Assembly (NCBI GenBank): GCA_024673055.1
Contig: GCA_024673055.1_4537.1
Source: a phage
Reading direction: 5' to 3' (one strand)
DNA length: 64,000 bases
This document shows positions 1 through 64,000 of the stretch, one piece after another. The notes below the pieces were generated by a model. It had not been told where the DNA came from. It was given only the letters and a program-made list of their open reading frames with translations, and made no database searches. Each line of letters opens with the position of its first letter. Position 1 is the first letter of the stretch. The position numbers and the translations under genes are program-made.

Positions 1-1
1 T

Positions 2-310
2 GCTATTGCTATAGCTCCTTTGGTAGATAATGATTTTAATAATTGTAAAAGTAATCTCAAAATCCTAGAAGCTGGAGCAAAGGGTATTCCGATTGTTTGT
101 TCTAAGGTATTACCTTATTTTAACCCTGTAGATGCTCGTGCTGTTGCTTACGCAGAGAACAAAGCAGAATGGCATTACGAAATTGTTAAGCTTCTTCGCA
201 ATCCAAACTATCGGGAAGATCGTGGCTTGTTCTTGGCTGAACATGTTCGAACACATTATAATCTGGCAGATGCAAATGAGTTGCGACGCCAGGTTATTGA
301 AAGTTTGTAG
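2..310 (+). CDS. Glycosyltransferase-like protein, C-terminal fragment (5' end lies outside window)
   Basis: Frame is open from the window edge (no stop upstream of 20). The ~100 aa C-terminus is clearly homologous to the C-terminus of the 318..1262 product (NNxKSNLKILEAGAKG ... VRTHY). Confidence 0.5.
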   Translation, partial: AIAIAPLVDNDFNNCKSNLKILEAGAKGIPIVCSKVLPYFNPVDARAVAYAENKAEWHYEIVKLLRNPNYREDRGLFLAEHVRTHYNLADANELRRQVIESL

Positions 311-317
311 GTGAAGT

Positions 318-1262
318 ATGGGACAAATAATTCTTGACAATCGTAACGGAATCAATTATAGTGTCTGCGATTTCCATAGGGTAGTGCTGCCTTACTCAAG
401 GCAGTTCTCTTCACAACCTAAATACAACGTTTTCGTTTTTAACGGAGTGCCAACAAAAGGTAAAGAGGGCTTTTTAGCCCTTAAAAACCTAGGCTTTAAA
501 ATGGTTATGGATTTGGATGACTCTTTAGTTATTCCAAAAGGACACATGTTAGAAGGTATTTTTGAATCAGGTATTCGTGAACATTTAAAATGGTTTTTAG
601 AGCACAGCGATCTTGTTACAACTACGACACCTGCTTTGCAAGTTGAACTTTCACAATACAATGATAATGTGCACATAATCCCTAATGGACTTCCTTACGA
701 TGAAGGTCAATTTGTGTTGACCCGTGATCGCTACTCCAAAACTCCATTAGTCTGGGCTGGAAGTGAAACACATAAACAAGATTTGGCTATCTTACCTGAT
801 TTTGGTAAAGATCTTACAATATGTGGTTTTCGTAGGGATTCTGAAGTTTTAAGTAGTCGTGAATGGTCTGTAATCAGAGAAAATGTAGCACCAACTTGTG
901 TTTATGAAGGTGTAAGACCATATGCCAACTACATGGAATCTTACGATGGTCATCAAATCAGTCTTGCGCCATTGATTGATAACGTGTTTAATAATGCAAA
1001 AAGCAATCTTAAAATTCTTGAGGCAGGTGCTAAGGGTTTACCTTTGATCTGTTCTCCTCGTGAGAATTATCATACGCAAGAGTTTAAAGATTTGTTATTC
1101 TTTGCTGAAACACCTTCCGAGTGGAAAGATATTACGGAATACTTATTAAGTGCTCCCGATGTTTGCATGGAGAAAGGATTAGCATTAGCTAAGTATGTCA
1201 GGACTCATTATCACATTGATGTGTTGAATGAGCGTCGTAGACTTTTATTTGAGGAGCTATAA
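318..1262 (+). CDS. Putative glycosyltransferase (GT-B / group-1-like), paralog of upstream partial gene
   Basis: 314 aa ORF with a GT-like C-terminal segment (KSNLKILEAGAKGLPLI) and tight operon packing. Family assignment is inferred. Confidence 0.45.
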   Translation: MGQIILDNRNGINYSVCDFHRVVLPYSRQFSSQPKYNVFVFNGVPTKGKEGFLALKNLGFKMVMDLDDSLVIPKGHMLEGIFESGIREHLKWFLEHSDLVTTTTPALQVELSQYNDNVHIIPNGLPYDEGQFVLTRDRYSKTPLVWAGSETHKQDLAILPDFGKDLTICGFRRDSEVLSSREWSVIRENVAPTCVYEGVRPYANYMESYDGHQISLAPLIDNVFNNAKSNLKILEAGAKGLPLICSPRENYHTQEFKDLLFFAETPSEWKDITEYLLSAPDVCMEKGLALAKYVRTHYHIDVLNERRRLLFEEL

Positions 1263-1540
1263 TGATTAACACTTTTGATTTTGAATACACCACTCGTAAC
1301 GGGAAAGCTTTAGTCGTGGAGGTGGATTACTATTATGAAGAGCCTAACCCGCTTTCTCGTGAAAGTGATTGGGATTACCACGGAGGGCTTTTAATTGACG
1401 GTATTCGTTTTTACGAAGGCTCTACAGAAGTTTTTGAAAAAGATTTAAATGTAACTGTAGCAGAAATTGCTTTCCAATTTAGAAAGCACATGGAAGAACT
1501 AGAAGCAGAATATATGATGGAGACTAACGAACCATTTTAA
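1262..1540 (+). CDS. Hypothetical protein
   Basis: 92 aa ORF whose start overlaps the upstream stop (ATAATGA); same-strand operon context. Confidence 0.5.
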   Translation: MINTFDFEYTTRNGKALVVEVDYYYEEPNPLSRESDWDYHGGLLIDGIRFYEGSTEVFEKDLNVTVAEIAFQFRKHMEELEAEYMMETNEPF

Positions 1541-1552
1541 CAGGAGAACAAA

Positions 1553-3331
1553 GTGTCGCACATTATAACTAAATATGGATTTGATGTTGATCTTAGCAAG
1601 GAAGGGCATACAGGTTGTCCGCGCTGCATGAAAAATGGCAAGGATCGCTCTCGTAATAACCTGATGGTTTATGGATTAGATTCTAATGGAGAGCATAAAG
1701 GTGCTAAGTGCTTTGCGTGTGAATACACTATTCCTAGCGTAGAATGGTTACGAGAAAATGGTGAAGTTTTAGAAGAAGAGGAGGAGATTGTGGGTTCGGA
1801 ATTTAATAAACAGATTCATCGTAAAATTGTTCAAGAAACATCAACCAACCCACGTGGTTATCGAGGCATTAAAGAAAAAGTTTCATCTTTCTATGGTGTT
1901 CGTTATGAATACCGTCAGGAAGGGGATCAGATGGTAGTAGAAAGTTGTTTATATCCAACTACTATCGGTAAAGAATTGGTTGGTTTTAAGCGTCGTATTC
2001 ATCCTAAAGATTTCAGTAAACCTATTGGTCAAGTAGGTAAAGATGTAGATCTTTTTGGACAAATTCGTTTTGCAGACCGTTCTCATACTGTGGTAATTAC
2101 AGGTGGTGAACACGATGCTCTGGCAGCTTATCAAATGCTGTCTGAAAACTTGGACAACAAATATGAACTTCCAGCAGTAGTTAGTGGCACAACTGGTGAA
2201 ACCAGTATGTATAAACAAGTTCAGGCACAATATCCTTTTTTTGAAAAATTTAAGAAGATTATTGTTTGCATGGATAATGACAAAGCAGGTAATGAGGCAT
2301 TTGAAAATATTGTTAAGGTGCTGCCTCGTAACAAAGTCTACCGTATGCAGATGGATCTTAAGGATGCCAATCAGTATCTGGAAGAAGGTCGTGCAAAGGA
2401 TTTCGTAAAAGCTTTTTGGAGTGCTCGTCTATACACCCCAGCAGGTGTTTATGCTTCTAATGTCTTGTATGAAGCTGCATTAGAATGCTTGGAATCCAAG
2501 ATGATTACCTTGCCTCCTTTTATGCGTGTTGCTGCAAATATGCTGGGTGGTGGTTTAGTAGAGGAAGAGATTACAGTCATCCTGGCAAAGACCAGTATCG
2601 GTAAAACTTTGATGGTGAACGAGATCACCAAACATATTATTGTTGCGCACCCAGAACATACCCTAGGTATTCTGTCCTTGGAAGCAACTTATAAGAAATA
2701 TTCTCGTAACCTGTTGTCCTCGTTCCTGCATATTCCTCTACACAGGAAAACACCGGAAGAGAAATTTCAAATCTTGGAAGAGAATAAAGAAAAAATCCTA
2801 GATTTTTACGAAAGAGAAGATGGATCACCACGTTTTTATGTATGTGATGATCGTGGAGCAGATGTGGAGTCTATCAAAGAAAAAGTTTTGGAGATGATCA
2901 TCTATTTTGGAGTAACAATTCTTGTTATCGACCCTTATTCTGATTTGCTTTCTGGTATGGATGTTCAAGCCCAGGAAGAGTTAGCAACATGGTTGAAGCG
3001 CATCATGAAAGAGTATGCTATAACTATTATCGTCATCTCACACGTTAAGAAATCGGCTAATGGTGGCAATGAACACTTAACAGAGGACGATGCAATGGGT
3101 AGTAGTTTCTTGGCTAAAGGTGCTGGTATTACCTTGGCTTTGGAACGAGATAAAGCCGCTGAAGACCCTGTAGAACGCAATACGACTCATTGCTTTATCC
3201 TAAAAAACCGTGAGTTTTCGGAAACTGGTCCGGCAGGGCAGTTTTACTATGACATTAGAACTGCAACTCTGCATGACAAAGAGCAGTATTTCAACAATCC
3301 TGCTAATTTGCCTACGGATAGCAACTATTAA
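1553..3331 (+). CDS. DNA primase/helicase (T7 gp4-like)
   Basis: N-terminal Cys4 zinc ribbon (CPRC...CFAC), TOPRIM-like segment (VVITGGEHDALAAY), DnaB-type Walker A (ILAKTSIGKT) and Walker B (LVIDPYSDL). GTG start preceded by CAGGAGA. Confidence 0.85.
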   Translation: MSHIITKYGFDVDLSKEGHTGCPRCMKNGKDRSRNNLMVYGLDSNGEHKGAKCFACEYTIPSVEWLRENGEVLEEEEEIVGSEFNKQIHRKIVQETSTNPRGYRGIKEKVSSFYGVRYEYRQEGDQMVVESCLYPTTIGKELVGFKRRIHPKDFSKPIGQVGKDVDLFGQIRFADRSHTVVITGGEHDALAAYQMLSENLDNKYELPAVVSGTTGETSMYKQVQAQYPFFEKFKKIIVCMDNDKAGNEAFENIVKVLPRNKVYRMQMDLKDANQYLEEGRAKDFVKAFWSARLYTPAGVYASNVLYEAALECLESKMITLPPFMRVAANMLGGGLVEEEITVILAKTSIGKTLMVNEITKHIIVAHPEHTLGILSLEATYKKYSRNLLSSFLHIPLHRKTPEEKFQILEENKEKILDFYEREDGSPRFYVCDDRGADVESIKEKVLEMIIYFGVTILVIDPYSDLLSGMDVQAQEELATWLKRIMKEYAITIIVISHVKKSANGGNEHLTEDDAMGSSFLAKGAGITLALERDKAAEDPVERNTTHCFILKNREFSETGPAGQFYYDIRTATLHDKEQYFNNPANLPTDSNY

Positions 3332-3350
3332 GGGCTTCGGCCCTTTTATT
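3331..3350 (+). terminator. Rho-independent terminator after primase-helicase
   Basis: Hairpin GGGC-TTCG-GCCC followed by TTTTATT immediately after the stop codon. Confidence 0.55.
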
Positions 3351-3361
3351 AAAAATACCTG

Positions 3362-3390
3362 TTGACAACTTTACGGAAGGGACTTATACT
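3362..3390 (+). promoter_or_regulatory. Sigma70-like promoter
   Basis: TTGACA, 17-bp spacer, TATACT; followed by an RBS (AGAGGAG) and ATG at 3423. Confidence 0.55.
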
Positions 3391-3422
3391 TGTCTCATCA
3401 ACCAAACAAGAGGAGAAGTAAA

Positions 3423-3854
3423 ATGCGTATGACAATCGATCTGAATGCAAAAGTTAAAGCTGCTGGTGCTCTGGGTGCTGGTGTTATTAAACACAAACAA
3501 GCGTTGGCATTTGCCATCCCACATATGATTGTTGAGGATCATCCTGAAGAGTTTGCTGTAAAAGTTGTTGAGAATAATGTCTCTGTTATTGAACATCTTC
3601 CAACTGGACGTTCTTACCGTGTTGTTTCTTCTAAAGGTTTCCGTTTCGATGTAAGCCCTTCTTTCACAAAAGGTGCTGGTCGTAGTAAAGTGGGTATTCT
3701 TTCTTACAAATATTATATCGATAAAGTTGCAGATGGTGTTGCCTTCTGTCGTGTAAGTGAAGGTAAAGTAGATATCATCTTTAAAAATACCAAAAACATG
3801 GTTATTTCTGACGATGGTAAAGTTGACCTCACTATTGAGTTCGCTAACAACTAA
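3423..3854 (+). CDS. Hypothetical protein
   Basis: ORF track frame 3390..3854; the ATG at 3423 with an upstream AGAGGAG RBS is preferred because the track start overlaps the -10 box. Confidence 0.5.
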   Translation: MRMTIDLNAKVKAAGALGAGVIKHKQALAFAIPHMIVEDHPEEFAVKVVENNVSVIEHLPTGRSYRVVSSKGFRFDVSPSFTKGAGRSKVGILSYKYYIDKVADGVAFCRVSEGKVDIIFKNTKNMVISDDGKVDLTIEFANN

Positions 3855-3863
3855 GGAGGACTA

Positions 3864-4658
3864 TTGAGCAAGTTGAACACACTTGATCAATATTACACTA
3901 ACCCCGCTTATGCGGGGTTCTTATGTGATAAGATCAAAGAAATTTTTGGAGAGGAAGCTAACTACGTAGAACCATCTGCGGGAGAAGGAGCTTTCTCTTC
4001 TTGTTTTAAAAACATAACTTCTTTTGATATTGACCCTAAGTTTGAAGATTGTATTGAGGCAGATTTTTTAGCTCAATCTGTTGAGTCTGTTGGTAGTGTA
4101 ACTGCTTTTGTCGGTAATCCCCCGTTTGGAAAAAATGCTAGTCTTGCCATTAAGTTCTTTAACCATTGTGCTGAAATGTTGGATAACGAAGGTGGTATTT
4201 GTTTTATCTTGCCTCGCACATTTCAAAAAATCTTTTTTGCACACAAACTAAATCCCCACATGCATCTTCTTTACGAAGAAGAATGTCCAAAAGGATCTTT
4301 TATTCTTCATGGAGAACCTTGGGATGTTCCTTGCGTATTCCAGATATGGATTAAACGCAATGAGAAGCGTTCTCCCGTTGTTTTAGGAGAGAATCGACTG
4401 TTCGTATTAGGTAACAGTAAAGACTACGATATAGCCGTTAGGAGAGCGGGAGCAAGTGCAGGTAAAGTGTTATCAGAAGAAGATTCTTTATCTGAAGCAT
4501 CCACCTATTTTTTAAAAGCCTTGACTTCTGATCTTAAAACGCGTATCATTGAGGCTTACCCGTTACTTAAAGCTGAAGCTAGTAAAACTGCGGGAGTAAG
4601 AAGTTTAAGTTTAAAAGAACTTCAGTGGGTTCTGGAGAACATTAGAAAGGAGGAATAG
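3864..4658 (+). CDS. DNA N6-adenine (or N4-cytosine) methyltransferase
   Basis: SAM-binding motif I (VEPSAGEGAF) followed closely by catalytic motif IV (GNPPFGKN); motif order I then IV suggests gamma-class. TTG start after AGGAGG. Confidence 0.8.
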   Translation: MSKLNTLDQYYTNPAYAGFLCDKIKEIFGEEANYVEPSAGEGAFSSCFKNITSFDIDPKFEDCIEADFLAQSVESVGSVTAFVGNPPFGKNASLAIKFFNHCAEMLDNEGGICFILPRTFQKIFFAHKLNPHMHLLYEEECPKGSFILHGEPWDVPCVFQIWIKRNEKRSPVVLGENRLFVLGNSKDYDIAVRRAGASAGKVLSEEDSLSEASTYFLKALTSDLKTRIIEAYPLLKAEASKTAGVRSLSLKELQWVLENIRKEE

Positions 4659-7600
4659 TGAGTAAGTTTACATGGGATATTGAAGCAAACGGATTGTTGA
4701 ATAATGACACTATTGATTATTTAGCTAGTCCTTATCGTCTCAAAGACACATTTCAAATGCACTGTATTGTCTTAGAGAACCATGAAACAGGAGAAATAGT
4801 AGCTTTCCACGATGGCCCTAAATACATCTTTGATGGGCGTCCTTATGAAGAGTCAGATGGTAAATACACATATGTTCTTAAAGAGTATGTGGCGCAAGAT
4901 TACACACATTTTCAACTAAAAGATTTCCCAGACTTTATTAATCATGAAGGTTATTTTAAAGATAAGCCTGAATATCTGGTTGAAATGGCTGTGGCTCACA
5001 ACGGTATCAACTACGACTGGTTGGCTACAAAACTGTTTTATGGCTTAGATTACAGTGTTAAATATAACACGTGGGGCAAAAATAAGGTAAAACTTATTGA
5101 CTCCTTGATTTTGAGTAAAGTGTTAAACCCAGATCGAAAGATTGAGGGCAAATCAGGACATAGTTTGGCAGCACTTTCTCGAAAGGCAGGTGGTGATGTA
5201 AAAATAGATTTCCGTAAAGAGATTCCAGAAGAAGATCGATTTAAGACTTTTGCTGCGGATATGCTTTATTACTGTATTTATGACAACAAAGCCAATACGA
5301 GCGTATATAATTACCTTATGGAAGAATGGGGCGATTATGATAAATGGGAAGGTCCATTTGAACTTGAACAACGTGTAGCAGACATTATTACACGCCAGGA
5401 ACACCGTGGGTTTGCTTTTAACATGAAGCAAGCAGAAGAGAACCTTGCTTTTTTGGATGCAGAAATGGAGCGTCTTCGTTTACTCGTTGAGCCTATTTTG
5501 CCACCTAAACCAGCAACAAAAGGTTATCTTAAGGCTTTTATTCCACCTAAGTTGCAAATTAAAAAGAACTTAGAGCCAACTAACCATATGATCAATTTTG
5601 CTAAGAAACATGATGGTCATTTGGAAGAGAGGGATGGCGATTGGTGGTTAGTTATGTTGGGGAAAGAGTGGAAACTGCCAGTTGCAGCAGATGAGCCTCT
5701 ATGTGATCCTAACATTCCTGCAACATTGAACGATACAACCCATATTAAAAACTGGCTCGTAGGATTAGGTTGGGTACCGTCTGAATATAAAGATAAAGAC
5801 TTGACGCTTAAATCTGGCACCAAAATTAAAAAGAGCGAGGAAGAACTTCAGAAAGGTATTAGAGCTTACGTTGAGCAAACTCTATCTTCTAATTTTTGTC
5901 AGGATCGTTGTGATCATCTGGAGTGCACACCGGAAACTTTGGAAAGGAAGATTCAAGAGCGTATAGCAAAAGGTAAAGGTCGCGGTCTTAAAGTATTGAC
6001 TAACCCATGTTTTACCAAAGGTCAGGAAAAAGAAATTTGTCCTAACCTGCAAGCTTTGGGTGAGAAATTTCCTTATGCTACACAGATTGTAGAATACTTA
6101 ACGTATAAGCATCGTAGGAACTCTATTTTAGGTGGCGGTGCTGATTGGGAAGAAGATGAAGAAGATCAAGAATACGATAAAGGTTTCTTAGCCGCAGTAA
6201 GGGCGGATGGGCGTATTCCTACACCAGCCGCTACATGTGATGCTGCAACCTCTCGTATGAAACATAGATCTGTAGCTAATATTCCTCGTGTCACATCTTT
6301 GTTTGGATGGGAGATGCGTAACTTGTTTGGTGTAGAGGTTCCTAAATACTTCCAGATTGGCTACGACTTCGACTCTTTGGAAGCAAAAATTGAATCGCAT
6401 TACTGTGTGCCGATGGATGCTCAAGCTTTGACTCGTAAAGGTTGGGTAGGATATCACGACCTGAAGGAAGGGGATGAGATTTTAGGGTACAATGCTGAAA
6501 CAGGTCTGAAAGAATGGACTAAAGTAAAAGGTAAGGTCTTCTATAAAAATAGTAAGACGTTTGAGATTAAAGGGAAATCACACACTTACCGTGCAACAGC
6601 AGATCACCGTTGGTATGTTAATACCCGTAGTAAAGGGAATACTTATGTGCCTAAAGTCAGAACAACTGCCGAGCTTTGCACAGGAGATAACATTATTTGT
6701 AATGCTCCATTTAACATGGAACAAGATCAGGTAAATAGTTTAACTTCTGTTCAACAGGGTAAATGGGATGTTCCGTGGGTAGAACGTGTAGTTAATATGT
6801 CTCATGCCGAGCGTGTAGCTTTCTTGGAAGGTTTCTTGATTGCAGATGGTTACTGGCACGAACATAAACAAAAACCTGTTTGGCGTTGGGCGCAGAACCC
6901 AGGTGAACTTTTTGAAGCAGCTTTAACTGCCTCGTACCTGGTGCATGGAGGCAATATCTCTGTAGCTTTCAATACAAAAGAGCAGAAAGTAAAAGTGGCA
7001 ACATTGACTAACCGCTCTCACATTCCTGTTCAAAGTTTGACTATTGAAGAGTGGGGTGTAGAAGATGTTTGGTGTCCACAAACAGAACTTGGTACGTGGG
7101 TCATGCGTCAGAAAGACTGCATTACCATCACAGGAAACTGTTGGCGGTACGAGCCGGAGCCACACGAATATTGTAACGCTCTGTTGTTAGAGAAACCTAA
7201 TGATGTTCACACAATGATGGCAAAACGTATCACTGAAACTATTGGACGTAAATTTGAACGTAGTCCTGCTAAATCTGTTAAGTATGGTATTACCTATGGT
7301 GCACAAGCCGACAAGGTTGCTAAAACAATTGGTAGCGACAAGTTTACAGGTCAATTGGTGTTCGATGCTTTCTGGGAAGCTGCATTCCCATTGGCGCGTC
7401 TTAAAGAACGTTTAAACGATTTCTGGGTTAAGACTGGTAAACAATATGTTTTGGGTATTGACGGTCGTAAGGTTCCTACTCGTTCTGCTCACGCGATTCT
7501 TAACTCTCTGTTCCAAAGCGGTGGGGTTATCTGTGCTAAACGTGCAATGGTTATTTATGATGACATGATCGAAGAAGAAGGGCTAAGTGTTGACTTCTTT

Positions 7601-7990
7601 AAAGATGACTGGAAGAATAAAGACTTCGTGCAACAAATGATTGCATATCACGATGAAGCCCAGCTTGAAGTTTCTCGTAACCTTGTAGAATTCAAATGGT
7701 TTTCACCGGAATCATTAGGTTGGAAGAAAGTAGACGATCCTGAAGAACAAAAGAAAATTGATAAAGAATGCCTTGCTAAAGTTGAAGAATGGAAGCATAA
7801 TAAGGAAAAAGAGACAGGGCAAATTTGGGCTAACATTCATGAATCTCCCAAAGGTGGATGGTTTACAGCTTATAGTCGGGCAGGTGAACTTGCTGCTTTA
7901 GCTGTTACTAAGGCTGGAGAATTTTACAATCTTAATGTTCAGCTTACTGCTGGATATGACGTGGGGAATTCCTGGGCCAGTTGTCACTGA
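4658..7990 (+). CDS. DNA polymerase, family A with 3'-5' exonuclease domain, interrupted by an intein
   Basis: Exo I (DIEANGL), Exo II (HNGINYDW) and Exo III (YYCIYD) motifs. Pol motif A (DFDSLEAKIESHY) is separated from motif B (KSVKYGITYGA) by a 245 aa insert with intein and LAGLIDADG signatures. Confidence 0.9.
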   Translation: MSKFTWDIEANGLLNNDTIDYLASPYRLKDTFQMHCIVLENHETGEIVAFHDGPKYIFDGRPYEESDGKYTYVLKEYVAQDYTHFQLKDFPDFINHEGYFKDKPEYLVEMAVAHNGINYDWLATKLFYGLDYSVKYNTWGKNKVKLIDSLILSKVLNPDRKIEGKSGHSLAALSRKAGGDVKIDFRKEIPEEDRFKTFAADMLYYCIYDNKANTSVYNYLMEEWGDYDKWEGPFELEQRVADIITRQEHRGFAFNMKQAEENLAFLDAEMERLRLLVEPILPPKPATKGYLKAFIPPKLQIKKNLEPTNHMINFAKKHDGHLEERDGDWWLVMLGKEWKLPVAADEPLCDPNIPATLNDTTHIKNWLVGLGWVPSEYKDKDLTLKSGTKIKKSEEELQKGIRAYVEQTLSSNFCQDRCDHLECTPETLERKIQERIAKGKGRGLKVLTNPCFTKGQEKEICPNLQALGEKFPYATQIVEYLTYKHRRNSILGGGADWEEDEEDQEYDKGFLAAVRADGRIPTPAATCDAATSRMKHRSVANIPRVTSLFGWEMRNLFGVEVPKYFQIGYDFDSLEAKIESHYCVPMDAQALTRKGWVGYHDLKEGDEILGYNAETGLKEWTKVKGKVFYKNSKTFEIKGKSHTYRATADHRWYVNTRSKGNTYVPKVRTTAELCTGDNIICNAPFNMEQDQVNSLTSVQQGKWDVPWVERVVNMSHAERVAFLEGFLIADGYWHEHKQKPVWRWAQNPGELFEAALTASYLVHGGNISVAFNTKEQKVKVATLTNRSHIPVQSLTIEEWGVEDVWCPQTELGTWVMRQKDCITITGNCWRYEPEPHEYCNALLLEKPNDVHTMMAKRITETIGRKFERSPAKSVKYGITYGAQADKVAKTIGSDKFTGQLVFDAFWEAAFPLARLKERLNDFWVKTGKQYVLGIDGRKVPTRSAHAILNSLFQSGGVICAKRAMVIYDDMIEEEGLSVDFFKDDWKNKDFVQQMIAYHDEAQLEVSRNLVEFKWFSPESLGWKKVDDPEEQKKIDKECLAKVEEWKHNKEKETGQIWANIHESPKGGWFTAYSRAGELAALAVTKAGEFYNLNVQLTAGYDVGNSWASCH
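6404..7138 (+). mobile_element. Intein with LAGLIDADG homing-endonuclease-like domain, inserted after Pol motif A
   Basis: Insert begins with Cys (CVPMDAQALTRKGW...GDEILGYN, block A-like), has a TxxH block B (TADHRWYV) and a LAGLIDADG-like motif (FLEGFLIADGYW), and ends ...ITGN with Cys at +1. The flanks rejoin into a contiguous Pol A motif region. Confidence 0.7.
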
Positions 7991-8009
7991 TCTAACGTAT
8001 TGTTTTATA

Positions 8010-8030
8010 AGGGGCTTCTGCCCCTTTATA
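8010..8030 (+). terminator. Terminator-like hairpin after DNA polymerase
   Basis: GGGGC-TTCT-GCCCC followed by TTTATA; the T-tract is short. Confidence 0.45.
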
Positions 8031-8039
8031 GGAGAAGAT

Positions 8040-8231
8040 ATGAGTTACGATTTAGATTGTTTTGGTATGCCTTATCTACCAGATGAATTTGAAGGTGAAG
8101 AAGAACGTGAATGGGACGATGGGGATATCCGTTGTTGGTCTTGTGGCAAAGATATGTCTTATGAACAACATATGCACAATGATGGTTTCTGCATACATTG
8201 TTATAATGAAATTGATCTGGAGGAAGATTAA
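8040..8231 (+). CDS. Small acidic Cys-rich (zinc-ribbon-like) protein
   Basis: ATG at 8040 after AGGAG. CxxC...CxxC pattern (CWSCGK...CIHCYNE) in an Asp/Glu-rich protein. Confidence 0.5.
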   Translation: MSYDLDCFGMPYLPDEFEGEEEREWDDGDIRCWSCGKDMSYEQHMHNDGFCIHCYNEIDLEED

Positions 8232-8398
8232 TGGGAAATGGTATCATGATTTGCTATAAAATTGTGCGTATTGTCGGAGACGAAATTACCACTCGGTATT
8301 TTATGATAGAGTCTCAAGCCGATGAGGTTTACAATGACTGGCTTGAAAAAGGTGGGTACGATTTTGTATCTAAAGAAACTTTCCGTTTAGAAGTATAA
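8231..8398 (+). CDS. Hypothetical small protein (56 aa)
   Basis: ORF not in the track (below 60 aa). Start overlaps the upstream stop (TAATG) and it fills an operon gap. Confidence 0.35.
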   Translation: MGNGIMICYKIVRIVGDEITTRYFMIESQADEVYNDWLEKGGYDFVSKETFRLEV

Positions 8399-8408
8399 GG
8401 AGAAAACA

Positions 8409-8627
8409 ATGCGTAAATTAGTGAGCTTTAATGTTTCAATTTTTGTTGATGAACAAAATGAAGATGTTATTAAGGGTCTTGCAAATAAGATTGCAGGTGG
8501 AATGACGGAAGCTGAAGTGTGGGAAGAATGTGCTCGACTTTATGAGGAAGGTGTTATTGAGGTCTTGGGGGATGAGATTAATATGGACGATGTTGTAAAA
8601 GTAACTGTGGAGCGTATCAATGACTAA
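8409..8627 (+). CDS. Hypothetical protein
   Basis: 72 aa ORF preceded by a GGAGAAAA RBS. Confidence 0.5.
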   Translation: MRKLVSFNVSIFVDEQNEDVIKGLANKIAGGMTEAEVWEECARLYEEGVIEVLGDEINMDDVVKVTVERIND

Positions 8628-9213
8628 ATCAAAACAAATCAATATTGCCAAAGAAATTCTTACCGTATTAAAGATCGCTGATCCTAATTCTGTCTTGGCT
8701 GGCGGTGCTGTTCGTGATTGGCGTATTCTTGATATTGCTGGACGTGATCTGGATTTCTATACATCCCTTCCTGCACATCGGACTGAAGAACAAATACAAG
8801 GATTAATTGCATCTGCTTTAATGGGAACCAATATTCGTAAACTAGGAAACAAAGAGGCTTCTGACAATTATGAAGGTGTTACTGGTCTTAAACACGTTTT
8901 TGAGTTTGAACGTGATGGTCAGCTTTGCAACCTTATGATTATGGAACCAAGCGTAATGACAACCTTTCTAAATGAGTTCGATCTGTCCATCTGCCAAGCT
9001 GCATTTGATGGGAAGGATTGTTATTATTCTAAAGATTTTGAAACAACCTTGGAAACAGGGATCTGCTTCTTGCACAAAGACGTTAGAGAAGATGCCAAAC
9101 ACGTTATTAAAATTGCTACACGTTTCCCATATCTTCGTTTTGTGAAAGAGGTTAAGGTTCCACGTCCACCTCAAGTAGATACCAGATTGGAAGAAGATGA
9201 TATTCCTTGGTAA
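8620..9213 (+). CDS. Pol-beta superfamily nucleotidyltransferase (CCA-adding / poly(A) polymerase head-domain-like)
   Basis: GGAVRD motif followed by DxD (LAGGAVRDWRILDIAGRDLDFY). The C-terminus ends EEDDIPW, resembling the SSB tip DDDIPF. Confidence 0.6.
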   Translation: MTKSKQINIAKEILTVLKIADPNSVLAGGAVRDWRILDIAGRDLDFYTSLPAHRTEEQIQGLIASALMGTNIRKLGNKEASDNYEGVTGLKHVFEFERDGQLCNLMIMEPSVMTTFLNEFDLSICQAAFDGKDCYYSKDFETTLETGICFLHKDVREDAKHVIKIATRFPYLRFVKEVKVPRPPQVDTRLEEDDIPW

Positions 9214-9220
9214 TTAAAGC

Positions 9221-9250
9221 TTGACAATATTAAACATTTTATGATAGGAT
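9221..9250 (+). promoter_or_regulatory. Candidate sigma70-like promoter
   Basis: TTGACA, ~18-bp spacer, TAGGAT, upstream of the ATG at 9259. Confidence 0.35.
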
Positions 9251-9258
9251 AGCATTCA

Positions 9259-9651
9259 ATGACTGAACGTTCTAAGATAGCTGTTGAAACTGTTTATGGA
9301 AACTATACCAGTTTGACACTAGTTGAGAAAAATGTTGTAGGTCTTGACAACTCTTTTTATTTTCAAATTTTGGTTATTCAAGGTGGAAACAAGAAGCTAA
9401 CTGCTCGTGTTGAAACATCTGAAATAATTGAAACCACTGTTACAAACAAAGAATTCATTTCACTGCAAGATACAATCCGAAACGTTATAGACGAAGAAGG
9501 CAAAGCTGCCACAATTAAACTCGGAGGTTTTCCAGTGCAAATAGTTCATTTCCCTAATGGTGAAATTGGAGTTGGAATAGGTAAAGGTAAATACCTGTTA
9601 GAGCAAGATGATATGGAAAGACTCCGCTCTTTCTGTGCAAAATTAATGTAA
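9259..9651 (+). CDS. Hypothetical protein
   Basis: 130 aa ORF in operon context. Confidence 0.5.
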   Translation: MTERSKIAVETVYGNYTSLTLVEKNVVGLDNSFYFQILVIQGGNKKLTARVETSEIIETTVTNKEFISLQDTIRNVIDEEGKAATIKLGGFPVQIVHFPNGEIGVGIGKGKYLLEQDDMERLRSFCAKLM

Positions 9652-9667
9652 TGTAGAGGAGATAATA

Positions 9668-10600
9668 ATGTCCGTAATTAATACTGAAACTGATCGTAAA
9701 GGCAAAACCGTAACTTATGCAACTGGTATCGTAGACTACGTTAAACTGGATAAATTCGCTGAACCTAAAACTTTTCATTGGGAAGGAAAAACGATTGTTT
9801 CAACTCACCGAGCTTCTCTTGTTCTGAAAGAGAAAGGTGCTAAACCAGATGAGAAAGGTGTTTGGATTTCTCTTGGTGACATTGAACTGAAAGAAGGTTA
9901 TGAAAACCTGCAAGTCAAAGAAGGTGATAATTGGATCACTATTGAAAAAGGTGTAGAAGTAAGTATTGATATTGATCGCGTTGATAATAAAGGCGGTAAA
10001 ACTTACTACAATACTAAAAAATCTCGTATTACAGTATTGTCTACCGATGGTGTTCAGAAGTCTAACAAATCTTCTGGCAATAAAGGTTCCAACGATGCTG
10101 CTCCTAAGCAATCCTATAAAAAACGTGATACTGTAGGTCTGGAAACTGGTCACGCAGTAAATGGTGCACTGGAACTGATTCGTAATGGTGTTAAAGGCGA
10201 TGCTTTCGATATCGCTGGGGTTGTTCAATCTGCAACTGTCACGCTGAAATCGGAAATTGCTGAATCTCGTGGCGTTGATATTAATGATTATGATCTTGGG
10301 GCATCTGTTGGTCACGCTATTCTTAATGCTTGTAAAGACCATACCATTAAGACTGTATCTGTAGAAGATCTGATTGACTCTGCTCGTAAAGTTCTAGCTC
10401 TGTCTGATAAAGTTGCTGCTGCCATTCGTGGTTCCGCAGAACAACCTAAGAAAGAAGAGAAGAAAGAAGTTAAAAAGCCTGAACCACAACCAGAACCAAC
10501 TCCAAGTAATCAAGAAGAACCTCCAATGGACTTCGACGATGATATTCCATTTGCTCCTATTGGACTGCAATATGGTCGAAACTTCCTGCATTGCTTCTAA
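9668..10600 (+). CDS. Putative single-stranded DNA-binding protein
   Basis: Acidic C-terminal region containing the E. coli SSB-type motif DFDDDIPF, Lys-rich linker, position in the replication module. Assignment is inferred. Confidence 0.45.
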   Translation: MSVINTETDRKGKTVTYATGIVDYVKLDKFAEPKTFHWEGKTIVSTHRASLVLKEKGAKPDEKGVWISLGDIELKEGYENLQVKEGDNWITIEKGVEVSIDIDRVDNKGGKTYYNTKKSRITVLSTDGVQKSNKSSGNKGSNDAAPKQSYKKRDTVGLETGHAVNGALELIRNGVKGDAFDIAGVVQSATVTLKSEIAESRGVDINDYDLGASVGHAILNACKDHTIKTVSVEDLIDSARKVLALSDKVAAAIRGSAEQPKKEEKKEVKKPEPQPEPTPSNQEEPPMDFDDDIPFAPIGLQYGRNFLHCF

Positions 10601-10640
10601 GGTTTGTTTCAAGTGTGTGAGGTTGAACGCTGAATAAAAG

Positions 10641-10670
10641 AAAGGAGCCATTTGGCTCCTTTTCTTATTT
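10641..10670. terminator. Bidirectional rho-independent terminator at the convergence of plus and minus gene blocks
   Basis: Perfect 9-bp inverted repeat AAAGGAGCC / GGCTCCTTT with a 4-nt loop, flanked by A-run and T-run; lies between the stops of convergent genes. Confidence 0.6.
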
Positions 10671-13337
10671 ATAATTGGAAGGAATGTTGTTATAATCAGA
10701 AAGTTTTGTGCAATACCTGAATAGGTAACTATTAGCTACTCCGCCTAATGTATTTGTTAATGTTGTTCCTGTTCCTGTAAGATTTGTGCATCCACTAAAG
10801 AAAGAAGATAATGCTCCACGTTTACCACAAACAGTTAACCCTGGGTTGTCATTAAAGATTTTATTAAAATCTGTAAGTGCTAAACAACCTTGGAATGTGG
10901 CTGTTAAAGAGGTCACTTTCGTTGGAATATTATCAAACATTCCTGCTGGAACTTCTGCAAGAGAGGTGCAATCTTTAAAGGTGTAAGAATATCTTGTAAC
11001 TTTTGATAGATTCTTAAATAAATCTGAAGGAATAGATGTTAAAGATGTACAACCTTCAAACGTGCTTGACATTGTTGTCATTGAAGGAAATAAAGCATCA
11101 CTGAATAATCCTTCAGGGATAGCTGTCAAACTTGTGCAGCCAGAGAAGATACCGCTTATAGATGTTCCGGTGTAAGATGTGTTACTAAAACAATCAGAAG
11201 TTATTCGTCTTAAGTTAGCACAACCTTTTAAGAATTGTGAGGCTGGGCTTGTAGAATAACCAATTCTGTTGCCGCCCCATAATTCTAAAAGATCTGGATT
11301 TGCTTCCATAGACACATCAACACTATTCACTACTGAAGCACTTGCAAATTCAATAGCCAGTCTATATTCTCCTGCTGGATAACTATCCACTGTAGAGAAA
11401 GCTTTATTTCTAAATATTACTTTATTTGAAGGTATTACAACGTCATCCACCTTAACTACAAAGTTAGCTGGTGTGACAGTACCCGATAAAATTGGGAACG
11501 TAATTGCCCCATCTGCCGAGTGGTTGAAATATCCGTTTAGAACCGTTAAACTACTACTCGGAGATGGAGCTAACTCCTTTCCCGCAACAGCGTTCACCGT
11601 TAAATAAGAACTATCAGAAGCGGTAACAACACCTTGATATGTAGCTGTGCAACCAATCCTACAACCACCATCACCAACACCAGTTATTACACCAGTTGTA
11701 GGATCTACTGTAGCAACACTAGGATCTGTAGTTGTATACTCAACAACCATACCAGGTAAGCTTGCTGCTCCTGTTGGTGTTATTTCTGCTACCATTGTTT
11801 GTGTTGTTCCTACATCCATCGCAGATAAGCTAGGGGTGTAAACACTCAATGTTGAAGCATACCCTCCAGAGGTATCTGATAAAGTTGTTCCTTCAGCGTT
11901 TAAGGCTGTCATACCTGCATCAAAACCACCTTCTGCATGGAAAGTCATTAAACCAGTAGATGATATTGTCATGTTTGCAGGGGCAGAAGAAGTGTATTTA
12001 ATATTGAAAAGTTTACCTCCTTCTGGGCTAACAGAATGTGTCAACTGTTTAGTTCCACCTACAATACAAATTCCTAAAGAATCTGTAGTTAAGCTAGTTG
12101 CCAGCACATCTCCCGTAATCACAGAGCTTGCTATCGGTGTGAATTTATTATAATTTAGACCACTGTTGAACAGATACGAGGCTTTCCCATCTTTCCAAAT
12201 ACCGGAATAATACATATCCCCGTTATAAACGAAAAAGGTTCCTTGATAACCTAATTGGTTAGTAATATCCATATTCAGCGTATGAACGCTTGTGAGCTTG
12301 TTTATATCCCAGGAACCCACTCCTTCAGGTTTAACTGGTTTTCCCACTTGGAGTGGATCTCCGCTCGCAGAATCATACCCCAAACCTAAGTTTGCAGTGT
12401 AGTTCTTACCAATAGCCCACAAGGAATTATTGATCCCAACGAAAAAAGAGTGGCGGCTTGGTGGAAATTTCCATGTTGAGAAACCTGCTGCAAAGGTGTC
12501 CAGTTTAGTGTAGGTTGTTTCTGTATTAGACCTAACATATAAGTAGTTTACTGTACCCGTGCCGCCGGAGGTATCTCCTACAACTATTGTCTGGGAAACT
12601 GTATTGATGTAATCTTTGACATACACTGTTTCAGTAGTGGATATCGTGGCATTGACAAAAGCGGTTGTTGTGTTATTATTACCTGCTAAACCTTTACTAG
12701 CTCCACAAACACGCAAGGTTCCCACATTGTTGACATAAGAGCATTGGTTGTAACCTGCATCAAAAGCAACTGCTGAACTTGTTATCTGACGAGGAGTAGA
12801 AACTTCGTTAGTAGTGCTTGCACCTAAACTACCTACTGTGTTTTGACCCGATCCATAAAGAACACCACTATTCATTAACCAGAGAGTATTGTTATACCCT
12901 CCTTTAACCTCTTTAAGATTGGCTAAAGAAATAGTCCCTGTTATTACAGATGGAAAGCTGGTCCAAGTAGTTACACATGCATCCGTACCACCTGCTGCTA
13001 TAGATCCTACCAACCCTGCTGTCAATCCTGAATATTGCCATCCCCCACTATTAGTTTTAATAACAAAACAACGATCTGCGGTAAACACATCCGCTACTAC
13101 AGTAGAAGCTAAGTGGAAATTATTGAATCGTGCACTACGAGTTCCATCTGCAATCTCACCAAAGAGGTTTGCGCCTTGAGTAAACAATCTACCATCATTA
13201 AGCAAAATTGCTAAACTACTGTTAGAATTACCAGCGTTATCTGGGTAATCTAAAGTAATTACTTTTTTAACAATACCTGCTGGCAGAGGAACGACACCAG
13301 TACTGGTCATAATAGTAAATATTGGAATTGGAAACAT
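10665..13337 (-). CDS. Receptor-binding tail protein with Ig-like (Big_2-like) and BspA-type leucine-rich-repeat C-terminal domains
   Basis: C-terminal tandem repeats F-x-GC-TSLT-x-IP-x-x-LF (five or more copies), a Big_2-like segment (VAEITPTGAASLPGMVVEYTTTDPSVATVD) and N-terminal RCC1-like G-x-N-x-x-G-x-LG motifs. Confidence 0.6.
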   Translation of the reverse strand: MFPIPIFTIMTSTGVVPLPAGIVKKVITLDYPDNAGNSNSSLAILLNDGRLFTQGANLFGEIADGTRSARFNNFHLASTVVADVFTADRCFVIKTNSGGWQYSGLTAGLVGSIAAGGTDACVTTWTSFPSVITGTISLANLKEVKGGYNNTLWLMNSGVLYGSGQNTVGSLGASTTNEVSTPRQITSSAVAFDAGYNQCSYVNNVGTLRVCGASKGLAGNNNTTTAFVNATISTTETVYVKDYINTVSQTIVVGDTSGGTGTVNYLYVRSNTETTYTKLDTFAAGFSTWKFPPSRHSFFVGINNSLWAIGKNYTANLGLGYDSASGDPLQVGKPVKPEGVGSWDINKLTSVHTLNMDITNQLGYQGTFFVYNGDMYYSGIWKDGKASYLFNSGLNYNKFTPIASSVITGDVLATSLTTDSLGICIVGGTKQLTHSVSPEGGKLFNIKYTSSAPANMTISSTGLMTFHAEGGFDAGMTALNAEGTTLSDTSGGYASTLSVYTPSLSAMDVGTTQTMVAEITPTGAASLPGMVVEYTTTDPSVATVDPTTGVITGVGDGGCRIGCTATYQGVVTASDSSYLTVNAVAGKELAPSPSSSLTVLNGYFNHSADGAITFPILSGTVTPANFVVKVDDVVIPSNKVIFRNKAFSTVDSYPAGEYRLAIEFASASVVNSVDVSMEANPDLLELWGGNRIGYSTSPASQFLKGCANLRRITSDCFSNTSYTGTSISGIFSGCTSLTAIPEGLFSDALFPSMTTMSSTFEGCTSLTSIPSDLFKNLSKVTRYSYTFKDCTSLAEVPAGMFDNIPTKVTSLTATFQGCLALTDFNKIFNDNPGLTVCGKRGALSSFFSGCTNLTGTGTTLTNTLGGVANSYLFRYCTKLSDYNNIPSNYK

Positions 13338-13344
13338 TTAAACC

Positions 13345-13376
13345 CTCCATAAAAAGAAAGCCCCTTTCGGGGCTTC
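13345..13376 (-). terminator. Rho-independent terminator (minus strand)
   Basis: AAGCCCC-TTTC-GGGGCTT hairpin with a T-run on the minus strand, downstream of the collagen-like fibre gene. Confidence 0.45.
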
Positions 13377-13378
13377 TG

Positions 13379-15403
13379 TTATCGTGTTACAACAACCATG
13401 TCCACGACATTACCCACACCAGGATACGTTAATTGCAAAATTGTTACTGCGTTAGCAGTAGTTGCTATTTCTGTATCATTCAGTGCTCCATAAGACGCAT
13501 CTAGTGTAACCGTGTGTCCCGTTGTATCTTGAATCAAATAAATCATTGCTGAAAACGCTTTAGGCTTTGTAGAGCCAGTGACACCAGGCCATGCTCCAAC
13601 TGTTAAAGCATCGGTTACTGTAACAACATACATATTGGAAGTTCCAGAAGGAGTCCAAGATGCTCCAGAGTTGGCAGTAGTTGTTTCAAGTTCCATGAAA
13701 CCTGCTGTAACTCTAGTTGGTGTTATAGCTTCCGTAGGATCTGATCCTGATATTTCAATCCAGTTCCCATCAGAACGACCATACGTCAAGCCGTCTTGAG
13801 GTGCTTCTGGTATACTAGGAAGAGTTCCTATAAGTGTCCAAGTAGAAGAATCTGTTTTCTTGAACACTGCTCCAGTGGTAGTATTGAAGGCGTAATCATT
13901 GATAACACCGTCTCCTGCGACTGGATTAGTTGTTGCTACAAACCACTGTGCGCCGTCCTTACCGTTGGTCCCATCAGTACCGTTGGTTCCGTTTGTTCCA
14001 GGATCACCCTTATCTCCTTTATCCCCTTTTTCACCTTTGTCGCCTTTAATACTTCCCATGTCAATAAAAGATGCGGAATTGGTGTCTTGATCGTAGGTAT
14101 AGATGTAAAGATTACTAGTGTCTTCAGTTAAATAGGCATCGCCATAGTTATTATAAACAGGGAGAGCTTCACTGTTCGGAACATGACCTTTAGCTGTAAT
14201 TGATGTTCCTCCAAGACTGCCAACATTCATCCATTCCGTAGCATCTTGAACCCAAACATATAAATCATTATTAATTTTATATGCATCACCCACTTCTCCG
14301 GTAGGAGGAAGTTCAGCTTCACTGTTCAGAACCCCGATAATATCTAAGCCTGATCCTGTTGCACCCACTGGTCCTTGTGGACCTAGTTCACCTTGTGGAC
14401 CTCGCTCTCCTTGATCACCCTTGTCTCCTTTTGGACCTTTAAGTGAGGCAATAAAATCTACTTCTGTCCCTTCATTACCAGCATCCAGCCAACTTTGATA
14501 TGCAGATTTCCCTTCATCTCCATCTGTTCCATCAAGACCGTCTTTACCTGCCTCACCTTGTGGACCTTGAGGACCAACAATATTACCCATGTTGACCCAA
14601 GCTGTCCCATTAGAAACATAAAGATTACCATTGATAGAATAAGCTTGACTTACGTTTTCAGAGTTTGGTTGTGGTAAGTTACTTGTAGAAGGCAAATCCC
14701 CACGATAATCAAAACCGTTGGCGTTAACACCAGGTGCTCCCTGTGGCCCTGTAGGACCAACATCACCTTTATCACCTTTTATAGAGGTAAGAAAATCATA
14801 AACAGATCCTGTATTACCATCTGCCAACCATACCTCGTAAGCTGATTTACCTTCTGGCCCAAGAGAAGAAATAAGTTTCCAAACAGAACCATCCCAAGCG
14901 TAGATTACATCACCTACGATATAACCATCCCCTGCAACGTTACCTGTGGATGGTAGTTCACTAGTGCTTGCTAATGATCCTTTAATATTAAGTTGAGCAC
15001 CAGTATCCCCTTTCAAAGAAGCAAGCCATTGTGCTTCTGTTCCAACAAAACCATTATCAAGCGCGATCTGATAAGCCGATTTACCAGCTTCAGGTATTGT
15101 TTCCGACAGATCATCAATCTGTTGCTGCATTGCCGTAAACTTGGCATTGATAATTGCTATATCATCAGCGGTCCCAACACTTTGCCATGCAAGGGAAGAA
15201 ATACCACCTGTGGTGGCTGGCGTAGAGTTTGCTGGAACAACTTTAGGAAAAGTTCCTTTCCATTGGTAATAATTCCCTTCTGCTGCTAACAGCAAAACTT
15301 CACGGGAATTACGTAATGTAAAACCTGCCTCAAAGCTGCGACGTTTTCGATAAGTAGCTTCTACCAGATCGGCTATCGCACTATTAGGTCTTGTTAAATT
15401 CAT
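13379..15403 (-). CDS. Tail fibre protein with collagen-like Gly-X-Y repeats
   Basis: Several G-X-Y runs (GPQGPQGEAGKDGLDGTDG; KGDKGEKGDKGDKGDPGTNGTNGTDG), a thrice-repeated module KSAY..WL..G..G...DF..SLKG, and a conserved fibre N-terminal motif (YQWKGTFPKVVPANSTPATTGG). Confidence 0.7.
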   Translation of the reverse strand: MNLTRPNSAIADLVEATYRKRRSFEAGFTLRNSREVLLLAAEGNYYQWKGTFPKVVPANSTPATTGGISSLAWQSVGTADDIAIINAKFTAMQQQIDDLSETIPEAGKSAYQIALDNGFVGTEAQWLASLKGDTGAQLNIKGSLASTSELPSTGNVAGDGYIVGDVIYAWDGSVWKLISSLGPEGKSAYEVWLADGNTGSVYDFLTSIKGDKGDVGPTGPQGAPGVNANGFDYRGDLPSTSNLPQPNSENVSQAYSINGNLYVSNGTAWVNMGNIVGPQGPQGEAGKDGLDGTDGDEGKSAYQSWLDAGNEGTEVDFIASLKGPKGDKGDQGERGPQGELGPQGPVGATGSGLDIIGVLNSEAELPPTGEVGDAYKINNDLYVWVQDATEWMNVGSLGGTSITAKGHVPNSEALPVYNNYGDAYLTEDTSNLYIYTYDQDTNSASFIDMGSIKGDKGEKGDKGDKGDPGTNGTNGTDGTNGKDGAQWFVATTNPVAGDGVINDYAFNTTTGAVFKKTDSSTWTLIGTLPSIPEAPQDGLTYGRSDGNWIEISGSDPTEAITPTRVTAGFMELETTTANSGASWTPSGTSNMYVVTVTDALTVGAWPGVTGSTKPKAFSAMIYLIQDTTGHTVTLDASYGALNDTEIATTANAVTILQLTYPGVGNVVDMVVVTR

Positions 15404-15437
15404 TTATCTCTCCTATCATTAGACCATTCTATTGGAA

Positions 15438-15460
15438 GAAGAGGGGGAATCCCCCCTCTA
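15438..15460 (-). terminator. Terminator-like hairpin (minus strand)
   Basis: AGAGGGGG / CCCCCTCT inverted repeat between the tailspike and fibre genes. Confidence 0.35.
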
Positions 15461-15465
15461 TTCCA

Positions 15466-18400
15466 TTAGGTTGTTGGCACATCTACTACTGGCGTTGGGC
15501 GAATAACCGCAGTATTACCTACAGAAACATTACTGGAATCATTAGGTATGGTTTTAATTCTAACTCCAGCACTTGTAGGCGTTACAATTGGATCTGCAAT
15601 GTCTATTTTAACTGGGTTAGTCCACGTATCATTATCTTGATAAGGTGCACGAGTAATAACTGTGTCCAAATCTGCTCCACCTACACCAGCGCCAGGAATA
15701 CGGATACGTGTCCCTGCTGACAGAGGGTAATGATACAACCAAGAAGCATTTGTTGCTGTCCCGTTAGGAGTCAAGTTCTGTGTCAGGAAGGTATCTCCTG
15801 CCTGTGTAGCTCGAATACCGAAAGCTGGAATATCTGGAATATATGCCCCACTTGTTGTTACAAGGAAGAACGTATTATCCGCCTTGACTATCATATCACC
15901 TTTGTCAAACTCTTTCCCTGTTGGGAAATGCATTCCATCAATGTTTCGACTAGGATTAGGCTCTAAGTAATAAACTTTGCCCGTTGTCCCTACAATAGCT
16001 CCAATACCACCTGCGATATTGGTATACATATTAGCTTCAACATTACAGTTGACACGATGAATATCCGAGTAACGGCAACGGCTCCACTGTGGACGACCAG
16101 TAACCATCGTCTTGCCATCTGGGTAACAGTTTACGTTAACCATTTCAAGAACAGATTTTTCTCTACGGAAGAATCCATCATAAAATGTCCCTGGACCAGA
16201 TTCAGGTTGACCAACACAATCGAAGATATTACAGGTGATATTAGACATTGAAAGCCAAGAAGCTATACCGAACAACTGCAATGCAGCGCAACGAATATTT
16301 TCAAAGCTAACTCTGTTTTCATAACCTGGCCCAGCGGAAACTCCCGCAAAAACACGCCCAGTTTTGGTGTGAATGTTACGAACAGAATAGTTAAAACATG
16401 GATTTGAAGGTCTGCCCTGTGCCGGAACTACCGGATTACCCTCTTCGTCCAGAACTGCGTTAGTTCCCCACTCCAAATAAATCATACGGATATTACTTGC
16501 AAGTGTGCTACCGTCTGTTTTAGGCTCTCCATAAACACCGTCAATCGTAAAATCTTTACTTCCGTACATTACAACTGCGCCAGTTGCCAAACCTGTCCCA
16601 ACAGATACAGTCTGATCTGGATCGCCATGAATGTTTTCGATAGAGATATTACGACCAACTTCTACGTGGACAATCTGACGACAACGTTTTGCAAAAACGT
16701 TACGAATTGTAATATTCTTGCAATATTGATCATCAGGGATTCCGTAACCATATGGTCCTTTACCAGCTACACCGATACCGATACCCCAGTTGGACAGAGG
16801 AATAGGAGCGTTAGTCCCATCGATATTAGACAGGTAAATATTCTCAATCACACAACCATCGTCATAATGTTTATTGATGACGTTCAGTTCTATTGCATCA
16901 CCTTGCATGTCCATGAAGGTAAGGTTACGGAAGACACCACGTGTTACTGGTTCCCCTGTTCCTTGTTGAAGGATGCCATACAACCCGTTTTTAAAAGTAC
17001 AGTTATCAATTTCAAAAGTACCTGATATTGGGTTGCCTTGGAATACCAAGCTACCAACTTGACCTGCGCGAGGAGCACCGTCCCACAAACAATCGAACAT
17101 GCGCACAGCACCACCCCAATACATAACACGAGAGTTACGGAAAGTTGTGCCTTCTACTGTAGCATTTTGCACACGATAGTCGCGTTGACCACGGAACACA
17201 CCCCCACGCAAAGTGATACCTTGAATATCAAAAGAGCTTGTCGTGAAAGTCATATCGCAACCGTAAGCATCGAGAATCTTGCTTTTCGAAGCTTTTGCTG
17301 CTAACAGTGCCGCTTGGAAAGCTGCTTCTGGTGTGGTATAGGTAGTTGTATTGTTAGCAAATTCGGACAAGTAGACAACATCGAATAAATCGTTGTATGT
17401 TCCACCACGAGGGGTTAACAGTCCTTCTGTATTAGTCAGAACCCATGCATTTGGACCTAATCCTCCGCTCGTCTCCAAGGTATCGGAAGCCAAAATACTT
17501 TTTGGTAAACTTCCAGCCCAACGATAACGACCAGCGCCACGTCCAATCGTCTGATTTTTAGCTGTCAGAGTTACATTATTACCAAAGCTTGTAGGCAAAT
17601 GAACAAACTGTCCACGCTCAACAGCCAGTGCAGAAAGGTCTACAGATCCTCCAGAATAAGTCATTACTCCAGAAATAGACAAGGATGTTAAAGTGCCTGT
17701 AATGTTAGGAGGTAATGTGTAGGAAGACTGCGCTACCGGATCATACAGAGCTTTAATCCCTGTTAACGATTGACCTGCTGTTGCGTAAGCCACCTCATCA
17801 TCTAACAAACCATACTTACGAGCAATAGTTTGCAGAGGGACTTTATCCATGCTTTCTGTTAGTTCTTCCGTTTTTGTTTCTAAACTAACAAGACGGTTCT
17901 CTAGATTAGGATCTGTATCTGCTGAAGCTACGATTTTGCCAATATAAGCAAAAAGTTTGTTTGGCAGTCCTGTTGCAGGATCGTGTCCCAAAGGTTCAGA
18001 TAAGATGATCTTACTATCTTCTATACGGAAAGCTTCCCCCAGAACCTGAATAACACCATTGATCGTAACAATAGCACTATCAAAGATGTAAGGAGGACTA
18101 ATTACTGTTTCATAACCAGTTGCACCAGAATATACCCAAGGGGTGACTTCTGTTGCCAATTGTTCTGTCTTCAGTCCCCACAATACCCAGTTGTTATCTC
18201 CTACTGGAGTCCCTTGCATAGGGATTGGGTTAACCAATGTAGCGTTAGGGGCATAGTAATAACCGCTCAATACTCCATTCTGGAAATAACGAAGTTGGTT
18301 AAAAACTGTTTCGTTTGTGCCTTGCGCCCAATCCAATGGGCTTTTAAAGAAAAAGTTGTCAACAAGGGCTTTTCTCAGGGTTGGTATCAACCCTGATTCT

Positions 18401-18519
18401 GTTTCAATACTCTCTGTAGCACTTCCATTAATAACATCATGGAGTTGGTTAGATGAGAAAATAACCAGGTCTACGCCCTGTTCGAGAGACGTTGCTGGAT
18501 ATGTTGGGAATGTTGCCAT
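15466..18519 (-). CDS. Tailspike / depolymerase-like protein (right-handed beta-helix-like)
   Basis: 1017 aa with repetitive N/G/T-rich beta-helix-like segments (NITIRNVFAKRCRQIVHVEVGRNISIENIHGD). Fold is inferred. Confidence 0.6.
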   Translation of the reverse strand: MATFPTYPATSLEQGVDLVIFSSNQLHDVINGSATESIETESGLIPTLRKALVDNFFFKSPLDWAQGTNETVFNQLRYFQNGVLSGYYYAPNATLVNPIPMQGTPVGDNNWVLWGLKTEQLATEVTPWVYSGATGYETVISPPYIFDSAIVTINGVIQVLGEAFRIEDSKIILSEPLGHDPATGLPNKLFAYIGKIVASADTDPNLENRLVSLETKTEELTESMDKVPLQTIARKYGLLDDEVAYATAGQSLTGIKALYDPVAQSSYTLPPNITGTLTSLSISGVMTYSGGSVDLSALAVERGQFVHLPTSFGNNVTLTAKNQTIGRGAGRYRWAGSLPKSILASDTLETSGGLGPNAWVLTNTEGLLTPRGGTYNDLFDVVYLSEFANNTTTYTTPEAAFQAALLAAKASKSKILDAYGCDMTFTTSSFDIQGITLRGGVFRGQRDYRVQNATVEGTTFRNSRVMYWGGAVRMFDCLWDGAPRAGQVGSLVFQGNPISGTFEIDNCTFKNGLYGILQQGTGEPVTRGVFRNLTFMDMQGDAIELNVINKHYDDGCVIENIYLSNIDGTNAPIPLSNWGIGIGVAGKGPYGYGIPDDQYCKNITIRNVFAKRCRQIVHVEVGRNISIENIHGDPDQTVSVGTGLATGAVVMYGSKDFTIDGVYGEPKTDGSTLASNIRMIYLEWGTNAVLDEEGNPVVPAQGRPSNPCFNYSVRNIHTKTGRVFAGVSAGPGYENRVSFENIRCAALQLFGIASWLSMSNITCNIFDCVGQPESGPGTFYDGFFRREKSVLEMVNVNCYPDGKTMVTGRPQWSRCRYSDIHRVNCNVEANMYTNIAGGIGAIVGTTGKVYYLEPNPSRNIDGMHFPTGKEFDKGDMIVKADNTFFLVTTSGAYIPDIPAFGIRATQAGDTFLTQNLTPNGTATNASWLYHYPLSAGTRIRIPGAGVGGADLDTVITRAPYQDNDTWTNPVKIDIADPIVTPTSAGVRIKTIPNDSSNVSVGNTAVIRPTPVVDVPTT

Positions 18520-18522
18520 TAA

Positions 18523-18858
18523 TTACCCCTTATTCTGTGTACGTTTAACTATGTCATCTAGCATCATTTGGATAGTCGCATTCTTGAGGTCCATAATCTT
18601 TTCAATTTTTTGCTCAAGGGTGTTATTATTTGCCATTAATGTAGAGTTAATTTGATTTAGCATCTGGGTAAGTTCGGCTTTAGTTGCATAAGTTGATTCA
18701 ACAAAGACCAACTTCTTCTCTAGCTCTCGACTTTTCTCCTCCATTTCCTCAAGATCAGAGCCGAATTTATCCATTTTTTGTTTGAAAAAGAACCAGATGA
18801 CTCCGATTAAAGGGATTATTGCATCCTTTGCAAGTCCCCATGCTTCTTGAAATTCCAT
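18523..18858 (-). CDS. Hypothetical membrane-anchored coiled-coil protein
   Basis: N-terminal hydrophobic helix (IIPLIGVIWFFF) followed by a charged coiled-coil-like region. Confidence 0.45.
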   Translation of the reverse strand: MEFQEAWGLAKDAIIPLIGVIWFFFKQKMDKFGSDLEEMEEKSRELEKKLVFVESTYATKAELTQMLNQINSTLMANNNTLEQKIEKIMDLKNATIQMMLDDIVKRTQNKG

Positions 18859-18867
18859 AGTGATCCC

Positions 18868-19413
18868 TTATTTTGTCGGTAATGTAGGCCAATCTATAGC
18901 GTAAGGATAGTCTTTTTGAAGCGGAACACGATTTAGTTTAACTACATAAACTTGAAGATTTTTAAGATAAGCTAATTCGTCTTCAGTAGCCATTTCTAAA
19001 TCTTTAGCATACTGTAAAGGTGTTATAAGTGCTACCGCTGTTTCTTGTAAAGAGCGAATTTTTGCACTAGCTTGTGTCATCAACTCTTCACGGGAATACT
19101 CTTTATCCTTAAGAGTTAAGGTTTCTAAATCCAGAACCTTGTTCCTAATATCCTCAAAAGTATCTATATTAAAGTCTACTTGTGCTATAGAAAGATCTTC
19201 AGGGCAAAGTAGTGTAGGATCAGTATTCCAAAACACAATACGATTTTGATCATCAAAAACGACTTTCATTTTATCGTTATTGAATTCTGTGCTACGTAAA
19301 TCATACCAATCGTAACCTTGATCGCAACGAAGAAAAAGAATGTTCTCTGCTTCTACCAATTCTTTTAGTTCAGGGTCTTCAGGAATATATTTTTTAAAGT
19401 TTGTAAATATCAT
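18868..19413 (-). CDS. Putative tail fibre assembly protein (chaperone)
   Basis: Lies immediately downstream of a tail fibre gene; Tfa-like C-terminus (YVVKLNRVPLQKDYPYAIDWPTLP). Confidence 0.45.
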   Translation of the reverse strand: MIFTNFKKYIPEDPELKELVEAENILFLRCDQGYDWYDLRSTEFNNDKMKVVFDDQNRIVFWNTDPTLLCPEDLSIAQVDFNIDTFEDIRNKVLDLETLTLKDKEYSREELMTQASAKIRSLQETAVALITPLQYAKDLEMATEDELAYLKNLQVYVVKLNRVPLQKDYPYAIDWPTLPTK

Positions 19414-20475
19414 TTAGCCTCCAATATCGTACCAGTTTCCGTTAACGTTGCGCTGGAGGCGTTTGAAGTAAACCCCACCGATGTTATCCGCAGAGCTACG
19501 TCCTGTTTCCTGTACGATAATACCAGAAAGAACATAACCAGAAGAACAGATATAAGTCCAAGAAACTTCGTTCCCTGGTGGATAATACACACCTTGGCTA
19601 GTATAACGAATATCTCTTACAAAGGTTCCGTTAGCATAATTGTAGTTATTTGTAATCTGATTTTGATGATTACTTTCTACATTGTTTATACGGGAAGAGA
19701 GGTTGCTGTTAACACTATTCAGGTTGTTTTGAACAGTGTTAATATTCGTCTGCAATGTGTTCTGAAGAGAAGTCAAACGAGAATTCAGATAATCTAAGCG
19801 AACTAAAGCGTTTCCGTTAGAAGTATCTTGTCCACTGTTTGATCTTGGACTGTCTATTAGAACATAACCTGCATCATATAAACGAACACCTGCCGATACA
19901 TTACCTGTGCTAGGATTTCTACGATAGATGTAAAGCTGACCTCCGCTTTGATACTCGGCAGAAATCTCACCATTTGTTTGTCCTGCGAAGTTTTTGAAGA
20001 ACAGTGTTGCAGGATCTGTTGTGGAAGTACCGTTAACATAAACATCGCCACCATAAATAGCACCACCCGCATCACGTTTTACCAGCACGTTTGGTGTTAC
20101 TGTTGAACTAGTGGCATCTGTAATGTTTGCCGACAAGTGATTATGACTGTTATCTTGAACCTGGATAGATAAAGTAACTTCTTTGTTACCGTTCCAAGTA
20201 GCCTCACCAGTAGCATCACCTGCCATTGTAATCTTAGTTCCCACTAAAGGCAAGTAAGTATCAGGTAAAGTTGGAAGAAAGTCATCCACCAAATAGCGAA
20301 TCCATAAACCGATATTATTAAGAATCCAGTTCATTTCTTCGCAAGTCATGATTTGACCATAATCCATACCAACTGTGCGGATGGTTTCTTTAGGTCTAAT
20401 TTTGTTTGTGTTTAAAGTTCCTGGGAGCGTTACAGTTTGTGTAGCCCAGTCAGGATAATATATTGGCTTCGCCAT
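19414..20475 (-). CDS. Tail fibre protein
   Basis: 353 aa with an N/Q/S-rich coiled-coil-like segment (LQNTLQTNINTVQNNLNSVNSNLSSRINNVESN); sits between baseplate genes and the assembly chaperone. Confidence 0.5.
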   Translation of the reverse strand: MAKPIYYPDWATQTVTLPGTLNTNKIRPKETIRTVGMDYGQIMTCEEMNWILNNIGLWIRYLVDDFLPTLPDTYLPLVGTKITMAGDATGEATWNGNKEVTLSIQVQDNSHNHLSANITDATSSTVTPNVLVKRDAGGAIYGGDVYVNGTSTTDPATLFFKNFAGQTNGEISAEYQSGGQLYIYRRNPSTGNVSAGVRLYDAGYVLIDSPRSNSGQDTSNGNALVRLDYLNSRLTSLQNTLQTNINTVQNNLNSVNSNLSSRINNVESNHQNQITNNYNYANGTFVRDIRYTSQGVYYPPGNEVSWTYICSSGYVLSGIIVQETGRSSADNIGGVYFKRLQRNVNGNWYDIGG

Positions 20476-20484
20476 TTAAACTCC

Positions 20485-21114
20485 TTAATCTATTTGCTTG
20501 AGAAGCGTACACATGCGTCCTGTTTCATCCCCAGTAGATTCCATGTACAGGGAACCTAAACCACCAATACCATGAGGCGGTTTGGTAGCATAATAAGAAC
20601 TAAAACCAAAAGCTGATCCTGCTTTTGCTCCAAGACGGTAGCTACTAATAATAGGGAAAACACTTAGCAACTGCTCTAAAGCTTGATCAGATTGAAGACA
20701 CAGGTTGTAGAAAAACACATCAAAGGTTTTATTCAAACCTACGTAAGTATTAAGCGTTTCACGTTCTGTTCCTGTGAAACGGGCGAAGATATCAATTATG
20801 TCACCACGAGTCCCCGATGAGGCTACGCGGTAAGCCCTGATTTTTAATATTGTTCTATACTCTTCATCATCAGAGCCATTACGTTCGATCCCCATTTCTT
20901 CCCCTAGAATATCTAGGTATTTGCCTGTGGCTGTAGAGATCAAGCGGTGTTTAGCAAGATAGATCATTGCCTGATCTATCTTTTGCTTTTCACTGGATAC
21001 GATGTAGAGGAGCTTGACAATGTTAGGAGAAGATTTAAAATCTTCAATCAGAAGGTTTTTAACGTCTTCATTGATACTGGCCCAAGTTGTTACATGGTCA
21101 ACACTCACTGCCAT
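20485..21114 (-). CDS. Putative baseplate / tail protein
   Basis: Position between the baseplate J-like gene and the tail fibre gene (P2 gpI-like slot). Confidence 0.35.
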   Translation of the reverse strand: MAVSVDHVTTWASINEDVKNLLIEDFKSSPNIVKLLYIVSSEKQKIDQAMIYLAKHRLISTATGKYLDILGEEMGIERNGSDDEEYRTILKIRAYRVASSGTRGDIIDIFARFTGTERETLNTYVGLNKTFDVFFYNLCLQSDQALEQLLSVFPIISSYRLGAKAGSAFGFSSYYATKPPHGIGGLGSLYMESTGDETGRMCTLLKQID

Positions 21115-21116
21115 TT

Positions 21117-22604
21117 TTACACTCCATACTCGTAAGAAATGTTATCAAGGTCAAAAGAAGGGACAACATTATAAGCAGGAACTATATTATTCTCTGTATA
21201 TTTACTGTCATCCTCAGTATTAAGTTTAACATAAACACGAAGAGAAGTCAAGCGTCCAAAAGCAAGTGCTGCATAAATAACACCTTTGATTTGATCGTTC
21301 GTTACTGAAGAACCTAATTCAAAGTAAGCTTGCAGGTTTTGTAAAGCTTCTACGATGTTTTGTTTTTCTGTTCCACTTAAAGTTGTTCCGTTGACAGTTT
21401 GATAAACAAGTTTTACAGAATACATAGCAGAAGCACCAGGAGAGAAGCGAATAATTTCTTGTCCTCCATCTTCTGTTGTAACTGTTATGTTAGTTGTTCC
21501 GTGTGTCAAAGTGTTGATTGGTTTGGTTTTATAGATAACATTTGCAATTTCTTCTGCACTGCCACCATAAACTATGGTCTGGAAAGTCATAGCTGGAGCA
21601 TGTTCTTGATCGTGTAATGTGGGGTTATCGTAGATTTTCACTTTGGTAACACCATCTGTAAGCAGTAGTGCTTTCACAATAGCTGCTCGTGTCCCCGCAT
21701 TAGCTTCATCAACGTTGTCATTGAAACGAGAGCGGAATTCTGCGTCTGTCTCAACATCCCGACCAGGAGAAAATGAATAAAAGTTACCACTGTCAAGATA
21801 ACCTGTAAAGGTAGAAGATATCCCTGTAATAGACTCCACACCAACAGGATTGTATCCTTTCTCTGCTGCAACTACTGGAATTTCACTCCATTTGGTTCCA
21901 ACTGGAACACTGGCATAAAATTTGATAGGAGTTACTAGTCCCACTGGAGTATCGCTGGTTAAAGAAGTAAAACCAATTGATAAGTTACCTGAATCAGAAA
22001 ATACAAGACTACGATCAGCTTCTGTTAAATTCGCCTTGATAAAAGTTTCAAGATCGGCTATAAATGTAGAAGAACCAGGTGCAAGTGTTTTACTGTTTAA
22101 TCCTCCGTCTACCGCACTTTGTGCATAAAAAGTAATATTTGGAACACCTGTAGCAGTTGCATTAGCACGAGAGATTTGATAAGCTGCAATCTTAGCATTC
22201 AACATAGTTGGTGTGCTAACATAGTAGTTCATATCACTGTCAGAGTTGAAGTAAATATCCGTGCCTAGTTCATAAGTCCAAGCTGCTTTGTTATTACTCT
22301 TAACATATGCATAACCTGTACTTGCTGCTGCACCTGCTCGATAGAAACCGCGTTTAGAAAAGATTTCATCAAGATAAATACCTTCTGCACCATCCAGTGT
22401 TTGAGTATTATAAACACCTTGCATACCTTCCCACAATGTGTAATCTGTGTATGCAATTATTCTAAACAGTTGTCCGATCACAGTATCTTCCGAAGTGGCT
22501 GCATCTGCACCAAATGTGTTTTTTACTGCTGTCATGTAGTTGTTTAAAACATCGTCAAAAGTCGGGATTACAAATCCCGCATCTGTCAAACCATATTCGT
22601 CCAT
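21117..22604 (-). CDS. Putative baseplate J-like protein
   Basis: 495 aa; size and position are typical of baseplate wedge (gpJ / gp6 family). Inferred. Confidence 0.4.
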   Translation of the reverse strand: MDEYGLTDAGFVIPTFDDVLNNYMTAVKNTFGADAATSEDTVIGQLFRIIAYTDYTLWEGMQGVYNTQTLDGAEGIYLDEIFSKRGFYRAGAAASTGYAYVKSNNKAAWTYELGTDIYFNSDSDMNYYVSTPTMLNAKIAAYQISRANATATGVPNITFYAQSAVDGGLNSKTLAPGSSTFIADLETFIKANLTEADRSLVFSDSGNLSIGFTSLTSDTPVGLVTPIKFYASVPVGTKWSEIPVVAAEKGYNPVGVESITGISSTFTGYLDSGNFYSFSPGRDVETDAEFRSRFNDNVDEANAGTRAAIVKALLLTDGVTKVKIYDNPTLHDQEHAPAMTFQTIVYGGSAEEIANVIYKTKPINTLTHGTTNITVTTEDGGQEIIRFSPGASAMYSVKLVYQTVNGTTLSGTEKQNIVEALQNLQAYFELGSSVTNDQIKGVIYAALAFGRLTSLRVYVKLNTEDDSKYTENNIVPAYNVVPSFDLDNISYEYGV

Positions 22605-22846
22605 TAGTCATCCTCTTTGGTAGATTGTGATCTGCCCCAGCGTAAATCAATAAGATTTTTCATGAGGCGAGAAGGAGTTATCATGAAAACAAAAGCCCAA
22701 CCCATCCATTCAGGAATTTCTTTTTCTATTCCTAAAAAGATAAACATGCCTGTCATAACCGACATGCCTACAGCGTTCCAGACTTTCGTAGAACTGACTT
22801 TATTATCAGGATATGTACAGAACATACCTATTAAAAATTTTCTCAT
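22604..22846 (-). CDS. Small membrane protein (two predicted TM helices)
   Basis: Hydrophobic segments (VMTGMFIFLGI; WMGWAFVFMITP); start overlaps the adjacent gene. Confidence 0.4.
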   Translation of the reverse strand: MRKFLIGMFCTYPDNKVSSTKVWNAVGMSVMTGMFIFLGIEKEIPEWMGWAFVFMITPSRLMKNLIDLRWGRSQSTKEDD

Positions 22847-23151
22847 AGTGCGTTCCCATTACTTTTTAAATCACGAGATACAGCTAATTCCCCAAGGTCT
22901 ACAGAACCCGCTGAATGCACAAGTACAGCAGCACTAAGACTAATGGCAGTAATACCTGAGGCAATATCAGCAGGTAGGGAATACGCCCTTTGCGTCTCCT
23001 TATCATAGATAACCTTATACCCACCCAAATCCACACCAACTGAGAAGTAAACAACCTCAGATTGTTTGACTCCAAAGTAACGGGCTACTGCTTGTTTATT
23101 GGTTAAGATTCCGGTTGAACCTTTACCACCTTGGGAGAACATTTCGTTCAC
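22843..23151 (-). CDS. Hypothetical structural protein
   Basis: 102 aa ORF in the late operon. Confidence 0.4.
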   Translation of the reverse strand: MNEMFSQGGKGSTGILTNKQAVARYFGVKQSEVVYFSVGVDLGGYKVIYDKETQRAYSLPADIASGITAISLSAAVLVHSAGSVDLGELAVSRDLKSNGNAL

Positions 23152-23390
23152 AACAACCTCTTTGTTTTTCTAAGTAAGCCCCTCTTTGGAGGGGCTTGCA
23201 GTGGTAGTGACAACACTTTGAGTTAGTACGATAGTAACTAAAGACAAGATTAACCCTGCTACGATATGTTTTCATCATTTTATCACATGGCGATGAGATT
23301 CGCTTGCAGGACATAGTTTGTGTGAGTCGTAATGAAGTCCATGATGTCACATTTATAATTTCCCCGCCGAAGCGGGGTTATTGTTTGCTC

Positions 23391-25490
23391 TTACATACTG
23401 CTTATGAACTCAAGCTCGTAAAGCTGAACACGGTCTGTTGTGATATTTGCCTCAAAGTACGTTCCATCGTAGCTAGCAAGTTTCACATCATTTATATGCC
23501 CAGCATAGGCATCATCATACATAAAAATAACCTGACCTGTTCCTTTACCTACATACTTACACGTCCAGGTTCCTAGGGTTGTAGTGTTATTCGCCAGAGC
23601 GATTGTTGTCTCTACACCGCCTGTAGCGATAACTCCATATGCAGTGTTAGCTACATATTTAATACCAAAGTAGTTACCTGACGCGACAGAGCCACAAACC
23701 AGATAACCCGCTAAGGCTGTGACACCTGATGGTATGGCAAATGCCACTGCAAATCCAAGGTAGTTAGAGTTCTCAAACTGCCTTACCAAACGACGCTCTC
23801 GCTTATATCTCTGGATTGCAGTACCCCCAGCAGTACCAGCTCGAACAACTAAGCCACCTTCTACATAGTATTCGATACCAGATCCAGTACCGGTTACAGT
23901 ATTGGTGAACTTGTCATAATCCTGAAATTGCGTATGGTGGCGGGTGGTATCTAGTCTGAAAGAGGATGTCACACCGTTGATGGATTTGGTGGCTGTTTCT
24001 ATAATGACTCCAGCCTGTACACCATCAACCCGTGATTGTGCCACTTTACCTATTGCCATACCAAGGTCATTAGCGATTATTGTCCCGCCGATAGCCACTG
24101 CTACCCACGATTTGAGCACACCAGACATAGGAGCTAAAGCACTACCAATGCGAGTGGAGTTTGACATGATGGTCCCACCATGTTTAACCACCATACCCTT
24201 GTCATTTATATCTGTCCCAAAATCACAACCTTCAACACTGATAGTAGAGTTATATGCCTCTATACACTTGTCGACTCCAACACCATTGAAAGAGCATTTA
24301 TTAACGGCCCCGCTAGTGCAACCGTAAAATTCAACTGAACAATTCTCGTCGCTGTGGGTTCGATTGGTAAAGTTCAGGTTTTCTAAGTTAGGTGAGTAAG
24401 GCGTACCACCGCAAGAAAATACTTGTGCAGATCTGTAACTTACTTTTGTGCGGTCTTTGGATTTACTGGTAATAACCAAAATAGCCTGTTGACCGGACTC
24501 AGGCGGGAAGTTTGGAGTACACCCTCGTTTATTACGAATCACAAGGTCTTCATCGTAGGTTCCATCGGAAACCTGAATAGTAATAAATTGCCAGTAGTTG
24601 TCCGGCACCGCGTCAATGGCGGCCTGCATAGTAGGGTAGTCCTCTGGCACGTTTACCGTAACGTTGTAGGTGTAGACGCCAGGGACGGTAGAGGAATCAA
24701 CCCCGTATTGTTTGATATAGTTACGATACGGATCACCCCCGCCAATTGAGTTGATAAAACCCTCAATGCGAACTTTATTTGTTGTTGAGTATATATATCC
24801 GTTTTCACCTACATCTACGCGGAAAAGACGCGGGATTGTCAAATCCTCTTTAATCTCAACAGGGACATTAATGTAAACGCGACCACGACCACTTGCTATA
24901 GCTCGCTTTAATGCCTGAGTATAGTCTGGAGCGATGGGATCGCCGTCTCTAACGTAAGCACGAATGTCATCGTTAACTTCATCTCGCCCACCTATAAGGG
25001 TGAATCCTTTGCTGCTAGTTAATTCGTTTCGCAATGAAGCATTACCAACACTAACCCATGCACCTGTTCCAACACCACCTGTTGATGTAGGGGTTGAGTC
25101 AGCGGGAACAGCTTTAGGGAAAGCACCATCCCATGTATAGCACTGTCCACCAGCAATGTGCCAAACAGCATCGGTTGAACTATTGGCTGTCGCCCCTTCT
25201 TCAAAGCTACCATCAACAAGAGTTAACCCAGCCTCGGCAAGACTACGACACCACTGTTCACGATCATTAAGAAGATTGTTATTCAACTCTTCCTGAACAG
25301 TATTACCATTTGAGGATTGTATTAAATCTGCTCCATCTGTATCTTTCAACTGGGTGGCTAAAACCACCCCAGTGTCAGTAAGAAATTTGGAAACTGTGCT
25401 TTTAACAGTCTTATCAGGTTGGTCTAAAACCAGGTAATCAGAATCATTAACTTTTGATGTTTCGGGTAAATTAGTAATTGTAGTTGACAT
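23391..25490 (-). CDS. Tailspike / tail fibre protein
   Basis: Shares the motif Y-x-W-x-G-x-FPK-x-VPA-x-STP-x-x-TGG...AW-x-SVG with the 13379..15403 fibre; 699 aa with beta-rich repeats. Confidence 0.6.
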   Translation of the reverse strand: MSTTITNLPETSKVNDSDYLVLDQPDKTVKSTVSKFLTDTGVVLATQLKDTDGADLIQSSNGNTVQEELNNNLLNDREQWCRSLAEAGLTLVDGSFEEGATANSSTDAVWHIAGGQCYTWDGAFPKAVPADSTPTSTGGVGTGAWVSVGNASLRNELTSSKGFTLIGGRDEVNDDIRAYVRDGDPIAPDYTQALKRAIASGRGRVYINVPVEIKEDLTIPRLFRVDVGENGYIYSTTNKVRIEGFINSIGGGDPYRNYIKQYGVDSSTVPGVYTYNVTVNVPEDYPTMQAAIDAVPDNYWQFITIQVSDGTYDEDLVIRNKRGCTPNFPPESGQQAILVITSKSKDRTKVSYRSAQVFSCGGTPYSPNLENLNFTNRTHSDENCSVEFYGCTSGAVNKCSFNGVGVDKCIEAYNSTISVEGCDFGTDINDKGMVVKHGGTIMSNSTRIGSALAPMSGVLKSWVAVAIGGTIIANDLGMAIGKVAQSRVDGVQAGVIIETATKSINGVTSSFRLDTTRHHTQFQDYDKFTNTVTGTGSGIEYYVEGGLVVRAGTAGGTAIQRYKRERRLVRQFENSNYLGFAVAFAIPSGVTALAGYLVCGSVASGNYFGIKYVANTAYGVIATGGVETTIALANNTTTLGTWTCKYVGKGTGQVIFMYDDAYAGHINDVKLASYDGTYFEANITTDRVQLYELEFISSM

Positions 25491-25498
25491 TTTTACTC

Positions 25499-27652
25499 CT
25501 ATATATAAAATTTTTGTGTTGTTACTAAATCTTCTCCAGATTTAGTAGCTAATGTAATTCCACTTATGGTAGCAATCTCAACATTTGCTTGTTTAAGAGT
25601 GATATCTTGCAAATAACAATTCAAAGGCACATTACCCATATAGAAAACTTGGGATTGAGAATTAACTACCGTGATAGAATCGTGCATTATTTGAGGATAG
25701 GCCCATATATATTGTGTAAGTCCATTGAACTTATTGGCGTTCAACACTATGTTACCTATAATCATTTTCCAAAGATACGTGCGGTAGTTTGATTCAGGAT
25801 CAAAGCCATACAAAGGTGCAAGAGTAGCATCTGGAACAAAACCTGCAAGATAGTGAATATCAGAATATTCAAAACCTAATTTTTCATGTGGTATGGTAAT
25901 TGCATCAAATGCTTTCATCATTTTACCTTCCAGAAGCCAGTCGTAACACTCCGAACAGTAAAAATCAAAAGCTTCAGGAATGTAGTAATCAGACGGAAAG
26001 TTAACTTTCTCCATCAATCCGTTGCCAATAATTGATGGTAAGAATGGAAGCAATGTTACTTTAGCTCCTGGATAAGTTGCTCTGGTGTCTGTTGCAAACT
26101 TTGTAACTCTTAACCCTAGTTTACGAGACAAAAATGCATAGTATTCGTCAAATGGTGTTCCTGTTTTATAATTATCTATTGTTCCTGCATCTTGTGCAAA
26201 TAAGCCTGTTTCTGTATTGAATGCCAGTTTGGTAGTGTAATCATATATACAAGGCATTTTACTTGCTGTATTATACCACCACCAAGGTTCACCAATTTGA
26301 ATTACGACTGGAATATTGTTAGCTTGAGAAATAGATGCTATTTTGTTAATAACATTTTGCAAATATTCCATGCCTTCGTCAATAGTTGGAGACAACACGT
26401 AACTAGGAGGCTTATACCCTGTTGCTGCAAGAGCATCGTTCCAATCATGCTGGACCCATTCAACAGGACAAACTGTGCTCATCAACTCAAAACTTAAAGA
26501 GTTCATTATTGTGTAACCCTTCTCGTTCGCTATAGAATGGAAACTATTTAGCCAAGCTTCTGTAGCTGGATTCAGGAAGACAGATCTATTTAAAGCCCAA
26601 GATGTTCCGTTCCATGAGAACTCATAATAGTGAGACATTCCGTTGTAATGGTTAATCATTCCACGATAACCTAGTGCATATGTATTATAAATAACTCTCT
26701 CTGGAGTCAGGTTATACATATCATCATAAGATGTGCACATGCGAATATCATGTTCAGGCTGGACAAGGTTGCTGACTTTCATCATACTGTAACCAGAAGT
26801 AGGTTCAAGAAGAGTGAAAGTAAACCAAGCCTCTTGACTGGCAATAGGTACAATCTCTTCTATTTCTTCATACCTTGCTGTAATCAAAGAGAAGAAAATA
26901 TTATCTACAGCACTCATATCCAAAGGAATATCATTATTAGGGCCAGAAAAGATATTACCAAAATCTAACTTTATTGTGGCTGTTTTACCATCTTCTGAAA
27001 TATCTGAAGCGTAGAATCCTAAACTGACATAATGAACACTTTTATCCAGGAGAGTTACAGTCAAAGTCGGCACCAAAGGTTCTTCTTTAAAACCTGGCAT
27101 GTTTTGACTAATTTCCATTTTAAACCAAAGTTTCTCTGAACTTAAATCTGTGTGAGGCAAATACCCAACACCTTTATGGTCATATTTGTCAACTGTACTC
27201 CAGATAACCCCTGCCAAACCTGCTGTTGTTCTGTTTACAAATCTTGCAGTAAAAGAGTCTCCATGAGATACAATAGAACAACTTTCCGTTGCTTGAGAAT
27301 CTATTGTCCAATACATAGGAGAGAACATTTTAACGTCTTTTGTAGTCCAAGTTATTGGAGTAGTATTTTCTTGGATAGTAGTTATAATACAATTGATGGT
27401 TGTTTCAACCATCATGTTATTTTGACTAATCCCTGAAACTTGGAGGGAGAAGTTAAGATCTATTGAGTTCTTTGGTCGTTCAAATACTTCAACCACAATA
27501 GTAGCAGAATCAGCATCATCAGGGAACACAAGTGTTCCCGATTTTGCAATATAATCTCTACCAGCGACTGCTGTTCCGTCAACAGTCGTGTAGTTAAATG
27601 AACTCGCATTTACTCTCTTGTCTCGCGTGACAGTAAATATAGCTTGTTTCAT
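25499..27652 (-). CDS. Large structural protein, possible polysaccharide-degrading tail protein
   Basis: 717 aa in the baseplate/fibre region; aromatic-rich segments (GEPWWWYN). Function inferred. Confidence 0.4.
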   Translation of the reverse strand: MKQAIFTVTRDKRVNASSFNYTTVDGTAVAGRDYIAKSGTLVFPDDADSATIVVEVFERPKNSIDLNFSLQVSGISQNNMMVETTINCIITTIQENTTPITWTTKDVKMFSPMYWTIDSQATESCSIVSHGDSFTARFVNRTTAGLAGVIWSTVDKYDHKGVGYLPHTDLSSEKLWFKMEISQNMPGFKEEPLVPTLTVTLLDKSVHYVSLGFYASDISEDGKTATIKLDFGNIFSGPNNDIPLDMSAVDNIFFSLITARYEEIEEIVPIASQEAWFTFTLLEPTSGYSMMKVSNLVQPEHDIRMCTSYDDMYNLTPERVIYNTYALGYRGMINHYNGMSHYYEFSWNGTSWALNRSVFLNPATEAWLNSFHSIANEKGYTIMNSLSFELMSTVCPVEWVQHDWNDALAATGYKPPSYVLSPTIDEGMEYLQNVINKIASISQANNIPVVIQIGEPWWWYNTASKMPCIYDYTTKLAFNTETGLFAQDAGTIDNYKTGTPFDEYYAFLSRKLGLRVTKFATDTRATYPGAKVTLLPFLPSIIGNGLMEKVNFPSDYYIPEAFDFYCSECYDWLLEGKMMKAFDAITIPHEKLGFEYSDIHYLAGFVPDATLAPLYGFDPESNYRTYLWKMIIGNIVLNANKFNGLTQYIWAYPQIMHDSITVVNSQSQVFYMGNVPLNCYLQDITLKQANVEIATISGITLATKSGEDLVTTQKFYI

Positions 27653-27660
27653 TTTACCCC

Positions 27661-30537
27661 TTACTCGGTAACGTCCACACTAATGTTTGCCATTGTCAAA
27701 ACAGTAAGTGCAGGAATATTGCTCGAATCCAAAACAGGTGATGCATTTTGGGGATTAAGTTTTTTGTATAAAGCATACAACCCAAAACCACGTAACAACT
27801 CTCCAGCGTGGAAGCCAAAGAAGACTCCGTTATCACTGTCTGGTCTAGGAGCAGCACTCCAACAACCATTCATAACGTGATTAGGACCAAGAACAATATA
27901 GTTTTCCTGAATAAGTTCAAAACAGCGGTCTGCTACTATTTTAATGTTAGGAATTTCTGAATCATATCCAGCCATCCCCATTATAGCACATCCCGCCATA
28001 AAGAGCGCAGACATGTGACTTGTAAAGTCATCTACAGGCGCAGCCACTTCTCCGTTGGGATAAAATATTGTTGGTGTTCTTCCTTCGTTGTTATCTTGGA
28101 ACCACTTCAGGTAGTTGATCCAGTTTTTACAAACTGTTAAAAGTTTTTCAGGAACTTCGGCTCCTCGTCGCTTTAGTTCGTATACCGTATGACACGCACA
28201 GAAGAATGCTCGTGCTTCATAACCATCCCAAGCTTTATCGTTCCAATGATACATTGTGAACTCATTTTTGTTTCCATATTTATGAGCATCCCAACGATCC
28301 CAAACATAAGCTTGTGCCATTGGCCCAGGCATTACAGGGGCAAACTTATTATAAAACCACATTTGTGAATCATATAAAAAGTCTATACTGTTGTTCATAC
28401 GAACCCAGTCAATATCTCTCCCTTTAAAACAATATAAGGATGGGTATTGATAACCTGGGTAAGGAATACCACGCCAACCGTCATATAATGCTGTGTTAGG
28501 ATCACTAATATTGGAAAATGGAATGATTCCTGGAGTATAATTCAAACTGTCAAGTTTGTAGTCCAGTATTGTACAATCTCCAAGTTTTGCTGTATAAGGA
28601 TTTTCAGATGAAACTGTAACCCTGAAATACATTGTGTAATCATCACCAGCGGCTGAAGAATACAAAGATGGGATATCGTTAACACAATAAAAATCGATTG
28701 CCCCTGTCAAGCCATTTGCAGGTTCAGAATCCAATGCAATGTTGATCTGATCAACAGCAGTCAGGTTTATTGACGAAGGTTTTGTCTCTGTGTCGTTATG
28801 ATCGGGTTGCCAAGTGCTTAATTTGAAATCAGCAGGACTTAAAGCTTTAGTAACCCATGTAGAATTTGTTTTTTCTAACATGGCCCACCATCTCCAACCT
28901 GCGGAATCCGTAATAGTGATGTTAAAATCATCTGCGTATGAACGATATGTAATAGATTTTAAATTGGCTGTTTTAGTTGGTGTTAACCAAAACCCAACAG
29001 TAAAACCACCATCTGAATCCATATTAGCAGAAACTATCTGATCACTATTTGTCCCAGCAATACCAGTTGCATATTTATATTGTATCACAGTATTGCTTCC
29101 CCAGTCAACAATAATTCTGGGTTCAGCAATAATATATACACCACCTCCAGGAGGTTCTGTGCGCATAAAACTAGATAAAGGTATATCCATCTTAGTCATA
29201 TTAGCTGCACCAAGAGGTAAGCCACAACGATATGTCACTGTGTCTGTTTCACTCTTAGTTTTGCTTAATTCTAGCTCTGGACGGAAAAGAACACCTTCCC
29301 CTGCATCATCTACACCTTGAAACTCAATACGCAGTTTTGAATTCTGATCTACTCTGAACCAAACTGCCTGTTGTTCTAGAGTTGTTTGTGCTGAAACATC
29401 TTGGCGAATTACTGTGTATCCTAATTCGTCACGAGAATATTTAGGTATTGCTGTAGATGGGTATGAGTAATCATACGAGATACCATCTGTAAAAGGAATT
29501 ATTGCTGTCGTAGATCTACGGAAGAATTTATCAAACATATCGATGTTTGAGTAGTCTTGACACAACAATAAAGAAGATTGCCAGCAAAGCCAGTATTTTC
29601 TCTCTCCTGTGATCTGATACATCAAGTAGTTTGCATCACACCACCACGTTTCAGCATCGGAAGCATTATCTTGATAACCTAACCCTACCGGAACGTTTAC
29701 AGGACGGTTATGCCACATCTCATTACGCTTAAGCAGATATCCACCGTGTTCTACAGGGTTGCATGTAGCGTAGTTGAATTTATAATCACCGTTCACAGAA
29801 GCATTTTTAAGTTGCACTGTTCCATATTCTGCGAAGCTGTGACCTGTAGATAAAATGTTACCATCCCAATCAACTTTACGTCCTAGACGATCTATAATCC
29901 ATTCAACGTCCCACTGATCTCCGTATTCTTTCCAGTTGGTTGAACCATCTGGATTAGTTGCATAAACTGTTGCGTTAACGGAGTTCCAACCAAGATTGCC
30001 ATTGAAAGCAAACCAAGCTTTATCTAAGTATTCCCCCCAATGCGGTGCACCTTTAGGAATAACAGTCCTTCCGTTAATCCAAGTCATCATGCTACCTTTG
30101 AACCCACCGTGCGTAGGATACCCATCATCTGTGAGAGGGTAATGTGCTAAACGTGGTTCTTTACCATTGATGATCCAGTTGGGACGATACTTAGCCGGAG
30201 GATCAGGAATAGGTTGGCCCCCGAAGAAGTGATCTATATAGGCTTGCCAATACTTCTCGGCAGATTCAAGATATTTTTTATCCCCTGTAGCCAAATATGC
30301 ATAAGCAAAACCAGTGATAAGCACAGATTGACCTTCGGTAGTAGCGTCACCGTTTGGTTGCCCTTCCTGCGCTGTCCAGTTAATAAAGTGTCTGTTGTTC
30401 GCCAATACGTTTTGTGGGTTGATAATGTAATGCTGAACCGTAGGATCTATGGTAAGCCCAGTATTTCTTTCCAAAAACTGAACCAACCCTTCAATCAACT
30501 GAAACGTGTTGTCAATATTGTGCTTAACTCTTGACAT
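27661..30537 (-). CDS. Large structural protein with (alpha/alpha)6-like glycoside hydrolase signature
   Basis: 958 aa; segment ITGFAYAYLATGDKKYLESAEKYWQAY resembles six-hairpin glycosidase cores. Inferred. Confidence 0.4.
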   Translation of the reverse strand: MSRVKHNIDNTFQLIEGLVQFLERNTGLTIDPTVQHYIINPQNVLANNRHFINWTAQEGQPNGDATTEGQSVLITGFAYAYLATGDKKYLESAEKYWQAYIDHFFGGQPIPDPPAKYRPNWIINGKEPRLAHYPLTDDGYPTHGGFKGSMMTWINGRTVIPKGAPHWGEYLDKAWFAFNGNLGWNSVNATVYATNPDGSTNWKEYGDQWDVEWIIDRLGRKVDWDGNILSTGHSFAEYGTVQLKNASVNGDYKFNYATCNPVEHGGYLLKRNEMWHNRPVNVPVGLGYQDNASDAETWWCDANYLMYQITGERKYWLCWQSSLLLCQDYSNIDMFDKFFRRSTTAIIPFTDGISYDYSYPSTAIPKYSRDELGYTVIRQDVSAQTTLEQQAVWFRVDQNSKLRIEFQGVDDAGEGVLFRPELELSKTKSETDTVTYRCGLPLGAANMTKMDIPLSSFMRTEPPGGGVYIIAEPRIIVDWGSNTVIQYKYATGIAGTNSDQIVSANMDSDGGFTVGFWLTPTKTANLKSITYRSYADDFNITITDSAGWRWWAMLEKTNSTWVTKALSPADFKLSTWQPDHNDTETKPSSINLTAVDQINIALDSEPANGLTGAIDFYCVNDIPSLYSSAAGDDYTMYFRVTVSSENPYTAKLGDCTILDYKLDSLNYTPGIIPFSNISDPNTALYDGWRGIPYPGYQYPSLYCFKGRDIDWVRMNNSIDFLYDSQMWFYNKFAPVMPGPMAQAYVWDRWDAHKYGNKNEFTMYHWNDKAWDGYEARAFFCACHTVYELKRRGAEVPEKLLTVCKNWINYLKWFQDNNEGRTPTIFYPNGEVAAPVDDFTSHMSALFMAGCAIMGMAGYDSEIPNIKIVADRCFELIQENYIVLGPNHVMNGCWSAAPRPDSDNGVFFGFHAGELLRGFGLYALYKKLNPQNASPVLDSSNIPALTVLTMANISVDVTE

Positions 30538-31010
30538 TAAATAACTCCTGCTAAAACTAAGCTACCTGTCCAAGTTGCACCATTATCATAACTGATAAAC
30601 TCAAAAGTGTCTGTTGCACCTTGACGATAACTCAAAACTGGGGAACGACCAAAACTCCATTTTACAGAAGAAGGCCATACGACTTTATTTGCGCCACTTC
30701 CTTGACGCAAAGCTAAAGTAAAGTTTAAAACTGCATTCGTTGCTACTGGAATATTAGTAAAACTAATTGTGCATGTTGCAGAAGATAAAGTTGCCGAAAA
30801 ATATTCTGCTGAACTAATATCTAATGCCAAGGTGCTAGTTACTGTTCCACGTGCATTTAAACGGTTTCTAGTTACCCCTGCACCACTCAACAGCACTTTC
30901 AAAGAAGTCTTCTTTGTTATTCCAGCCTGATCTGTTACAAAGAAATCTGTATCAGATACAGAGGTTGTTTGTGTAAGATCAGAAACTTTGATCGTAGTTA
31001 AATCTGCCAT
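30537..31010 (-). CDS. Hypothetical tail/baseplate protein
   Basis: 157 aa ORF with overlapping stop/start in the late operon. Confidence 0.45.
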   Translation of the reverse strand: MADLTTIKVSDLTQTTSVSDTDFFVTDQAGITKKTSLKVLLSGAGVTRNRLNARGTVTSTLALDISSAEYFSATLSSATCTISFTNIPVATNAVLNFTLALRQGSGANKVVWPSSVKWSFGRSPVLSYRQGATDTFEFISYDNGATWTGSLVLAGVI

Positions 31011-31636
31011 TATTCTTCTACTCCTGTCATAGCTGTTATACCGAAATTATTGTTTGTAGCTAATGCATCACCTTTTTCGTTAACCATGATTCTTTCCCCT
31101 GCTGACTCTGTAGACCATTCATTCCACCAAGTAGAGTAGGTATCACGTGGCAAACCAACAAAGTTGATAAAGCGATAAAGTCTATTCGAATTCTCAACAA
31201 TACTGTAAGCTTCACAAATGATCGCTGCATTGTCTTCACCAGCTTCAGGGTAAATAAACTCTTCAGAAGGTTGAGTATTGAATATGGATGTTACTGTATC
31301 TGCTCCAACTGTCACCATAACTGTCATTGAGTAATAACGTTGGTCCATGTCATAAGCAGATTTATAACTGTTTATTGTATCTATGTAAACGTTTTTGGCA
31401 ATCTCCGCTAAAAATATTCTGTCTACAATATCTTTCTTTCTAGCAACACCAATAATCTCTTGTAAGTAAGGAACACCGAAGTTAGTATTTAAAAACCACT
31501 CTCCACGATACGTGTTCAGAGTTATCCCAAGAGTTTGTGCTGCAATTTCTGTTCTGGTTGTGGTGAGGACCAAATCCCCATCATCCATGATGAGGTCGTT
31601 GTTTGGTCCAAGTTTTAAGTCAAAAGGGATTCCCAT
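31010..31636 (-). CDS. Putative baseplate protein
   Basis: 208 aa; adjacent to the spike gene. Confidence 0.4.
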   Translation of the reverse strand: MGIPFDLKLGPNNDLIMDDGDLVLTTTRTEIAAQTLGITLNTYRGEWFLNTNFGVPYLQEIIGVARKKDIVDRIFLAEIAKNVYIDTINSYKSAYDMDQRYYSMTVMVTVGADTVTSIFNTQPSEEFIYPEAGEDNAAIICEAYSIVENSNRLYRFINFVGLPRDTYSTWWNEWSTESAGERIMVNEKGDALATNNNFGITAMTGVEE

Positions 31637-31637
31637 G

Positions 31638-32372
31638 TTAGGCTCCTGTTGGTTTTAAGGACTCGGCACTTGAGCTACCGCTCTGAATGTTACGAACCGT
31701 GTGCGTGTGAGTATGGAATCCGATGCCATTACCATCTGTCATCAAACCGTTCTGATCTATTTTAAGACCATTGATATCTGCTACGCCGCCTTTGAAAGTT
31801 AAATTACCACCTTTTAGATCCAAAGTCCCTGTGCCATCTGTAATAGTAATACCAGAGGTAGTAATATCTATTTTCATCCCTTGACTATTCCATATTGAAA
31901 TATTACCTGTAGGGTCGAAAGAAGCGTACGTGTTTTTGTTATTAGAAATAACTACCTTTTCAGAATCTACAGCTTCTGTTGAATCTGTTCCTGTAGCTAT
32001 TTTGGGAATAAAACAAATAGGGTATAATCCACAAGGCTGCATAAAAGTGGATGATGAAGAGGTTTCCCCACTAGTTTGCAGTGCATTAGAAGGATCTCTT
32101 TCAGAAAATATAACAGTTCCTAAATCACCAGCTTTAATAGGGAATGAGATTCTTCCTGTCCCCCCGCCATTAACCATAAAAGGAACATCTTCAAAAGTAG
32201 GGTAATCTATTTCATCTTCACTAGATCGTGTGTTTTTAACAATAGATTCTAAAGTGACAGTTTTAGCACCATAATTAACGCCAGTCACACGGACTGGCAA
32301 GGCTGTATGGACTTCTGCTAATTGTTCTGTCATTAAGCCACGCATTGCTGTGACAAAATTCAATGCATCCAT
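31638..32372 (-). CDS. Putative baseplate central spike protein (gpV / gp5-like)
   Basis: C-terminal Gly-rich beta-helix-like repeats ending in an HTHTHT (HxH) motif, typical of metal-binding spike apex. Confidence 0.5.
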   Translation of the reverse strand: MDALNFVTAMRGLMTEQLAEVHTALPVRVTGVNYGAKTVTLESIVKNTRSSEDEIDYPTFEDVPFMVNGGGTGRISFPIKAGDLGTVIFSERDPSNALQTSGETSSSSTFMQPCGLYPICFIPKIATGTDSTEAVDSEKVVISNNKNTYASFDPTGNISIWNSQGMKIDITTSGITITDGTGTLDLKGGNLTFKGGVADINGLKIDQNGLMTDGNGIGFHTHTHTVRNIQSGSSSAESLKPTGA

Positions 32373-33382
32373 TATTTCTCCTTAGTCATTATTTCAGACA
32401 CGGATACACACTCCACTTCAGTAACCCACTCTTTACCCTCTTTATCACCATTGTGAGAAACAGAGACAACTTTAAATGGACCATCATAATCTCGGCTTTT
32501 TAACCAGATTGTTTTTTCTGGTAAAATTGCACCGTTCATTTGGCATTTAAATTTAACACCATCTGTAGGTTTCTTTGCCTTCTTAGAGGACTTGGTAACT
32601 TTTTTAGTAGGTTTTATATCGTTGTGGAATGGTTCTGGACTTCCTATCAGACCAGTTTCAGGGCTAATATAGGCGCTACGTGCACTAGACATTTGTGAAC
32701 GAGGAGTGACATAAACAGATCCATCTTGTATTGACACATTGTGATCAATACTTTTACAAATATGTTCTAGGTAATGTGAAGTGTTTCCACACATAGCTGT
32801 TGCTGAGGATAAGGTTTGATCATTATCTACGTGTATATTACCTTCTGTAGTTCCTAAATCCTTTACCAAATCTGTCACAACACGTTTGATTTTAGTTCCT
32901 TTTGGATAACTGCGGCTTGTTCTTGCTTCTGCAATGTTAATACCGCCATCCAAACAGTGTAAAGTGGTTTTCCTGTCTACCGAGTCAAAAGTATCACTAA
33001 CCCACTGGATAGTTCCTTTGAAGACCATAACCAACTCTTCACCTTCGTATCCTACCGCTAAAGCAACAGCCAAGTTATTTCGGATACCACGGTTTATATA
33101 GTTAACAGTATCATCCGAAAGGTTATAAACTACAATCTCTGCTTGGTTAGGATCTTTGTTATTATCTTTCTTAATACTGAAGGTTATTTGATGGTCTTGC
33201 AACAAATACAAATTAGAAGAGGATTTTTCTGTTGTTCCTAACTTGGTATCCAAATCTACTGTAGATTTAAATGCCGAGTTCTTAGTTCTCTTCTGTATTG
33301 TGTTTGTGGCAGAACCAATTAATAATTTGTATGCCCTGTTTAAATTAGGGGCAGGAGCTTTTGTATACTCTCTTTCTGCCAT
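32372..33382 (-). CDS. Hypothetical tail protein
   Basis: 336 aa ORF in the late operon. Confidence 0.4.
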   Translation of the reverse strand: MAEREYTKAPAPNLNRAYKLLIGSATNTIQKRTKNSAFKSTVDLDTKLGTTEKSSSNLYLLQDHQITFSIKKDNNKDPNQAEIVVYNLSDDTVNYINRGIRNNLAVALAVGYEGEELVMVFKGTIQWVSDTFDSVDRKTTLHCLDGGINIAEARTSRSYPKGTKIKRVVTDLVKDLGTTEGNIHVDNDQTLSSATAMCGNTSHYLEHICKSIDHNVSIQDGSVYVTPRSQMSSARSAYISPETGLIGSPEPFHNDIKPTKKVTKSSKKAKKPTDGVKFKCQMNGAILPEKTIWLKSRDYDGPFKVVSVSHNGDKEGKEWVTEVECVSVSEIMTKEK

Positions 33383-33391
33383 ATTATCTCC

Positions 33392-33805
33392 TTACGCCTG
33401 ATTAGGTTTGTTATCAATATAAACCAATACAAAACGTTTATCTCGACCTGTAGTTGTATACCCAGGACGACCATTAATCTTAACTGTATCTACTATATAC
33501 AATTGACCATCTGGCACACTTTCAAGATATTTATAAGGTTTAAGAAGATCTAAACCATTTGTAACTTTGAAACTTATACTTGGATCATCTCCAGATAATC
33601 CCATCTGACATTGCCAAGATTCGTCCCTAGTGTTCCACCTTAAACGAATGTCATAATCAACTCCATCCAATGTAACTGTATATGTTTGATCAGGATACTC
33701 TTCAGTTTTCAGATACCATGCAAAATAAGTAGAATGGTCCTCCAGATAAACTGCACTGTAGCCTGTATTACTTGTAGACCTTGTTGTTTTAGAATAAGTT
33801 GTCAC
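33392..33805 (-). CDS. Hypothetical tail protein
   Basis: 137 aa ORF in the late operon. Confidence 0.45.
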   Translation of the reverse strand: MTTYSKTTRSTSNTGYSAVYLEDHSTYFAWYLKTEEYPDQTYTVTLDGVDYDIRLRWNTRDESWQCQMGLSGDDPSISFKVTNGLDLLKPYKYLESVPDGQLYIVDTVKINGRPGYTTTGRDKRFVLVYIDNKPNQA

Positions 33806-33807
33806 TA

Positions 33808-34509
33808 TTAACCTCCGTTGTTTGTTGGGGTATTAGTAGCTTCAGCAGTTCTTACTGTAATATCTGACTTAGGACCATTCGAAGCAACTTGACCTTTCAC
33901 ATCACCACCAGTTGACTTATTTGGTGCTGTTTTTACAGCAATAGCGTTAGTAGTGGCCTTAGAAACGAGACGGATTTGTTCAAACTCTAAATCAAATTGC
34001 ATAGCAAATTCAGATTTATAATCATACGAATAACCTTTGAGAATAACATTTTCAAAAGTTCTGTGTTCTGTCAAAAGAACTATTGGTTGTCTTGACTCAA
34101 ATATTTGATCTAGATACTCTATTGCTTGAGAAATCCTAGCACCATTTACACCTGCACTGTATAATTGATCTCGCATAAGCCGAATTGGTGTTTCGGTAAT
34201 TATACCTGAAAGTTTAAATCTGTTGTTTTTTATTTGAACGTGGTCACTTACATCCGATCCTGATTCTACTGGAAAACTTGTGACATCTGCCTCACGAGTT
34301 ACACCTATTTCAGGGACTGAATCGAAAGTAATTGCTTTAAAGTTTTGAATGTATTGATCACTTGAACTATTATAAACACTTGCTAAAATGCAGAAACCAT
34401 TATCACCCTTTACAGTAGATGCCGAGGTATTTTTATTCTCGGTAGAGTTGATTTCCTGTTCTGCCTTATAGACGGCTCTCACCGACTGTTGTGGAGTCAT
34501 TGCTGCCAT
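33808..34509 (-). CDS. Hypothetical tail protein
   Basis: 233 aa ORF; first gene after an internal promoter. Confidence 0.45.
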   Translation of the reverse strand: MAAMTPQQSVRAVYKAEQEINSTENKNTSASTVKGDNGFCILASVYNSSSDQYIQNFKAITFDSVPEIGVTREADVTSFPVESGSDVSDHVQIKNNRFKLSGIITETPIRLMRDQLYSAGVNGARISQAIEYLDQIFESRQPIVLLTEHRTFENVILKGYSYDYKSEFAMQFDLEFEQIRLVSKATTNAIAVKTAPNKSTGGDVKGQVASNGPKSDITVRTAEATNTPTNNGG

Positions 34510-34539
34510 GATAACCTCGTAGTAATGATAATGCCAAAA

Positions 34540-34558
34540 GGAAGATGCAAGATCTTCC
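34540..34558 (-). promoter_or_regulatory. 5'-proximal stem-loop in leader (stabiliser or attenuator candidate)
   Basis: GGAAGAT-CTTGC-ATCTTCC hairpin then UUUUGG, between the predicted transcription start and the RBS of 33808..34509. Confidence 0.35.
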
Positions 34559-34568
34559 CATATTGATT

Positions 34569-34598
34569 ATTGTAACACATATAGAAACTTCGTGTCAA
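34569..34598 (-). promoter_or_regulatory. Sigma70-like promoter (minus strand)
   Basis: On the minus strand TTGACA, 17 bp, TACAAT, immediately downstream of the tape-measure terminator. Confidence 0.55.
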
Positions 34599-34600
34599 GG

Positions 34601-34628
34601 GAAACGAAAAAACCCCGCCGAAGCGAGG
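34601..34628 (-). terminator. Rho-independent terminator (minus strand) after tape-measure gene
   Basis: On the minus strand CCUCGC-UUCG-GCGGGG followed by UUUUUUCGUUUC. Confidence 0.6.
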
Positions 34629-34635
34629 TATTTTA

Positions 34636-36624
34636 TTAACCACCAGTGTTAGATTGTCCACTTAGAGTTGAAAGAGACAAACGTTGGAAAATGCTATTTC
34701 CGCTATTTTGAATTCTTGCATCAAGAATATTTCCAAACTCGGAAGAAGGACTGATCGTAACTTTGATAAGATCACTTGGTATTGCTACCGTATTCTCAAC
34801 AACAGGTTGATTACGAGCCAAACTTACGTTAGGTGTATAGGCTGATTCACGTAAATCTTCAAGAGGATTACCAAATCCAAAAGCACGTGTCCTTGTTTGT
34901 TCTCCTCTCCACATACGACCAATATCTTGTGTATCAATGCCTGTTAAATTGTACAACCAATCTGCTACAGGATTGCTGTCTCCACTTTGCGTTGCCTCGT
35001 ATGCTTTTTGTGCCATAGATTTATTAGGATCTGTGTTGTCTCCGAATGTATCTGGGAATGTTTCTTTAAGCCAATTGGTAAAAGATCCGAAACCATCTCC
35101 CAATTCTTTAGCAAAACCTCCTAATTGAACTGTTGTCTTACCGAGTTCTTCACCTAAATCTTTGGCAAACTGATCTAACACTTTAACGTTATCCAACCAA
35201 GAATCATCTTTAGGTAACGCTTTCACAAAACCCTCTAAGAAGTGGTTCTGCATACCTTGACCTACAAGCTGAACTGTTGCAGCAAAACGAGTAAACTCCT
35301 TAGAAGCATCTATTTGTTCTTGAGTTAATGTTGCACCTGTTCTTTGAAGCATTTTCAATACTTCATTGTATCCTTCGCCGTTTTTACTAAACATACGTTG
35401 GTAGTGCATAAGGTCATCACCAAGGTTTTCAAGAAGTCGCCCGATTTGAGCAGAGTTCATACCTCGACGCTCACCTTCATTAACAGTAGCCTGAATAAAA
35501 GCTAAAGGATCGTTCTGTAAAGGTTTAAGCTGTTCTGGATTCCATCCAAACAAGTTCATAATGTCAGTTATGCCATTATCACCGCCTTTCCACTTCCCTT
35601 CTTTCTCATTCCACTTTGCAGCTAAAACGGTATTACCAAGACGTTCACGAACGTCTTTAATATTATCTATTGATTTAATAATATTTGCAGAGTCTACACC
35701 GTTCTGTTCACCCCAAGCTGTCATTGCCAAAATAGCGTTGGCGTTTGTCTGAACGTTTTCAGCGCCACGACTTACAAGCTTAATTCTTTCGTTAGTATTC
35801 ATCAACGTGTTACCAACTACAGAACCACCTGCAAACAACCCAGCACCTATTAAAGAGGATGCAATCATGCGTGGATTAAGACCTGCTGCACCTTCTTTTA
35901 ATTGTCCGTATCTACGATCACGATCACGTTTTTGTTGCGCTAATTCACGCTTACGGTTGCGTTCTATATCTCTAAGTTCACGATTTCGCATACGTATACG
36001 CATTTTAGCTTCTGCTTCTAGCTCTCTACGAATACGGCGACGACCGCGAACCTCGTCTTCTATTTCAGCATTCTTTTCACGATGAGATCTGCGTAAGGCA
36101 TCTAACTGGTGAGCAAGAGCTTGGTTCATACGTTGAAGAGTTATTTCACCCTTTTTGTATTGCTCTACAGCTTTACCCATAACGTCTCTAGCTTCTTGCA
36201 TAGCGCCAGGACTAGCTTTACTAAATGCTCTTGCTCGATAGTTAAAGTTCTGCAAACGAAGATTACCTAAATCTTCCCTACGTGCTGCTGCTTTAGCTTC
36301 GCGTTCAGCAGCTTTACGAGCTTTTTCTTCTTCTCTTCCTTGCGGGGTTTTAGGAGTTCTAGGTCTACCAGATCCACCTACAGGAGCACCCGCTCCAGCG
36401 GGAGTAGGTGCTCGCATAGGTTTTTGACTTTGAGTTTGAGCTTTCTTAAGTTCACGCTCAATCTCTTTCATTTGTTGTCTAAACTTGGTCATGTTCATAG
36501 TGGGTTGCATTTTATTTGCAAACTTCTGAACACTCAACACGGCATCTTTTGCTTCCTTGAGACTGTTCTTGTCCACCTTAAACGTAACCACGTTACTAAT
36601 TTTGGAGGCGTTAATTTCTAACAA
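34636..36624 (-). CDS. Tail tape measure protein
   Basis: 662 aa, extended Arg/Lys/Glu-rich coiled-coil regions, Gly-rich hydrophobic segment (LIGAGLFAGGSVVGN); follows the chaperone genes. Confidence 0.6.
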   Translation of the reverse strand: MLEINASKISNVVTFKVDKNSLKEAKDAVLSVQKFANKMQPTMNMTKFRQQMKEIERELKKAQTQSQKPMRAPTPAGAGAPVGGSGRPRTPKTPQGREEEKARKAAEREAKAAARREDLGNLRLQNFNYRARAFSKASPGAMQEARDVMGKAVEQYKKGEITLQRMNQALAHQLDALRRSHREKNAEIEDEVRGRRRIRRELEAEAKMRIRMRNRELRDIERNRKRELAQQKRDRDRRYGQLKEGAAGLNPRMIASSLIGAGLFAGGSVVGNTLMNTNERIKLVSRGAENVQTNANAILAMTAWGEQNGVDSANIIKSIDNIKDVRERLGNTVLAAKWNEKEGKWKGGDNGITDIMNLFGWNPEQLKPLQNDPLAFIQATVNEGERRGMNSAQIGRLLENLGDDLMHYQRMFSKNGEGYNEVLKMLQRTGATLTQEQIDASKEFTRFAATVQLVGQGMQNHFLEGFVKALPKDDSWLDNVKVLDQFAKDLGEELGKTTVQLGGFAKELGDGFGSFTNWLKETFPDTFGDNTDPNKSMAQKAYEATQSGDSNPVADWLYNLTGIDTQDIGRMWRGEQTRTRAFGFGNPLEDLRESAYTPNVSLARNQPVVENTVAIPSDLIKVTISPSSEFGNILDARIQNSGNSIFQRLSLSTLSGQSNTGG

Positions 36625-36644
36625 AGTATGTTCCTCGTGTTGGA

Positions 36645-36863
36645 TTAAACAAGTTTCTTAAACAAATCTGACATTTTATTTGTCTGGTTTTGATGTTTTC
36701 TCTTTATTGAAGTGTCTTTAACATACATGGCTTCAACATACTCTTCGTATGTTAAATACTCATATAGTTTTAAAAGATAATCTACACCGTAGTTATCCAA
36801 TGTTTTCAGTGTTTCCGAGGTATCTTTAACGACTTTGCAAAGAATAACCTCATACCACTTCAA
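36645..36863 (-). CDS. Tail assembly chaperone, frameshift-extension ORF
   Basis: The -1 frame after a slippery site in 36911..37393 reads through without a stop into this ORF. Confidence 0.5.
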   Translation of the reverse strand: MKWYEVILCKVVKDTSETLKTLDNYGVDYLLKLYEYLTYEEYVEAMYVKDTSIKRKHQNQTNKMSDLFKKLV

Positions 36864-36910
36864 AGTAAGGGTTTTCGTTGCTGTGTCGATAGCATGTTCA
36901 ATCGCAGGTG

Positions 36911-37393
36911 TTAATTTGCTGCTAAACTCGTCATCGCCTGAAGCTGTGTGAACAGTTTTCCGAAACCTCGTTTGAAAAAAGGGCCGTAGTTTACCTCCAG
37001 AACTTTAGCAGTAAGATCTAACACTAGTTCTGGGTGAGCCATAAATAATTCATCAAAATTTTCTGCAACGTTATAACCGTCTTGAGTATAAACCTCATCT
37101 AAAATTTTACGCAAAAAGACAGTTAAATTCTTTTCTTCCAAACCTGCAAAAAGTTGGATCAGTGCCATAGCAATACGCGACTCAAGGTCTTCGTCTGCGG
37201 ACATTGTTGCTGTGCTATACATAGTCATAGGAACAACCAGAACACTACCTAATTCTGGAATCCTGTCAAACACTTTAGATGGACTCCACTTCATAATACG
37301 GAAAGTAACAGATCTGTTTCCATCTAACGGAATCTCAACTACTTCTTCTGGTCGAGCATATTTTTGAATTGTGTTATCTTGTTCTTGTGACAT
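36911..37393 (-). CDS. Tail assembly chaperone
   Basis: 160 aa acidic protein between the tube gene and the tape-measure gene, with a frameshift signature. Confidence 0.5.
   Translation of the reverse strand: MSQEQDNTIQKYARPEEVVEIPLDGNRSVTFRIMKWSPSKVFDRIPELGSVLVVPMTMYSTATMSADEDLESRIAMALIQLFAGLEEKNLTVFLRKILDEVYTQDGYNVAENFDELFMAHPELVLDLTAKVLEVNYGPFFKRGFGKLFTQLQAMTSLAAN
36974..36980 (-). other. Candidate programmed -1 ribosomal frameshift site (slippery heptamer U UUU UUC)
   Basis: In-frame codons CCU UUU UUC about 25 codons before the chaperone stop; the -1 frame is open into the downstream 72 aa ORF. Confidence 0.45.
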
Positions 37394-37411
37394 ATTTTCC
37401 TCTCTAATGAT

Positions 37412-37435
37412 AAAAAGGGCATTTCTGCCCTTTAT
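37412..37435 (-). terminator. Rho-independent terminator (minus strand) after tail tube gene
   Basis: AGGGCA-TTTC-TGCCCT hairpin with a T-rich tract on the minus strand. Confidence 0.5.
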
Positions 37436-37438
37436 TTA

Positions 37439-37918
37439 TTATTGAATTGTCAGAGCAGAGATTGAGTTAAGGGTGCTCAAACCTACACCAACTTCATTAC
37501 GCAGAAGGCTTGCATCTTTAAGACCAATAACCCATTGGTTCTCTGTAATCATTTCGCCAATAGTATCTTCAGGCTGACTTTGAATCCATCCAATCGTGCT
37601 AATGTAATAGCCACGTGGGTCTTCTAAATAAACACTGAACGCTACTTGACGAGTAGAATACATTGTTTGTGCATATGTTGCAAGTACTTCGTTAGCTGGA
37701 GATGTGCGTTGCAAAGACATTGTGAGTGTTCCCAAACGGTTACGACTCAAAGCTAGTGAAACGTCGCCATCAGTCCCTGCATAAGGGTTGATAATATCGT
37801 TAGATTTAGCAATAACGATTTTAGTATCAGCCGCAAAACCCCACGGTTCCCAACCACCTAATGAAAGGATAACTTGAGATGGGTCGTAGGCCATTACGCC
37901 AGTAAGCATTTTATCCAT
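37439..37918 (-). CDS. Putative tail tube protein
   Basis: 159 aa ORF directly after the sheath-size gene and followed by a terminator. Inferred from synteny. Confidence 0.4.
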   Translation of the reverse strand: MDKMLTGVMAYDPSQVILSLGGWEPWGFAADTKIVIAKSNDIINPYAGTDGDVSLALSRNRLGTLTMSLQRTSPANEVLATYAQTMYSTRQVAFSVYLEDPRGYYISTIGWIQSQPEDTIGEMITENQWVIGLKDASLLRNEVGVGLSTLNSISALTIQ

Positions 37919-37964
37919 TATAGATCCTCTTTATTTTGATAACGGGGGCTTAACCCCCGCCGTA

Positions 37965-39338
37965 TTAGTTTGCAGTACGGTTAGTCAGGACGTTGACCTG
38001 AACTTTAACGTAATGGAAGAAGCCAGCGTAAACATATTCAATCTTCATCCCATCTACCAGACGAGCATTGATTTGCGCATCAGTCATATCGGCACGAGAA
38101 GGAATATAAACAATAGGTTTCAGATCGACACGCAAACCAGTCTCTTCAGAAGTAACAACTTCATTAGCGATGGAACCGTTGAGGATACCTACTTGGATCG
38201 GGTTAGCCAGAACAGCTTGTCGAATCAAAGCCAGACCGTTTGAAGTAGCACGAACACCACCACCCAGCATAGACTGTTGTTTAAACAGTGTAAACAGTGA
38301 TTCTTCTGTGCGAGCTTTAAACCACAAAGCATGAACAACATAGTCAACAAAGAAACCGCTAACCATCAATCCATCACGATAGAACAGAGTTCCATGCTCT
38401 TTACGATAGATGTTACCGTTCTGTTGAACAATATTGTTTTCCGAAGTCTGATCCAGTTTCTCGATCTCTACACCTACCAGTGTTTTACCGTGAAGAGTAG
38501 TTAAACCAGGTTGACGAGAACAGATTGCACCAACAACTGCTGCTTCTGGGAATACAGAATCTGCATCGGTCATCCACAAAGCAAAGCAAGTGTTATTATA
38601 ACCGAGGTCATTCAGTCGTTCCAGAACGTTATCTTCTGCTTTCGTTTTAATTCCAGGTTCAGAGCTAGAGAAGAAGTAAACTTTATCATTCTCTTCTACC
38701 CATGCAGCCAAAGCTAGAACATCTTCTGTTTCATGGGAATCTGAAAGGGTCCAGAACCAGCTACTATCAATATCATGCAGAGCAGCGATATCTTCCGTAA
38801 TAGCATTAGCATAGACAGTTTCTTGAGTGAAACCTGTGCTGTCAATAGAACCAAACTTACCTTCTACTGGAGTGAAAGTCATTGCAGCGCCGTTGTTAGC
38901 TACTGTAAACAGTGGGCCATAAACAAGATCTGCATTGATCATTTCAGTCAGACCAACTACAATCTCTTGTGCAGTTGCAGTGTCATCAGCAATGAATTTA
39001 AATTCTTTTTTCTTGGTACCATTTTTGATGGTAATTGTGTAAGTTGCACTATCTTCTACGATTGGAGTTAGAGTAAAGTTTGTAACTTCACGCTTACCAA
39101 CCATAACTTGATCTGGTGGGAACAAACCGTTAAACAGTTTGACTGCCATAATATACGCTGGATCATTTAATCCATAACCTGCTTCCAAAAGTGCATCGGA
39201 AGAAGAGTAATATTGAATCGCTTCGCCAGTTACGTTCTGACCTGTAAGGATCAGGGGAATATCGAACTGGGTTTCACGAATTGATGTAGCACCATACAGT
39301 AAAGTTACGGTTGCTACCTTTTCACGAAAAGTTGCCAT
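37965..39338 (-). CDS. Putative tail sheath protein
   Basis: 457 aa ORF upstream of tube/chaperone/tape-measure genes. Inferred from synteny. Confidence 0.4.
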   Translation of the reverse strand: MATFREKVATVTLLYGATSIRETQFDIPLILTGQNVTGEAIQYYSSSDALLEAGYGLNDPAYIMAVKLFNGLFPPDQVMVGKREVTNFTLTPIVEDSATYTITIKNGTKKKEFKFIADDTATAQEIVVGLTEMINADLVYGPLFTVANNGAAMTFTPVEGKFGSIDSTGFTQETVYANAITEDIAALHDIDSSWFWTLSDSHETEDVLALAAWVEENDKVYFFSSSEPGIKTKAEDNVLERLNDLGYNNTCFALWMTDADSVFPEAAVVGAICSRQPGLTTLHGKTLVGVEIEKLDQTSENNIVQQNGNIYRKEHGTLFYRDGLMVSGFFVDYVVHALWFKARTEESLFTLFKQQSMLGGGVRATSNGLALIRQAVLANPIQVGILNGSIANEVVTSEETGLRVDLKPIVYIPSRADMTDAQINARLVDGMKIEYVYAGFFHYVKVQVNVLTNRTAN

Positions 39339-39372
39339 TTATGCTCCTGTTAGAAACTTAATTCCAATGAGT

Positions 39373-40032
39373 TTATTCGGTAGGGTTGTTAAATAATGAT
39401 CCATTTTGATTGACTGACGAGTATTCGCCTGGAACCAAAGTAATTGCATAAACCCTGTTTAGAATTAAATCTAAAGGGATAGGATCATTGTAACTATCTC
39501 TGAATGAACGGATGTGCATGTTGATTGCTTCTATTGGTGTAGTAGCAATATCTTCAATACTCATACGAGTGTTGAACGTCATAACCATACGCGCTCTTAA
39601 TTCAGTCTTATCTCCGTCTACAATTGTATTGGCTTGAGCTATATTGGAGGCTCCTAAAAAACCAAGACCTTTAGAATAGAGATGTTTGTATTTTAATTCC
39701 TCTGCACCACGGAGAGCAGCCAGAACATAGCTCATCAAAGTGGTAGGTCTTCCACGATAGGCTACAAGTTCAATCTCGTAGGTATTATCCATCTCGTAGG
39801 AATACATGTCATTTTGAATAGAGCTTCGGTAAGACCAACCTCCAGAATCGCTGGAAGTGATAATACGTAGTGCTAGGTAAGGAGTATCCGGTTTAATGAA
39901 TGGCTTATCCATAACATAGACTGGCAACCCCACTAATTCTTGAAGGAAGCCACCTATATTTAAGTAGATGGCATTTTCGTATGCTTCTATTTGTTGGTAA
40001 ATATTAGCCAAAGTTCCCTCCTTCTGTTCCAT
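39373..40032 (-). CDS. Hypothetical head-tail joining / tail completion protein
   Basis: 219 aa ORF between capsid and sheath genes. Confidence 0.45.
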   Translation of the reverse strand: MEQKEGTLANIYQQIEAYENAIYLNIGGFLQELVGLPVYVMDKPFIKPDTPYLALRIITSSDSGGWSYRSSIQNDMYSYEMDNTYEIELVAYRGRPTTLMSYVLAALRGAEELKYKHLYSKGLGFLGASNIAQANTIVDGDKTELRARMVMTFNTRMSIEDIATTPIEAINMHIRSFRDSYNDPIPLDLILNRVYAITLVPGEYSSVNQNGSLFNNPTE

Positions 40033-40453
40033 AAGACCAGGAGTTGTTTTGATCGTCTAATATTGCAACACAGTGATGATGGACTAAGAAAGATGTTCTG
40101 GTCCAATCTTTAAGGGAATAAACAGAATACCATTTACCATCTATCAATATTTGATCTGATAACTGTTCTGTTCCTTGTTGTAACCCCTTCATTTCTGTTT
40201 TAGTCCAGAAACTATATTGAGCCTTAGATCTGTAACCTTCGGGTAGTGCATTCAGTGTTTTACCAGATATCGGTTGTAAGCTTGCCGCTTCAATAGTAAA
40301 TGGTTCATATTCTACACTACTTTCTAAGTTAGCAATAACTGAACCAACAGCCTCTTTGTAGACTCGTCTACGACCTTGGTATTCAGTTAGATCAAGGAGA
40401 GTAAATTGATCTAGTAACACTTGTATCTCCTTTTTAGTATACATCAAAAACAA
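40004..40453 (-). CDS. Hypothetical head-tail joining protein
   Basis: 149 aa ORF; small overlap with the downstream gene. Confidence 0.45.
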   Translation of the reverse strand: MFLMYTKKEIQVLLDQFTLLDLTEYQGRRRVYKEAVGSVIANLESSVEYEPFTIEAASLQPISGKTLNALPEGYRSKAQYSFWTKTEMKGLQQGTEQLSDQILIDGKWYSVYSLKDWTRTSFLVHHHCVAILDDQNNSWSYGTEGGNFG

Positions 40454-40465
40454 AGTTTATGCAAG

Positions 40466-40954
40466 TTATTTTTTAGACTTGCTTTTTGTGATTTTTGTTT
40501 CGATTGCATTTATCATGTGTGCCGTATCTATTAAGATATGATTAGAATAGTTGCCTTTATCTTGTCGTATCTTAATTGTCACAGGAGATAAAGGACGATA
40601 ACGTTGCATTGCAATCGCTTGAGCTATTCCTTCTCTAGAGGCTCTCGCTATAGGCTCAAAAACAGCTAACCCGACATTATTCATTAAGTAATTTGCAAAC
40701 ACCTGCTTCATCTTTTTAGCGATATTGTTCTGTGAGATAACAGCACCATCTGTTATAAAAGGGCGAGCAGGTATGTTATTTGTTTCATTACCATATTGTT
40801 GAATAGCTGCTATTGCAGGAATAGTGAGATCTGATTCAGGATGCCTTTTGTTTGTTAAAAAACCAGCTTCGATTTGAACTTGTTCAAGGTCCATCATCTT
40901 TTTGATAATGGTTTCCCAATCTGTATCGTCACCTGGTAAGATCTCACTTTCCAT
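40466..40954 (-). CDS. Hypothetical head-tail joining protein
   Basis: 162 aa ORF. Confidence 0.45.
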   Translation of the reverse strand: MESEILPGDDTDWETIIKKMMDLEQVQIEAGFLTNKRHPESDLTIPAIAAIQQYGNETNNIPARPFITDGAVISQNNIAKKMKQVFANYLMNNVGLAVFEPIARASREGIAQAIAMQRYRPLSPVTIKIRQDKGNYSNHILIDTAHMINAIETKITKSKSKK

Positions 40955-41502
40955 TATTTGTCCCTACGATAAAAAGAAACAGGTCCGTAATTTCGCAAAT
41001 AATTAACGTTGCGTGTATTACGATCAACACTTGCAACATTACCAAGACCATTTACAGAGTTAGGATCACTGTTTACTCGATCAATCTCACGAGCATCAAC
41101 ACCACCAATAAGAACTTTACTGGTTGCTCCTCGTCCTGCCGTGCACCCAGGGATCACCATAAGACCATTTAAATAGTTATGATAGATATCTTCCCACGGA
41201 GATTTATAAGTGACTTGACCGTTGTTAAATTTAACTTCAACTTCGACTTCACCCATCTTTTCTCTGCGGGACATAGCTCCTCCTGTTTGAGTATTGTTGT
41301 TAAGAACATCGTTGTTCCATAAATACTCTAAAACAGAAATCAAGCTGTTCCACAATACTGCACACTTATCCTTATCTTCATTCCCTATAATATCAATCCA
41401 AGTTTGGATGATCTGAATCAGCATTGCATCTGGCAATACTTCTTGAGAAGGGTTATAAACAAGAATTCGGATCAGTGGTGCCAACTCTACCGCATTCAGC
41501 AT
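40954..41502 (-). CDS. Hypothetical head-tail joining protein
   Basis: 182 aa ORF with overlapping start/stop. Confidence 0.45.
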   Translation of the reverse strand: MLNAVELAPLIRILVYNPSQEVLPDAMLIQIIQTWIDIIGNEDKDKCAVLWNSLISVLEYLWNNDVLNNNTQTGGAMSRREKMGEVEVEVKFNNGQVTYKSPWEDIYHNYLNGLMVIPGCTAGRGATSKVLIGGVDAREIDRVNSDPNSVNGLGNVASVDRNTRNVNYLRNYGPVSFYRRDK

Positions 41503-41511
41503 AAGCCCACC

Positions 41512-41910
41512 TTATTTTTTACGAAGGGAACGTTTTTTAGCTGGAGTGTCTACCGCTTCTACTTTTAAAACTTCTTCTTTGATTTTTACAGGTGCATAGT
41601 CTTCGTAACTTACAAGATAGTAACCCATGTGTTCTTCACTTGCAAAAGGATGCACAAGAATACCTGTTTCTTCTCTCAAACGCGTGAGGAAGTGAATGAA
41701 GTTTCCACCTAATGCAATACGACCATCTTTCAGATAGAAAGACATTGGTGGCGCAGATACTAATGTTTTATCAGCATCAATCAGTGGTGAAAGCGATTCG
41801 AAATCACGAATCATTTCGTGATAACTAAAGTAACGTTTCAATTCTGGGTTTGACATATCAATCTCCTCATTGTAAACTCTTATTGTAAACAGAAAAGGCT
41901 CGCCCATCAC
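41512..41910 (-). CDS. Hypothetical protein
   Basis: 132 aa ORF downstream of the capsid gene. Confidence 0.45.
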   Translation of the reverse strand: MMGEPFLFTIRVYNEEIDMSNPELKRYFSYHEMIRDFESLSPLIDADKTLVSAPPMSFYLKDGRIALGGNFIHFLTRLREETGILVHPFASEEHMGYYLVSYEDYAPVKIKEEVLKVEAVDTPAKKRSLRKK

Positions 41911-41920
41911 GGACGAGCCT
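41896..41920 (-). terminator. Terminator-like hairpin after major capsid gene (minus strand)
   Basis: AGGCTCG...CGAGCCT inverted repeat followed on the minus strand by UUUUCUGUUU. Confidence 0.45.
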
Positions 41921-41940
41921 CTAATATTAACAGAGTTCTA

Positions 41941-42942
41941 TTAAGCCGTAGTCAGTTTAACTACCAGTTCTGGACGGGTGTTAACTGCGAGCAGCGAGAA
42001 TTCAGACTGAAGCTGAATAGTGCGGTGCTGGCTGATCATGAAGGTATACAGTTCACGAGCCTGGGTGTTAGCCAGTTCTGGAGTATCCGCAGGAGCGTAG
42101 TGCGCCTGGAACATACCTTCGATACCCATAGGCAGAACATATGCTTCACCAGCAGGGATGTTACCGTGGATATCTTCAATGTAAGTTACACCGTTCCATT
42201 CGAACACCTGAACATCCATGTTACCGCTAAGGCGGTCACGCAGAAGGTTAGGAGTTCCCTGGAAATACTGATATGCCTGGCGAACAAATGGAGAGTTAAC
42301 CAGAGATGCGAAAAATTCACGAGAACACAGAGCTACGATACGGGTAGCGGTAGAGCCATCTTGTTTAGTATCGATGATGTAAGCACGAGCTTCTTGTTCG
42401 ATAGTGGCTGCTGGAGAAACAGTGGTAGAAGCAAAGTCTACAGCAACAGATTTCTGGGTAGCACCCCATTCGGTATACCAGTTGTATGCAGAGTTAGCTG
42501 CACCACCTACGCCGTTATAGGCACGACCCATAACTGCTTCTGCAAAGATTTTCTCTTTGGTTTTTGCTACGTCACGCAGAATCTGGGACATATAGCGGTT
42601 AACAACTTCAGCGTCTGTGCGCAGAGAGTCATTGATTCCTGCCATTGCAAAGCTACGGAAAGATTGAATATCTTGAGCTTTGATGTTTTTATCCAGAGGG
42701 AAGAACGGAATGCGGAACGCTTTCAGTTCTGGATTTTTCATGGTCAGGAAGTTACGCTCACCACCACGCTCACGAGCGGAGATCAGAGCATCTTCAGCTT
42801 TTTCTTTACCGATTTCAATAGCGGTAGTTGAATGATAGTCAACACTGAACAGATTCAGGCTGGCAATCAGTGTATCAGGGGAATCCTGAAGTTCGATCAT
42901 AGGGCTGAAATCTACAACCTGATCTAAAATTACTGCTGGCAT
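41941..42942 (-). CDS. Major capsid protein (lambda gpE-like family)
   Basis: 333 aa, C-terminal NTQAR motif region resembling lambda gpE, follows a decoration-like gene, high GC and codon bias. Confidence 0.7.
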   Translation of the reverse strand: MPAVILDQVVDFSPMIELQDSPDTLIASLNLFSVDYHSTTAIEIGKEKAEDALISARERGGERNFLTMKNPELKAFRIPFFPLDKNIKAQDIQSFRSFAMAGINDSLRTDAEVVNRYMSQILRDVAKTKEKIFAEAVMGRAYNGVGGAANSAYNWYTEWGATQKSVAVDFASTTVSPAATIEQEARAYIIDTKQDGSTATRIVALCSREFFASLVNSPFVRQAYQYFQGTPNLLRDRLSGNMDVQVFEWNGVTYIEDIHGNIPAGEAYVLPMGIEGMFQAHYAPADTPELANTQARELYTFMISQHRTIQLQSEFSLLAVNTRPELVVKLTTA

Positions 42943-42963
42943 TATATTAATCTCCTATTAAAA

Positions 42964-43362
42964 TTAAGAAGTGAAAACGACTTTTTCGGTCAGTTTCAGA
43001 TCATGTGTTTCCAGTGCTGCTACGCCAGCGTCATCTACCAGGGAGCCATCTTTGTAGTATACTGCAAAGCGGTTCAGAGTAAGATCACGTACGCCAACAA
43101 CTGCGGTGAAAGTGTCACCTACTGCTACATCGTCAATACCGAACAGAGCATCAGTCCAAATCAGAACTTTAGCAGCATCGGCAGCTTCAGCTTTAGCAGC
43201 TTCAGTGTTGTCAGCTTTCAGGATAGAACCAATTTTCATGGTTGCTGTTTTAACCAGGTTAACTTCACGTACACAGTGTCCAAGGTCAGAGCTAAACACT
43301 CCACCCAGAACCAGGTGTCCGAATTCCTGGCGAGAGTTAGATAAAGTAATTCCTTTAGCCAT
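42964..43362 (-). CDS. Putative head decoration protein (gpD-like)
   Basis: 132 aa ORF immediately upstream of the capsid gene in the lambda D-E order. Confidence 0.4.
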   Translation of the reverse strand: MAKGITLSNSRQEFGHLVLGGVFSSDLGHCVREVNLVKTATMKIGSILKADNTEAAKAEAADAAKVLIWTDALFGIDDVAVGDTFTAVVGVRDLTLNRFAVYYKDGSLVDDAGVAALETHDLKLTEKVVFTS

Positions 43363-43381
43363 TTAATTTAATCTCCTAAGA

Positions 43382-44497
43382 TTATTGTTTCTGGGCTTTT
43401 TTAAGTTCAGCAGCTTTCTGACTAATCAGTTCAGAAGAAGATTTAGCTACAGGTTGAGTATTGATCACGTCAACACCACGTTCTGTTCCAAATTCTTTCT
43501 TAACTGCGTCCACTTCTGCACGTGCTTTTTCGAATGCTTTGACGATAGTTTCAGCAATATCTTTATTGTCTACCAGATATTTAACGAGAGCTTCAACTTT
43601 GTCTTCTTCTACGAAAGAATAGGATTTAACAACAGTTGTATATTCTTCTTCGATACGAGCTTGTTCAGCTTTACGAAGTTCTTCTGCTTCCTGTTCTGCC
43701 TTAGCGATTTTTTCCTGTGCTTCAAGTTCTGCGGCTGCACGTGCATCTGCTGCTGCTTTTTCTACAGCTTCAGCGATCTGTGCTTTCATCAGTTCTTGGA
43801 ATTCAGCAGATTTCAGGAATTCTTCTTTGTTGATATTTTCCAAAGGGGTTTCTCCTTTATTGATTCCAGTTGTGTTTGCAGATTTATCACCTGCGGGGTT
43901 AGCCTCTGCATCCACAGAGTTTGTATTAGCTTTAGCGTGAGCTTTCACTAAATAATCTTTAACTTGACTTTGTTTCAAGGAACTCTTAACGAGATTACTC
44001 AAAGCATCGTCTAAAACGTCCTCAAAGAAATCAATGGAGATCATTACATCACCATCAACAACTTGATAATCAGTAACACGAACAACAGGTTTAGCAACCT
44101 CTTCAACTTCAACATTCAGTCCGTCAACTTTAAAGCCAACAGAGAACATACCGTTATCTGAACAGAAAATTGCAACGTTCGCATCGAAGTCAGCATCAAT
44201 AACGTAAACCCAATCCCAACCAGCTTCAAATTTTTCACGCACTTTTTCAGAAATGCGATCCATCACTTGTTGAATATAGCTTTTACGTAACTCTGTAACA
44301 TCTTCTCCCATTTTAGTGAGAGCTTCTAACTTTTCAAAAGTTATGTCTGGAGATCCGTCTGACTTAAATAAAAGGGGGGTATTATAACCAGATGCCGCTC
44401 CACCTTGAAAATCAAAAGTGTAAGCAATATGAGCACCTAGTGACTCTTCCGTAGCTTTTCCAGAAAAGTCTACGTTAGTTAAATATGTATTTGCCAC
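43382..44497 (-). CDS. Putative head scaffolding protein
   Basis: 371 aa with a long Ala/Glu/Lys-rich coiled-coil C-terminal half (AAADARAAAELEAQEKIAKAEQEAEELRKAEQ). Confidence 0.45.
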   Translation of the reverse strand: MANTYLTNVDFSGKATEESLGAHIAYTFDFQGGAASGYNTPLLFKSDGSPDITFEKLEALTKMGEDVTELRKSYIQQVMDRISEKVREKFEAGWDWVYVIDADFDANVAIFCSDNGMFSVGFKVDGLNVEVEEVAKPVVRVTDYQVVDGDVMISIDFFEDVLDDALSNLVKSSLKQSQVKDYLVKAHAKANTNSVDAEANPAGDKSANTTGINKGETPLENINKEEFLKSAEFQELMKAQIAEAVEKAAADARAAAELEAQEKIAKAEQEAEELRKAEQARIEEEYTTVVKSYSFVEEDKVEALVKYLVDNKDIAETIVKAFEKARAEVDAVKKEFGTERGVDVINTQPVAKSSSELISQKAAELKKAQKQ

Positions 44498-44499
44498 GA

Positions 44500-44979
44500 T
44501 TAGTCCTTCTTGACTTTAACGCCCATTGCGCCTATACTCAAACCTTTAAGAACGCCGTCTTTACGAGCTTGATATAATTCAGGGTCGTTGAATTGGATTT
44601 TAACGAGGGGAGTTCCTTCCACAACGAGTTCGTCACCAATGTAACAATCGACTTCATTTACCCAAGCTTTAATTGGAGAAAACTTATCGGTGTTCTTCAT
44701 GTGACCAAGATTACCACTAATGTTGGTAATATTCTCATTGAAGTTGTCAACCATCTTCCTGATTTCCAAATCAGACATGCGCTCTCCGTGGAGATCGTCT
44801 TCTTCAGGTGGACAATACAAGACCTCAATAACCTGCATCTTTTCTTCATCAAATTTATTTTGTTTGACTAGAGTTTCAGGTTTTTGAGATGGTATAGAAT
44901 CTTGTTGGGATTCAGAATTCTCTTTAAAACCAGCGAAGGTTTTGAAGAGTTCCCACAGTGTATCTTTATTGAGTTCCAT
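44500..44979 (-). CDS. Hypothetical head morphogenesis protein
   Basis: 159 aa ORF between the portal and scaffold genes. Confidence 0.45.
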   Translation of the reverse strand: MELNKDTLWELFKTFAGFKENSESQQDSIPSQKPETLVKQNKFDEEKMQVIEVLYCPPEEDDLHGERMSDLEIRKMVDNFNENITNISGNLGHMKNTDKFSPIKAWVNEVDCYIGDELVVEGTPLVKIQFNDPELYQARKDGVLKGLSIGAMGVKVKKD

Positions 44980-45015
44980 TTGAAACCTCTTAAAAACAGA
45001 TATCCCATAAATCTT

Positions 45016-45044
45016 AGTCTACAGGATATTTGTTGTTTTGTCAA
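45016..45044 (-). promoter_or_regulatory. Sigma70-like promoter (minus strand) upstream of head genes
   Basis: On the minus strand CTATTGACAA (-35), 17 bp, TAGACT; shares the AACTATTGACAA-type -35 with the tRNA promoters. Confidence 0.45.
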
Positions 45045-45072
45045 TAGAAAAATTAAAAAATATTAAATATTT

Positions 45073-46638
45073 TTAATTCGACAGATTTTGTGCTGAAGGA
45101 TCTAAAGCAGAAACAGTATCAGACGTTCCAGTTCCCGCTGTAGCTAAACCATCTCCTGATCGTGAAGTTTTGTCAGGCATATAGTTATCCATGAATTCAA
45201 AGAATTTCTCTTTATTGGCAACAATATCGTCAGGGATACGATATTCAAAACCAATTTTTTCAAGGAACTCGTTAATAACTTCTGGGGTTAAAGGTATTGC
45301 ACCAGAGGCTACCAACTGCTGAATAGCTTTAGCATTTACTTCAATATCAGGATCACCCATTTCACCACTGACAAACTTAGGCATATCTTCATCAGAAAGG
45401 AAGATATTGTTTAGTCGTAGTGTTTGAGGGATCAGTTGAGAGTTTATAGCTTCTACAACAATATCTACATCTCGCTCAATAAAATGAGACAATAGTGTTT
45501 GTTTGTTGTCAGAAAGCGCAAAACTTCCTGCATCACCATCACCCATAATCAACACACCCGCACCAAAGCGGTTATAAATATCTAGCTTGCGTTGTTTGAT
45601 TAGTGCTTGAGTGTCAAACTGTTTACCTGTGCCATCAACACCTTGGAATACAAGATCGTATTGACGCATCACTGTGCCTTCATAAACGTCTGAAGGCAAC
45701 ACCATGTAGGCTTGCTCACCAGAGTGCAGGTTAGCGATGTTGGCTTGGAGAACTCGAAGAGATTGTGCTTCATCCCCCGCAGGATCTAAAGATGCCCTGT
45801 TTAGAATGTCACTTGGAACCTTAAGAACTGGCATACCGCCTAAATCTTTAGATACCCCAATAACCTCAAATTCCTGAATAAGAGATTTTTCACGCCAGCT
45901 ACGATATACAGCTAAAAGCGGACTAACTCCTAATGGGTTATTCTCTGTAATGTTGCTACCAACAAATAAAACTTTACTGAAAGGAATTTCTTTAATACCC
46001 GTTTCTAAAGTTGTATTACCTGGAGCTAACATCGTATTGGTGATATTCTGGTTAACAGATAGAATAGAACGTCCGTCTGCCGAATATGTAAAAGGTTGAG
46101 CCATGTGAAGAGTGTCTTGTGGTCTAAAAGCCAGTTTGGTTAATCGCCAATACCCAAAGTAAGGACTTTTAGGATCTTCATCCAACTCATAAACTTTCTC
46201 TGCGAATGCAAAACCATATTGCTTATATGTCAAAAGTGATCTAACATATTGACGTAGAGGGGCTTGCATATTGCGCAACATGTAATCAATAAACTTAGCA
46301 GCTTTTCTTGACTTTGCCGAGTTTACATTGTATTTTATCTTGAAATCAAAGAATGCTCTATCTACAAAGATATATGTAGCGTCAAGAGCAGTAGCTACAT
46401 CAGGGTCTTCACCCATCTCTTTAAAAGTGCGAATACATTCTGGGAAACGAGTCTCATAAGGTTGCATGAAATTCGTAAATGCTTTGATTGAGTTTAATCC
46501 GATCGTTCCTATTTCAGGTGACAGGAGTAACGTTTTCTCTTTCTCTGCTTCTTTTGTTGGAGAGAGAGCAGCTTTATTTGCAGCACCTTTGTCCCAGTAT
46601 TCTGACTTTTTAGTGTACGTTCTTTTTCCTGTTGACAC
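45073..46638 (-). CDS. Putative portal protein
   Basis: 521 aa ORF immediately downstream of the large terminase gene. Confidence 0.55.
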   Translation of the reverse strand: MSTGKRTYTKKSEYWDKGAANKAALSPTKEAEKEKTLLLSPEIGTIGLNSIKAFTNFMQPYETRFPECIRTFKEMGEDPDVATALDATYIFVDRAFFDFKIKYNVNSAKSRKAAKFIDYMLRNMQAPLRQYVRSLLTYKQYGFAFAEKVYELDEDPKSPYFGYWRLTKLAFRPQDTLHMAQPFTYSADGRSILSVNQNITNTMLAPGNTTLETGIKEIPFSKVLFVGSNITENNPLGVSPLLAVYRSWREKSLIQEFEVIGVSKDLGGMPVLKVPSDILNRASLDPAGDEAQSLRVLQANIANLHSGEQAYMVLPSDVYEGTVMRQYDLVFQGVDGTGKQFDTQALIKQRKLDIYNRFGAGVLIMGDGDAGSFALSDNKQTLLSHFIERDVDIVVEAINSQLIPQTLRLNNIFLSDEDMPKFVSGEMGDPDIEVNAKAIQQLVASGAIPLTPEVINEFLEKIGFEYRIPDDIVANKEKFFEFMDNYMPDKTSRSGDGLATAGTGTSDTVSALDPSAQNLSN

Positions 46639-46707
46639 TTGTTCCTCCAGTCAGGTATAAAATCGTTAAGGCAAGGCTGTATTATATACAACCTCACCTA
46701 TCTAGTT

Positions 46708-46736
46708 ATAATACACTTTAAAGTGACTTTTGTCAA
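46708..46736 (-). promoter_or_regulatory. Sigma70-like promoter (minus strand) upstream of portal gene
   Basis: On the minus strand TTGACA, 17 bp, TATTAT, in the terminase-portal intergenic region. Confidence 0.5.
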
Positions 46737-46739
46737 CAA

Positions 46740-48815
46740 TTATCTTTTACGGACACTATACGGTTGGTGAAATCCGCTGTTCATTCTACTGTATCCTGTA
46801 GGAGCATTTGTTGTTGTAGGGATAGCTACTGCTTTGAAAGTATTCTCTTTTGACAGAGTATTAAAACAAGAGGCAGCAGCATCGGGAATGTCATCTTTAA
46901 TAGTGGCTGTAGATCTTTCACCATTGAAAGATTCCAATTCTTTATAAAAGTGGGTTAAAGTTTCCACATTAGGGAAAGAATCTTCAACAATATAAACAAA
47001 ACCGTTTTGACACGCACTACTAAAAGGCATAAAACGCTGAAGCTTTTTCTTGTTACCTGGCATAGCATCTGGTTTAACAACAAAACCTTCTAGAATAAGT
47101 TTCTTTGCAGACTCTGTGTATTCTATTGTCCCAGCACCAGATGGGTCTTTAGGAAGCACTACTGTAACTTCTGGTCCATCAATCTTACATTGATTTAGAA
47201 TCAGGTTATCCCTTTCCCCAGGTAGTCTTCGAAACCTTCCGAAAATTTTACTTTTCTCATCCACAGCATCATAATCATAGTCGCCAAAGATGTAGATATT
47301 ACCATCTTGATCTTTACCCATTTTGACAGATGTTGTATAGTCTGGATAACGGTAAGTTTCTGTAGGAACTGAAACAGCTTTATCCCATGCTCGCATTAGT
47401 TTAAGATTGTTAGGAACATCTTTATAAGATATTTTATGTAACCATTCACGTTGAAAGAAAGATTCTTTCTGGATACGTGCAAACCAACAACCGTCCAGAA
47501 GCTGTGCTCTTTTGATAGCTGTTTGTGATTTAAGCTGTGCTAAGTAATTAGGGTTAAGCCTAATGAGTTCTGGGTTATCAAATATTGTCCCACCAATAAA
47601 TACGAAAGTTTGTGGTTCAATAACAACTGTCTCCCCTGTATTAGGGTTTTCCATGAAACAGTTTTCTGGATATTTTTCTTTCAGTTCTTCAGGTGTGTCA
47701 GCAAAAACAGGTTCATCGTTAACAATGATGAAATATTTTTGTTTACCACACATATCTTCTCTAGGATAACCACCCTCATCAAGATAAGGTAACACCCAAT
47801 TCAAAACCCAACTATCTGCGTCAGGGTTACATGTGCACAACATGAAACTTGTTTCTGACTCTGAACGCATACGTCCCAGAAGATAGAGCATTTCATATTG
47901 TGTGAAGTGGGTTAACTCGTCAAAACCTACCATTGAATACTGTGTACCCTGATGGTTTGTTTCTGCTGTTACGTTATCATTTTCCAAATGGTCAAATTTG
48001 AGGGTTCCACCACCAGTGGCTTCAAAAATGATATCCATTGTACTTTCTTTTACGTGTGGTTGTAAAGGAAGATACAAACGTTTTGCTTCTGTAAACAGAC
48101 CACCTGGTTTACGGTGAGCAGTGGTGTTCTTACGGAAAAGTATTCCACCAAACAAAGGGTCTTTGTAGGCGTATTTTAAAGCTTTCAGCAATAGCAGACG
48201 AGACTTGCCGCTATTCCCAGTAACGAAGCAGTGATCGCCACGTCTAAAGACAATATAGCTGCTTGGAGTCTCAAAACAATATTTCTTATCATCTGTTGAA
48301 ATAACCTCGTGTATTTTTAAGTAAGTGCTCTTTTTACCAGGTATGTTAAAAGGAACACGTTTACCGAATGGATTTTCTACATAACCTTGCAGGGGTTTTC
48401 CTATTTGCTGTAATGCAATAAGATCTCCTACAAGAATCTCGAAATGTTTCTTTGATTTCTTTTTCTTATAGAATACAAAACGGTGTTCCATACTAAGTTC
48501 TTGGAATAATCCTACACCATTTGTTATTCTGTATAGGTTATCTCCATTTAAATCGTATTCTACAAAATAAGGTGTTACCAATTCTAAACGCTTATTCTTA
48601 GGATTGTATTGGTAAATATCCTCTCCCGAATATTCACTAATCTGCCTCCAACCATCTTTTGTAAGATATTCCGTTTCAGCAGAAACACATCCAGCGGCAC
48701 CACCATAAATCATAACTTCTGGCATTAAATCCATTGCAAGAGTCTGTTTACCTGGTTGAGCCTTTACCTCAATATCTACTCCAGCTAAACTACCTGCTGC
48801 CTTTTTCTTTGCCAC
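46740..48815 (-). CDS. Terminase large subunit, interrupted by a mini-intein in the Walker A P-loop
   Basis: P-loop split as ...IYGGAAG [159 aa insert] SGKSRLL...; Walker B-like MVGFDELTHF; GTG start. Confidence 0.85.
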   Translation of the reverse strand: MAKKKAAGSLAGVDIEVKAQPGKQTLAMDLMPEVMIYGGAAGCVSAETEYLTKDGWRQISEYSGEDIYQYNPKNKRLELVTPYFVEYDLNGDNLYRITNGVGLFQELSMEHRFVFYKKKKSKKHFEILVGDLIALQQIGKPLQGYVENPFGKRVPFNIPGKKSTYLKIHEVISTDDKKYCFETPSSYIVFRRGDHCFVTGNSGKSRLLLLKALKYAYKDPLFGGILFRKNTTAHRKPGGLFTEAKRLYLPLQPHVKESTMDIIFEATGGGTLKFDHLENDNVTAETNHQGTQYSMVGFDELTHFTQYEMLYLLGRMRSESETSFMLCTCNPDADSWVLNWVLPYLDEGGYPREDMCGKQKYFIIVNDEPVFADTPEELKEKYPENCFMENPNTGETVVIEPQTFVFIGGTIFDNPELIRLNPNYLAQLKSQTAIKRAQLLDGCWFARIQKESFFQREWLHKISYKDVPNNLKLMRAWDKAVSVPTETYRYPDYTTSVKMGKDQDGNIYIFGDYDYDAVDEKSKIFGRFRRLPGERDNLILNQCKIDGPEVTVVLPKDPSGAGTIEYTESAKKLILEGFVVKPDAMPGNKKKLQRFMPFSSACQNGFVYIVEDSFPNVETLTHFYKELESFNGERSTATIKDDIPDAAASCFNTLSKENTFKAVAIPTTTNAPTGYSRMNSGFHQPYSVRKR
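48213..48689 (-). mobile_element. Mini-intein (159 aa) inserted in terminase P-loop
   Basis: Insert starts with Cys (CVSAETEYLTKDGWRQISEYSGEDIYQYN, block A-like), has an (S/T)xxH block B (SMEHRF), ends ...FVTGN with Ser at +1; excision would restore GGAAGSGKS. Confidence 0.75.
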
Positions 48816-48824
48816 ATTCCCTCC

Positions 48825-49169
48825 TTATTCAGCAATAATACCTTTTTCTTGCAGTGTTTTAATATATGTTTGTAAACCTAAAACCTTTCGTCTATCTTGC
48901 TCCCAAAGAGCATTGTTTTGAGTTTGGTTGTTAACAACTTCAGATCTACTAACCCCTTTTGCAATTTGATTTTTAGTGTATGGCACAGGTGTCGATACTT
49001 TATCCATCAAGTCCGAATCTGGACCTTTAACCTTTTCTATGGCTACAGCCTTACACTCATCAATAAGAACTGGGGAAACTTTTGTTGATGATGAACAACC
49101 CGTCATCATTAGGGGCAAAGCAAGACATACTGCCAGAATTAGTTTTTGCATAATTCGTTGTATCCTCAT
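48825..49169 (-). CDS. Putative o-spanin (outer-membrane lipoprotein, Rz1-like)
   Basis: Signal peptide with lipobox (LPLMMTGC); overlaps the 3' part of the upstream coiled-coil membrane protein gene. Confidence 0.55.
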   Translation of the reverse strand: MRIQRIMQKLILAVCLALPLMMTGCSSSTKVSPVLIDECKAVAIEKVKGPDSDLMDKVSTPVPYTKNQIAKGVSRSEVVNNQTQNNALWEQDRRKVLGLQTYIKTLQEKGIIAE

Positions 49170-49452
49170 TGATCGTTTGTTTCTTCTTCTCTAAATCTGC
49201 TTTTAATTGTGCATTGTTTTTAGACAAGTTGTTTATTTGAGTATTTAATAATGCTCTTTCTTCATCTGCTCTTTTTTGAAGAACATCAAAATCTTGTTTT
49301 GCTTTTGCTTGGGCTGCTTGATATACTTGCGTTTGATAGGCAACACCATCTTTGTAGCCAGACTCACGTATCTTGTTATAAGCAAACATTCCGGCAAGAA
49401 TAAGAACAACAATTAAAACAAAACTTAATACAGTTTTAGTCTTTAGATTCAT
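49060..49452 (-). CDS. Putative i-spanin (Rz-like)
   Basis: N-terminal TM helix (VLSFVLIVVLILAGMFAY) and coiled-coil periplasmic domain; 110-nt out-of-frame overlap with the lipoprotein gene. Confidence 0.55.
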   Translation of the reverse strand: MNLKTKTVLSFVLIVVLILAGMFAYNKIRESGYKDGVAYQTQVYQAAQAKAKQDFDVLQKRADEERALLNTQINNLSKNNAQLKADLEKKKQTINEDTTNYAKTNSGSMSCFAPNDDGLFIINKSFPSSY

Positions 49453-49651
49453 TATCTTCTACTTCCTCATAAAATTTTATTTTAGGAAGAGAAGGGGCGT
49501 TGTTAACTATCTTCTTCACTTCCATCGGTTGAGCCTCCGCTAGGATCTCTTCCCACGTCTTCTCTGTCATCATAAAGTTCTTCCTCCAAGTTCCAAGCCC
49601 GTGTGTAATCATTCTTTTTATCTTTATGATAAGAAGAACGGTTAAAATCAT
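49436..49651 (-). CDS. Hypothetical protein (uncertain frame)
   Basis: Track ORF of 71 aa; an alternative 56 aa ORF in another frame (49503..49673) has a stronger RBS (GAGGAGG). Confidence 0.3.
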   Translation of the reverse strand: MILTVLLIIKIKRMITHGLGTWRKNFMMTEKTWEEILAEAQPMEVKKIVNNAPSLPKIKFYEEVEDNESKD

Positions 49652-49694
49652 TTTTAACTACAAAATTGCGCATATTTTATCCTCCTCATATCTG

Positions 49695-49724
49695 ATCTTA
49701 TCACAAAATGATATACAATTGCAA
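49695..49724 (-). promoter_or_regulatory. Candidate sigma70-like promoter (minus strand) for the lysis/packaging operon
   Basis: On the minus strand TTGCAA, 18 bp, TAAGAT, followed by a GAGGAGG RBS. Confidence 0.4.
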
Positions 49725-49730
49725 GCATTA

Positions 49731-49764
49731 AAAATAAAAAAGCCCCTAACCTTTCGGAGAGGGG
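49731..49764 (-). terminator. Rho-independent terminator (minus strand)
   Basis: On the minus strand CCCCUCUCC-GAAA-GGUUAGGGG hairpin followed by CUUUUUUAUUUUU; a second GGGGC-AAA-GCCCC hairpin is adjacent. Confidence 0.5.
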
Positions 49765-49813
49765 TGTTAAAAATAACAAGGAGGAGGGGCAAAGCCCCAA
49801 GAGAGGAGAGGGA

Positions 49814-50110
49814 TTAGATTACGATCTTTTTAGGAACGTCATCTGTATTCTGCACGGCAGGGGTTTCTTCTTCCATAGCTTCATAATGTTCTTCTAACCA
49901 TTCTTCTACTTGCTCTTTAATAGCTTTAGCTGCTTGGAAGCGGAGAGGTTTTGCTGCATCCTTATCATTAACAAGTTCAACAATATACCGCATAGCTTCT
50001 AAATAATGCTCTGCAAATAATTCTTTTACACTTGCTTGCGCCGCATCCATTGCGTAAATCTGTTGCATTTCGGCTGTTGGTCTTCCACGACCACGTTTTA
50101 GTTTAGGCAT
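49814..50110 (-). CDS. Putative DNA-binding protein, possible terminase small subunit
   Basis: N-terminal KRGRGRPT motif (AT-hook-like, common in TerS N-termini), acidic helical remainder, own promoter and terminator. Confidence 0.3.
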   Translation of the reverse strand: MPKLKRGRGRPTAEMQQIYAMDAAQASVKELFAEHYLEAMRYIVELVNDKDAAKPLRFQAAKAIKEQVEEWLEEHYEAMEEETPAVQNTDDVPKKIVI

Positions 50111-50131
50111 AATAAAATCCTCCTAAACTTT

Positions 50132-50160
50132 ATCTTAACATATAAAAAATAATAAGTCAA
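50132..50160 (-). promoter_or_regulatory. Sigma70-like promoter (minus strand)
   Basis: On the minus strand TTGACT, 17 bp, TAAGAT, then a TAGGAGGA RBS. Confidence 0.5.
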
Positions 50161-50176
50161 GTTTTATTCAATAGAT

Positions 50177-50202
50177 AGCAAAAAGCCTCCAATAAGGAGG
50201 CT
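50177..50202 (-). terminator. Rho-independent terminator (minus strand) ending the tRNA operon
   Basis: On the minus strand AGCCUCC-UUAUU-GGAGGCU followed by UUUUUGCU. Confidence 0.55.
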
Positions 50203-50315
50203 AATAAATACTGTTAATTTGAAATGCTTTATTATAATTGTGCGTTAAGGAGTCGCACCCCTCCCTCTTAGAAGGAACCAGGCAAGGTCTTCAAAGATAC
50301 CGCTGGCGCGATATT

Positions 50316-50394
50316 TGGAGGCGGGAATCGGATTCGAACCGATGATCTCCAGCATATGAAACTGGCGAGGACGACCAGACTCCTCTATCCCGCT
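50316..50394 (-). tRNA. tRNA-Met (anticodon CAT), CCA encoded
   Basis: Hand-folded cloverleaf: T-arm ATCGG-TTCGAAT-CCGAT, anticodon stem CCAGT/GCTGG with loop TTCATAT, D-stem GAGG/CCTC; the 1-72 pair is A-C (unpaired). Confidence 0.6.
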
Positions 50395-50400
50395 ATTATG

Positions 50401-50470
50401 TATCCCGTGCTGGATTCGAACCAGCATCACAATAAGTTGTGGAACTCTTATCCTGTAAGTCTAACGGGAA
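50401..50470 (-). tRNA. tRNA-like element with aberrant anticodon arm (possible pseudo-tRNA)
   Basis: Good T-arm (GCTGG-TTCGAAT-CCAGC) and near-complementary acceptor, but the anticodon region folds only as CACAA-CTTA-TTGTG (4-nt loop). Confidence 0.3.
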
Positions 50471-50472
50471 AC

Positions 50473-50546
50473 TGGTTGTTTCGACAAGAATCGAACTTGT
50501 GTCTCACGATTATCAGTCGTGGGTTCTACCATTGAACTACGAAACA
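50473..50546 (-). tRNA. tRNA-Ile (anticodon GAT), CCA encoded
   Basis: Acceptor TGTTTCG/CGAAACA, D-arm GTTC-AATGGTA-GAAC, anticodon stem CACGA/TCGTG with loop CTGATAA, T-arm ACAAG-TTCGATT-CTTGT. Confidence 0.7.
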
Positions 50547-50552
50547 TTTGAT

Positions 50553-50629
50553 TGGTCGGAATTGCAGGATTCGAACCTGCGACCCTACGCTCCCAAAGCG
50601 TATGCTCTACCAAACTGAGCTAAATTCCG
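50553..50629 (-). tRNA. tRNA-Pro (anticodon TGG), CCA encoded
   Basis: Acceptor CGGAATT/AATTCCG, D-arm GCTC...GAGC, anticodon stem TACGC/GCGTA with loop TTTGGGA, T-arm GCAGG-TTCGAAT-CCTGC. Confidence 0.7.
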
Positions 50630-50634
50630 TTATA

Positions 50635-50710
50635 TGGCTGGTCTGTCTGGATTTGAACCAAACCTACGACAGTCAAAGTGTCGTGTGCTACCGGACTACA
50701 CTACAAACCA
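50635..50710 (-). tRNA. tRNA-Gln (anticodon TTG), CCA encoded
   Basis: Acceptor TGGTTTG/CAGACCA (one GU pair), anticodon stem CGACA/TGTCG with loop CTTTGAC, T-arm TTTGG-TTCAAAT-CCAGA. Confidence 0.65.
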
Positions 50711-50808
50711 ATAAATCATTTAATGAAGGGCAACCAGAAGAGGTGTGAGAGAAGGAGAAAACCATGAGTAAAAGAGAAAGTTTTCTGGCAACCCTTTATT
50801 AAATAATT

Positions 50809-50882
50809 TGGAGCGTTCTACGAGGATCGAACTCGTGCCGCCGACTTGGAAGGACGGAATGCTACCGCTACACCAAGAACGC
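50809..50882 (-). tRNA. tRNA-Gly (anticodon TCC), CCA encoded
   Basis: Acceptor GCGTTCT/AGAACGC, anticodon loop CTTCCAA (stem has one U-U mismatch), T-arm ACGAG-TTCGATC-CTCGT. Confidence 0.6.
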
Positions 50883-50893
50883 CCTACATCTTT

Positions 50894-50923
50894 ACTATAC
50901 TACATTTTACTATTGGTTGTCAA
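50894..50923 (-). promoter_or_regulatory. Sigma70-like promoter (minus strand) for downstream tRNAs
   Basis: On the minus strand AACTATTGACAA, 18 bp, TATAGT, just upstream of tRNA-Gly. Confidence 0.5.
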
Positions 50924-51383
50924 TAGTTTTATTGAGTGGGACAGTGACGAGTATCCCGTTGGGTGACTAGCCCTACGTTCGGTAAGCTAACTTAAAATAA
51001 TACAAAACCAAAGTCAAATATTATTCTTCGTTGCTGTCGATGGGAGAGCCGCTTCTTCTTTTGCCCCATCCAACCCTACTCCGGTCAAGTTTCAGGTAAC
51101 TCTTTTTGTGATCAACACAATACTAAGAACACTGTCTTTCGAGCAGACCTTGTGCACAGGATACGACGATCAATCACAGTGCTCTTAATGTTGTGTTGTG
51201 AATACTAACCTCGGAACTCATTACCGCGTTTTGGCTCGACCTTACTACAGGTTAGTGAATGTCTTTCGTCCGCTTACATTCAATAAGTTTGCTTTCTTCA
51301 CAACGATAAGAACACTTAACAGAAGATAGGTCTGATTGCCTCGGATGATTTCTCAGTAGCCTAAATGTTCTTACCTGTTATGT

Positions 51384-51458
51384 TGGTGCTCCCACTCTGA
51401 ATCGAACAGAGATCCACGGATTACAAAACCGTTGTAATAGCCATTATACTATAGGAGC
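51384..51458 (-). tRNA. tRNA-Thr (anticodon TGT), CCA encoded
   Basis: Acceptor GCTCCTA/TGGGAGC, anticodon loop TTTGTAA (stem with one U-U mismatch), T-arm CTCTG-TTCGATT-CAGAG. Confidence 0.55.
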
Positions 51459-51464
51459 AAAGCT

Positions 51465-51541
51465 GGGACTCGGCAGGATTCGATACCTGCAATTTCAGAA
51501 GCCTCTTGGCGACTGGGGGTTTACCTTAACTCTACAAGTCC
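51465..51541 (-). tRNA. tRNA-like element, non-canonical (8-nt T-loop, no foldable anticodon arm)
   Basis: Acceptor GGACTTG/CGAGTCC and T-arm-like GCAGG-TATCGAAT-CCTGC, but no 5/7/5 anticodon arm could be found by hand. Confidence 0.3.
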
Positions 51542-51548
51542 ATAATTC

Positions 51549-51634
51549 TGGCGATGAGTATAGGATTTGAACCTATATCGTTCTTTCGAACACGGATTAA
51601 CAGTCCGCCGCTTAAACCATTCAGCCAACTCATC
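51549..51634 (-). tRNA. tRNA with anticodon GTT (Asn codons) on a long-variable-arm, Tyr-like body; CCA encoded
   Basis: Perfect acceptor GATGAGT/ACTCATC, anticodon arm GCGGA-CTGTTAA-TCCGT, 15-nt variable arm (GTTC-GAAA-GAAC), T-arm ATAGG-TTCAAAT-CCTAT; lies adjacent to tRNA-Tyr. Confidence 0.5.
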
Positions 51635-51640
51635 TTAATT

Positions 51641-51728
51641 TGGTGGTGAGTGATGGAGTCGAACCACCCGAATCGCAATGATAACAGATTTACAGTCTGC
51701 CCCGCTACCCCTACGGAATTAACTCACC
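51641..51728 (-). tRNA. tRNA-Tyr (anticodon GTA), type II, CCA encoded
   Basis: Acceptor GGTGAGT/ACTCACC, anticodon arm GCAGA-CTGTAAA-TCTGT, long variable arm, T-arm GGTGG-TTCGACT-CCATC. Confidence 0.65.
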
Positions 51729-51858
51729 TAAATACTAATATTTAAATTCTTTTTAAAATAGCCAGTGTTCACACCACTAACTATGAGTTATCGGTAAGAT
51801 GGTGGGGGCCATCTGCCGAAAGTTTACTCTATTAAAGTAAGCTATATTAAAAAGAACT

Positions 51859-51944
51859 TGGCGGTAGATGTAGGACTCGAACCTACATGCCGTTTCCGAC
51901 TACAGTTTAGCAAACTGTCGTGGCTACCATTTCACCAATCTACC
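51859..51944 (-). tRNA. tRNA-Ser (anticodon GCT), type II, CCA encoded
   Basis: Acceptor GGTAGAT/ATCTACC, anticodon arm ACAGT-TTGCTAA-ACTGT, long variable arm, T-arm GTAGG-TTCGAGT-CCTAC. Confidence 0.65.
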
Positions 51945-51948
51945 AATC

Positions 51949-52039
51949 TGGCGGAAGGAGGGAGAGTCGAACTCCCAAGGCTCTTTCAAGCTCGGCGGTT
52001 TTCAAGACCGTTTTCGTCGCCACGTCGATTTGCCCTTCC
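51949..52039 (-). tRNA. tRNA-Ser (anticodon TGA), type II, CCA encoded
   Basis: Acceptor GGAAGGG/TCCTTCC, anticodon loop CTTGAAA, long variable arm, T-arm GGGAG-TTCGACT-CTCCC. Confidence 0.55.
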
Positions 52040-52047
52040 ATACTTAT

Positions 52048-52077
52048 AATCTAACATAAAATAATGTTAGTTGTCAA
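52048..52077 (-). promoter_or_regulatory. Sigma70-like promoter (minus strand) inside the tRNA cluster
   Basis: On the minus strand AACTATTGACAA, 18 bp, TAGATT, upstream of tRNA-Ser(TGA). Confidence 0.45.
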
Positions 52078-52273
52078 TAGTTTTTTAAAACATTTTACCA
52101 TGAATGGTGACTCCACCAACCCCCGTTCTCAACGAACGGTGCTCTTCGAGCATTTATGTCTTCTAATATAACCGTGGCCTTTGTTTATAATGTCTGACAT
52201 ACTTGCCTCATTCTCTGCCACCATGATCAGTAGTGGGTTCAAATCACTTGAGCTAATTCATGTTAAAATGTTC

Positions 52274-52348
52274 TGGTGTCTTTACAAGGAATCGAACCTT
52301 GACTAAGAGTTTAGAAGACTCCTGTGCTATCCATTACACCATAAAGAC
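52274..52348 (-). tRNA. tRNA-Arg (anticodon TCT), CCA encoded
   Basis: Acceptor GTCTTTA/TAAAGAC, anticodon arm GGAGT-CTTCTAA-ACTCT, T-arm CAAGG-TTCGATT-CCTTG. Confidence 0.7.
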
Positions 52349-52350
52349 GT

Positions 52351-52425
52351 TGGTGGCCCTGGCTGGTTTCGATCCAGCTACCTATCGGTTATGAGCCGAC
52401 AGCTCTCCCATTGAGCTACAGGGCC
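52351..52425 (-). tRNA. tRNA with anticodon CAT (Met, or Ile if lysidine-modified), CCA encoded
   Basis: Acceptor GGCCCTG/CAGGGCC, D-arm GCTC-AATGGGA-GAGC, anticodon arm GTCGG-CTCATAA-CCGAT, T-arm GCTGG-ATCGAAA-CCAGC. Confidence 0.65.
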
Positions 52426-52630
52426 ATAAATGTGGTAACAGAGACGCTGACGATTGTAGAGAACCGCTACATTCTCTAAGACCAAGCCCAACTTTCAGCG
52501 TAAAAGTTCTTGAGCCGAGACTATTCCTTTTCCTCTTTGGTAGCTAACCTCTGAAGAAGTAGTCTCTAACACTACCGCAGTGCAAGCCCCTCTTAACAAA
52601 AGTCAACGACCCTGTTACCACACTTGATGA

Positions 52631-52664
52631 ACGTATCCTAACATATGAAGGATACGTTTGTCAA
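52631..52664 (-). promoter_or_regulatory. Sigma70-like promoter (minus strand) for the tRNA cluster, overlapped by a 9-bp perfect inverted repeat
   Basis: On the minus strand AACTATTGACAA, 18 bp, TAGGAT; palindrome ACGTATCCT-N9-AGGATACGT (52631-52657) covers the -10 and spacer. Confidence 0.5.
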
Positions 52665-52671
52665 TAGTTAT

Positions 52672-52986
52672 TTAAGCATATTCTGCTACTTCTTCACTAT
52701 CTTTCTTTTCCAGAAGAGCAACAACCAAAGCTTCTGCGTTAAAAGTATTAATTTCAAGATCCATCTCTCGCATCAGAGCCAAGAAATCAATAACTTTAAC
52801 ATCTTTAGTGATTACAATAGAAGTTGTACCATTGTTTTCAGATGTGTATTTTTCTGGATGGAAAAGAAAAACTGCATTGCCGTTACCATCTTCAAACACG
52901 TGTTTTTCTAATAGAGACATTGTTCCTCCTAATCTGTTAGTTGTTCGTCCTCTACCAAGTTTGACACGAGAACGTCTGTTATACAT
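52672..52986 (-). CDS. Hypothetical protein
   Basis: 104 aa ORF upstream of the tRNA promoter in the minus-strand block. Confidence 0.45.
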   Translation of the reverse strand: MYNRRSRVKLGRGRTTNRLGGTMSLLEKHVFEDGNGNAVFLFHPEKYTSENNGTTSIVITKDVKVIDFLALMREMDLEINTFNAEALVVALLEKKDSEEVAEYA

Positions 52987-53180
52987 TGATGCTGATAAAC
53001 CCTTTCGGGACTATCATCAAAAGCCAAACCTGTGCAAATAGAACAGAGGTCTGATTCCTTGATGACTCCATTTTTATCACGTCTGGAGTGGTTTGTCAAA
53101 TGCCTATTACAAGCACGGCACCTAAAATAAAAGCTATTTTGCATATATCCTTCGAACCCCAAATGGGGAGTGATCGGCAT
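52929..53180 (-). CDS. Hypothetical Cys-rich (zinc-ribbon-like) protein
   Basis: 83 aa with CRAC...CSIC pattern. Confidence 0.4.
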   Translation of the reverse strand: MPITPHLGFEGYMQNSFYFRCRACNRHLTNHSRRDKNGVIKESDLCSICTGLAFDDSPERVYQHQCITDVLVSNLVEDEQLTD

Positions 53181-53217
53181 CTCCTCACTTCTAGTTTAGC
53201 ACGAAGGATATCTTAAG

Positions 53218-53403
53218 TCAACTAGGAATAATTTTATCCTTTTTGGTTTCATAACCAGTCCAATCTAAATCCTCCCAGCCTTCATCATCGTCTAACACAT
53301 TGTCATCATCGTAAGATGCAATGTTATAAATAGAACGTGGATTACAAGACATACAATCTTTAATAGGCACATGATGCCATTTGCACGGATTCTCGCTAAT
53401 CAT
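53218..53403 (-). CDS. Hypothetical small protein
   Basis: 61 aa ORF; first gene of the minus-strand block, preceded by a GGAGGTG RBS. Confidence 0.4.
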   Translation of the reverse strand: MISENPCKWHHVPIKDCMSCNPRSIYNIASYDDDNVLDDDEGWEDLDWTGYETKKDKIIPS

Positions 53404-53430
53404 TGCACACCTCCATTCTTGTTAAGATGT

Positions 53431-53632
53431 TCCGTACTGTACTTCATACTGATCTATAGATCAAGTATTATTTATAATAATTTATTATTTTATTTTTAAT
53501 TGATAGAAGTTGATCTGTACGTACCAGTTCTGATACACTGTACCTGTTTGTTAGATCTAATAATTATTTATTATTAATATTTAATAATTATTAATCTAGT
53601 ACAGAGTACAGTACTTGAGTACAGAGTACTAC
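53431..53632. repeat. AT-rich divergent control region with clustered GATC/GTAC palindromes and direct repeats (origin or operator candidate)
   Basis: 14-bp palindrome TGATCTATAGATCA, GTACGTAC, inverted pair GTACTGTAC / GTACAGTAC about 170 bp apart, direct repeat AGTACAGAGTAC x2, long A/T runs; no ORF. Confidence 0.5.
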
Positions 53633-53884
53633 ATCAACAACCTAAAACCTTAACTCGCTGCGCTCGTTAATAGATTTCTAGGGTAGCATACTTCGAACAC
53701 AAAAGTCAAGAGTTTTATTAAAAATTATTTTCTGTGTGCAAAAACCTTGCTTAAACAGGTAGCAATAGTATAGCCTATAACATAAGCTTCATAAGAGGCT
53801 CGTAGAGCAAGTTCACTTACTAGGTAAGGTGATTTATCATCTTATATATAAAAAGTGCGTCAGAGACGCGTTTAGGAGGCTAGA

Positions 53885-54208
53885 ATGAGATTTACAAGAC
53901 AAGAGGTAGTTGTGCTGGACGAAGCAATGACAATGATCGTCTTTTACTATGAGGATATCTTCTGTGCAGCATATCATTTAAATGACATTCAGATTGAATG
54001 GCAGCAGATAGCATTCCTGTTGGACAAGAGTAATCATTTGGATGGTTTTGAGTATTTGGAGTGGGATGGTGCAAAGGAAGTTAAAATTGTAGGGTTAAAT
54101 CACGATCAGATTGTTGACATGCAATGTAAGTTGTGTCATTATCAGTTCTCAAACAAAGTCAAACTCGAAAGGCAATTGGAGGTGGTTAAAGATGATAGCA
54201 CTAATTAG
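53885..54208 (+). CDS. Hypothetical early protein
   Basis: 107 aa ORF after a TAGGAGG RBS; first plus-strand gene after the divergent region. Confidence 0.5.
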   Translation: MRFTRQEVVVLDEAMTMIVFYYEDIFCAAYHLNDIQIEWQQIAFLLDKSNHLDGFEYLEWDGAKEVKIVGLNHDQIVDMQCKLCHYQFSNKVKLERQLEVVKDDSTN

Positions 54209-54308
54209 TGAGAATCCAGTCCTGACAACAATTGTTCTGATTTTTGCCATGTGTGTGGTTCACGATATTCTGGTAAGTTATTTTGACAACAAAGGAGGTA
54301 AGAAATGA
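54192..54308 (+). CDS. Hypothetical small membrane protein (39 aa)
   Basis: Internal ATG with GGAGGTGG RBS in the track frame 54111..54308; single hydrophobic helix. Confidence 0.3.
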   Translation: MIALISENPVLTTIVLIFAMCVVHDILVSYFDNKGGKK

Positions 54309-54499
54309 AAGACGTTATTCAAATGGTATTCCGTGTAACTCTAGATGGTATACACGTTGTTAAAGGCACACAGAACTACACAGAAGCGAAAGAACACTTC
54401 TTAGAGTGGATTGATACACTGAAGACACAAGATGTGTCCTACAGCCGTGTTACGCTTACTGGCGACCATACCCCAATCATGGAGTACGTAAAGAAATGA
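54305..54499 (+). CDS. Hypothetical early protein
   Basis: 64 aa ORF, RBS AAGGAGG, overlapping stop/start. Confidence 0.5.
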   Translation: MKDVIQMVFRVTLDGIHVVKGTQNYTEAKEHFLEWIDTLKTQDVSYSRVTLTGDHTPIMEYVKK

Positions 54500-54735
54500 G
54501 CAACTATCCAATTACAGGCGTAACCTATTCTTGTGTAGCAAAAGGTGGTTTATATACAGTAGTGGAATTTCCAAAACCTGCCGGAATATCTAAAGTGTTT
54601 GATCCTGTGGTTATCTATGAAGATCTTAGAACAGGTCAACGTTACTGGAGATTTGTGAATGACTTTTTAGATCGTATGGAGGTAGTAAGTGGCGAAAACA
54701 CCGAAGAAGTTATCAAAGCCAAAGAACGTTACTAA
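54496..54735 (+). CDS. Hypothetical early protein
   Basis: 79 aa ORF in the operon. Confidence 0.5.
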   Translation: MSNYPITGVTYSCVAKGGLYTVVEFPKPAGISKVFDPVVIYEDLRTGQRYWRFVNDFLDRMEVVSGENTEEVIKAKERY

Positions 54736-55042
54736 GAAACCGAAAAACGAGGTTCTCAAAGTAGCTAAATCAGTTCCTAAGAAAGATAAATTTGATACGG
54801 AGGCATTCGTCTTTGACACACCAATCGAGAAGATTGAAGAAGCGTTGCAACGTCTTGAGGAGCAGGAGGCAGATCCAATGGCTGAACCACTCACGGCAGA
54901 CCAAATTTATTGGTTCGGATGGTGGACACTCAATCTTCCAGAAGCAAAAAGAAGAGGAATGACTTCAGTTCCTACTTGTGCAAAAGAAGCGGCTGTGTTA
55001 GGTTTGTATGAGAAATCTAAAAAGAGGAGCAAAAAGAAATGA
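54689..55042 (+). CDS. Hypothetical Lys-rich protein (possible nucleic-acid binding)
   Basis: GTG start after GGAGGT; N-terminus highly basic (KTPKKLSKPKNVTKKPK). Confidence 0.45.
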   Translation: MAKTPKKLSKPKNVTKKPKNEVLKVAKSVPKKDKFDTEAFVFDTPIEKIEEALQRLEEQEADPMAEPLTADQIYWFGWWTLNLPEAKRRGMTSVPTCAKEAAVLGLYEKSKKRSKKK

Positions 55043-55320
55043 TCAAGACTTTTCTGAAGTGTGTAAAAGCAACAGATAATGAGTGGTACTCTGGATTATT
55101 CACTGCTGGCAAGAAATACGAGATCCTCAACGGGACAGGCAAGAAGTTTTCTCTCGTTGTAAACGATGAAGGCACGAAGCAAATGGTATTTGCTGAAAGT
55201 TCTGTTTATGGTATCTTTGAAGTAGTGCAAGAAGGCTCTCCAATGATTCTGGAGTATCATGGCACTAATAAACCATATACTGCTATGGATGTTATCAACA
55301 ACAAGAGGAATGCAAAATGA
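55039..55320 (+). CDS. Hypothetical early protein
   Basis: 93 aa ORF. Confidence 0.5.
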   Translation: MIKTFLKCVKATDNEWYSGLFTAGKKYEILNGTGKKFSLVVNDEGTKQMVFAESSVYGIFEVVQEGSPMILEYHGTNKPYTAMDVINNKRNAK

Positions 55321-55499
55321 TTTTACTCTATTCCGGTAAGGCAAAATACATGCAAGGTGTTAAACGTGTAGAGGTTACTAAGACAGTAACAATCGGGAAA
55401 TCTTTTATCGTTTATTATTTCCTTGTTAATGGGAAGGAGTATGCTGTAGCAAAGACCTTGGTTGATAAGGGTAAAACGTGGAAAGTGGAGGCACTATGA
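55317..55499 (+). CDS. Hypothetical early protein
   Basis: 60 aa ORF with overlapping stop/start. Confidence 0.45.
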   Translation: MILLYSGKAKYMQGVKRVEVTKTVTIGKSFIVYYFLVNGKEYAVAKTLVDKGKTWKVEAL

Positions 55500-55702
55500 T
55501 CCCTGTAGCTGGGTGGGTGGTATTGGCAACACTTAATGGGAATGTTACTGTGGAGACTAAAACCATCTTCAAAGCACCAGAAGATTGCTATAACTCCTTG
55601 GTAACTTGGCCTCGTGATGAGGATGATAAGGCAGAGTATCAGTGTTTTTACATTGAGGGTAAGCCTGTAGAATTTGAGGTTAAAGTGAAGGAGGAAAAAT
55701 GA
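55496..55702 (+). CDS. Hypothetical early protein
   Basis: ATG at 55496 (ATGA overlap with upstream stop) after GTGGAGG; in-frame part of track ORF 55478..55702. Confidence 0.45.
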   Translation: MIPVAGWVVLATLNGNVTVETKTIFKAPEDCYNSLVTWPRDEDDKAEYQCFYIEGKPVEFEVKVKEEK

Positions 55703-56169
55703 GAATTAAAGTAACTAAAGCTTACGATGATAACCCGAAGTTTATCTCTTTGAATAAGAGTTATGGTGTCGAAAACGGCGATGAGTTCGAGGTTATCGAT
55801 CTTTTTGAGGATCACGGGTATATTGTCAAAGCCCCAATCACAGAGCAGGCTATTATCATCTTACGCACAGAGGCTGTTGAGGTAGGTTCTGATGAACCTC
55901 AATATGACAGCCCATACATGACAGAGTGGATTGTGGCTGTAGATGTTGGAGGCAGGGTTTCTGTATTGAAAGCTCCTAATCTCCATCCTAGTTTTACAGA
56001 GAACGGTTTGACAGCTTTGGATTATGGGTTGCCAGAAGATGTTGAGAATACACCGCCAGGTATGTACCGTTGGATTTGCTCTTTCCATGAAGAGAAGGAT
56101 TGGGAATCAGGACTTGTTGATGATTGGCATTTTGAAGTGGAAAGTTCTTTTTTGATCATGCCAGCTTAA
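55699..56169 (+). CDS. Hypothetical early protein
   Basis: 156 aa ORF. Confidence 0.5.
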   Translation: MRIKVTKAYDDNPKFISLNKSYGVENGDEFEVIDLFEDHGYIVKAPITEQAIIILRTEAVEVGSDEPQYDSPYMTEWIVAVDVGGRVSVLKAPNLHPSFTENGLTALDYGLPEDVENTPPGMYRWICSFHEEKDWESGLVDDWHFEVESSFLIMPA

Positions 56170-56179
56170 AGGAGGCTAT

Positions 56180-56524
56180 ATGAAAGTTTGGATAGATGAT
56201 ATGCGGAACCCAGCCGACTATGGACAGGAAGATGCAATTTGGTTTAAAACGTCACAAGAAGCTATGGCCTTTCTCAATGATCCTGCTAAACTGTATCGAA
56301 GAGTAACCGAGTGGTCTTTTGACAATGATTTAGGTATGGAGTCAGACCAAGATGGGTATGATGTTTTCCTGCACCTGGAAGAACTTCTGGCGTTTGGTAA
56401 ACCTTGCTTTGGTTCACCTACCATTTTCGTGCATACTTCTAATCCCGCCGCTGGGGATAAATTCATGCTTGCAAAAGAATCCATGCTGCGTTATGGTATT
56501 AAAATGATTCGTGTGCACTACTAA
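56180..56524 (+). CDS. Hypothetical early protein
   Basis: 114 aa ORF after an AAAGGAGG RBS. Confidence 0.5.
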   Translation: MKVWIDDMRNPADYGQEDAIWFKTSQEAMAFLNDPAKLYRRVTEWSFDNDLGMESDQDGYDVFLHLEELLAFGKPCFGSPTIFVHTSNPAAGDKFMLAKESMLRYGIKMIRVHY

Positions 56525-56533
56525 GGAGAAAAC

Positions 56534-56677
56534 ATGCATCATTCGGTTTGGTCGGAACAAGAAGAGGACGAAGGTTACTTTATCTACCGAGAAGAAGAGG
56601 ATTGGCCCGACACAAGTAATGATCTTTTACTTCCAGACACTAGTTTTTTCGAGGATAACTTAAGAGAGGAGGATTAG
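56534..56677 (+). CDS. Hypothetical small highly acidic protein (47 aa)
   Basis: Not in the track (below 60 aa); RBS AAGGAGAAAAC; about 40% Asp/Glu. Confidence 0.35.
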   Translation: MHHSVWSEQEEDEGYFIYREEEDWPDTSNDLLLPDTSFFEDNLREED

Positions 56678-56683
56678 GAAACA

Positions 56684-57040
56684 ATGAGTGGTATTGAAAA
56701 CAACATTTGTTACCAACCTCTTACCTGGATTGGTGAGGGTCATTATGCGCAACGTGTTATCGTCTGTGCTGCGAATAAGTATATTTTGAATAATGGTGAA
56801 GAGTTAATTATTCCTTGTGTTCGACATGCAAATCCTGTACTATATGCACAGTTAAGCGTGTTGAAAGAAGCAGGTGTAATCAACAAAACTTTGTGCACAC
56901 CAGATAATCAAGGCTTTATCGATCAGTATTACAATTGGTGGAGTCGTGCGGATGCTTACATCATCGCGGAAAATGCTGACCAGATCGACCATGAGCGTAA
57001 TGGTCACGACCATGAATTATTTAGCGAGGGATTATACTAA
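56684..57040 (+). CDS. Hypothetical protein
   Basis: 118 aa ORF immediately upstream of the RNA repair cassette. Confidence 0.5.
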   Translation: MSGIENNICYQPLTWIGEGHYAQRVIVCAANKYILNNGEELIIPCVRHANPVLYAQLSVLKEAGVINKTLCTPDNQGFIDQYYNWWSRADAYIIAENADQIDHERNGHDHELFSEGLY

Positions 57041-57591
57041 TGTTTATTACAAGCGATTTGCATTTTATGCATAAACGTATTCGAGAGTTTGCTCCTGAAT
57101 ATCGTCCGTGGGAAGATATGGACCACATGACAGAAGCCTTGATCGAAGCATGGAACAAATGTGCTACTACTCCTGGTGTTAAGATGTGGCATTTGGGCGA
57201 CTTCTGTTTCGGAACTGAAGAAGATACCCGTAAAATTGCTTCCCGTCTCCAAGGAGATATCACCTACTGTGTTGGGAACCATGACTACAGCAAACACCGA
57301 GAAGTGCTTGCAGAGTATGGAGAAGTGGTGTATTATGACGAAGTGAAATATCAGAAGCTGTTCTTCGTCTTAAGCCATTACCCTATGGCCTCCTGGAATA
57401 AACAAGGTCGTGGATCAATCATGCTACACGGGCATTCCCACGGATCTTTCCCTGATGAAGCTTATGGTAAAATGTTAGATGTGGGTTGGGATGCACACGG
57501 AAAAATCTTGCATTTTGATGAGATAATTTCTATGATGAGTAAACGAGATATCGTGACTGTAGACCATCACAAAATAATCAAAGGAGAATAA
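57040..57591 (+). CDS. Calcineurin-like metallophosphoesterase (candidate RNA 3'-end healing phosphatase)
   Basis: Motifs DxH (TSDLHF), GD (HLGDFCFG), GNHD (CVGNHDYS) and GHxH (LHGHSHG) in canonical order. Confidence 0.7.
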   Translation: MFITSDLHFMHKRIREFAPEYRPWEDMDHMTEALIEAWNKCATTPGVKMWHLGDFCFGTEEDTRKIASRLQGDITYCVGNHDYSKHREVLAEYGEVVYYDEVKYQKLFFVLSHYPMASWNKQGRGSIMLHGHSHGSFPDEAYGKMLDVGWDAHGKILHFDEIISMMSKRDIVTVDHHKIIKGE

Positions 57592-57592
57592 T

Positions 57593-58525
57593 GTGGCTAA
57601 ATTTAATTGCGACGATTTGGTTGAAAAAGGTTTAGTTCATAAGAAAACATATAAAGAAGGAGAGTATTCTGGTCTATCTGTTCTTAAGTATAAGAACAAA
57701 GTTTTCTGGGATAACTTATGGAGCATTGATTCTCGTCTTCTAGAATGTCGCGGAATCGTTGTTGATGCTGATGACAATGTTGTTATTTGGCCTTTCACTA
57801 AGATTTTTAATCGTTTTGAGAATGGCACAGATCTACCAGCGGATGAACTTGTAGATGTGGTTCGTAAAGTAAATGGTTTTATGGCCTCTGTAGGTGTATA
57901 TAAAGGTCAACTTATTGTATCGACAACAGGAAGCCTTGAATCAGATTTTGCAAGTATTGCAAAGAATCATATTGTTTCAGAGTGTGATGACATAGAACAT
58001 TTCATCAAATGGACAGAGAGTGCAAAAGCAACTTTCCTTTTTGAAATCTGTGATCCTTCTGATCCGCATATTGTCGAAGAAGAACCAGGTGCATACTTAA
58101 TTGGTGCCAGAATTCAAAATCCTGATGGGACAAGTTTTATGTTACCTGAAGGTGCTCTTGATGGAATTGCTTCTGTCACCAAATTTAAGCGTCCTGAAGT
58201 TCATCCAATGGTTAAGTTTTCAGATGTTGTTGAAATGTCTAAACATTGTAAACACGAAGGGTTTGTAGTTCGTGAAACAAACTATCCGTTCAACTTACTT
58301 TTAAAAATTAAATCACCACACTATCTTACTAAGAAGTTTCTTATGCGCGGTGGAGATAAAAAGTGGGATCTGATTTGGGATAATCCAAAAAATGCCAAAC
58401 AAATGGTTGACGAAGAATATTACGCTTTGTTAGAATGGATTCGAAATAATTTTACGAAGATTCAATGGGCTGCTTTAAATCAGCAAGAGCGACGTGAAAA
58501 AATCGAAAACTTTTTTGGAGGATAA
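57593..58525 (+). CDS. Putative RNA ligase (covalent nucleotidyltransferase superfamily)
   Basis: Motif I-like KVNG (VRKVNGFMASV), motif IV EGFVVR, motif V LLKIKSPHY; flanked by phosphoesterase and polynucleotide kinase genes. Confidence 0.6.
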   Translation: MAKFNCDDLVEKGLVHKKTYKEGEYSGLSVLKYKNKVFWDNLWSIDSRLLECRGIVVDADDNVVIWPFTKIFNRFENGTDLPADELVDVVRKVNGFMASVGVYKGQLIVSTTGSLESDFASIAKNHIVSECDDIEHFIKWTESAKATFLFEICDPSDPHIVEEEPGAYLIGARIQNPDGTSFMLPEGALDGIASVTKFKRPEVHPMVKFSDVVEMSKHCKHEGFVVRETNYPFNLLLKIKSPHYLTKKFLMRGGDKKWDLIWDNPKNAKQMVDEEYYALLEWIRNNFTKIQWAALNQQERREKIENFFGG

Positions 58526-58930
58526 ATGAAACAACTTATCATTTTACGTGGTGTTTCAGGTGCTGGTAAATCTACAGTAGCAGAAATTATTTCTGAAGGT
58601 TATTGGCCTATCTGTGAGGCAGATCAATATCATTACACAGAGAGTGGTGTTTACGATTGGAAGCCAGAAAATGTAGGTAAAGCACACGCATGGTGTCAGG
58701 GTATTGTTCGTGATGCTATGGCATCTAATCTTAACAAGATTATTGTTTCTAATACTTCAACCACAGAGAAAGAACTTAAACCTTATCTAGCTCTTGCTGA
58801 AGAGTTTGGTTATCAAGTTATCTCTTTAGTTGTTGAAAATAGGCACGGTAATGATTCAATTCACGAGGTTCCACAATATATCCGTGATCAGCAAGAGAAA
58901 CGTCTTCGTGGTTCACTTAAACTTCAATAA
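58526..58930 (+). CDS. Polynucleotide 5'-kinase (T4 Pnk kinase-domain-like)
   Basis: P-loop LIILRGVSGAGKST; overall pattern parallels the T4 Pnk kinase domain (IIVSNTST; LAEEFGYQV). Confidence 0.7.
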   Translation: MKQLIILRGVSGAGKSTVAEIISEGYWPICEADQYHYTESGVYDWKPENVGKAHAWCQGIVRDAMASNLNKIIVSNTSTTEKELKPYLALAEEFGYQVISLVVENRHGNDSIHEVPQYIRDQQEKRLRGSLKLQ

Positions 58931-58939
58931 GGAGAAATA

Positions 58940-59266
58940 ATGCAGATTTATACAGATGATCGTAAATATGAGACAATTTTAGATGAAGATACTGGACGAA
59001 TTACCGTTCTCCGTCACGGTGAAGAGTGGCGTGATGAAACGGGAGACAATTATATCTTGTCTCTGATTCATCTTATTGAACAAATGCGTGATGATTACGC
59101 TGAACTGCATTATGAAAATGAGGCTAATAAAGTAAAATTTGAAAATGAATTAGAAGAGAAAGAATCCGAAATGGTATATCTAAAAGAAGAGATCTCCCGT
59201 TTGGAGGAAGAGATTGATGCTCTTCAAGAAGAGATTTACGAACTCAACAACGAACTTAACGCTTAA
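58940..59266 (+). CDS. Hypothetical coiled-coil protein
   Basis: 108 aa; C-terminal heptad-like region (YLKEEISRLEEEIDALQEEIYELNNEL). Confidence 0.5.
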   Translation: MQIYTDDRKYETILDEDTGRITVLRHGEEWRDETGDNYILSLIHLIEQMRDDYAELHYENEANKVKFENELEEKESEMVYLKEEISRLEEEIDALQEEIYELNNELNA

Positions 59267-59275
59267 GGAGGGATT

Positions 59276-59467
59276 ATGAAAAAAGATATCGTTGTTGTTG
59301 GTTGGCTGACTTGCCCTTGTGGTAGTAATGACATAACTGTAAACACAGAGGGTGATAAAAATTATTTATTCTACGGGGATAAAATCACTTGCAATACCTG
59401 CGGACGTGTTGGTATTATAGAAACCGATGATTGTTGTGCTTTTGAATCTTGGGATGAAGAAGAATGA
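59276..59467 (+). CDS. Hypothetical zinc-ribbon protein
   Basis: 63 aa with CPCG...CNTCG Cys pairs. Confidence 0.45.
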   Translation: MKKDIVVVGWLTCPCGSNDITVNTEGDKNYLFYGDKITCNTCGRVGIIETDDCCAFESWDEEE

Positions 59468-59685
59468 GTACTGCATTTTATGTTCGTAGCGGAGACGAGG
59501 ATTTTTTAGCTACTTTTGATGACGGTGATCTTGAAGATATGTATGAAGATATGCTTGACTATGCCAAAGGGCAAGGTTTCACAAGCATTGATTACATGTT
59601 GGCAACATCTACAACGTTACTCGACGCAGATTTGGATGAAGTGTGTAACAGATTGAAAATTTCAGTTTTTAAATGGGAGGACTAA
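59464..59685 (+). CDS. Hypothetical acidic protein
   Basis: 73 aa, Asp/Glu-rich. Confidence 0.45.
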   Translation: MSTAFYVRSGDEDFLATFDDGDLEDMYEDMLDYAKGQGFTSIDYMLATSTTLLDADLDEVCNRLKISVFKWED

Positions 59686-60800
59686 TGCAACAAACAAATC
59701 AAACGCTGTATGGTAAAGATTCAAAAGGAAAACTTAAACAGTGGACAGTGTATACAGATGGTGCAGTTGTTACTGTAGCTCATGGAAGAGTAGGTGGAAA
59801 AATCACAGAAAAATCTTATACAGCAGAAGCAAAAAACATTGGTCGCTCCAATGAAACAACACCGGAAGAACAAGCTGAACTTGAAGCTTTTGCCAAATGG
59901 ACAAAACAGTTAAAGAATGGTTATTATAAAACAAAAGAAGAAGCTGAAAACCATGTTCCTTCCACACCAATGAAATGCCAGGATTATAAAGATTATCCTG
60001 AAAGGGTTGTGTTCCCTGGTTATGCACAATACAAACTGAACGGGTTACGTTCTATGATTAACATGAAAGGAGAGTGTTTATCAAAAGCTGGGGAAGTGTA
60101 TAACCTGCCACCTCATTGGAAAGGTATTCCAAACTTTATTAGTGAAGTTGTTGGTCATCCTCTTGATGGTGAAGTGTTTGCTGGGTTAGGTGTCCTTAGT
60201 CTGCAACAAATTAACAGCGCCTGGAAGAAGCATAATGCAAATACACCTTTGCTGAATTATTACGTATACGATATTCCAGTTCCAGATCTACCGTTTGAAA
60301 AACGTGTTGATGTTCTTGCTGCTCTTAAGGCAGTAGTTGAAGATTATGGTCTTAATGAGCTTATTTGTGTAGTTCATACAGAGTATATTGAAAACCAAGA
60401 ACAGTTTGATGCTTTCTATGAAAAAGCTTTACTTGAGAAAGCTGAAGGTGTAGTATATCGTAATGCTCACGGAGTTTACGAATTTGATAAACGTTCTTAT
60501 GACGTTATTAAACGTAAGCCTCGCCATACCCTTGAAGTTAAAGTAACAAATTCAAAAAGTGATAAAAATGGCGATGGAGTGTTGACAGGTGAGATGGAAA
60601 ATGGTAAAGTAGTCGAATTCTTAATGCGTAAAGATGCTCATGAGACTATCAATTATCGTAAAGCAGAGAATGCTTCTACCTTGATTAATCAGTTTGTTGA
60701 AATAGAGTATGAAGAATTTTCAGATGAAGGTATTCCAACAAAACCTGTTGGTGTTCGTATTCGAGAAATGATCCCAGGCACTTGGGAACCAGCAGAATAA
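59685..60800 (+). CDS. ATP-dependent DNA ligase
   Basis: Motif I KLNGLR, motif III PLDGEVFAG, motif IIIa YVYDI, motif IV EGVVYR, motif V VIKRKP; ATG at 59685 after GGGAGGA. Confidence 0.75.
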   Translation: MQQTNQTLYGKDSKGKLKQWTVYTDGAVVTVAHGRVGGKITEKSYTAEAKNIGRSNETTPEEQAELEAFAKWTKQLKNGYYKTKEEAENHVPSTPMKCQDYKDYPERVVFPGYAQYKLNGLRSMINMKGECLSKAGEVYNLPPHWKGIPNFISEVVGHPLDGEVFAGLGVLSLQQINSAWKKHNANTPLLNYYVYDIPVPDLPFEKRVDVLAALKAVVEDYGLNELICVVHTEYIENQEQFDAFYEKALLEKAEGVVYRNAHGVYEFDKRSYDVIKRKPRHTLEVKVTNSKSDKNGDGVLTGEMENGKVVEFLMRKDAHETINYRKAENASTLINQFVEIEYEEFSDEGIPTKPVGVRIREMIPGTWEPAE

Positions 60801-60809
60801 GGAGGAAAA

Positions 60810-61004
60810 ATGTTCTTAGCCATTTTAATCGTTTTCAGTGTGCTTTCTTTTTATTGTATGAATGCTTCGGAAAGCTTTCCTAAGAATTCAAAGAAAAGAA
60901 CCGTATGTATTGCGATTGATTCATGTATGTCTGGAGTTGGGTATGCGGTAGTTTCTTGTTTCTTAGCTTATCATTGTGCAAAATACCTGGAGGCATTTTT
61001 ATGA
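60810..61004 (+). CDS. Hypothetical small membrane protein
   Basis: 64 aa; N-terminal hydrophobic helix (FLAILIVFSVLSFY). Confidence 0.4.
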   Translation: MFLAILIVFSVLSFYCMNASESFPKNSKKRTVCIAIDSCMSGVGYAVVSCFLAYHCAKYLEAFL

Positions 61005-61183
61005 TAATTTTAGCAACAATTCTTATGATGTTGATAGCCATTGCTATTGTAATTCTGGCATCTTTTCCGGCGGATAAATGGTATTTCAATATTCCACGTA
61101 TGCTTGTTTTCGGTTTCGCAGGAATTTACATGGGTGAGACTGTAGTAAATATTAGCAACTTTCTAGAAAGCTATTTTAAATAA
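61001..61183 (+). CDS. Hypothetical small membrane protein (two TM helices)
   Basis: ATG at 61001 after CCTGGAGG; hydrophobic segments IILATILMMLIAIAIVILA and LVFGFAGIYMG. Confidence 0.4.
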   Translation: MIILATILMMLIAIAIVILASFPADKWYFNIPRMLVFGFAGIYMGETVVNISNFLESYFK

Positions 61184-61192
61184 GGAGTTATA

Positions 61193-61918
61193 ATGATCGA
61201 GAATTTTTTTAAAGATATTAAATTCGATACTGAATTTTTCAAAAATGCAGCAAAGCACGTAATTGATTGGAATGCCAAAGCACGAGGTGGTGAACAACCT
61301 GAATTCACTCAAGAGTTATTTATGTCCCAAATCGGGTTCGTTCGTGAAGAGCTTAAAGAGTATGAAACAGCCGCGAAAGTAAACGATCATGTAGAACTCT
61401 TGGATGCAGCAGCGGATATTTTTGTAGTATCTAGTTATCTTACTTACATGTTCTTTGGTGAAGAACATACGCTGAATTTCTTGGACTATGCTGTAGGCGA
61501 TGTTTTTACTCCAACTGTGTATACCGATTTCGATGCTTTGGAACAAACATTTACAGAGCCAGTTCAAATGGCGCTAATGGCTGCTGGTATTATGCGTATG
61601 TCTCGTGACACTCTGATCCGTTCAAAATATCCAGAAAAGAAAGTTATTAAAGAGGTATTGAAAAGTAATGATTCCAAGTATCCAACTAAACAACAGTTGC
61701 TGAAAACTTGGAAAACTTCAGATATCGATTCAGCCATTGCACAAGAATGCGCTGCAATTGAAGAACGAAATGCCAATCGTCCAGAAGGGGCATACACTGG
61801 TGTTCATGCCGTTTATAATGAAAAACAGAAAGTGTATGTGTTCTTTGATGATAAAGGTAAGATCATGAAGTGGTCAGGTTTCATTAAACCTAATATCGCA
61901 GGTATTATTAACAAGTAA
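61193..61918 (+). CDS. Hypothetical protein, possibly MazG-like NTP pyrophosphohydrolase
   Basis: Glu-rich helical motif (VREELKEYETAAKVNDHVELLDAAADIF) resembling the MazG EExxE...D core. Weak inference. Confidence 0.35.
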   Translation: MIENFFKDIKFDTEFFKNAAKHVIDWNAKARGGEQPEFTQELFMSQIGFVREELKEYETAAKVNDHVELLDAAADIFVVSSYLTYMFFGEEHTLNFLDYAVGDVFTPTVYTDFDALEQTFTEPVQMALMAAGIMRMSRDTLIRSKYPEKKVIKEVLKSNDSKYPTKQQLLKTWKTSDIDSAIAQECAAIEERNANRPEGAYTGVHAVYNEKQKVYVFFDDKGKIMKWSGFIKPNIAGIINK

Positions 61919-61974
61919 TGTTGTAAGCAGCCCTTTACGGGCGGTAATGTGAGATGTATTAAATAGGAGGAAAC

Positions 61975-62853
61975 ATGTTTGTAAAATCTTTTAAATCTGC
62001 TCTGCCTATGGTTGTTGGTGACGATGCTTCTGTAGCATCCCTTAACAGCATTACAGATATTCCTCTGGAATTTGTAACAGCAGAAGGCTCCCAGTCACAC
62101 ACTATCGGTCTTGTTCGTTTCGAAGATGACTCTAAATTTGTAAAAGAGTTTTCAGATCTTGAACTGCTTAATGTAGGTCAATCTGTGAAGAAGGTAGATA
62201 AAAAGAAAGTTAAACGTATTCTGAATGAACGTCTAGAAGAAATGCGTCAGGACATGGAGAGCGAAGGTAAAGAGTTTTATGTCGATAAAGAAGTAGTCAA
62301 AGCAATGAAGGAAGATATTGAATTTGCACTATTGCCTGAAACAGAACCTGAAGATTTCTTTAACTATGTTGTCTTGGATAAAACTACGAATCTTCTTTAT
62401 GTTCTTAATGGAAGTAAAAAGGTCGCAGAAGAGATTACTTCTTTCCTCCGTTCCGTTCTGGGGACTTTCCCTTCGGTAGGTTTTAGTGTGCACGAAGAAG
62501 CTATTGTAAAAGGTTTTGGTGAATTGCTGGAGAATCATGAAGCAGATCGTATTACTCTCGGAAATTATATCAAAATGGAGGATAGCGAGGGCGTTGTTGT
62601 TTGGAGTAAAGAATCCCTATACGAGTCTAAAGCTGTCGAACTAAAAGAGGATGGTAAAGATGTGGTTGCAATCGGTCTTGAATATGACGGTGTTGTAGAT
62701 TTTGTAGTGGATAAAGAGTTTAAACTTTCTAAACTACGTTTTCCGAAATATTTTGCAGACGAAGAAGGTAGTATTGAAGCTTCAGTCCTTCTGTGCTTCA
62801 ATGAGATTCGAGGTCTGATGGAAGATTTAACCAAAGCAACAATCCTTAAATAA
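61975..62853 (+). CDS. Hypothetical protein
   Basis: 292 aa ORF after an AGGAGGAAAC RBS. Confidence 0.5.
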   Translation: MFVKSFKSALPMVVGDDASVASLNSITDIPLEFVTAEGSQSHTIGLVRFEDDSKFVKEFSDLELLNVGQSVKKVDKKKVKRILNERLEEMRQDMESEGKEFYVDKEVVKAMKEDIEFALLPETEPEDFFNYVVLDKTTNLLYVLNGSKKVAEEITSFLRSVLGTFPSVGFSVHEEAIVKGFGELLENHEADRITLGNYIKMEDSEGVVVWSKESLYESKAVELKEDGKDVVAIGLEYDGVVDFVVDKEFKLSKLRFPKYFADEEGSIEASVLLCFNEIRGLMEDLTKATILK

Positions 62854-62857
62854 GTTC

Positions 62858-62886
62858 TTGACTTGCGGGATTAGTTATGATATTAT
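62858..62886 (+). promoter_or_regulatory. Sigma70-like promoter
   Basis: TTGACT, 17 bp, TATTAT. Confidence 0.55.
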
Positions 62887-62915
62887 GCCTACCTACTTAA
62901 TGAGGTAGGCTTTTT
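62887..62915 (+). promoter_or_regulatory. 5'-terminal stem-loop in leader (stabiliser or attenuator candidate)
   Basis: GCCTACCTAC-TTAATGA-GGTAGGC followed by TTTTT, lying between the -10 box and the AGGAGG RBS. Confidence 0.4.
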
Positions 62916-62925
62916 AGGAGGCGTT

Positions 62926-63135
62926 ATGAAAAAGATTCTGACAGTCGTTCTTTTAGCTTTTAGTTTCACAGTAGCAGCAGGTCAAATTACTTTAATCTTG
63001 TCTGATTCTGAAGTTAATGGCAACACAAAATATTGCTACTATTCTAACGCTAACCAAGATGAAGTTATAGCAATCCCGAAAAGTCGTCAATGTCCGTATA
63101 CTAAAACATTCTCAACAGAGGATGACGATGAATAA
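62926..63135 (+). CDS. Hypothetical secreted small protein
   Basis: 69 aa with N-terminal signal-peptide-like segment (MKKILTVVLLAFSFTVAAGQ). Confidence 0.5.
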   Translation: MKKILTVVLLAFSFTVAAGQITLILSDSEVNGNTKYCYYSNANQDEVIAIPKSRQCPYTKTFSTEDDDE

Positions 63136-63147
63136 TTAGGGGGAAAT

Positions 63148-64000
63148 ATTAGCGGTTATATTTTAATTAAACCTGAAGATCTTCATTTATATGTCAACGA
63201 AGAAACAATAGCTGCAATTGATTATGATCAGATCGCTTTCCAAGCAGCGTCTGCATTAGAGAAAAGAACAATCATTGCGAAGCACATCCCTTCAGGTGCT
63301 CAAAAGGAATTTAAAAATAAGACAGAGTTTTGGGGTAAAAGTAAGACTAAAATTGGAGGTTGGCTAGGAGATACAAATGCAGAAAGAGCCTCCAAAAACA
63401 AACGTCCCTTCACAAAGGAAGAGTTCGAAATTATTGATAAGCAATACCCGCCAGAAGATATCGGACACACCTTCCAAGCAGCTAAAACAAAAGTCTTAGG
63501 TATTCTAAAACATCTACGTTTAGAAAAATATTGCGGAGTTATTGGCGTAGGAAAAACTTTCAGACACGCCTTCAAAATGCCTGTAGAATATAAGTCTGAA
63601 CGATTAGATATCAAACCACTTCAGCTTTCAGAAACCAAAGATTATCTTGTGGAGTTCCACAATGGTGATGTTGTTACTGTAATAGAGGCTGACGATGAGT
63701 TAGAGAAGTATGGTTTCCAAGGTTATAAAGATTATAAAAGGACGGGTAAATTTTCTTATATCGTAGTGTCTATAGATAAAGATAGTTTACATACTCCTAG
63801 TATCCTTTTTAATTTCTACAAAGAGGATGGAGTATTTAAAAATCCAGATATAATTCTTATTGACGAGTCTATTGGCGACATATGGATCGTAGATAAAGGT
63901 AAAAAGAAAGAAGTTAAAGGTTGGGGAAGTTATTGGTTAGCCTATCAGATGCTAATGGGAGATAAAACAGATAGTATCCGACCTTATCAAGATTTTGATA
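63148..64000 (+). CDS. 5'-3' exonuclease / flap endonuclease (T4 RNase H-like), 3' end outside window; apparent non-ATG start
   Basis: Open frame from the upstream in-frame stop (63133-63135) to the window end, not in the track because it has no stop. Motifs parallel T4 RNase H (IAAIDYDQIAF; IEADDE; SIDKD; MGDKTDSI). Nearest plausible start is ATT at 63148 after GGGGGA. Confidence 0.55.
   Translation, partial: MSGYILIKPEDLHLYVNEETIAAIDYDQIAFQAASALEKRTIIAKHIPSGAQKEFKNKTEFWGKSKTKIGGWLGDTNAERASKNKRPFTKEEFEIIDKQYPPEDIGHTFQAAKTKVLGILKHLRLEKYCGVIGVGKTFRHAFKMPVEYKSERLDIKPLQLSETKDYLVEFHNGDVVTVIEADDELEKYGFQGYKDYKRTGKFSYIVVSIDKDSLHTPSILFNFYKEDGVFKNPDIILIDESIGDIWIVDKGKKKEVKGWGSYWLAYQMLMGDKTDSIRPYQDFD

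What the first reader, a model, noticed from the sequence alone, without database searches (positions are those of the whole stretch)
50401..50470. Aberrant tRNA-like element with intact T-arm and acceptor but a 4-nt anticodon loop
Between tRNA-Ile and tRNA-Met lies a 70-nt element with canonical T-arm (GCTGG-TTCGAAT-CCAGC) and near-complementary acceptor strands, but its anticodon region only forms CACAA-CTTA-TTGTG. It may be a decaying tRNA gene, a tRNA-derived regulatory RNA, or a processing signal. A second non-canonical element (51465-51541) has an 8-nt T-loop and no foldable anticodon arm.
Basis: seen in the sequence. Interest (0 to 1): 0.4.

Follow-up and report, generated by a model that had tools for sequence, protein, structure and literature searches.

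The report
Anticodon-less tRNA-shaped RNA in phage
Inside a phage's cluster of tRNA genes sits a tRNA-shaped RNA gene that cannot read any codon; related copies occur in four unrelated phage groups with their shape preserved, so it is probably a tRNA mimic rather than simple junk, but nobody knows what it does.

Summary
On the minus strand, 50470→50401, between tRNA-Ile(GAU) and a 79-nt tRNA-Met(CAU) of a Phapecoctavirus (phAPEC8-like) tRNA array, lies a cloverleaf. It has a canonical T-arm, a D-arm with GG and a 6-bp acceptor stem. Its 'anticodon arm' is a closed hairpin (CACAA-CUUA-UUGUG) and its variable region is only 2 nt. ARAGORN and the Rfam tRNA model do not call it, even at loose thresholds.

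It is not a recent wreck of a neighbouring tRNA. It belongs to a small family I did not find in Rfam, GenBank annotation or the papers searched. The family also occurs in Septuagintavirus-type Vequintavirinae, KP8-like Schitoviridae and phage phiEB49, always inside tRNA arrays. Across these clades 9 of 24 base pairs show compensatory changes, and 95% of pair cells are paired against about 40% in slid controls. The loop of the closed hairpin changes in length and sequence.

The fold, not decoding, appears to be selected. The inferred product is a co-transcribed tRNA mimic excised by RNase P; its function is unknown.

The copy in this window lacks an encoded CCA and the 1-72 pair, and is the most polymorphic segment locally. 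A decaying relic therefore remains a serious rival. The second element (51465-51541) behaves similarly: 8-nt T-loop, closed hairpin, compensatory changes between two alleles.

The parts
50401..50470 (-). el1: the whole tRNA-shaped, anticodon-less element (70 nt; model R1 matches 50398-50470)
   Evidence: Sequence; cloverleaf minimum-free-energy fold, z=-3.3; 93.1 bits with family model R1, against <=40 bits for true tRNAs
50464..50470 (-). Acceptor 5' strand, U1 U2 C3 C4 C5 G6 U7. U1 faces U72, so only 6 pairs form.
   Evidence: pairs 2-71 and 3-70 covary across clades
50442..50463 (-). U8 A9 plus the D-arm (GACUUA-CAGGA-UAAG-[AGU bulge]-UC), containing G18 G19
   Evidence: The outer pair 11-28 (A1 columns) changes G-C to A-U in this genus. 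The register of this arm is the least certain part of the fold.
50428..50441 (-). Closed 'anticodon' hairpin: CACAA-CUUA-UUGUG (5 bp plus a 4-nt loop)
   Evidence: Homologous stems in other clades are 6 bp with 5-6-nt loops of different sequence. Within the genus the loop varies (C to U, deletion of U) and the stem shows A-U to G.U.
50426..50427 (-). 2-nt variable region (AU)
   Evidence: shared by all clades of the family
50409..50425 (-). Canonical T-arm: GCUGG-UUCGAAU-CCAGC
   Evidence: The first stem pair covaries (G-C / A-U / G.U) and the third covaries (U-A / A-U) across clades.
50398..50408 (-). Acceptor 3' strand ACGGGA, then U72 A73 and CAU. There is no encoded CCA; half of the genus has A-CCU instead.
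   Evidence: The other clades end in G-CCA, A-CCA or CCA.
50473..50546 (-). tRNA-Ile(GAU), the upstream neighbour in the transcript (2-nt spacer)
   Evidence: 72 bits
50316..50394 (-). 79-nt tRNA-Met(CAU), the downstream neighbour
   Evidence: 50 bits
50894..50923 (-). Sigma-70-like promoter (TTGACA-18-TATAGT, 11 of 12 matches) upstream of tRNA-Gly. It is the likely start of the unit Gly-Gln-Pro-Ile-el1-Met.
   Evidence: consensus match only
50184..50202 (-). Intrinsic-terminator-like hairpin plus U-run after tRNA-Met; the likely end of the unit
51465..51541 (-). el2: a second tRNA-shaped element between tRNA-Asn and tRNA-Thr. It has a 7-bp acceptor, an 8-nt T-loop, a closed hairpin with a 4-nt loop, and no CCA.
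   Evidence: Two alleles in Stephanstirmvirinae differ by compensatory changes in the T-stem and acceptor.

Best explanation
el1 is a genuine tRNA-derived RNA gene that does not decode. It is one member of a small, horizontally spread family of tRNA-shaped RNAs carried in the tRNA arrays of enterobacterial phages.

Shown: it keeps the parts of a tRNA that build the L-shape and are read by tRNA-processing enzymes. These are the acceptor stem, U8, a D-arm with G18G19, and a T-arm with UUCGAAU. The anticodon arm is closed into a short hairpin and the variable region is 2 nt, so no anticodon can be presented. Across four phage groups the helices are preserved by compensatory substitutions, while the hairpin loop changes in length and sequence.

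Inferred: el1 is transcribed with Gly-Gln-Pro-Ile and Met from one promoter. RNase P cuts at its 5' end and at the 5' end of the following tRNA-Met, and exonucleases trim its 3' end. This would release a tRNA-sized RNA of about 70 nt that is neither charged with a fixed amino acid nor used by the ribosome. It would act through its tRNA body, as a mimic or decoy for a factor that recognises tRNA shape, or as a folding and processing module of the operon.

The copy in this genus has lost the encoded CCA and the 1-72 pair. It is therefore either a CCA-independent version or a weakened one.
For: Fold and uniqueness.

Not a canonical tRNA.

Homologues: 81-86% identity in Vequintavirinae W70/A73/A7_1/UPEC06/LTH01, 76% (to the W70 copy) in about 10 KP8-like Klebsiella phages, and 79% to the phiEB49 'tRNA-Val'. 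Each copy lies inside a tRNA array, but beside different neighbours: Ile/Met, Tyr/CDS or Pro, Gln/tRNA, Arg/CDS.

Covariation: 95.4% of pair cells are paired, against 36-44% when partners are slid. Nine of 24 pairs change on both sides, and 0 of 500 shuffles reach the observed values. RNAalifold independently recovers the acceptor, closed hairpin and T-arm.

The closed hairpin is shared by the KP8, W70 and el1 clades. Since they split, it has gained a C-G to U-A double change and an A-U to G.U change. So the non-decoding architecture predates changes that preserve the structure.

Family model R1 scores members at 78-99 bits and true tRNAs at <=40 bits.

el1 versus the W70 copy is 81.6% identical. 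That is higher than any same-anticodon tRNA pair between the two arrays (60-75%).

Within the genus, el1 is present in all 78 full-length matches. Variable sites avoid paired positions: 3 of 44 paired against 8 of 26 unpaired, Fisher p=0.015. All common polymorphisms lie in loops, the bulge or the tail, or preserve a wobble pair.

Promoter and terminator bracket the unit.
Against: el1 is the most polymorphic segment of the local region. Nucleotide diversity (pi) is 0.042, against 0.013 for the 207-nt non-coding spacer, 0.021 for tRNA-Met and 0.005 for tRNA-Ile.

Single genomes carry changes that hit conserved tRNA features. These are G18 to A, a D-stem G to U, a T-stem G to A mismatch, and an extra A in the T-loop.

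The encoded CCA is gone (ACAU or ACCU), position 1 faces U or C, and the loop is 3-4 nt with indels. All of this is what a dying gene looks like.

Only four or five independent lineages support the covariation, so each covarying pair reflects one or two events.

There is no expression, processing or binding data. No conserved loop sequence or acceptor identity elements point to a partner. The D-arm register is uncertain.
Confidence: 0.5

Rival explanations
1. Dead relic. el1 is a tRNA (or tRNA-like) gene that lost its function in the Phapecoctavirus lineage. It persists only because it is short, sits between two needed tRNAs and is still harmlessly excised. The compensatory changes date from when its ancestors worked.
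For: It has the highest nucleotide diversity in the region. It has lost the CCA and the 1-72 pair, its loop carries indels, and there are singleton hits on G18, the D-stem, the T-stem and the T-loop. No tRNA finder accepts it. It is absent from the sister genera Justusliebigvirus and the 19-tRNA clade, so it is dispensable for the subfamily.
Against: Common polymorphisms avoid the stems (p=0.015). At least one double compensatory change (11-28, G-C to A-U), and probably a second (50-66), maps to the el1 branch when KP8 and phiEB49 are used as outgroups. The element is never deleted in 78 genomes, although the array around it is rearranged and tRNA-Pro alleles are swapped. No parent tRNA is found in related arrays or in E. 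coli genomes.
Confidence: 0.35
2. Cis-acting processing or insulating module only. The tRNA-like fold matters because it gives RNase P a cleavage site 2 nt after tRNA-Ile. It also keeps the polycistronic precursor from misfolding. The excised piece itself is degraded and has no function in trans.
For: Spacers to the upstream tRNA are very short in three of four clades (1-3 nt). The conserved parts are exactly those RNase P reads: inner acceptor, T-arm and elbow. The acceptor-top pairs and the discriminator vary between clades, so no common charging identity exists. Other spacers of the array are also strongly structured.
Against: True tRNAs in the same array already lie 5-6 nt apart without such a module. 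Deleting el1 would simply put Ile next to Met. Independent spread to four phage groups beside different neighbours is hard to explain for a purely local spacer.
Confidence: 0.1
3. An unusual but working decoding tRNA (for example with a non-standard anticodon loop), or a protein-coding stretch as some GenBank records annotate ('hypothetical protein').
For: phiEB49's relative has a 7-nt loop, UUAACAA, with U33 and A37, and ARAGORN calls it tRNA-Val(AAC). The WPEC and ETEC-TG records place a hypothetical protein over the region.
Against: Loop length is 3-6 nt and differs between and within clades. There is no U33 and no constant triplet. Even the phiEB49 copy scores only 24.6 bits, below the Rfam cut-off of 29. 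The ORFs here run across tRNA genes on both strands and are mechanical. The substitution pattern is RNA-type covariation.
Confidence: 0.03

Closest known systems
Canonical phage-encoded tRNAs (Rfam RF00005)
   Same: Same genomic setting (tRNA array, same strand, tight spacing). Same acceptor/T-arm/D-arm plan, with U8, G18G19 and UUCGAAU. Relatives outside this genus encode CCA.
   Different: No 7-nt anticodon loop, no U33 or purine 37, a 2-nt variable region, a 3-nt bulge in the D-stem, and no hit to the tRNA model at E<=10. This copy also lacks CCA and the 1-72 pair.
tRNA pseudogenes or 'tRNA-OTHER / Pseudo' calls in phage arrays
   Same: tRNA-derived, non-decoding and ignored or mislabelled by annotators. 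KP8-type copies are labelled tRNA-Leu, tRNA-Gln or nothing.
   Different: Pseudogenes are expected to lose pairing. Here the helices are kept by compensatory changes across four phage groups, and no functional parent is identifiable.
Non-aminoacylated tRNA-like RNAs made by tRNA-processing enzymes: mascRNA from MALAT1, and gammaherpesvirus MHV68 vtRNAs/TMERs (from my own knowledge; MHV68 papers surfaced)
   Same: A cloverleaf-like RNA with good acceptor and T arms but a reduced or odd anticodon arm. It is excised by RNase P (and RNase Z) and is not used in translation. This is the best analogy for how el1 would be produced.
   Different: Those are eukaryotic or eukaryotic-virus RNAs with no sequence relationship. 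Rfam's mascRNA model hits only a true tRNA here, and weakly. Their role is 3'-end formation or miRNA release, and nothing comparable is attached to el1.
Phage T4 stable RNAs 'species 1 and 2' (rnaC, rnaD) in the T4 tRNA cluster (from my own knowledge, not tested)
   Same: Small stable non-tRNA RNAs of unknown function, encoded within and co-processed with a phage tRNA cluster.
   Different: The T4 RNAs are longer (about 120-140 nt) and are not simple cloverleaves. No sequence comparison was made here.
YrlA / bacterial Y RNA tRNA-like domain (RF02553; PMC4201824)
   Same: A tRNA mimic with T-arm, D-arm and acceptor-like stem that is not a decoder. It is known in enterobacteria and some phages.
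   Different: The topology is permuted and there is a long Ro-binding stem. The Rfam YrlA model does not hit el1; its weak hits lie on true tRNA pairs.
Structurally non-canonical tRNAs such as tRNA-Pyl (review PMC7609411 listed, not read; features from my own knowledge)
   Same: A 6-bp anticodon stem and a very short variable region, as in the W70, KP8 and phiEB49 members.
   Different: tRNA-Pyl has a normal 7-nt loop with CUA and lacks G18G19 and TΨC. The el1 family is the opposite: a normal elbow and no decoding loop.

Membership tests
Canonical tRNA (RF00005) | Scores above the curated cut-off (29 bits) with the tRNA covariance model, or is called by ARAGORN | tested here: not met
   No hit at gathering score or at E<=10. 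ARAGORN finds nothing at default or 85% thresholds, and only a nonsense fold at 80%.
Canonical tRNA (RF00005) | 5-bp anticodon stem closing a 7-nt loop with U33, a 3-nt anticodon and purine 37 | tested here: not met
   CACAA-CUUA-UUGUG: a 4-nt loop, 3 nt in some genomes.
Canonical tRNA (RF00005) | T-arm of 5 bp plus a 7-nt loop T54-Ψ55-C56...A58, and G18G19 in the D-loop | tested here: met
   GCUGG-UUCGAAU-CCAGC, with GG in CAGGA. Invariant in the family.
Canonical tRNA (RF00005) | 7-bp acceptor stem, discriminator base, and an encoded 3' CCA (as in every E. coli tRNA gene and the sampled true tRNAs of this array) | tested here: not met
   6 bp plus a U.U mismatch, and the tail is UACAU. The neighbouring tRNAs end in CCA. 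Other family clades do encode CCA.
Canonical tRNA (RF00005) | Variable region of 4-5 nt (class I), and a single nucleotide (26) between the D and anticodon stems | tested here: not met
   2-nt variable region; 17 nt between the D-arm and T-arm instead of 22-23.
Decaying tRNA pseudogene | An identifiable functional parent or orthologue at the same position in relatives | tested here: not met
   Best global alignments to 60 tRNAs of related arrays are poor. Sister genera have Phe, Leu, Val or Met at that place with no similarity. There is no match in E. coli genomes. The nearest tRNA-finder-positive relative, the phiEB49 'Val(AAC)', is itself sub-threshold in Rfam.
Decaying tRNA pseudogene | Substitutions fall on stems and loops alike, and pairing erodes | tested here: inconclusive
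   Between clades pairing is kept (95% of cells, 9 covarying pairs). Within the genus, diversity is the highest in the region, but the common variants spare the stems (p=0.015). The sample is 16 genomes.
Processed, non-charged tRNA-like RNA (mascRNA / vtRNA type) | 5' end made by RNase P and 3' end by tRNA 3'-processing enzymes; stable product | not testable with these tools
   Only inferred, from the intact acceptor, T-arm and elbow and from co-transcription signals.
Processed, non-charged tRNA-like RNA (mascRNA / vtRNA type) | Not aminoacylated | not testable with these tools
   Indirect only. There is no anticodon, no G3.U70 and no long variable arm. Pairs 1-3:70-72 and base 73 differ between clades (G, A, C, A).
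YrlA / Y RNA-like (RF02553) | Match to the YrlA model, with a Ro-binding stem formed by the 5' and 3' ends | tested here: not met
   The only weak YrlA hits are on true tRNA pairs (50489-50608, 22.8 bits against a cut-off of 69). None lies on el1.
el1 family (defined here, model R1) | Cloverleaf with a closed 5-6-bp hairpin in place of the anticodon arm, a 2-nt variable region, a canonical T-arm, and location inside a phage tRNA array | tested here: met
   93.1 bits with R1. Other members score 78-99 bits and true tRNAs <=40 bits. The window copy was part of the training alignment, so its score is partly by construction.

The most novel reading that the evidence does not exclude
The el1 family, and independently the el2 family, are mobile phage accessory RNA genes. 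They would be anticodon-less tRNA mimics that phages exchange and keep because the tRNA-shaped body, immune to cleavage in the anticodon or variable loop, binds or titrates a host factor that recognises tRNA shape. Candidates are a tRNA-targeting defence nuclease or a 3'-end-modifying toxin, or a tRNA-processing or modifying enzyme. This would be an RNA-based counterpart of the protein decoys and sponges phages use against immunity.
Probability: 0.2. Interest if true: 0.8.

Novelty: new variant of a known kind. Interest (0 to 1): 0.5.

Why it matters
Phage tRNA arrays are now read mainly as codon supplements or as replacements for host tRNAs destroyed by defence nucleases. Gene finders report only what looks like a decoder.

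This case shows that the tRNA-sized 'gaps' in such arrays can hold tRNA-shaped RNAs that cannot decode. They are nonetheless conserved, structurally maintained and exchanged between unrelated phages. Two separate families occur in this one array.

If they are functional, they form an overlooked class of phage non-coding RNA that uses tRNA mimicry. They would also be an easy target for experiments: deletion, tRNA-seq and pull-down in well-studied E. coli and Klebsiella phages.

If they are relics, they are a warning that covariation inherited from functional ancestors can outlast function. They would also explain inconsistent tRNA counts and labels in GenBank records. The same KP8-type element, for example, is labelled tRNA-Leu, tRNA-Gln, a protein or nothing.

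Tried and rejected
**Canonical tRNA missed by my hand fold.** Rejected: ARAGORN at default and relaxed thresholds, and Rfam at gathering score and at E<=10, all fail.

**Recent derivative of a tRNA in the same or a sister array.** Global alignment of el1 to 60 tRNAs from the window, L003, L006, L008 and L010 gave only T-arm-level similarity. BLAST to Justusliebigvirus arrays gave nothing.

**Host parent or prophage copy.** There was no match for the W70-type element in 5,426 complete E. coli genomes.

**Widening the family through public collections.**
- Exact and gapped degenerate pattern scans of IMG/VR, the metagenome collection and GTDB genomes returned only further Phapecoctavirus-like contigs and phiEB49 itself.
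- The family census therefore rests on the GenBank phage collection.
- The patterns demanded exact conserved blocks and will have missed diverged members.

**Further copies in this window or in Justusliebigvirus arrays.** A search with model R1 found none.

**Literature.** Six full-text searches found no description of these elements. The Septuagintavirus paper counts only five tRNAs.

**Protein-coding reading.** ORFs across the region overlap tRNA genes on both strands and were dismissed without a protein search.

**Parentage from tRNA-Arg.** The phiEB49 tRNA-Arg(CCU) next to the family member shares the D-loop and T-arm and is the best non-member hit of R1 (40 bits). This is suggestive, but I did not regard it as established.

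**Not done.**
- I did not run the structure-count tool on el2. Its covariation rests on reading alignments.
- I made no protein or structure searches, since none bear on the finding.
Full report
**Setting**

The window is from a Phapecoctavirus (phAPEC8-like, subfamily Stephanstirmvirinae). The 2.3 kb around the finding match 316 phage records, 70 of them over 80% or more of the query, at up to 99% identity.

The region 50316-52425 is a tRNA array on the minus strand. ARAGORN finds ten tRNAs. Rfam finds these ten plus a tRNA-Tyr at 51644-51728. In RNA sense the order around the finding is Gly, Gln, Pro, Ile(GAU), the element, then a 79-nt Met(CAU).

A sigma-70-like promoter (TTGACA-18-TATAGT, 50923-50894) precedes tRNA-Gly. 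A terminator-like hairpin with a U-run (50202-50184) follows tRNA-Met. The element therefore most likely lies in one short polycistronic transcript with five tRNAs. These are consensus matches, so this is inference.

**The observation**

Read on the minus strand, 50470→50401 is UUCCCGU UA GACUUACAGGAUAAGAGUUC CACAA-CUUA-UUGUG AU GCUGG-UUCGAAU-CCAGC ACGGGA UA.

- The T-arm is textbook. U8, A9 and a GG in the D-loop are present.
- The acceptor has six Watson-Crick pairs, with U1 facing U72.
- The 'anticodon arm' is a 5-bp hairpin with a 4-nt loop, and only two nucleotides separate it from the T-arm.
- Seventeen nucleotides lie between the D- and T-arms, where a class I tRNA has 22-23.
- No CCA is encoded. 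The tail is A73-CAU, whereas the true tRNAs of the array that I extracted end in CCA.
- The acceptor-plus-T-arm 23-mer occurs once in the window, with none expected by chance at up to three mismatches.

No tool finds a canonical tRNA here. ARAGORN and Rfam at gathering score and at E<=10 report nothing. ARAGORN lowered to 80% of its thresholds yields only an alternative fold with a four-base anticodon.

**It is conserved and has relatives**

Seventy-eight phage records contain the full element at 95-100% identity. None annotates it as an RNA, and a few lay a 'hypothetical protein' over it.

It is absent from the sister genus Justusliebigvirus and from a third Stephanstirmvirinae clade with 19 tRNAs. 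Their arrays carry Phe, Arg, Ala, Leu, Val and Met genes before the 79-nt Met. It is also not a visibly degraded copy of any of 60 tRNAs from those arrays.

Homologues turn up in three other phage groups:

- **Septuagintavirus-type Vequintavirinae.** Five phages (W70, A73, A7_1, UPEC06, LTH01) carry it at 81-86% identity, 3 nt after tRNA-Tyr and unannotated. The genus paper counts five tRNAs only (PMC11370258).
- **KP8-like Schitoviridae of Klebsiella.** About ten phages carry it at 76% identity to the W70 copy. It is annotated variously as tRNA-Leu, tRNA-Gln, a protein or nothing.
- **The drexlervirid phiEB49.** It is 79% identical and annotated tRNA-Val; ARAGORN reads anticodon AAC.

None of these reaches the Rfam tRNA cut-off. 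phiEB49 scores 24.6 bits against 29, and the others are not reported at E<=10. The W70-type sequence has no match in 5,426 complete E. coli genomes.

**Anatomy of the family**

In the alignment of nine distinct sequences (A1) the following are invariant or nearly so: the inner acceptor stem (C4-G69, C5-G68, G6-C67), U8 A9, the D-arm core and most of the T-arm, including the loop apart from one position.

The arm in the anticodon position varies by clade:

| Clade | Arm in the anticodon position |
|---|---|
| W70 | CACAAC-AUAUC-GUUGUG |
| A7_1 | same stem, loop GUAUC |
| LTH01/UPEC06 | CGCAAC-GUCUC-GUUGUG |
| KP8 | CAUAGC-AGGCAU-GUUAUG |
| This window | CACAA-CUUA-UUGUG |

Loop length (3-6 nt) and sequence change freely. 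There is no U33 and no fixed triplet. Only phiEB49 has a 7-nt loop (UUAACAA).

All members share a 2-nt variable region. They also appear to share a 3-nt bulge in the 3' strand of the D-stem. KP8 ends G73-CCA, phiEB49 ends A73-CCA, and the W70 group has CCA directly after the seventh pair. The Phapecoctavirus copies have A-CAU or A-CCU.

**Covariation**

With the structure I specified, 95.4% of pair cells are standard pairs, against 36-44% when the 3' partners are slid by 1-3 columns. Nine of 24 pairs have changes on both sides. None of 500 column shuffles reaches the observed percentage paired, number of covarying pairs or covariation score.

Examples:

- Acceptor 2-72: U-A / C-G / G-C.
- Acceptor 3-71: C-G / U-A.
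- T-stem 50-66: G-C / A-U / G.U.
- T-stem 52-64: U-A / A-U.
- Closed hairpin 32-45: C-G / U-A.
- Closed hairpin 31-46: A-U / G.U / G-C.
- D-stem 11-28: G-C / A-U.

RNAalifold independently predicts the acceptor, the closed hairpin and the T-arm.

The sample is small, four or five independent lineages, and the shuffle control does not account for relatedness. The slid-partner control, which does, is clear.

The closed hairpin is homologous in KP8, W70 and el1. It has undergone structure-preserving changes since they diverged, so the non-decoding architecture is old and was maintained.

A covariance model built from A1 separates members (78-99 bits) from all true tRNAs in 177 kb of related sequence (<=40 bits). 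It finds no further copy in the window.

The identity of el1 to the W70 copy (81.6%) exceeds that of every same-anticodon tRNA pair between the two arrays (60-75%). The element also sits beside different neighbours in each group. This points to independent horizontal movement and retention.

**Variation within the genus**

I compared 16 Phapecoctavirus-type sequences. In the ten genomes with full coverage, nucleotide diversity is:

| Segment | Nucleotide diversity (pi) |
|---|---|
| el1 | 0.042 |
| tRNA-Met | 0.021 |
| 207-nt non-coding spacer downstream | 0.013 |
| tRNA-Ile | 0.005 |

For variable sites, the comparison of el1 with the spacer gives Fisher p=0.06. So el1 is the least conserved piece locally.

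The variation is not spread evenly, however:

- Variable sites hit 3 of 44 paired positions against 8 of 26 unpaired ones (p=0.015).
- Every polymorphism shared by several genomes lies in the hairpin loop (C to U, loss of a U), the D-stem bulge, the variable region or the 3' tail, or turns A-U into G.U.
- The four changes that damage tRNA features are each confined to one genome. They are G18 to A, a D-stem G to U, a T-stem G to A, and an extra A in the T-loop.

This pattern fits continued weak selection on the fold. The loss of CCA and of the 1-72 pair, together with the shrinking loop, fits decay. I cannot separate the two with the data at hand.

**What it most likely is and does**

Shown: a tRNA-derived cloverleaf that cannot present an anticodon. 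It belongs to a family whose fold is conserved by compensatory change and which has spread among unrelated phages of enterobacteria.

Inferred from established tRNA biology: RNase P recognises the acceptor/T-arm stack and the D/T elbow. E. coli separates closely spaced tRNAs by RNase P and trims 3' ends exonucleolytically. The E. coli CCA-adding enzyme can complete CCA-less phage tRNAs, as in T4. The element should therefore be excised like a tRNA to give an RNA of about 70 nt.

It has no anticodon. It also lacks the anticodon-independent identity marks, G3.U70 and a long variable arm. Its top acceptor pairs and discriminator differ between clades. A fixed aminoacylation is therefore unlikely.

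I put 0.5 on a selected, non-decoding tRNA mimic; this is the best-supported reading at the family level. I put 0.35 on the copy in this genus being a relic without present function. I put 0.1 on a purely cis-acting processing or folding module, and 0.03 on an odd decoder or a protein-coding reading. What the mimic would bind is unknown. A decoy for factors that recognise tRNA shape is speculation.

**The second element**

The element at 51465-51541, between tRNA-Asn and tRNA-Thr, is GGACUUG UA ... CAG-UC-GCC-AAGA-GGC-UU-CUG ... GCAGG-UAUCGAAU-CCUGC CGAGUCC C. It has a 7-bp acceptor, an 8-nt T-loop and again a closed hairpin with a 4-nt loop. It has no CCA.

It is 97% conserved in some Justusliebigvirus genomes. 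A 69%-identical allele in others has a different closed hairpin (UCUAGA-AUUU-UCUAGA) but the same 8-nt T-loop. That allele differs by compensatory changes in the T-stem (C-G to U-A) and acceptor (A-U to G-C, G-C to U-A).

The element is a second, unrelated example of the same phenomenon in one array.

**Comparison with what is known, and novelty**

It fails the defining tests of a tRNA and does not behave like a simple pseudogene. It works most like processed, uncharged tRNA-like RNAs such as mascRNA or the MHV68 vtRNAs. It also recalls the unexplained stable RNAs of the T4 tRNA cluster, but it is not a member of any of these families.

Rfam 15 has no model that hits it, and six full-text searches found no description. 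I rate it a new variant of a known kind (tRNA-like non-coding RNA) and of moderate interest.

Noticed in passing
window 51644-51728 (-): tRNA-Tyr(GUA) is found by Rfam (39 bits) but missed by ARAGORN. Some GenBank records of relatives flag it as 'tRNA-Pseudo-GTA'.
   Followed up: partly
window 51953-52039 (-): A type-II tRNA-Ser(UGA)-like gene with an encoded G-CCA and an odd D-arm. Its only hit is the Rfam tRNA-Sec model at 37.4 bits, below the cut-off of 47, and ARAGORN is silent. It is a different allele from the readily called tRNA-Ser(UGA) of relatives L007 and L010.
   Followed up: partly
window 50316-50394 (-): A 79-nt tRNA-Met(CAU) with an extended D-arm and an apparent A1.C72 mismatch. 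It is 100% identical in a Serratia Justusliebigvirus, yet labelled 'Pseudo-CAT' in the phAPEC8 and Mt1B1_P17 records. Its identity (initiator, elongator or lysidine-Ile) is unclear.
   Followed up: no
window 50553-50629 (-); loci L002, L007, L029, L030, L032, L036, L037: tRNA-Pro(UGG) exists as three strongly divergent alleles within the genus (about 20 differences with compensatory stem changes), while the adjacent tRNA-Ile is invariant. This indicates allele replacement by recombination inside the array.
   Followed up: no
window 50711-50808 and 51729-51858 (-): Two array spacers fold into very stable structures (z = -5.7 and -4.2, with 0 of 200 shuffles as good). They are not tRNA-like and their function is unknown.
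   Followed up: no
window 50925-51383 (-): About 460 nt without an ORF or tRNA lies between tRNA-Thr and the promoter of tRNA-Gly. It is moderately structured (z = -2.6). Relatives carry small ORFs or different inserts here.
   Followed up: no
window 50894-50923, 52048-52077, 52635-52664 (-): A repeated promoter-like motif, TTGACA-18 nt-TAnnnT, embedded in a recurring 'TTGACAAC...' context. It suggests the array is split into at least three transcription units.
   Followed up: no
window 46740-48815 (-): The large terminase ORF (691 aa) carries an insertion of about 159 aa, beginning CVSAE... and ending ...FVTGN. It splits the Walker A motif GGAAG|SGKS and looks like a mini-intein.
   Followed up: no
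loci L023 1317-1419 and L024 1246-1475 (-): In KP8-like Klebsiella phages there are sub-threshold hits to the permuted-tmRNA model (33-36 bits against a cut-off of 47) just downstream of the family member. KP8 also has 'tRNA-OTHER' genes, one with a 2-base anticodon call.
   Followed up: no
locus L017 673-748 (-): phiEB49 tRNA-Arg(CCU), directly upstream of the family member, shares its D-loop (ACAGGAUAA) and T-arm. It is the best non-member hit of model R1 (40 bits), so it is a possible clue to the family's origin.
   Followed up: partly

What the first reader, a model, noticed from the sequence alone, without database searches (positions are those of the whole stretch)
50926..51383. About 460 bp ORF-free, structure-rich spacer inside the tRNA operon (candidate non-coding RNA)
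Between tRNA-Thr and the promoter upstream of tRNA-Gly there is no ORF of 60 aa or more on either strand and no canonical tRNA. The minus-strand sequence has several long-range complementary segments (AAGAACA...TGTTCTT, GATGGG...CCCATC, GGGA...TCCC). It is co-transcribed with tRNAs, so it may be a structured RNA rather than simple spacer; a similar 190-bp ORF-free stretch with a 6-bp hairpin lies at 52081-52273.
Basis: seen in the sequence. Interest (0 to 1): 0.45.

Follow-up and report, generated by a model that had tools for sequence, protein, structure and literature searches.

The report
Conserved RNA hairpins between phage tRNAs
The gene-free stretch between two tRNA genes of this E. coli phage is a chain of conserved RNA modules, and two of them are large hairpins of an undescribed family that unrelated phages also carry next to their tRNA genes or inside unannotated tmRNA-like genes.

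Summary
Window 50883-51383 (minus strand) lies between tRNA-Thr and tRNA-Gly of a Phapecoctavirus. It has no ORF over 43 aa, no tRNA or tmRNA, and no Rfam match even at E<=10.

It is not one RNA. It is a mosaic:
- A1: an 84-nt hairpin starting 1 nt after the tRNA-Thr CCA.
- A2: a linker. A1 and A2 form a 185-nt block present in only about 5 GenBank relatives.
- B1: an 86-nt hairpin, 100% identical in relatives whose other spacers are 71-81% identical.
- Hairpin C, a variable stretch (candidate indel site), conserved block D, and a sigma-70-like promoter for tRNA-Gly.

A1 and B1 have strong covariation support (8 of 23 and 10 of 29 pairs with compensatory changes). They share a roughly 20-bp closing stem, which I call the "frame", around different conserved cores. 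Both recur in unrelated phage groups and SSU5-like phage-plasmids. B1 was on the tRNA strand in all 16 IMG/VR loci that also held tRNAs. In nine other phages the hairpins sit just downstream of tag-coding segments of tmRNA-like genes.

B1's apical loop carries a self-complementary hexamer in 33 of 34 copies (GUGCAC, GGGCCC or GCGCGC), which suggests kissing-loop dimerisation.

Most likely these are stable structured RNAs cut out of the tRNA precursor. Their function is unknown. The two other large spacers of the cluster also fold into covarying RNAs.

The parts
51384..51458 (-). tRNA-Thr (UGU), the upstream neighbour. Its CCA end sits 1 nt before hairpin A1.
   Evidence: ARAGORN and Rfam; sequence read.
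51199..51383 (-). Module A (A1 plus linker A2): a 185-nt block that is present or absent among Phapecoctaviruses.
   Evidence: Present in DE16, SF1-1, phiWec188, phiWec190 and PsgM04F at 96-99.5% and in metagenome contig L145. Most other Phapecoctavirus records match only from query position 186 onward. No match in 5,426 E. coli genomes.
51299..51382 (-). Hairpin A1: a 20-bp closing stem (the frame) around an invariant core. The core contains a UGA-GAAA-UCA tetraloop hairpin (51355-51346) and the 27-nt block AUCCGAGGCAAUCAGACCUAUCUUCUG (51346-51320).
   Evidence: z = -3.3. On 11 sequences, 8 of 23 pairs have compensatory changes, 88% of cells are paired against 33-48% with slid partners, and 0 of 500 shuffles reach the covariation score. 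Found at 87-96% identity in Taipeivirus, Kuttervirus, Gamaleyavirus, Jedunavirus, Bas81 and a Xanthomonas jumbo phage.
51199..51298 (-). Linker A2, containing a small hairpin GAAUGU...ACAUUC (51281-51257) and a widely shared ~40-nt motif (51254-51216).
   Evidence: 84.7% identical over 137 nt to Klebsiella phage Pylas, in an ORF-free tract beside its tRNA cluster. One compensatory pair in the small hairpin. The 40-nt motif also occurs in T4-like and rV5-like phages. Folding energy is no better than shuffles.
51113..51198 (-). Hairpin B1: a frame-type closing stem, internal loops, and an apical 7-nt loop GUGCAC-A (stem and loop at 51160-51148).
   Evidence: z = -4.3. 10 of 29 pairs have compensatory changes in 6 sequences. 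100% identical in phiWec179 and phiWec190, where other spacers are 71-81% identical. Present in about 84 SSU5-like phage-plasmids, several siphovirus groups and about 25 IMG/VR contigs. The loop hexamer is self-complementary in 33 of 34 copies.
51071..51112 (-). A-rich tail after B1, leading into hairpin C; conserved.
   Evidence: 97.6% identical in phiWec179 and phiWec190. A homologous stretch follows tRNA-Thr directly in Citrobacter phage Tr1.
51039..51070 (-). Hairpin C (GAUGGG...CCCAUC) with a conserved 3' loop part AGCGGNUCU.
   Evidence: The stem changes compensatorily: GAUGGG/CCCAUC here, GAUGGA/UCCAUC in phiWec179, GGUUGG/CCAACC in Tr1. The 25-aa ORF starting inside it is broken in phiWec190 (ATG GGG TAA).
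50983..51038 (-). Variable segment, a candidate indel site.
   Evidence: Replaced by unrelated sequence in phiWec179 and phiWec190 (32-46% identity). ZCKP1's match to this part of the spacer is split into two pieces spanning 1029 nt, with an antitoxin-like gene annotated under it. I did not map where that insertion sits, so this localisation is not shown.
50936..50982 (-). Block D, a conserved 47 nt containing the GGGA...UCCC hairpin.
   Evidence: 95.7% identical in the diverged relatives. 89.8% identical in Tr1, where it lies about 20 nt upstream of the ribosome-binding site of a 108-codon ORF. No informative covariation; folding no better than shuffles.
50883..50935 (-). Promoter for tRNA-Gly and the downstream tRNAs: A-rich upstream part, -35 TTGACA (50923-50918), -10 TATAGT (50899-50894).
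   Evidence: 11 of 12 consensus matches. The motif ACTATTGACAA recurs at 52664 and 52077. 94.3% conserved. Annotated as a repeat_region in phage tuntematon.
50809..50882 (-). tRNA-Gly (UCC), the downstream neighbour.

Best explanation
The spacer is a chain of small structured-RNA modules on the tRNA strand.

Two modules, A1 and B1, belong to a family I call framed hairpins. Each has a roughly 20-bp closing stem of conserved sequence (consensus CACAAC-A-GG-U-AAGAGCA ... UGCUCUU-U-CC-GUUGUG) around one of several alternative conserved cores.

What is shown:
- The hairpins are real and under selection.
- They lie on the tRNA strand.
- They move between phages as modules.
- Units are gained and lost next to tRNA-Thr.

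What is inferred:
- They are transcribed from the promoter at 52077 as part of the tRNA precursor.
- The cut that matures the tRNA-Thr 3' end also frees the 5' end of the hairpin. Cuts in the A/U-rich tails then release stable RNAs of about 85-95 nt, protected by their long closing stems.
- B1 pairs with a second B1 through its self-complementary loop.
- The invariant cores act in trans on a partner conserved across gamma-proteobacteria. Because the modules are linked only to tRNA and tmRNA-like genes, that partner most likely belongs to tRNA or translation metabolism, or is a tRNA-directed defence.

The rest of the spacer is a third small hairpin (C), a variable stretch, a conserved block (D) that precedes a gene in a distant relative, and the next promoter.
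For: - No known family: ARAGORN and Rfam find nothing in the spacer even at E<=10.
- Covariation: A1 has 8 of 23 pairs compensatory and 0 of 500 shuffles reach its score. B1 has 10 of 29 pairs compensatory. Hairpin C's stem differs compensatorily in phiWec179 and Tr1.
- Strand: G-U cells outnumber A-C cells 38 to 9 on the tRNA-sense strand, and 24 to 2 in B1. B1 is co-oriented with tRNAs in all 16 IMG/VR loci that contain both. In Bas81 and SCNJ1-C the hairpins run with the tRNAs and against the flanking genes.
- Selection: B1 is 100% identical, block D 95.7% and the tRNAs 91-97% in relatives whose other spacers are 71-81% identical.
- Junction with tRNAs: the hairpin starts 1-3 nt after a tRNA CCA in the window, in XbC2 and in SSU5-like contigs L048, L084 and L136.
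- Shared frame, different cores: A1, B1, a Pylas core with a T-arm, and further cores in PJ16 and Bas77.
- B1 loop: three different self-complementary hexamers, 33 of 34 copies.
- Transcription signals: a promoter-like site upstream at 52077 and no terminator-like site before the spacer.
Against: - No expression or end-mapping data exist, so transcription, processing and stability are all inferred.
- Module A is absent from most Phapecoctaviruses, so A1 is dispensable for growth in the laboratory.
- A processing or stability role in cis would also explain the position and the conserved closing stem.
- Several covarying sequences are related to each other, so the pair counts overstate the number of independent events.
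- No partner or target was found. Module A (A1 plus A2) has no match in E. coli genomes at E<=0.01. B1's only hits in E. coli assemblies that I examined were on SSU5-like plasmids.
- One B1 copy has a non-palindromic loop (GUGCCC, L025) and one A1 copy breaks the tetraloop stem (L143).
Confidence: 0.6

Rival explanations
1. The hairpins act only in cis. They would be processing and stability signals for the tRNA precursor (RNase III, E or P sites, or 3' protective stems) that set the tRNA ends, with no function once released.
For: They start at the tRNA CCA end. In phages that lack module A, the outermost B1 pairs use the terminal CA of tRNA-Thr. The ~20-bp closing stem keeps its sequence across different cores. 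A/U-rich tails follow each hairpin.
Against: A processing stem does not need a ~45-nt invariant core, a covarying GNRA hairpin or a loop that stays self-complementary. A1 is about 87% identical between enterobacterial and Xanthomonas phages. Most tRNAs in the same cluster do without such hairpins. The hairpins also occur in tandem, away from any tRNA, in tmRNA-like genes.
Confidence: 0.22
2. They are leftover domains of a phage tmRNA-like gene that decayed in this lineage. In other phages, A1- or B1-type hairpins sit where tmRNA pseudoknots lie, downstream of the tag.
For: In nine other phages, A1 or B1 lies about 80 nt after a tag-coding segment such as ANDDVVLMAA or ANEDRFLMAA.
Against: The window has no homologue of the tag region or of the 3' region of those genes (nhmmer). 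B1 is invariant while neighbouring sequence is replaced. The hairpins also occur with no tag-coding segment in the DNA examined, just 3' of a tRNA-Tyr (XbC2) or a tRNA-Thr (Phapecoctavirus and SSU5-like elements).
Confidence: 0.07
3. They are DNA-level mobile or recombination elements: inverted-repeat cassettes (MITE-like or PeSL-like) whose ends promote shuffling of tRNA-island modules, with no RNA function.
For: Units are present or absent both in Phapecoctavirus and in SSU5-like elements. Near-identical modules occur in unrelated phages. The similar closing-stem sequences could serve as recombination points. The promoter is repeated three times.
Against: Strict co-orientation with tRNAs and the G-U over A-C excess (38 to 9) point to selection on one transcribed strand. 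A pattern scan with up to 3 mismatches re-found only A1 in 64 kb and missed B1, so it was not exhaustive. No transposase or clear target duplication was seen. Recombination explains spread but not the conserved cores.
Confidence: 0.07
4. It encodes a small protein, for example the 25-aa ORF at 51069-50992 with a GGAG upstream.
For: There is an ATG with a plausible ribosome-binding site.
Against: The ORF has a stop at codon 3 in phiWec190 and a different reading in phiWec179. No ORF in the spacer exceeds 43 aa.
Confidence: 0.02
5. It is plain spacer with chance hairpins.
For: The linker, the post-B1/C segment and the variable/D segment fold no better than shuffles.
Against: Covariation, tRNA-level conservation and recurrence in unrelated phages.
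Confidence: 0.02

Closest known systems
Small stable RNAs of phage tRNA clusters (T4 species 1 and 2 RNAs, rnaC and rnaD)
   Same: Non-tRNA, non-coding RNAs encoded on the tRNA strand inside a phage tRNA cluster, of unknown function. T4 annotates them next to tRNA-Arg.
   Different: No sequence similarity. T4 rnaC ends in a T-arm-like hairpin, and A1 and B1 have none. The window's other spacer at 52081-52273 resembles the rnaC design more closely.
tmRNA domains downstream of the tag (pseudoknots, or hairpins that replace them)
   Same: In nine other phages A1- or B1-type hairpins occupy this position, after a tag ORF and a covarying pseudoknot.
   Different: The window has no tag, no tRNA-like domain and no homologue of the flanking tmRNA-like parts. 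The hairpins also occur with no tag-coding segment in the DNA examined.
tRNA-linked hairpin transcripts of murine gammaherpesvirus 68 (a tRNA-like RNA followed directly by pre-miRNA hairpins, separated by tRNA 3'-end processing). From my own knowledge.
   Same: The architecture: a tRNA followed within 1-3 nt by one or two long hairpins in the same transcript.
   Different: A eukaryotic virus with Pol III and RNase Z processing and miRNA output. No evidence of small-RNA products or targets here.
Kissing-loop dimerisation hairpins (HIV-1 dimerisation initiation site with GCGCGC or GUGCAC loops; phi29 packaging RNA). From my own knowledge, plus PMC4201828 for pRNA self-association.
   Same: B1's apical loop carries a self-complementary hexamer, and two of its three variants (GUGCAC and GCGCGC) are the same hexamers as in HIV-1.
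   Different: A 7-nt loop instead of 9 nt, unrelated sequence and context, and dimerisation is untested.
Large phage-associated RNAs near tRNAs (ROOL, GOLLD) that form RNA-only assemblies (PMC12286853)
   Same: Phage-borne structured RNAs of unknown function, with intermolecular loop contacts.
   Different: Those are about 500-800 nt RNAs (from my own knowledge). No Rfam match to them here. A1 and B1 are under 90 nt.
Phage phi80 M3 RNA and E. coli 4.5S RNA precursors (hairpin RNAs cut by RNase P). From my own knowledge.
   Same: Small, stable, mostly double-stranded hairpin RNAs whose 5' end is made by a tRNA-processing enzyme. Some A1 copies are followed by ACCA.
   Different: The window copies are followed by AAGA and AUCA, not ACCA. 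Cleavage is untested.

Membership tests
tRNA | Cloverleaf with a T-loop, scored by ARAGORN and Rfam RF00005 | tested here: not met
   No call between 50883 and 51383.
tmRNA (standard or permuted) | Tag reading frame with a resume codon | tested here: not met
   No tmRNA from ARAGORN. A profile of nine phage tag regions finds nothing in the 64-kb window.
tmRNA (standard or permuted) | tRNA-like domain with an acceptor stem, T-arm and CCA | tested here: not met
   No T-arm or acceptor in the spacer. A profile of the 3' part of the phage tmRNA-like genes finds only one insignificant hit (E = 2) outside the spacer.
Group I/II introns, self-cleaving ribozymes, riboswitches, ROOL, GOLLD, Drum and all other Rfam 15 families | A match to the family's covariance model | tested here: not met
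   On the 511 nt alone, the only hits at E<=10 are two chance lncRNA fragments at about 11 bits.
Intrinsic terminator | GC-rich hairpin followed by a U-tract on the transcribed strand | tested here: not met
   None in the spacer on the minus strand. The cluster's terminator is at 50202-50184.
Framed hairpins (family proposed here) | A roughly 20-bp closing stem related to CACAACAGGUAAGAGCA / UGCUCUUUCCGUUGUG, kept by compensatory changes | tested here: met
   A1 and B1. The same stem surrounds other cores in Pylas, PJ16, Bas77 and Bas81.
Framed hairpins (family proposed here) | Same strand as, and adjacent to, tRNA or tmRNA-like genes | tested here: met
   16 of 16 IMG/VR loci for B1. The A1 contexts examined also agree.
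Framed hairpins (family proposed here) | Exists as a discrete stable RNA | not testable with these tools
   Needs RNA-seq or Northern blots.
Kissing-loop dimerisation hairpin | Self-complementary sequence exposed in an apical loop and kept self-complementary when it changes | tested here: met
   GUGCAC (16 copies), GGGCCC (13), GCGCGC (4) and one GUGCCC.
Kissing-loop dimerisation hairpin | The RNA forms dimers through the loop | not testable with these tools
   Needs native gels or a structure.
T4 rnaC / rnaD | Sequence or structural homology | tested here: not met
   blastn finds only 8-18-nt chance matches. The folds differ.
Small protein gene | An ORF conserved in relatives | tested here: not met
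   The 25-aa ORF is broken in phiWec190.
MITE-like or transposon-derived repeat | Many genomic copies, target-site duplication, both orientations | tested here: inconclusive
   Two hairpins are known in the window. The pattern scan re-found only A1 and missed B1, so further diverged copies are not excluded. Orientation was fixed wherever tRNAs were present. The junction repeat (CA-ACA) is too short to judge.

The most novel reading that the evidence does not exclude
Framed hairpins would be a new class of exchangeable RNA cassettes that travel on phage tRNA and tmRNA-like transcripts. A common closing stem would direct their excision. The interchangeable cores (A-type with a GNRA hairpin, B-type with a dimerising loop, a tRNA-like type in Pylas) would each bind or mimic a different host component of tRNA metabolism or ribosome rescue. 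For example, they could act as decoys for tRNA-cleaving defence nucleases or for the trans-translation machinery.
Probability: 0.15. Interest if true: 0.8.

Novelty: new variant of a known kind. Interest (0 to 1): 0.6.

Why it matters
Phage tRNA clusters have been known since the 1970s to encode extra small stable RNAs, and their function has never been explained.

This locus provides a sequence-defined, covariation-supported family that is shared by many enterobacterial phages and phage-plasmids. It has natural presence/absence variants and a simple testable property: a loop that stays self-complementary.

It also connects these RNAs to unannotated tmRNA-like genes in common E. coli and Klebsiella phages, including therapy-type phages. 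Standard annotation pipelines leave all of these regions blank.

If the RNAs act on tRNA-directed defences or on ribosome rescue, they would add an RNA layer to the current view of phage tRNA islands as counter-defence loci.

Tried and rejected
- Rfam at gathering thresholds and at E<=10, on 64 kb, 2.5 kb and 0.5 kb: nothing in the spacer.
- tmRNA idea for the window: the motif AUAAAU-GCU at 52157 looked like a resume site with an 18-codon frame (ARRAPF...). It is not conserved in phiWec179 or Seunavirus phages, and profiles of real phage tag regions do not match the window. Rejected.
- Small ORF at 51069-50992: broken in phiWec190.
- The minimum-energy pairings UAGG/CCUA and CUGA/UCAG inside A1: the XbC2-type sequences instead support an extended closing stem and a UGA-GAAA-UCA hairpin.
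- Similarity to T4 rnaC and rnaD: none.
- A loose B1 pattern in IMG/VR returned mostly chance hits and had to be filtered with a profile.
- Exact-core scans show the family is rare outside cultured enterobacterial phages: 3 IMG/VR contigs for the A1 core, 5 metagenome contigs for the A1 core, and 1 of 185,579 species genomes for the B1 core.
- I tried to find the tRNA-like domain of the phage tmRNA-like genes by eye and could not resolve it. ARAGORN calls none of them.
- Literature searches found no description of these hairpins or of tmRNA-like genes in these phages.

Full report
**Identity of the window and check of the observation**

The window is a Phapecoctavirus, a ~150-kb E. coli myovirus of the Stephanstirmvirinae. 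The spacer is 99.6% identical to phage vB_EcoM_DE16.

The tRNA cluster is on the minus strand. ARAGORN and Rfam place tRNA-Thr at 51384-51458 and tRNA-Gly at 50809-50882, with nothing called between them. No ORF overlapping the spacer exceeds 43 aa on either strand.

A TTGACA-18-TATAGT site lies at 50923-50894. The cluster's only convincing terminator is at 50202-50184. No terminator-like site lies in the spacer on the minus strand.

Rfam gives no meaningful hit in the spacer even at E<=10, whether the search covers 2.5 kb or the 0.5 kb alone. None of the relatives I inspected carries a credible annotation here.

They are the stems of three local hairpins.

**Anatomy**

Alignment with three relatives, searches of GenBank phages and per-segment identities divide the spacer into modules. 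Listed 5' to 3' on the minus strand:

| Module | Coordinates | Description |
|---|---|---|
| A1 | 51382-51299 | Long hairpin starting 1 nt after the tRNA-Thr CCA |
| A2 | 51298-51199 | Linker |
| B1 | 51198-51113 | Second long hairpin |
| post-B1 | 51112-51071 | A-rich conserved tail |
| C | 51070-51039 | Small hairpin |
| variable | 51038-50983 | Replaced in relatives |
| D | 50982-50936 | Conserved block |
| promoter | 50935-50883 | For tRNA-Gly and downstream tRNAs |

A1 and A2 together form a 185-nt block. It is found in only five GenBank Phapecoctaviruses (DE16, SF1-1, phiWec188, phiWec190, PsgM04F) and one metagenome contig. In most other Phapecoctavirus records, B1 follows tRNA-Thr directly.

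Identities against the two diverged relatives phiWec179 and phiWec190:

| Segment | Identity |
|---|---|
| B1 | 100% |
| post-B1 tail | 97.6% |
| Block D | 95.7% |
| Promoter | 94.3% |
| tRNA blocks that align throughout | 91-97% |
| Other spacers of the cluster | 71-81% |
| Variable segment | 32-46% |

B1 and D are therefore conserved as strongly as tRNA genes.

**The two large hairpins are real RNA structures**

A1 and B1 fold much better than shuffled sequence (z = -3.3 and -4.3). The linker, the post-B1/C segment and the variable/D segment do not.

For A1, I used 11 sequences from seven phage groups.
- 8 of 23 pairs show changes on both sides.
- 88% of cells are paired, against 33-48% when partners are slid.
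- No shuffle out of 500 reaches the observed covariation score.
- The divergent Xanthomonas-type copies corrected the energy-based fold. The closing stem extends two pairs further, and a three-pair hairpin capped by a GAAA tetraloop covaries (UGA-GAAA-UCA to UGC-GAAA-GCA).

For B1, six sequences give 10 of 29 pairs with compensatory changes.

Hairpin C also changes compensatorily: GAUGGG/CCCAUC here, GAUGGA/UCCAUC in phiWec179, and GGUUGG/CCAACC in Citrobacter phage Tr1.

On the tRNA-sense strand, G-U pairs outnumber A-C mismatches 38 to 9, and 24 to 2 in B1. This is the pattern expected if that strand is the functional RNA.

**A shared closing stem with interchangeable cores**

A1 and B1 have different cores, but their closing stems are similar in sequence. 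In other phages that stem is nearly the same for both (CACAAC-A-GG-U-AAGAGCA ... UGCUCUU-U-CC-GUUGUG).

The same stem surrounds further cores:
- In Klebsiella phage Pylas, a three-way junction that includes a perfect T-arm (GCGG-UUCGAUU-CCGC).
- In PJ16 and Bas77, two other cores.

Units occur in tandem, for example B1 followed by A1 in Bas81.

SSU5-like phage-plasmids exist with and without an extra unit between tRNA-Thr and B1. This mirrors the module-A polymorphism in Phapecoctavirus. Unit gain and loss by recombination between the similar stems is a reasonable inference.

**Distribution and context**

A1 occurs at 87-96% identity in these groups:
- Taipeivirus and Kuttervirus (Ackermannviridae)
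- Gamaleyavirus (Schitoviridae)
- Jedunavirus
- the siphovirus Bas81
- a 368-kb Xanthomonas phage and related IMG/VR and metagenome contigs

B1 occurs in these groups:
- all Phapecoctaviruses examined
- about 84 SSU5-like phage-plasmids of E. coli, Shigella and Salmonella
- several siphovirus groups (SCNJ1-C, Bas77, Bas79, PJ16, Sashavirus)
- about 25 IMG/VR contigs
- one Citrobacter genome contig

Where tRNAs are present, B1 is on their strand in all 16 IMG/VR loci. In Bas81 and SCNJ1-C, the tRNAs and the hairpins run against the flanking structural genes. In the window, in XbC2 and in three SSU5-like contigs, the hairpin begins 1-3 nt after a tRNA CCA.

Exact-core scans show the family is rare outside this set of phages. 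Module A has no match in 5,426 E. coli genomes.

**Link to tmRNA-like genes**

In Pylas, nithesis, PD205, UPM 2146, fGh-Ecl02, SCNJ1-C, Bas77, Bas81 and PJ16, the hairpins lie about 80 nt downstream of a segment with sub-threshold Rfam matches to permuted and beta-proteobacterial tmRNA (27-34 bits).

These segments encode canonical-looking tags after an AUAAAU-GCA resume site: ANDDVVLMAA, ANDDVILMAA, ANEDRFLMAA, ANEERFLMAA, ANDNTFLAVA and ANNETYLMVA. By eye, a pseudoknot after the tag covaries (CCGA/UCGG against CCAG/CUGG).

ARAGORN calls none of them, they are unannotated, and I could not resolve their tRNA-like domain.

The window itself has no homologue of the tag region or of the 3' region of these genes. 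The tag-like motif in its other spacer is not conserved. The window hairpins are therefore not part of a tmRNA, although they belong to the same module pool.

**The B1 loop**

The apical 7-nt loop is a hexamer plus A. Among 34 B1 copies the hexamer is:
- GUGCAC in 16 copies, on two different stems
- GGGCCC in 13 copies
- GCGCGC in 4 copies
- GUGCCC in 1 copy

Three different self-complementary hexamers, where one random hexamer in 64 is self-complementary, point to selection for loop-loop pairing between two copies. Selection for a fixed protein site would not keep changing the sequence this way. GUGCAC and GCGCGC are also the two dimerisation loops of HIV-1 (from my own knowledge). Dimerisation itself is untested.

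**Most likely mechanism**

Shown: conserved, covarying hairpins on the tRNA strand, exchanged as modules.

Inferred:
- Transcription starts at the promoter at 52077 and runs through tRNA-Thr into the spacer, since no terminator intervenes.
- The tRNA 3'-end cut frees the hairpin's 5' end, and cuts in the A/U-rich tails release stable RNAs of 85-95 nt.
- B1 dimerises.
- The invariant cores act in trans on a partner conserved across gamma-proteobacteria.

The exclusive company of tRNA and tmRNA-like genes suggests that partner belongs to tRNA or translation metabolism, or is a tRNA-directed defence.

My confidence is about 0.85 that A1 and B1 are functional structured RNAs. It is about 0.3 for a trans-acting role over a cis processing role, and low for any specific partner.

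**Rivals**

- A purely cis processing or stability role explains the position and the stem. It does not explain the invariant cores, the covarying tetraloop hairpin, the self-complementary loop, or the tandem units away from tRNAs.
- Decay of a tmRNA-like gene is contradicted by B1's invariance and by hairpins found where no tag segment was seen.
- A DNA-level repeat explains how the modules spread. It does not explain the strand bias or the G-U excess.
- A small ORF is broken in a relative.

**The remaining modules**

In the distant relative Citrobacter phage Tr1, tRNA-Thr is followed directly by the homologue of the post-B1 tail and hairpin C. Block D then lies about 20 nt upstream of the ribosome-binding site of a 108-codon ORF.

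In ZCKP1, the match to this part of the spacer is split into two pieces spanning 1029 nt, with an antitoxin-like gene annotated under it. I did not map where the insertion sits. The variable segment may therefore be a gene-insertion site, and D may be a leader or processing element. Both remain open.

**Comparison with known systems and novelty**

The kind of thing is known: extra stable RNAs in phage tRNA clusters, such as T4 rnaC and rnaD. There is no homology to those and no Rfam family matches. Literature searches found no description of these hairpins.

In architecture the locus resembles the tRNA-plus-hairpin transcripts of murine gammaherpesvirus 68. In its loop it resembles retroviral and phi29 pRNA kissing hairpins. 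I file it as a new variant of a known kind.

**Verdict**

The finding is real and more interesting than a plain spacer. The function is unknown, and all statements about RNA processing and action remain inferences.

Noticed in passing
window 52081-52273 (minus strand): The second ORF-free stretch named in the finding is a conserved ~185-nt structured RNA. It is about 70% identical over nearly its full length in Seunavirus phages (PVP-SE1, EspYZU12; partly in 4MG), on the tRNA strand inside the tRNA cluster in PVP-SE1 and 4MG. The consensus fold has 62 pairs, 16 of them with compensatory changes. It reads as a tRNA-like cloverleaf (acceptor CAUGAAU/AUUCAUG, D stem GCUC/GAGC) with a ~108-nt insertion in the D-loop. 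No Rfam match.
   Followed up: partly
window 52426-52640 (minus strand): The leader between the first promoter (52664) and tRNA-Met folds into a closed multibranch RNA of about 200 nt with a ~22-bp closing stem (GUGGUAACAG.../...CUGUUACCAC). Between two sequence types that are 80% identical, 8 of 66 pairs change compensatorily. Found only in Phapecoctavirus.
   Followed up: partly
L018:1333-1709, L008:1330-1700, L007:1960-2150, L006:1330-1680, also L009, L014, L016, L017, L019, L020: Unannotated tmRNA-like genes in Klebsiella, E. coli and Enterobacter phages of several families. They have SsrA-like tags (ANDDVVLMAA, ANEDRFLMAA, ANDNTFLAVA, ANNETYLMVA and others), and by eye a pseudoknot after the tag covaries. 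Their Rfam scores are below threshold, and ARAGORN calls no tmRNA. Their tRNA-like domain could not be identified, and some have a promoter directly upstream of the D-loop-like segment.
   Followed up: partly
window 51216-51254 (minus strand); L004:1501-1542; L005:1501-1538; L007:1560-1600: A ~40-nt motif, CAACCUGUARUAAGGUCGAGCCMAAGYGCGGUAAUGRGU, is shared at 86-92% with T4-like phages (just downstream of denV), rV5-like phage FV3 (upstream of its tRNA cluster) and Pylas. Its meaning is unknown.
   Followed up: partly
L007:1617-1708 (Klebsiella phage Pylas): A framed hairpin whose core is a tRNA-like three-way junction with a perfect T-arm but no D-arm and no encoded CCA. Neither ARAGORN nor Rfam calls it.
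   Followed up: partly
window 51953-52039 and 51644-51728 (minus strand): Two tRNA-like genes that ARAGORN missed. One is a sub-threshold tRNA-Sec-like match (37 bits); at the equivalent position phiWec190 has a second annotated tRNA-Ser. The other is a weak tRNA hit (39 bits) that is 88-90% identical to tRNA-Tyr of FV3 and SSU5-like plasmids.
   Followed up: partly
window 51459-51548 (minus strand): A 90-nt gap between tRNA-Asn and tRNA-Thr with no call from any tool. Not examined further.
   Followed up: no
window 52664, 52077 and 50923 (minus strand): Three copies of the promoter-like repeat A-rich-ACTATTGACAA-18 nt-(-10) divide the tRNA cluster into three units. This resembles the repeated early-promoter cassettes described in hyperplastic regions of T4-type phages.
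   Followed up: partly
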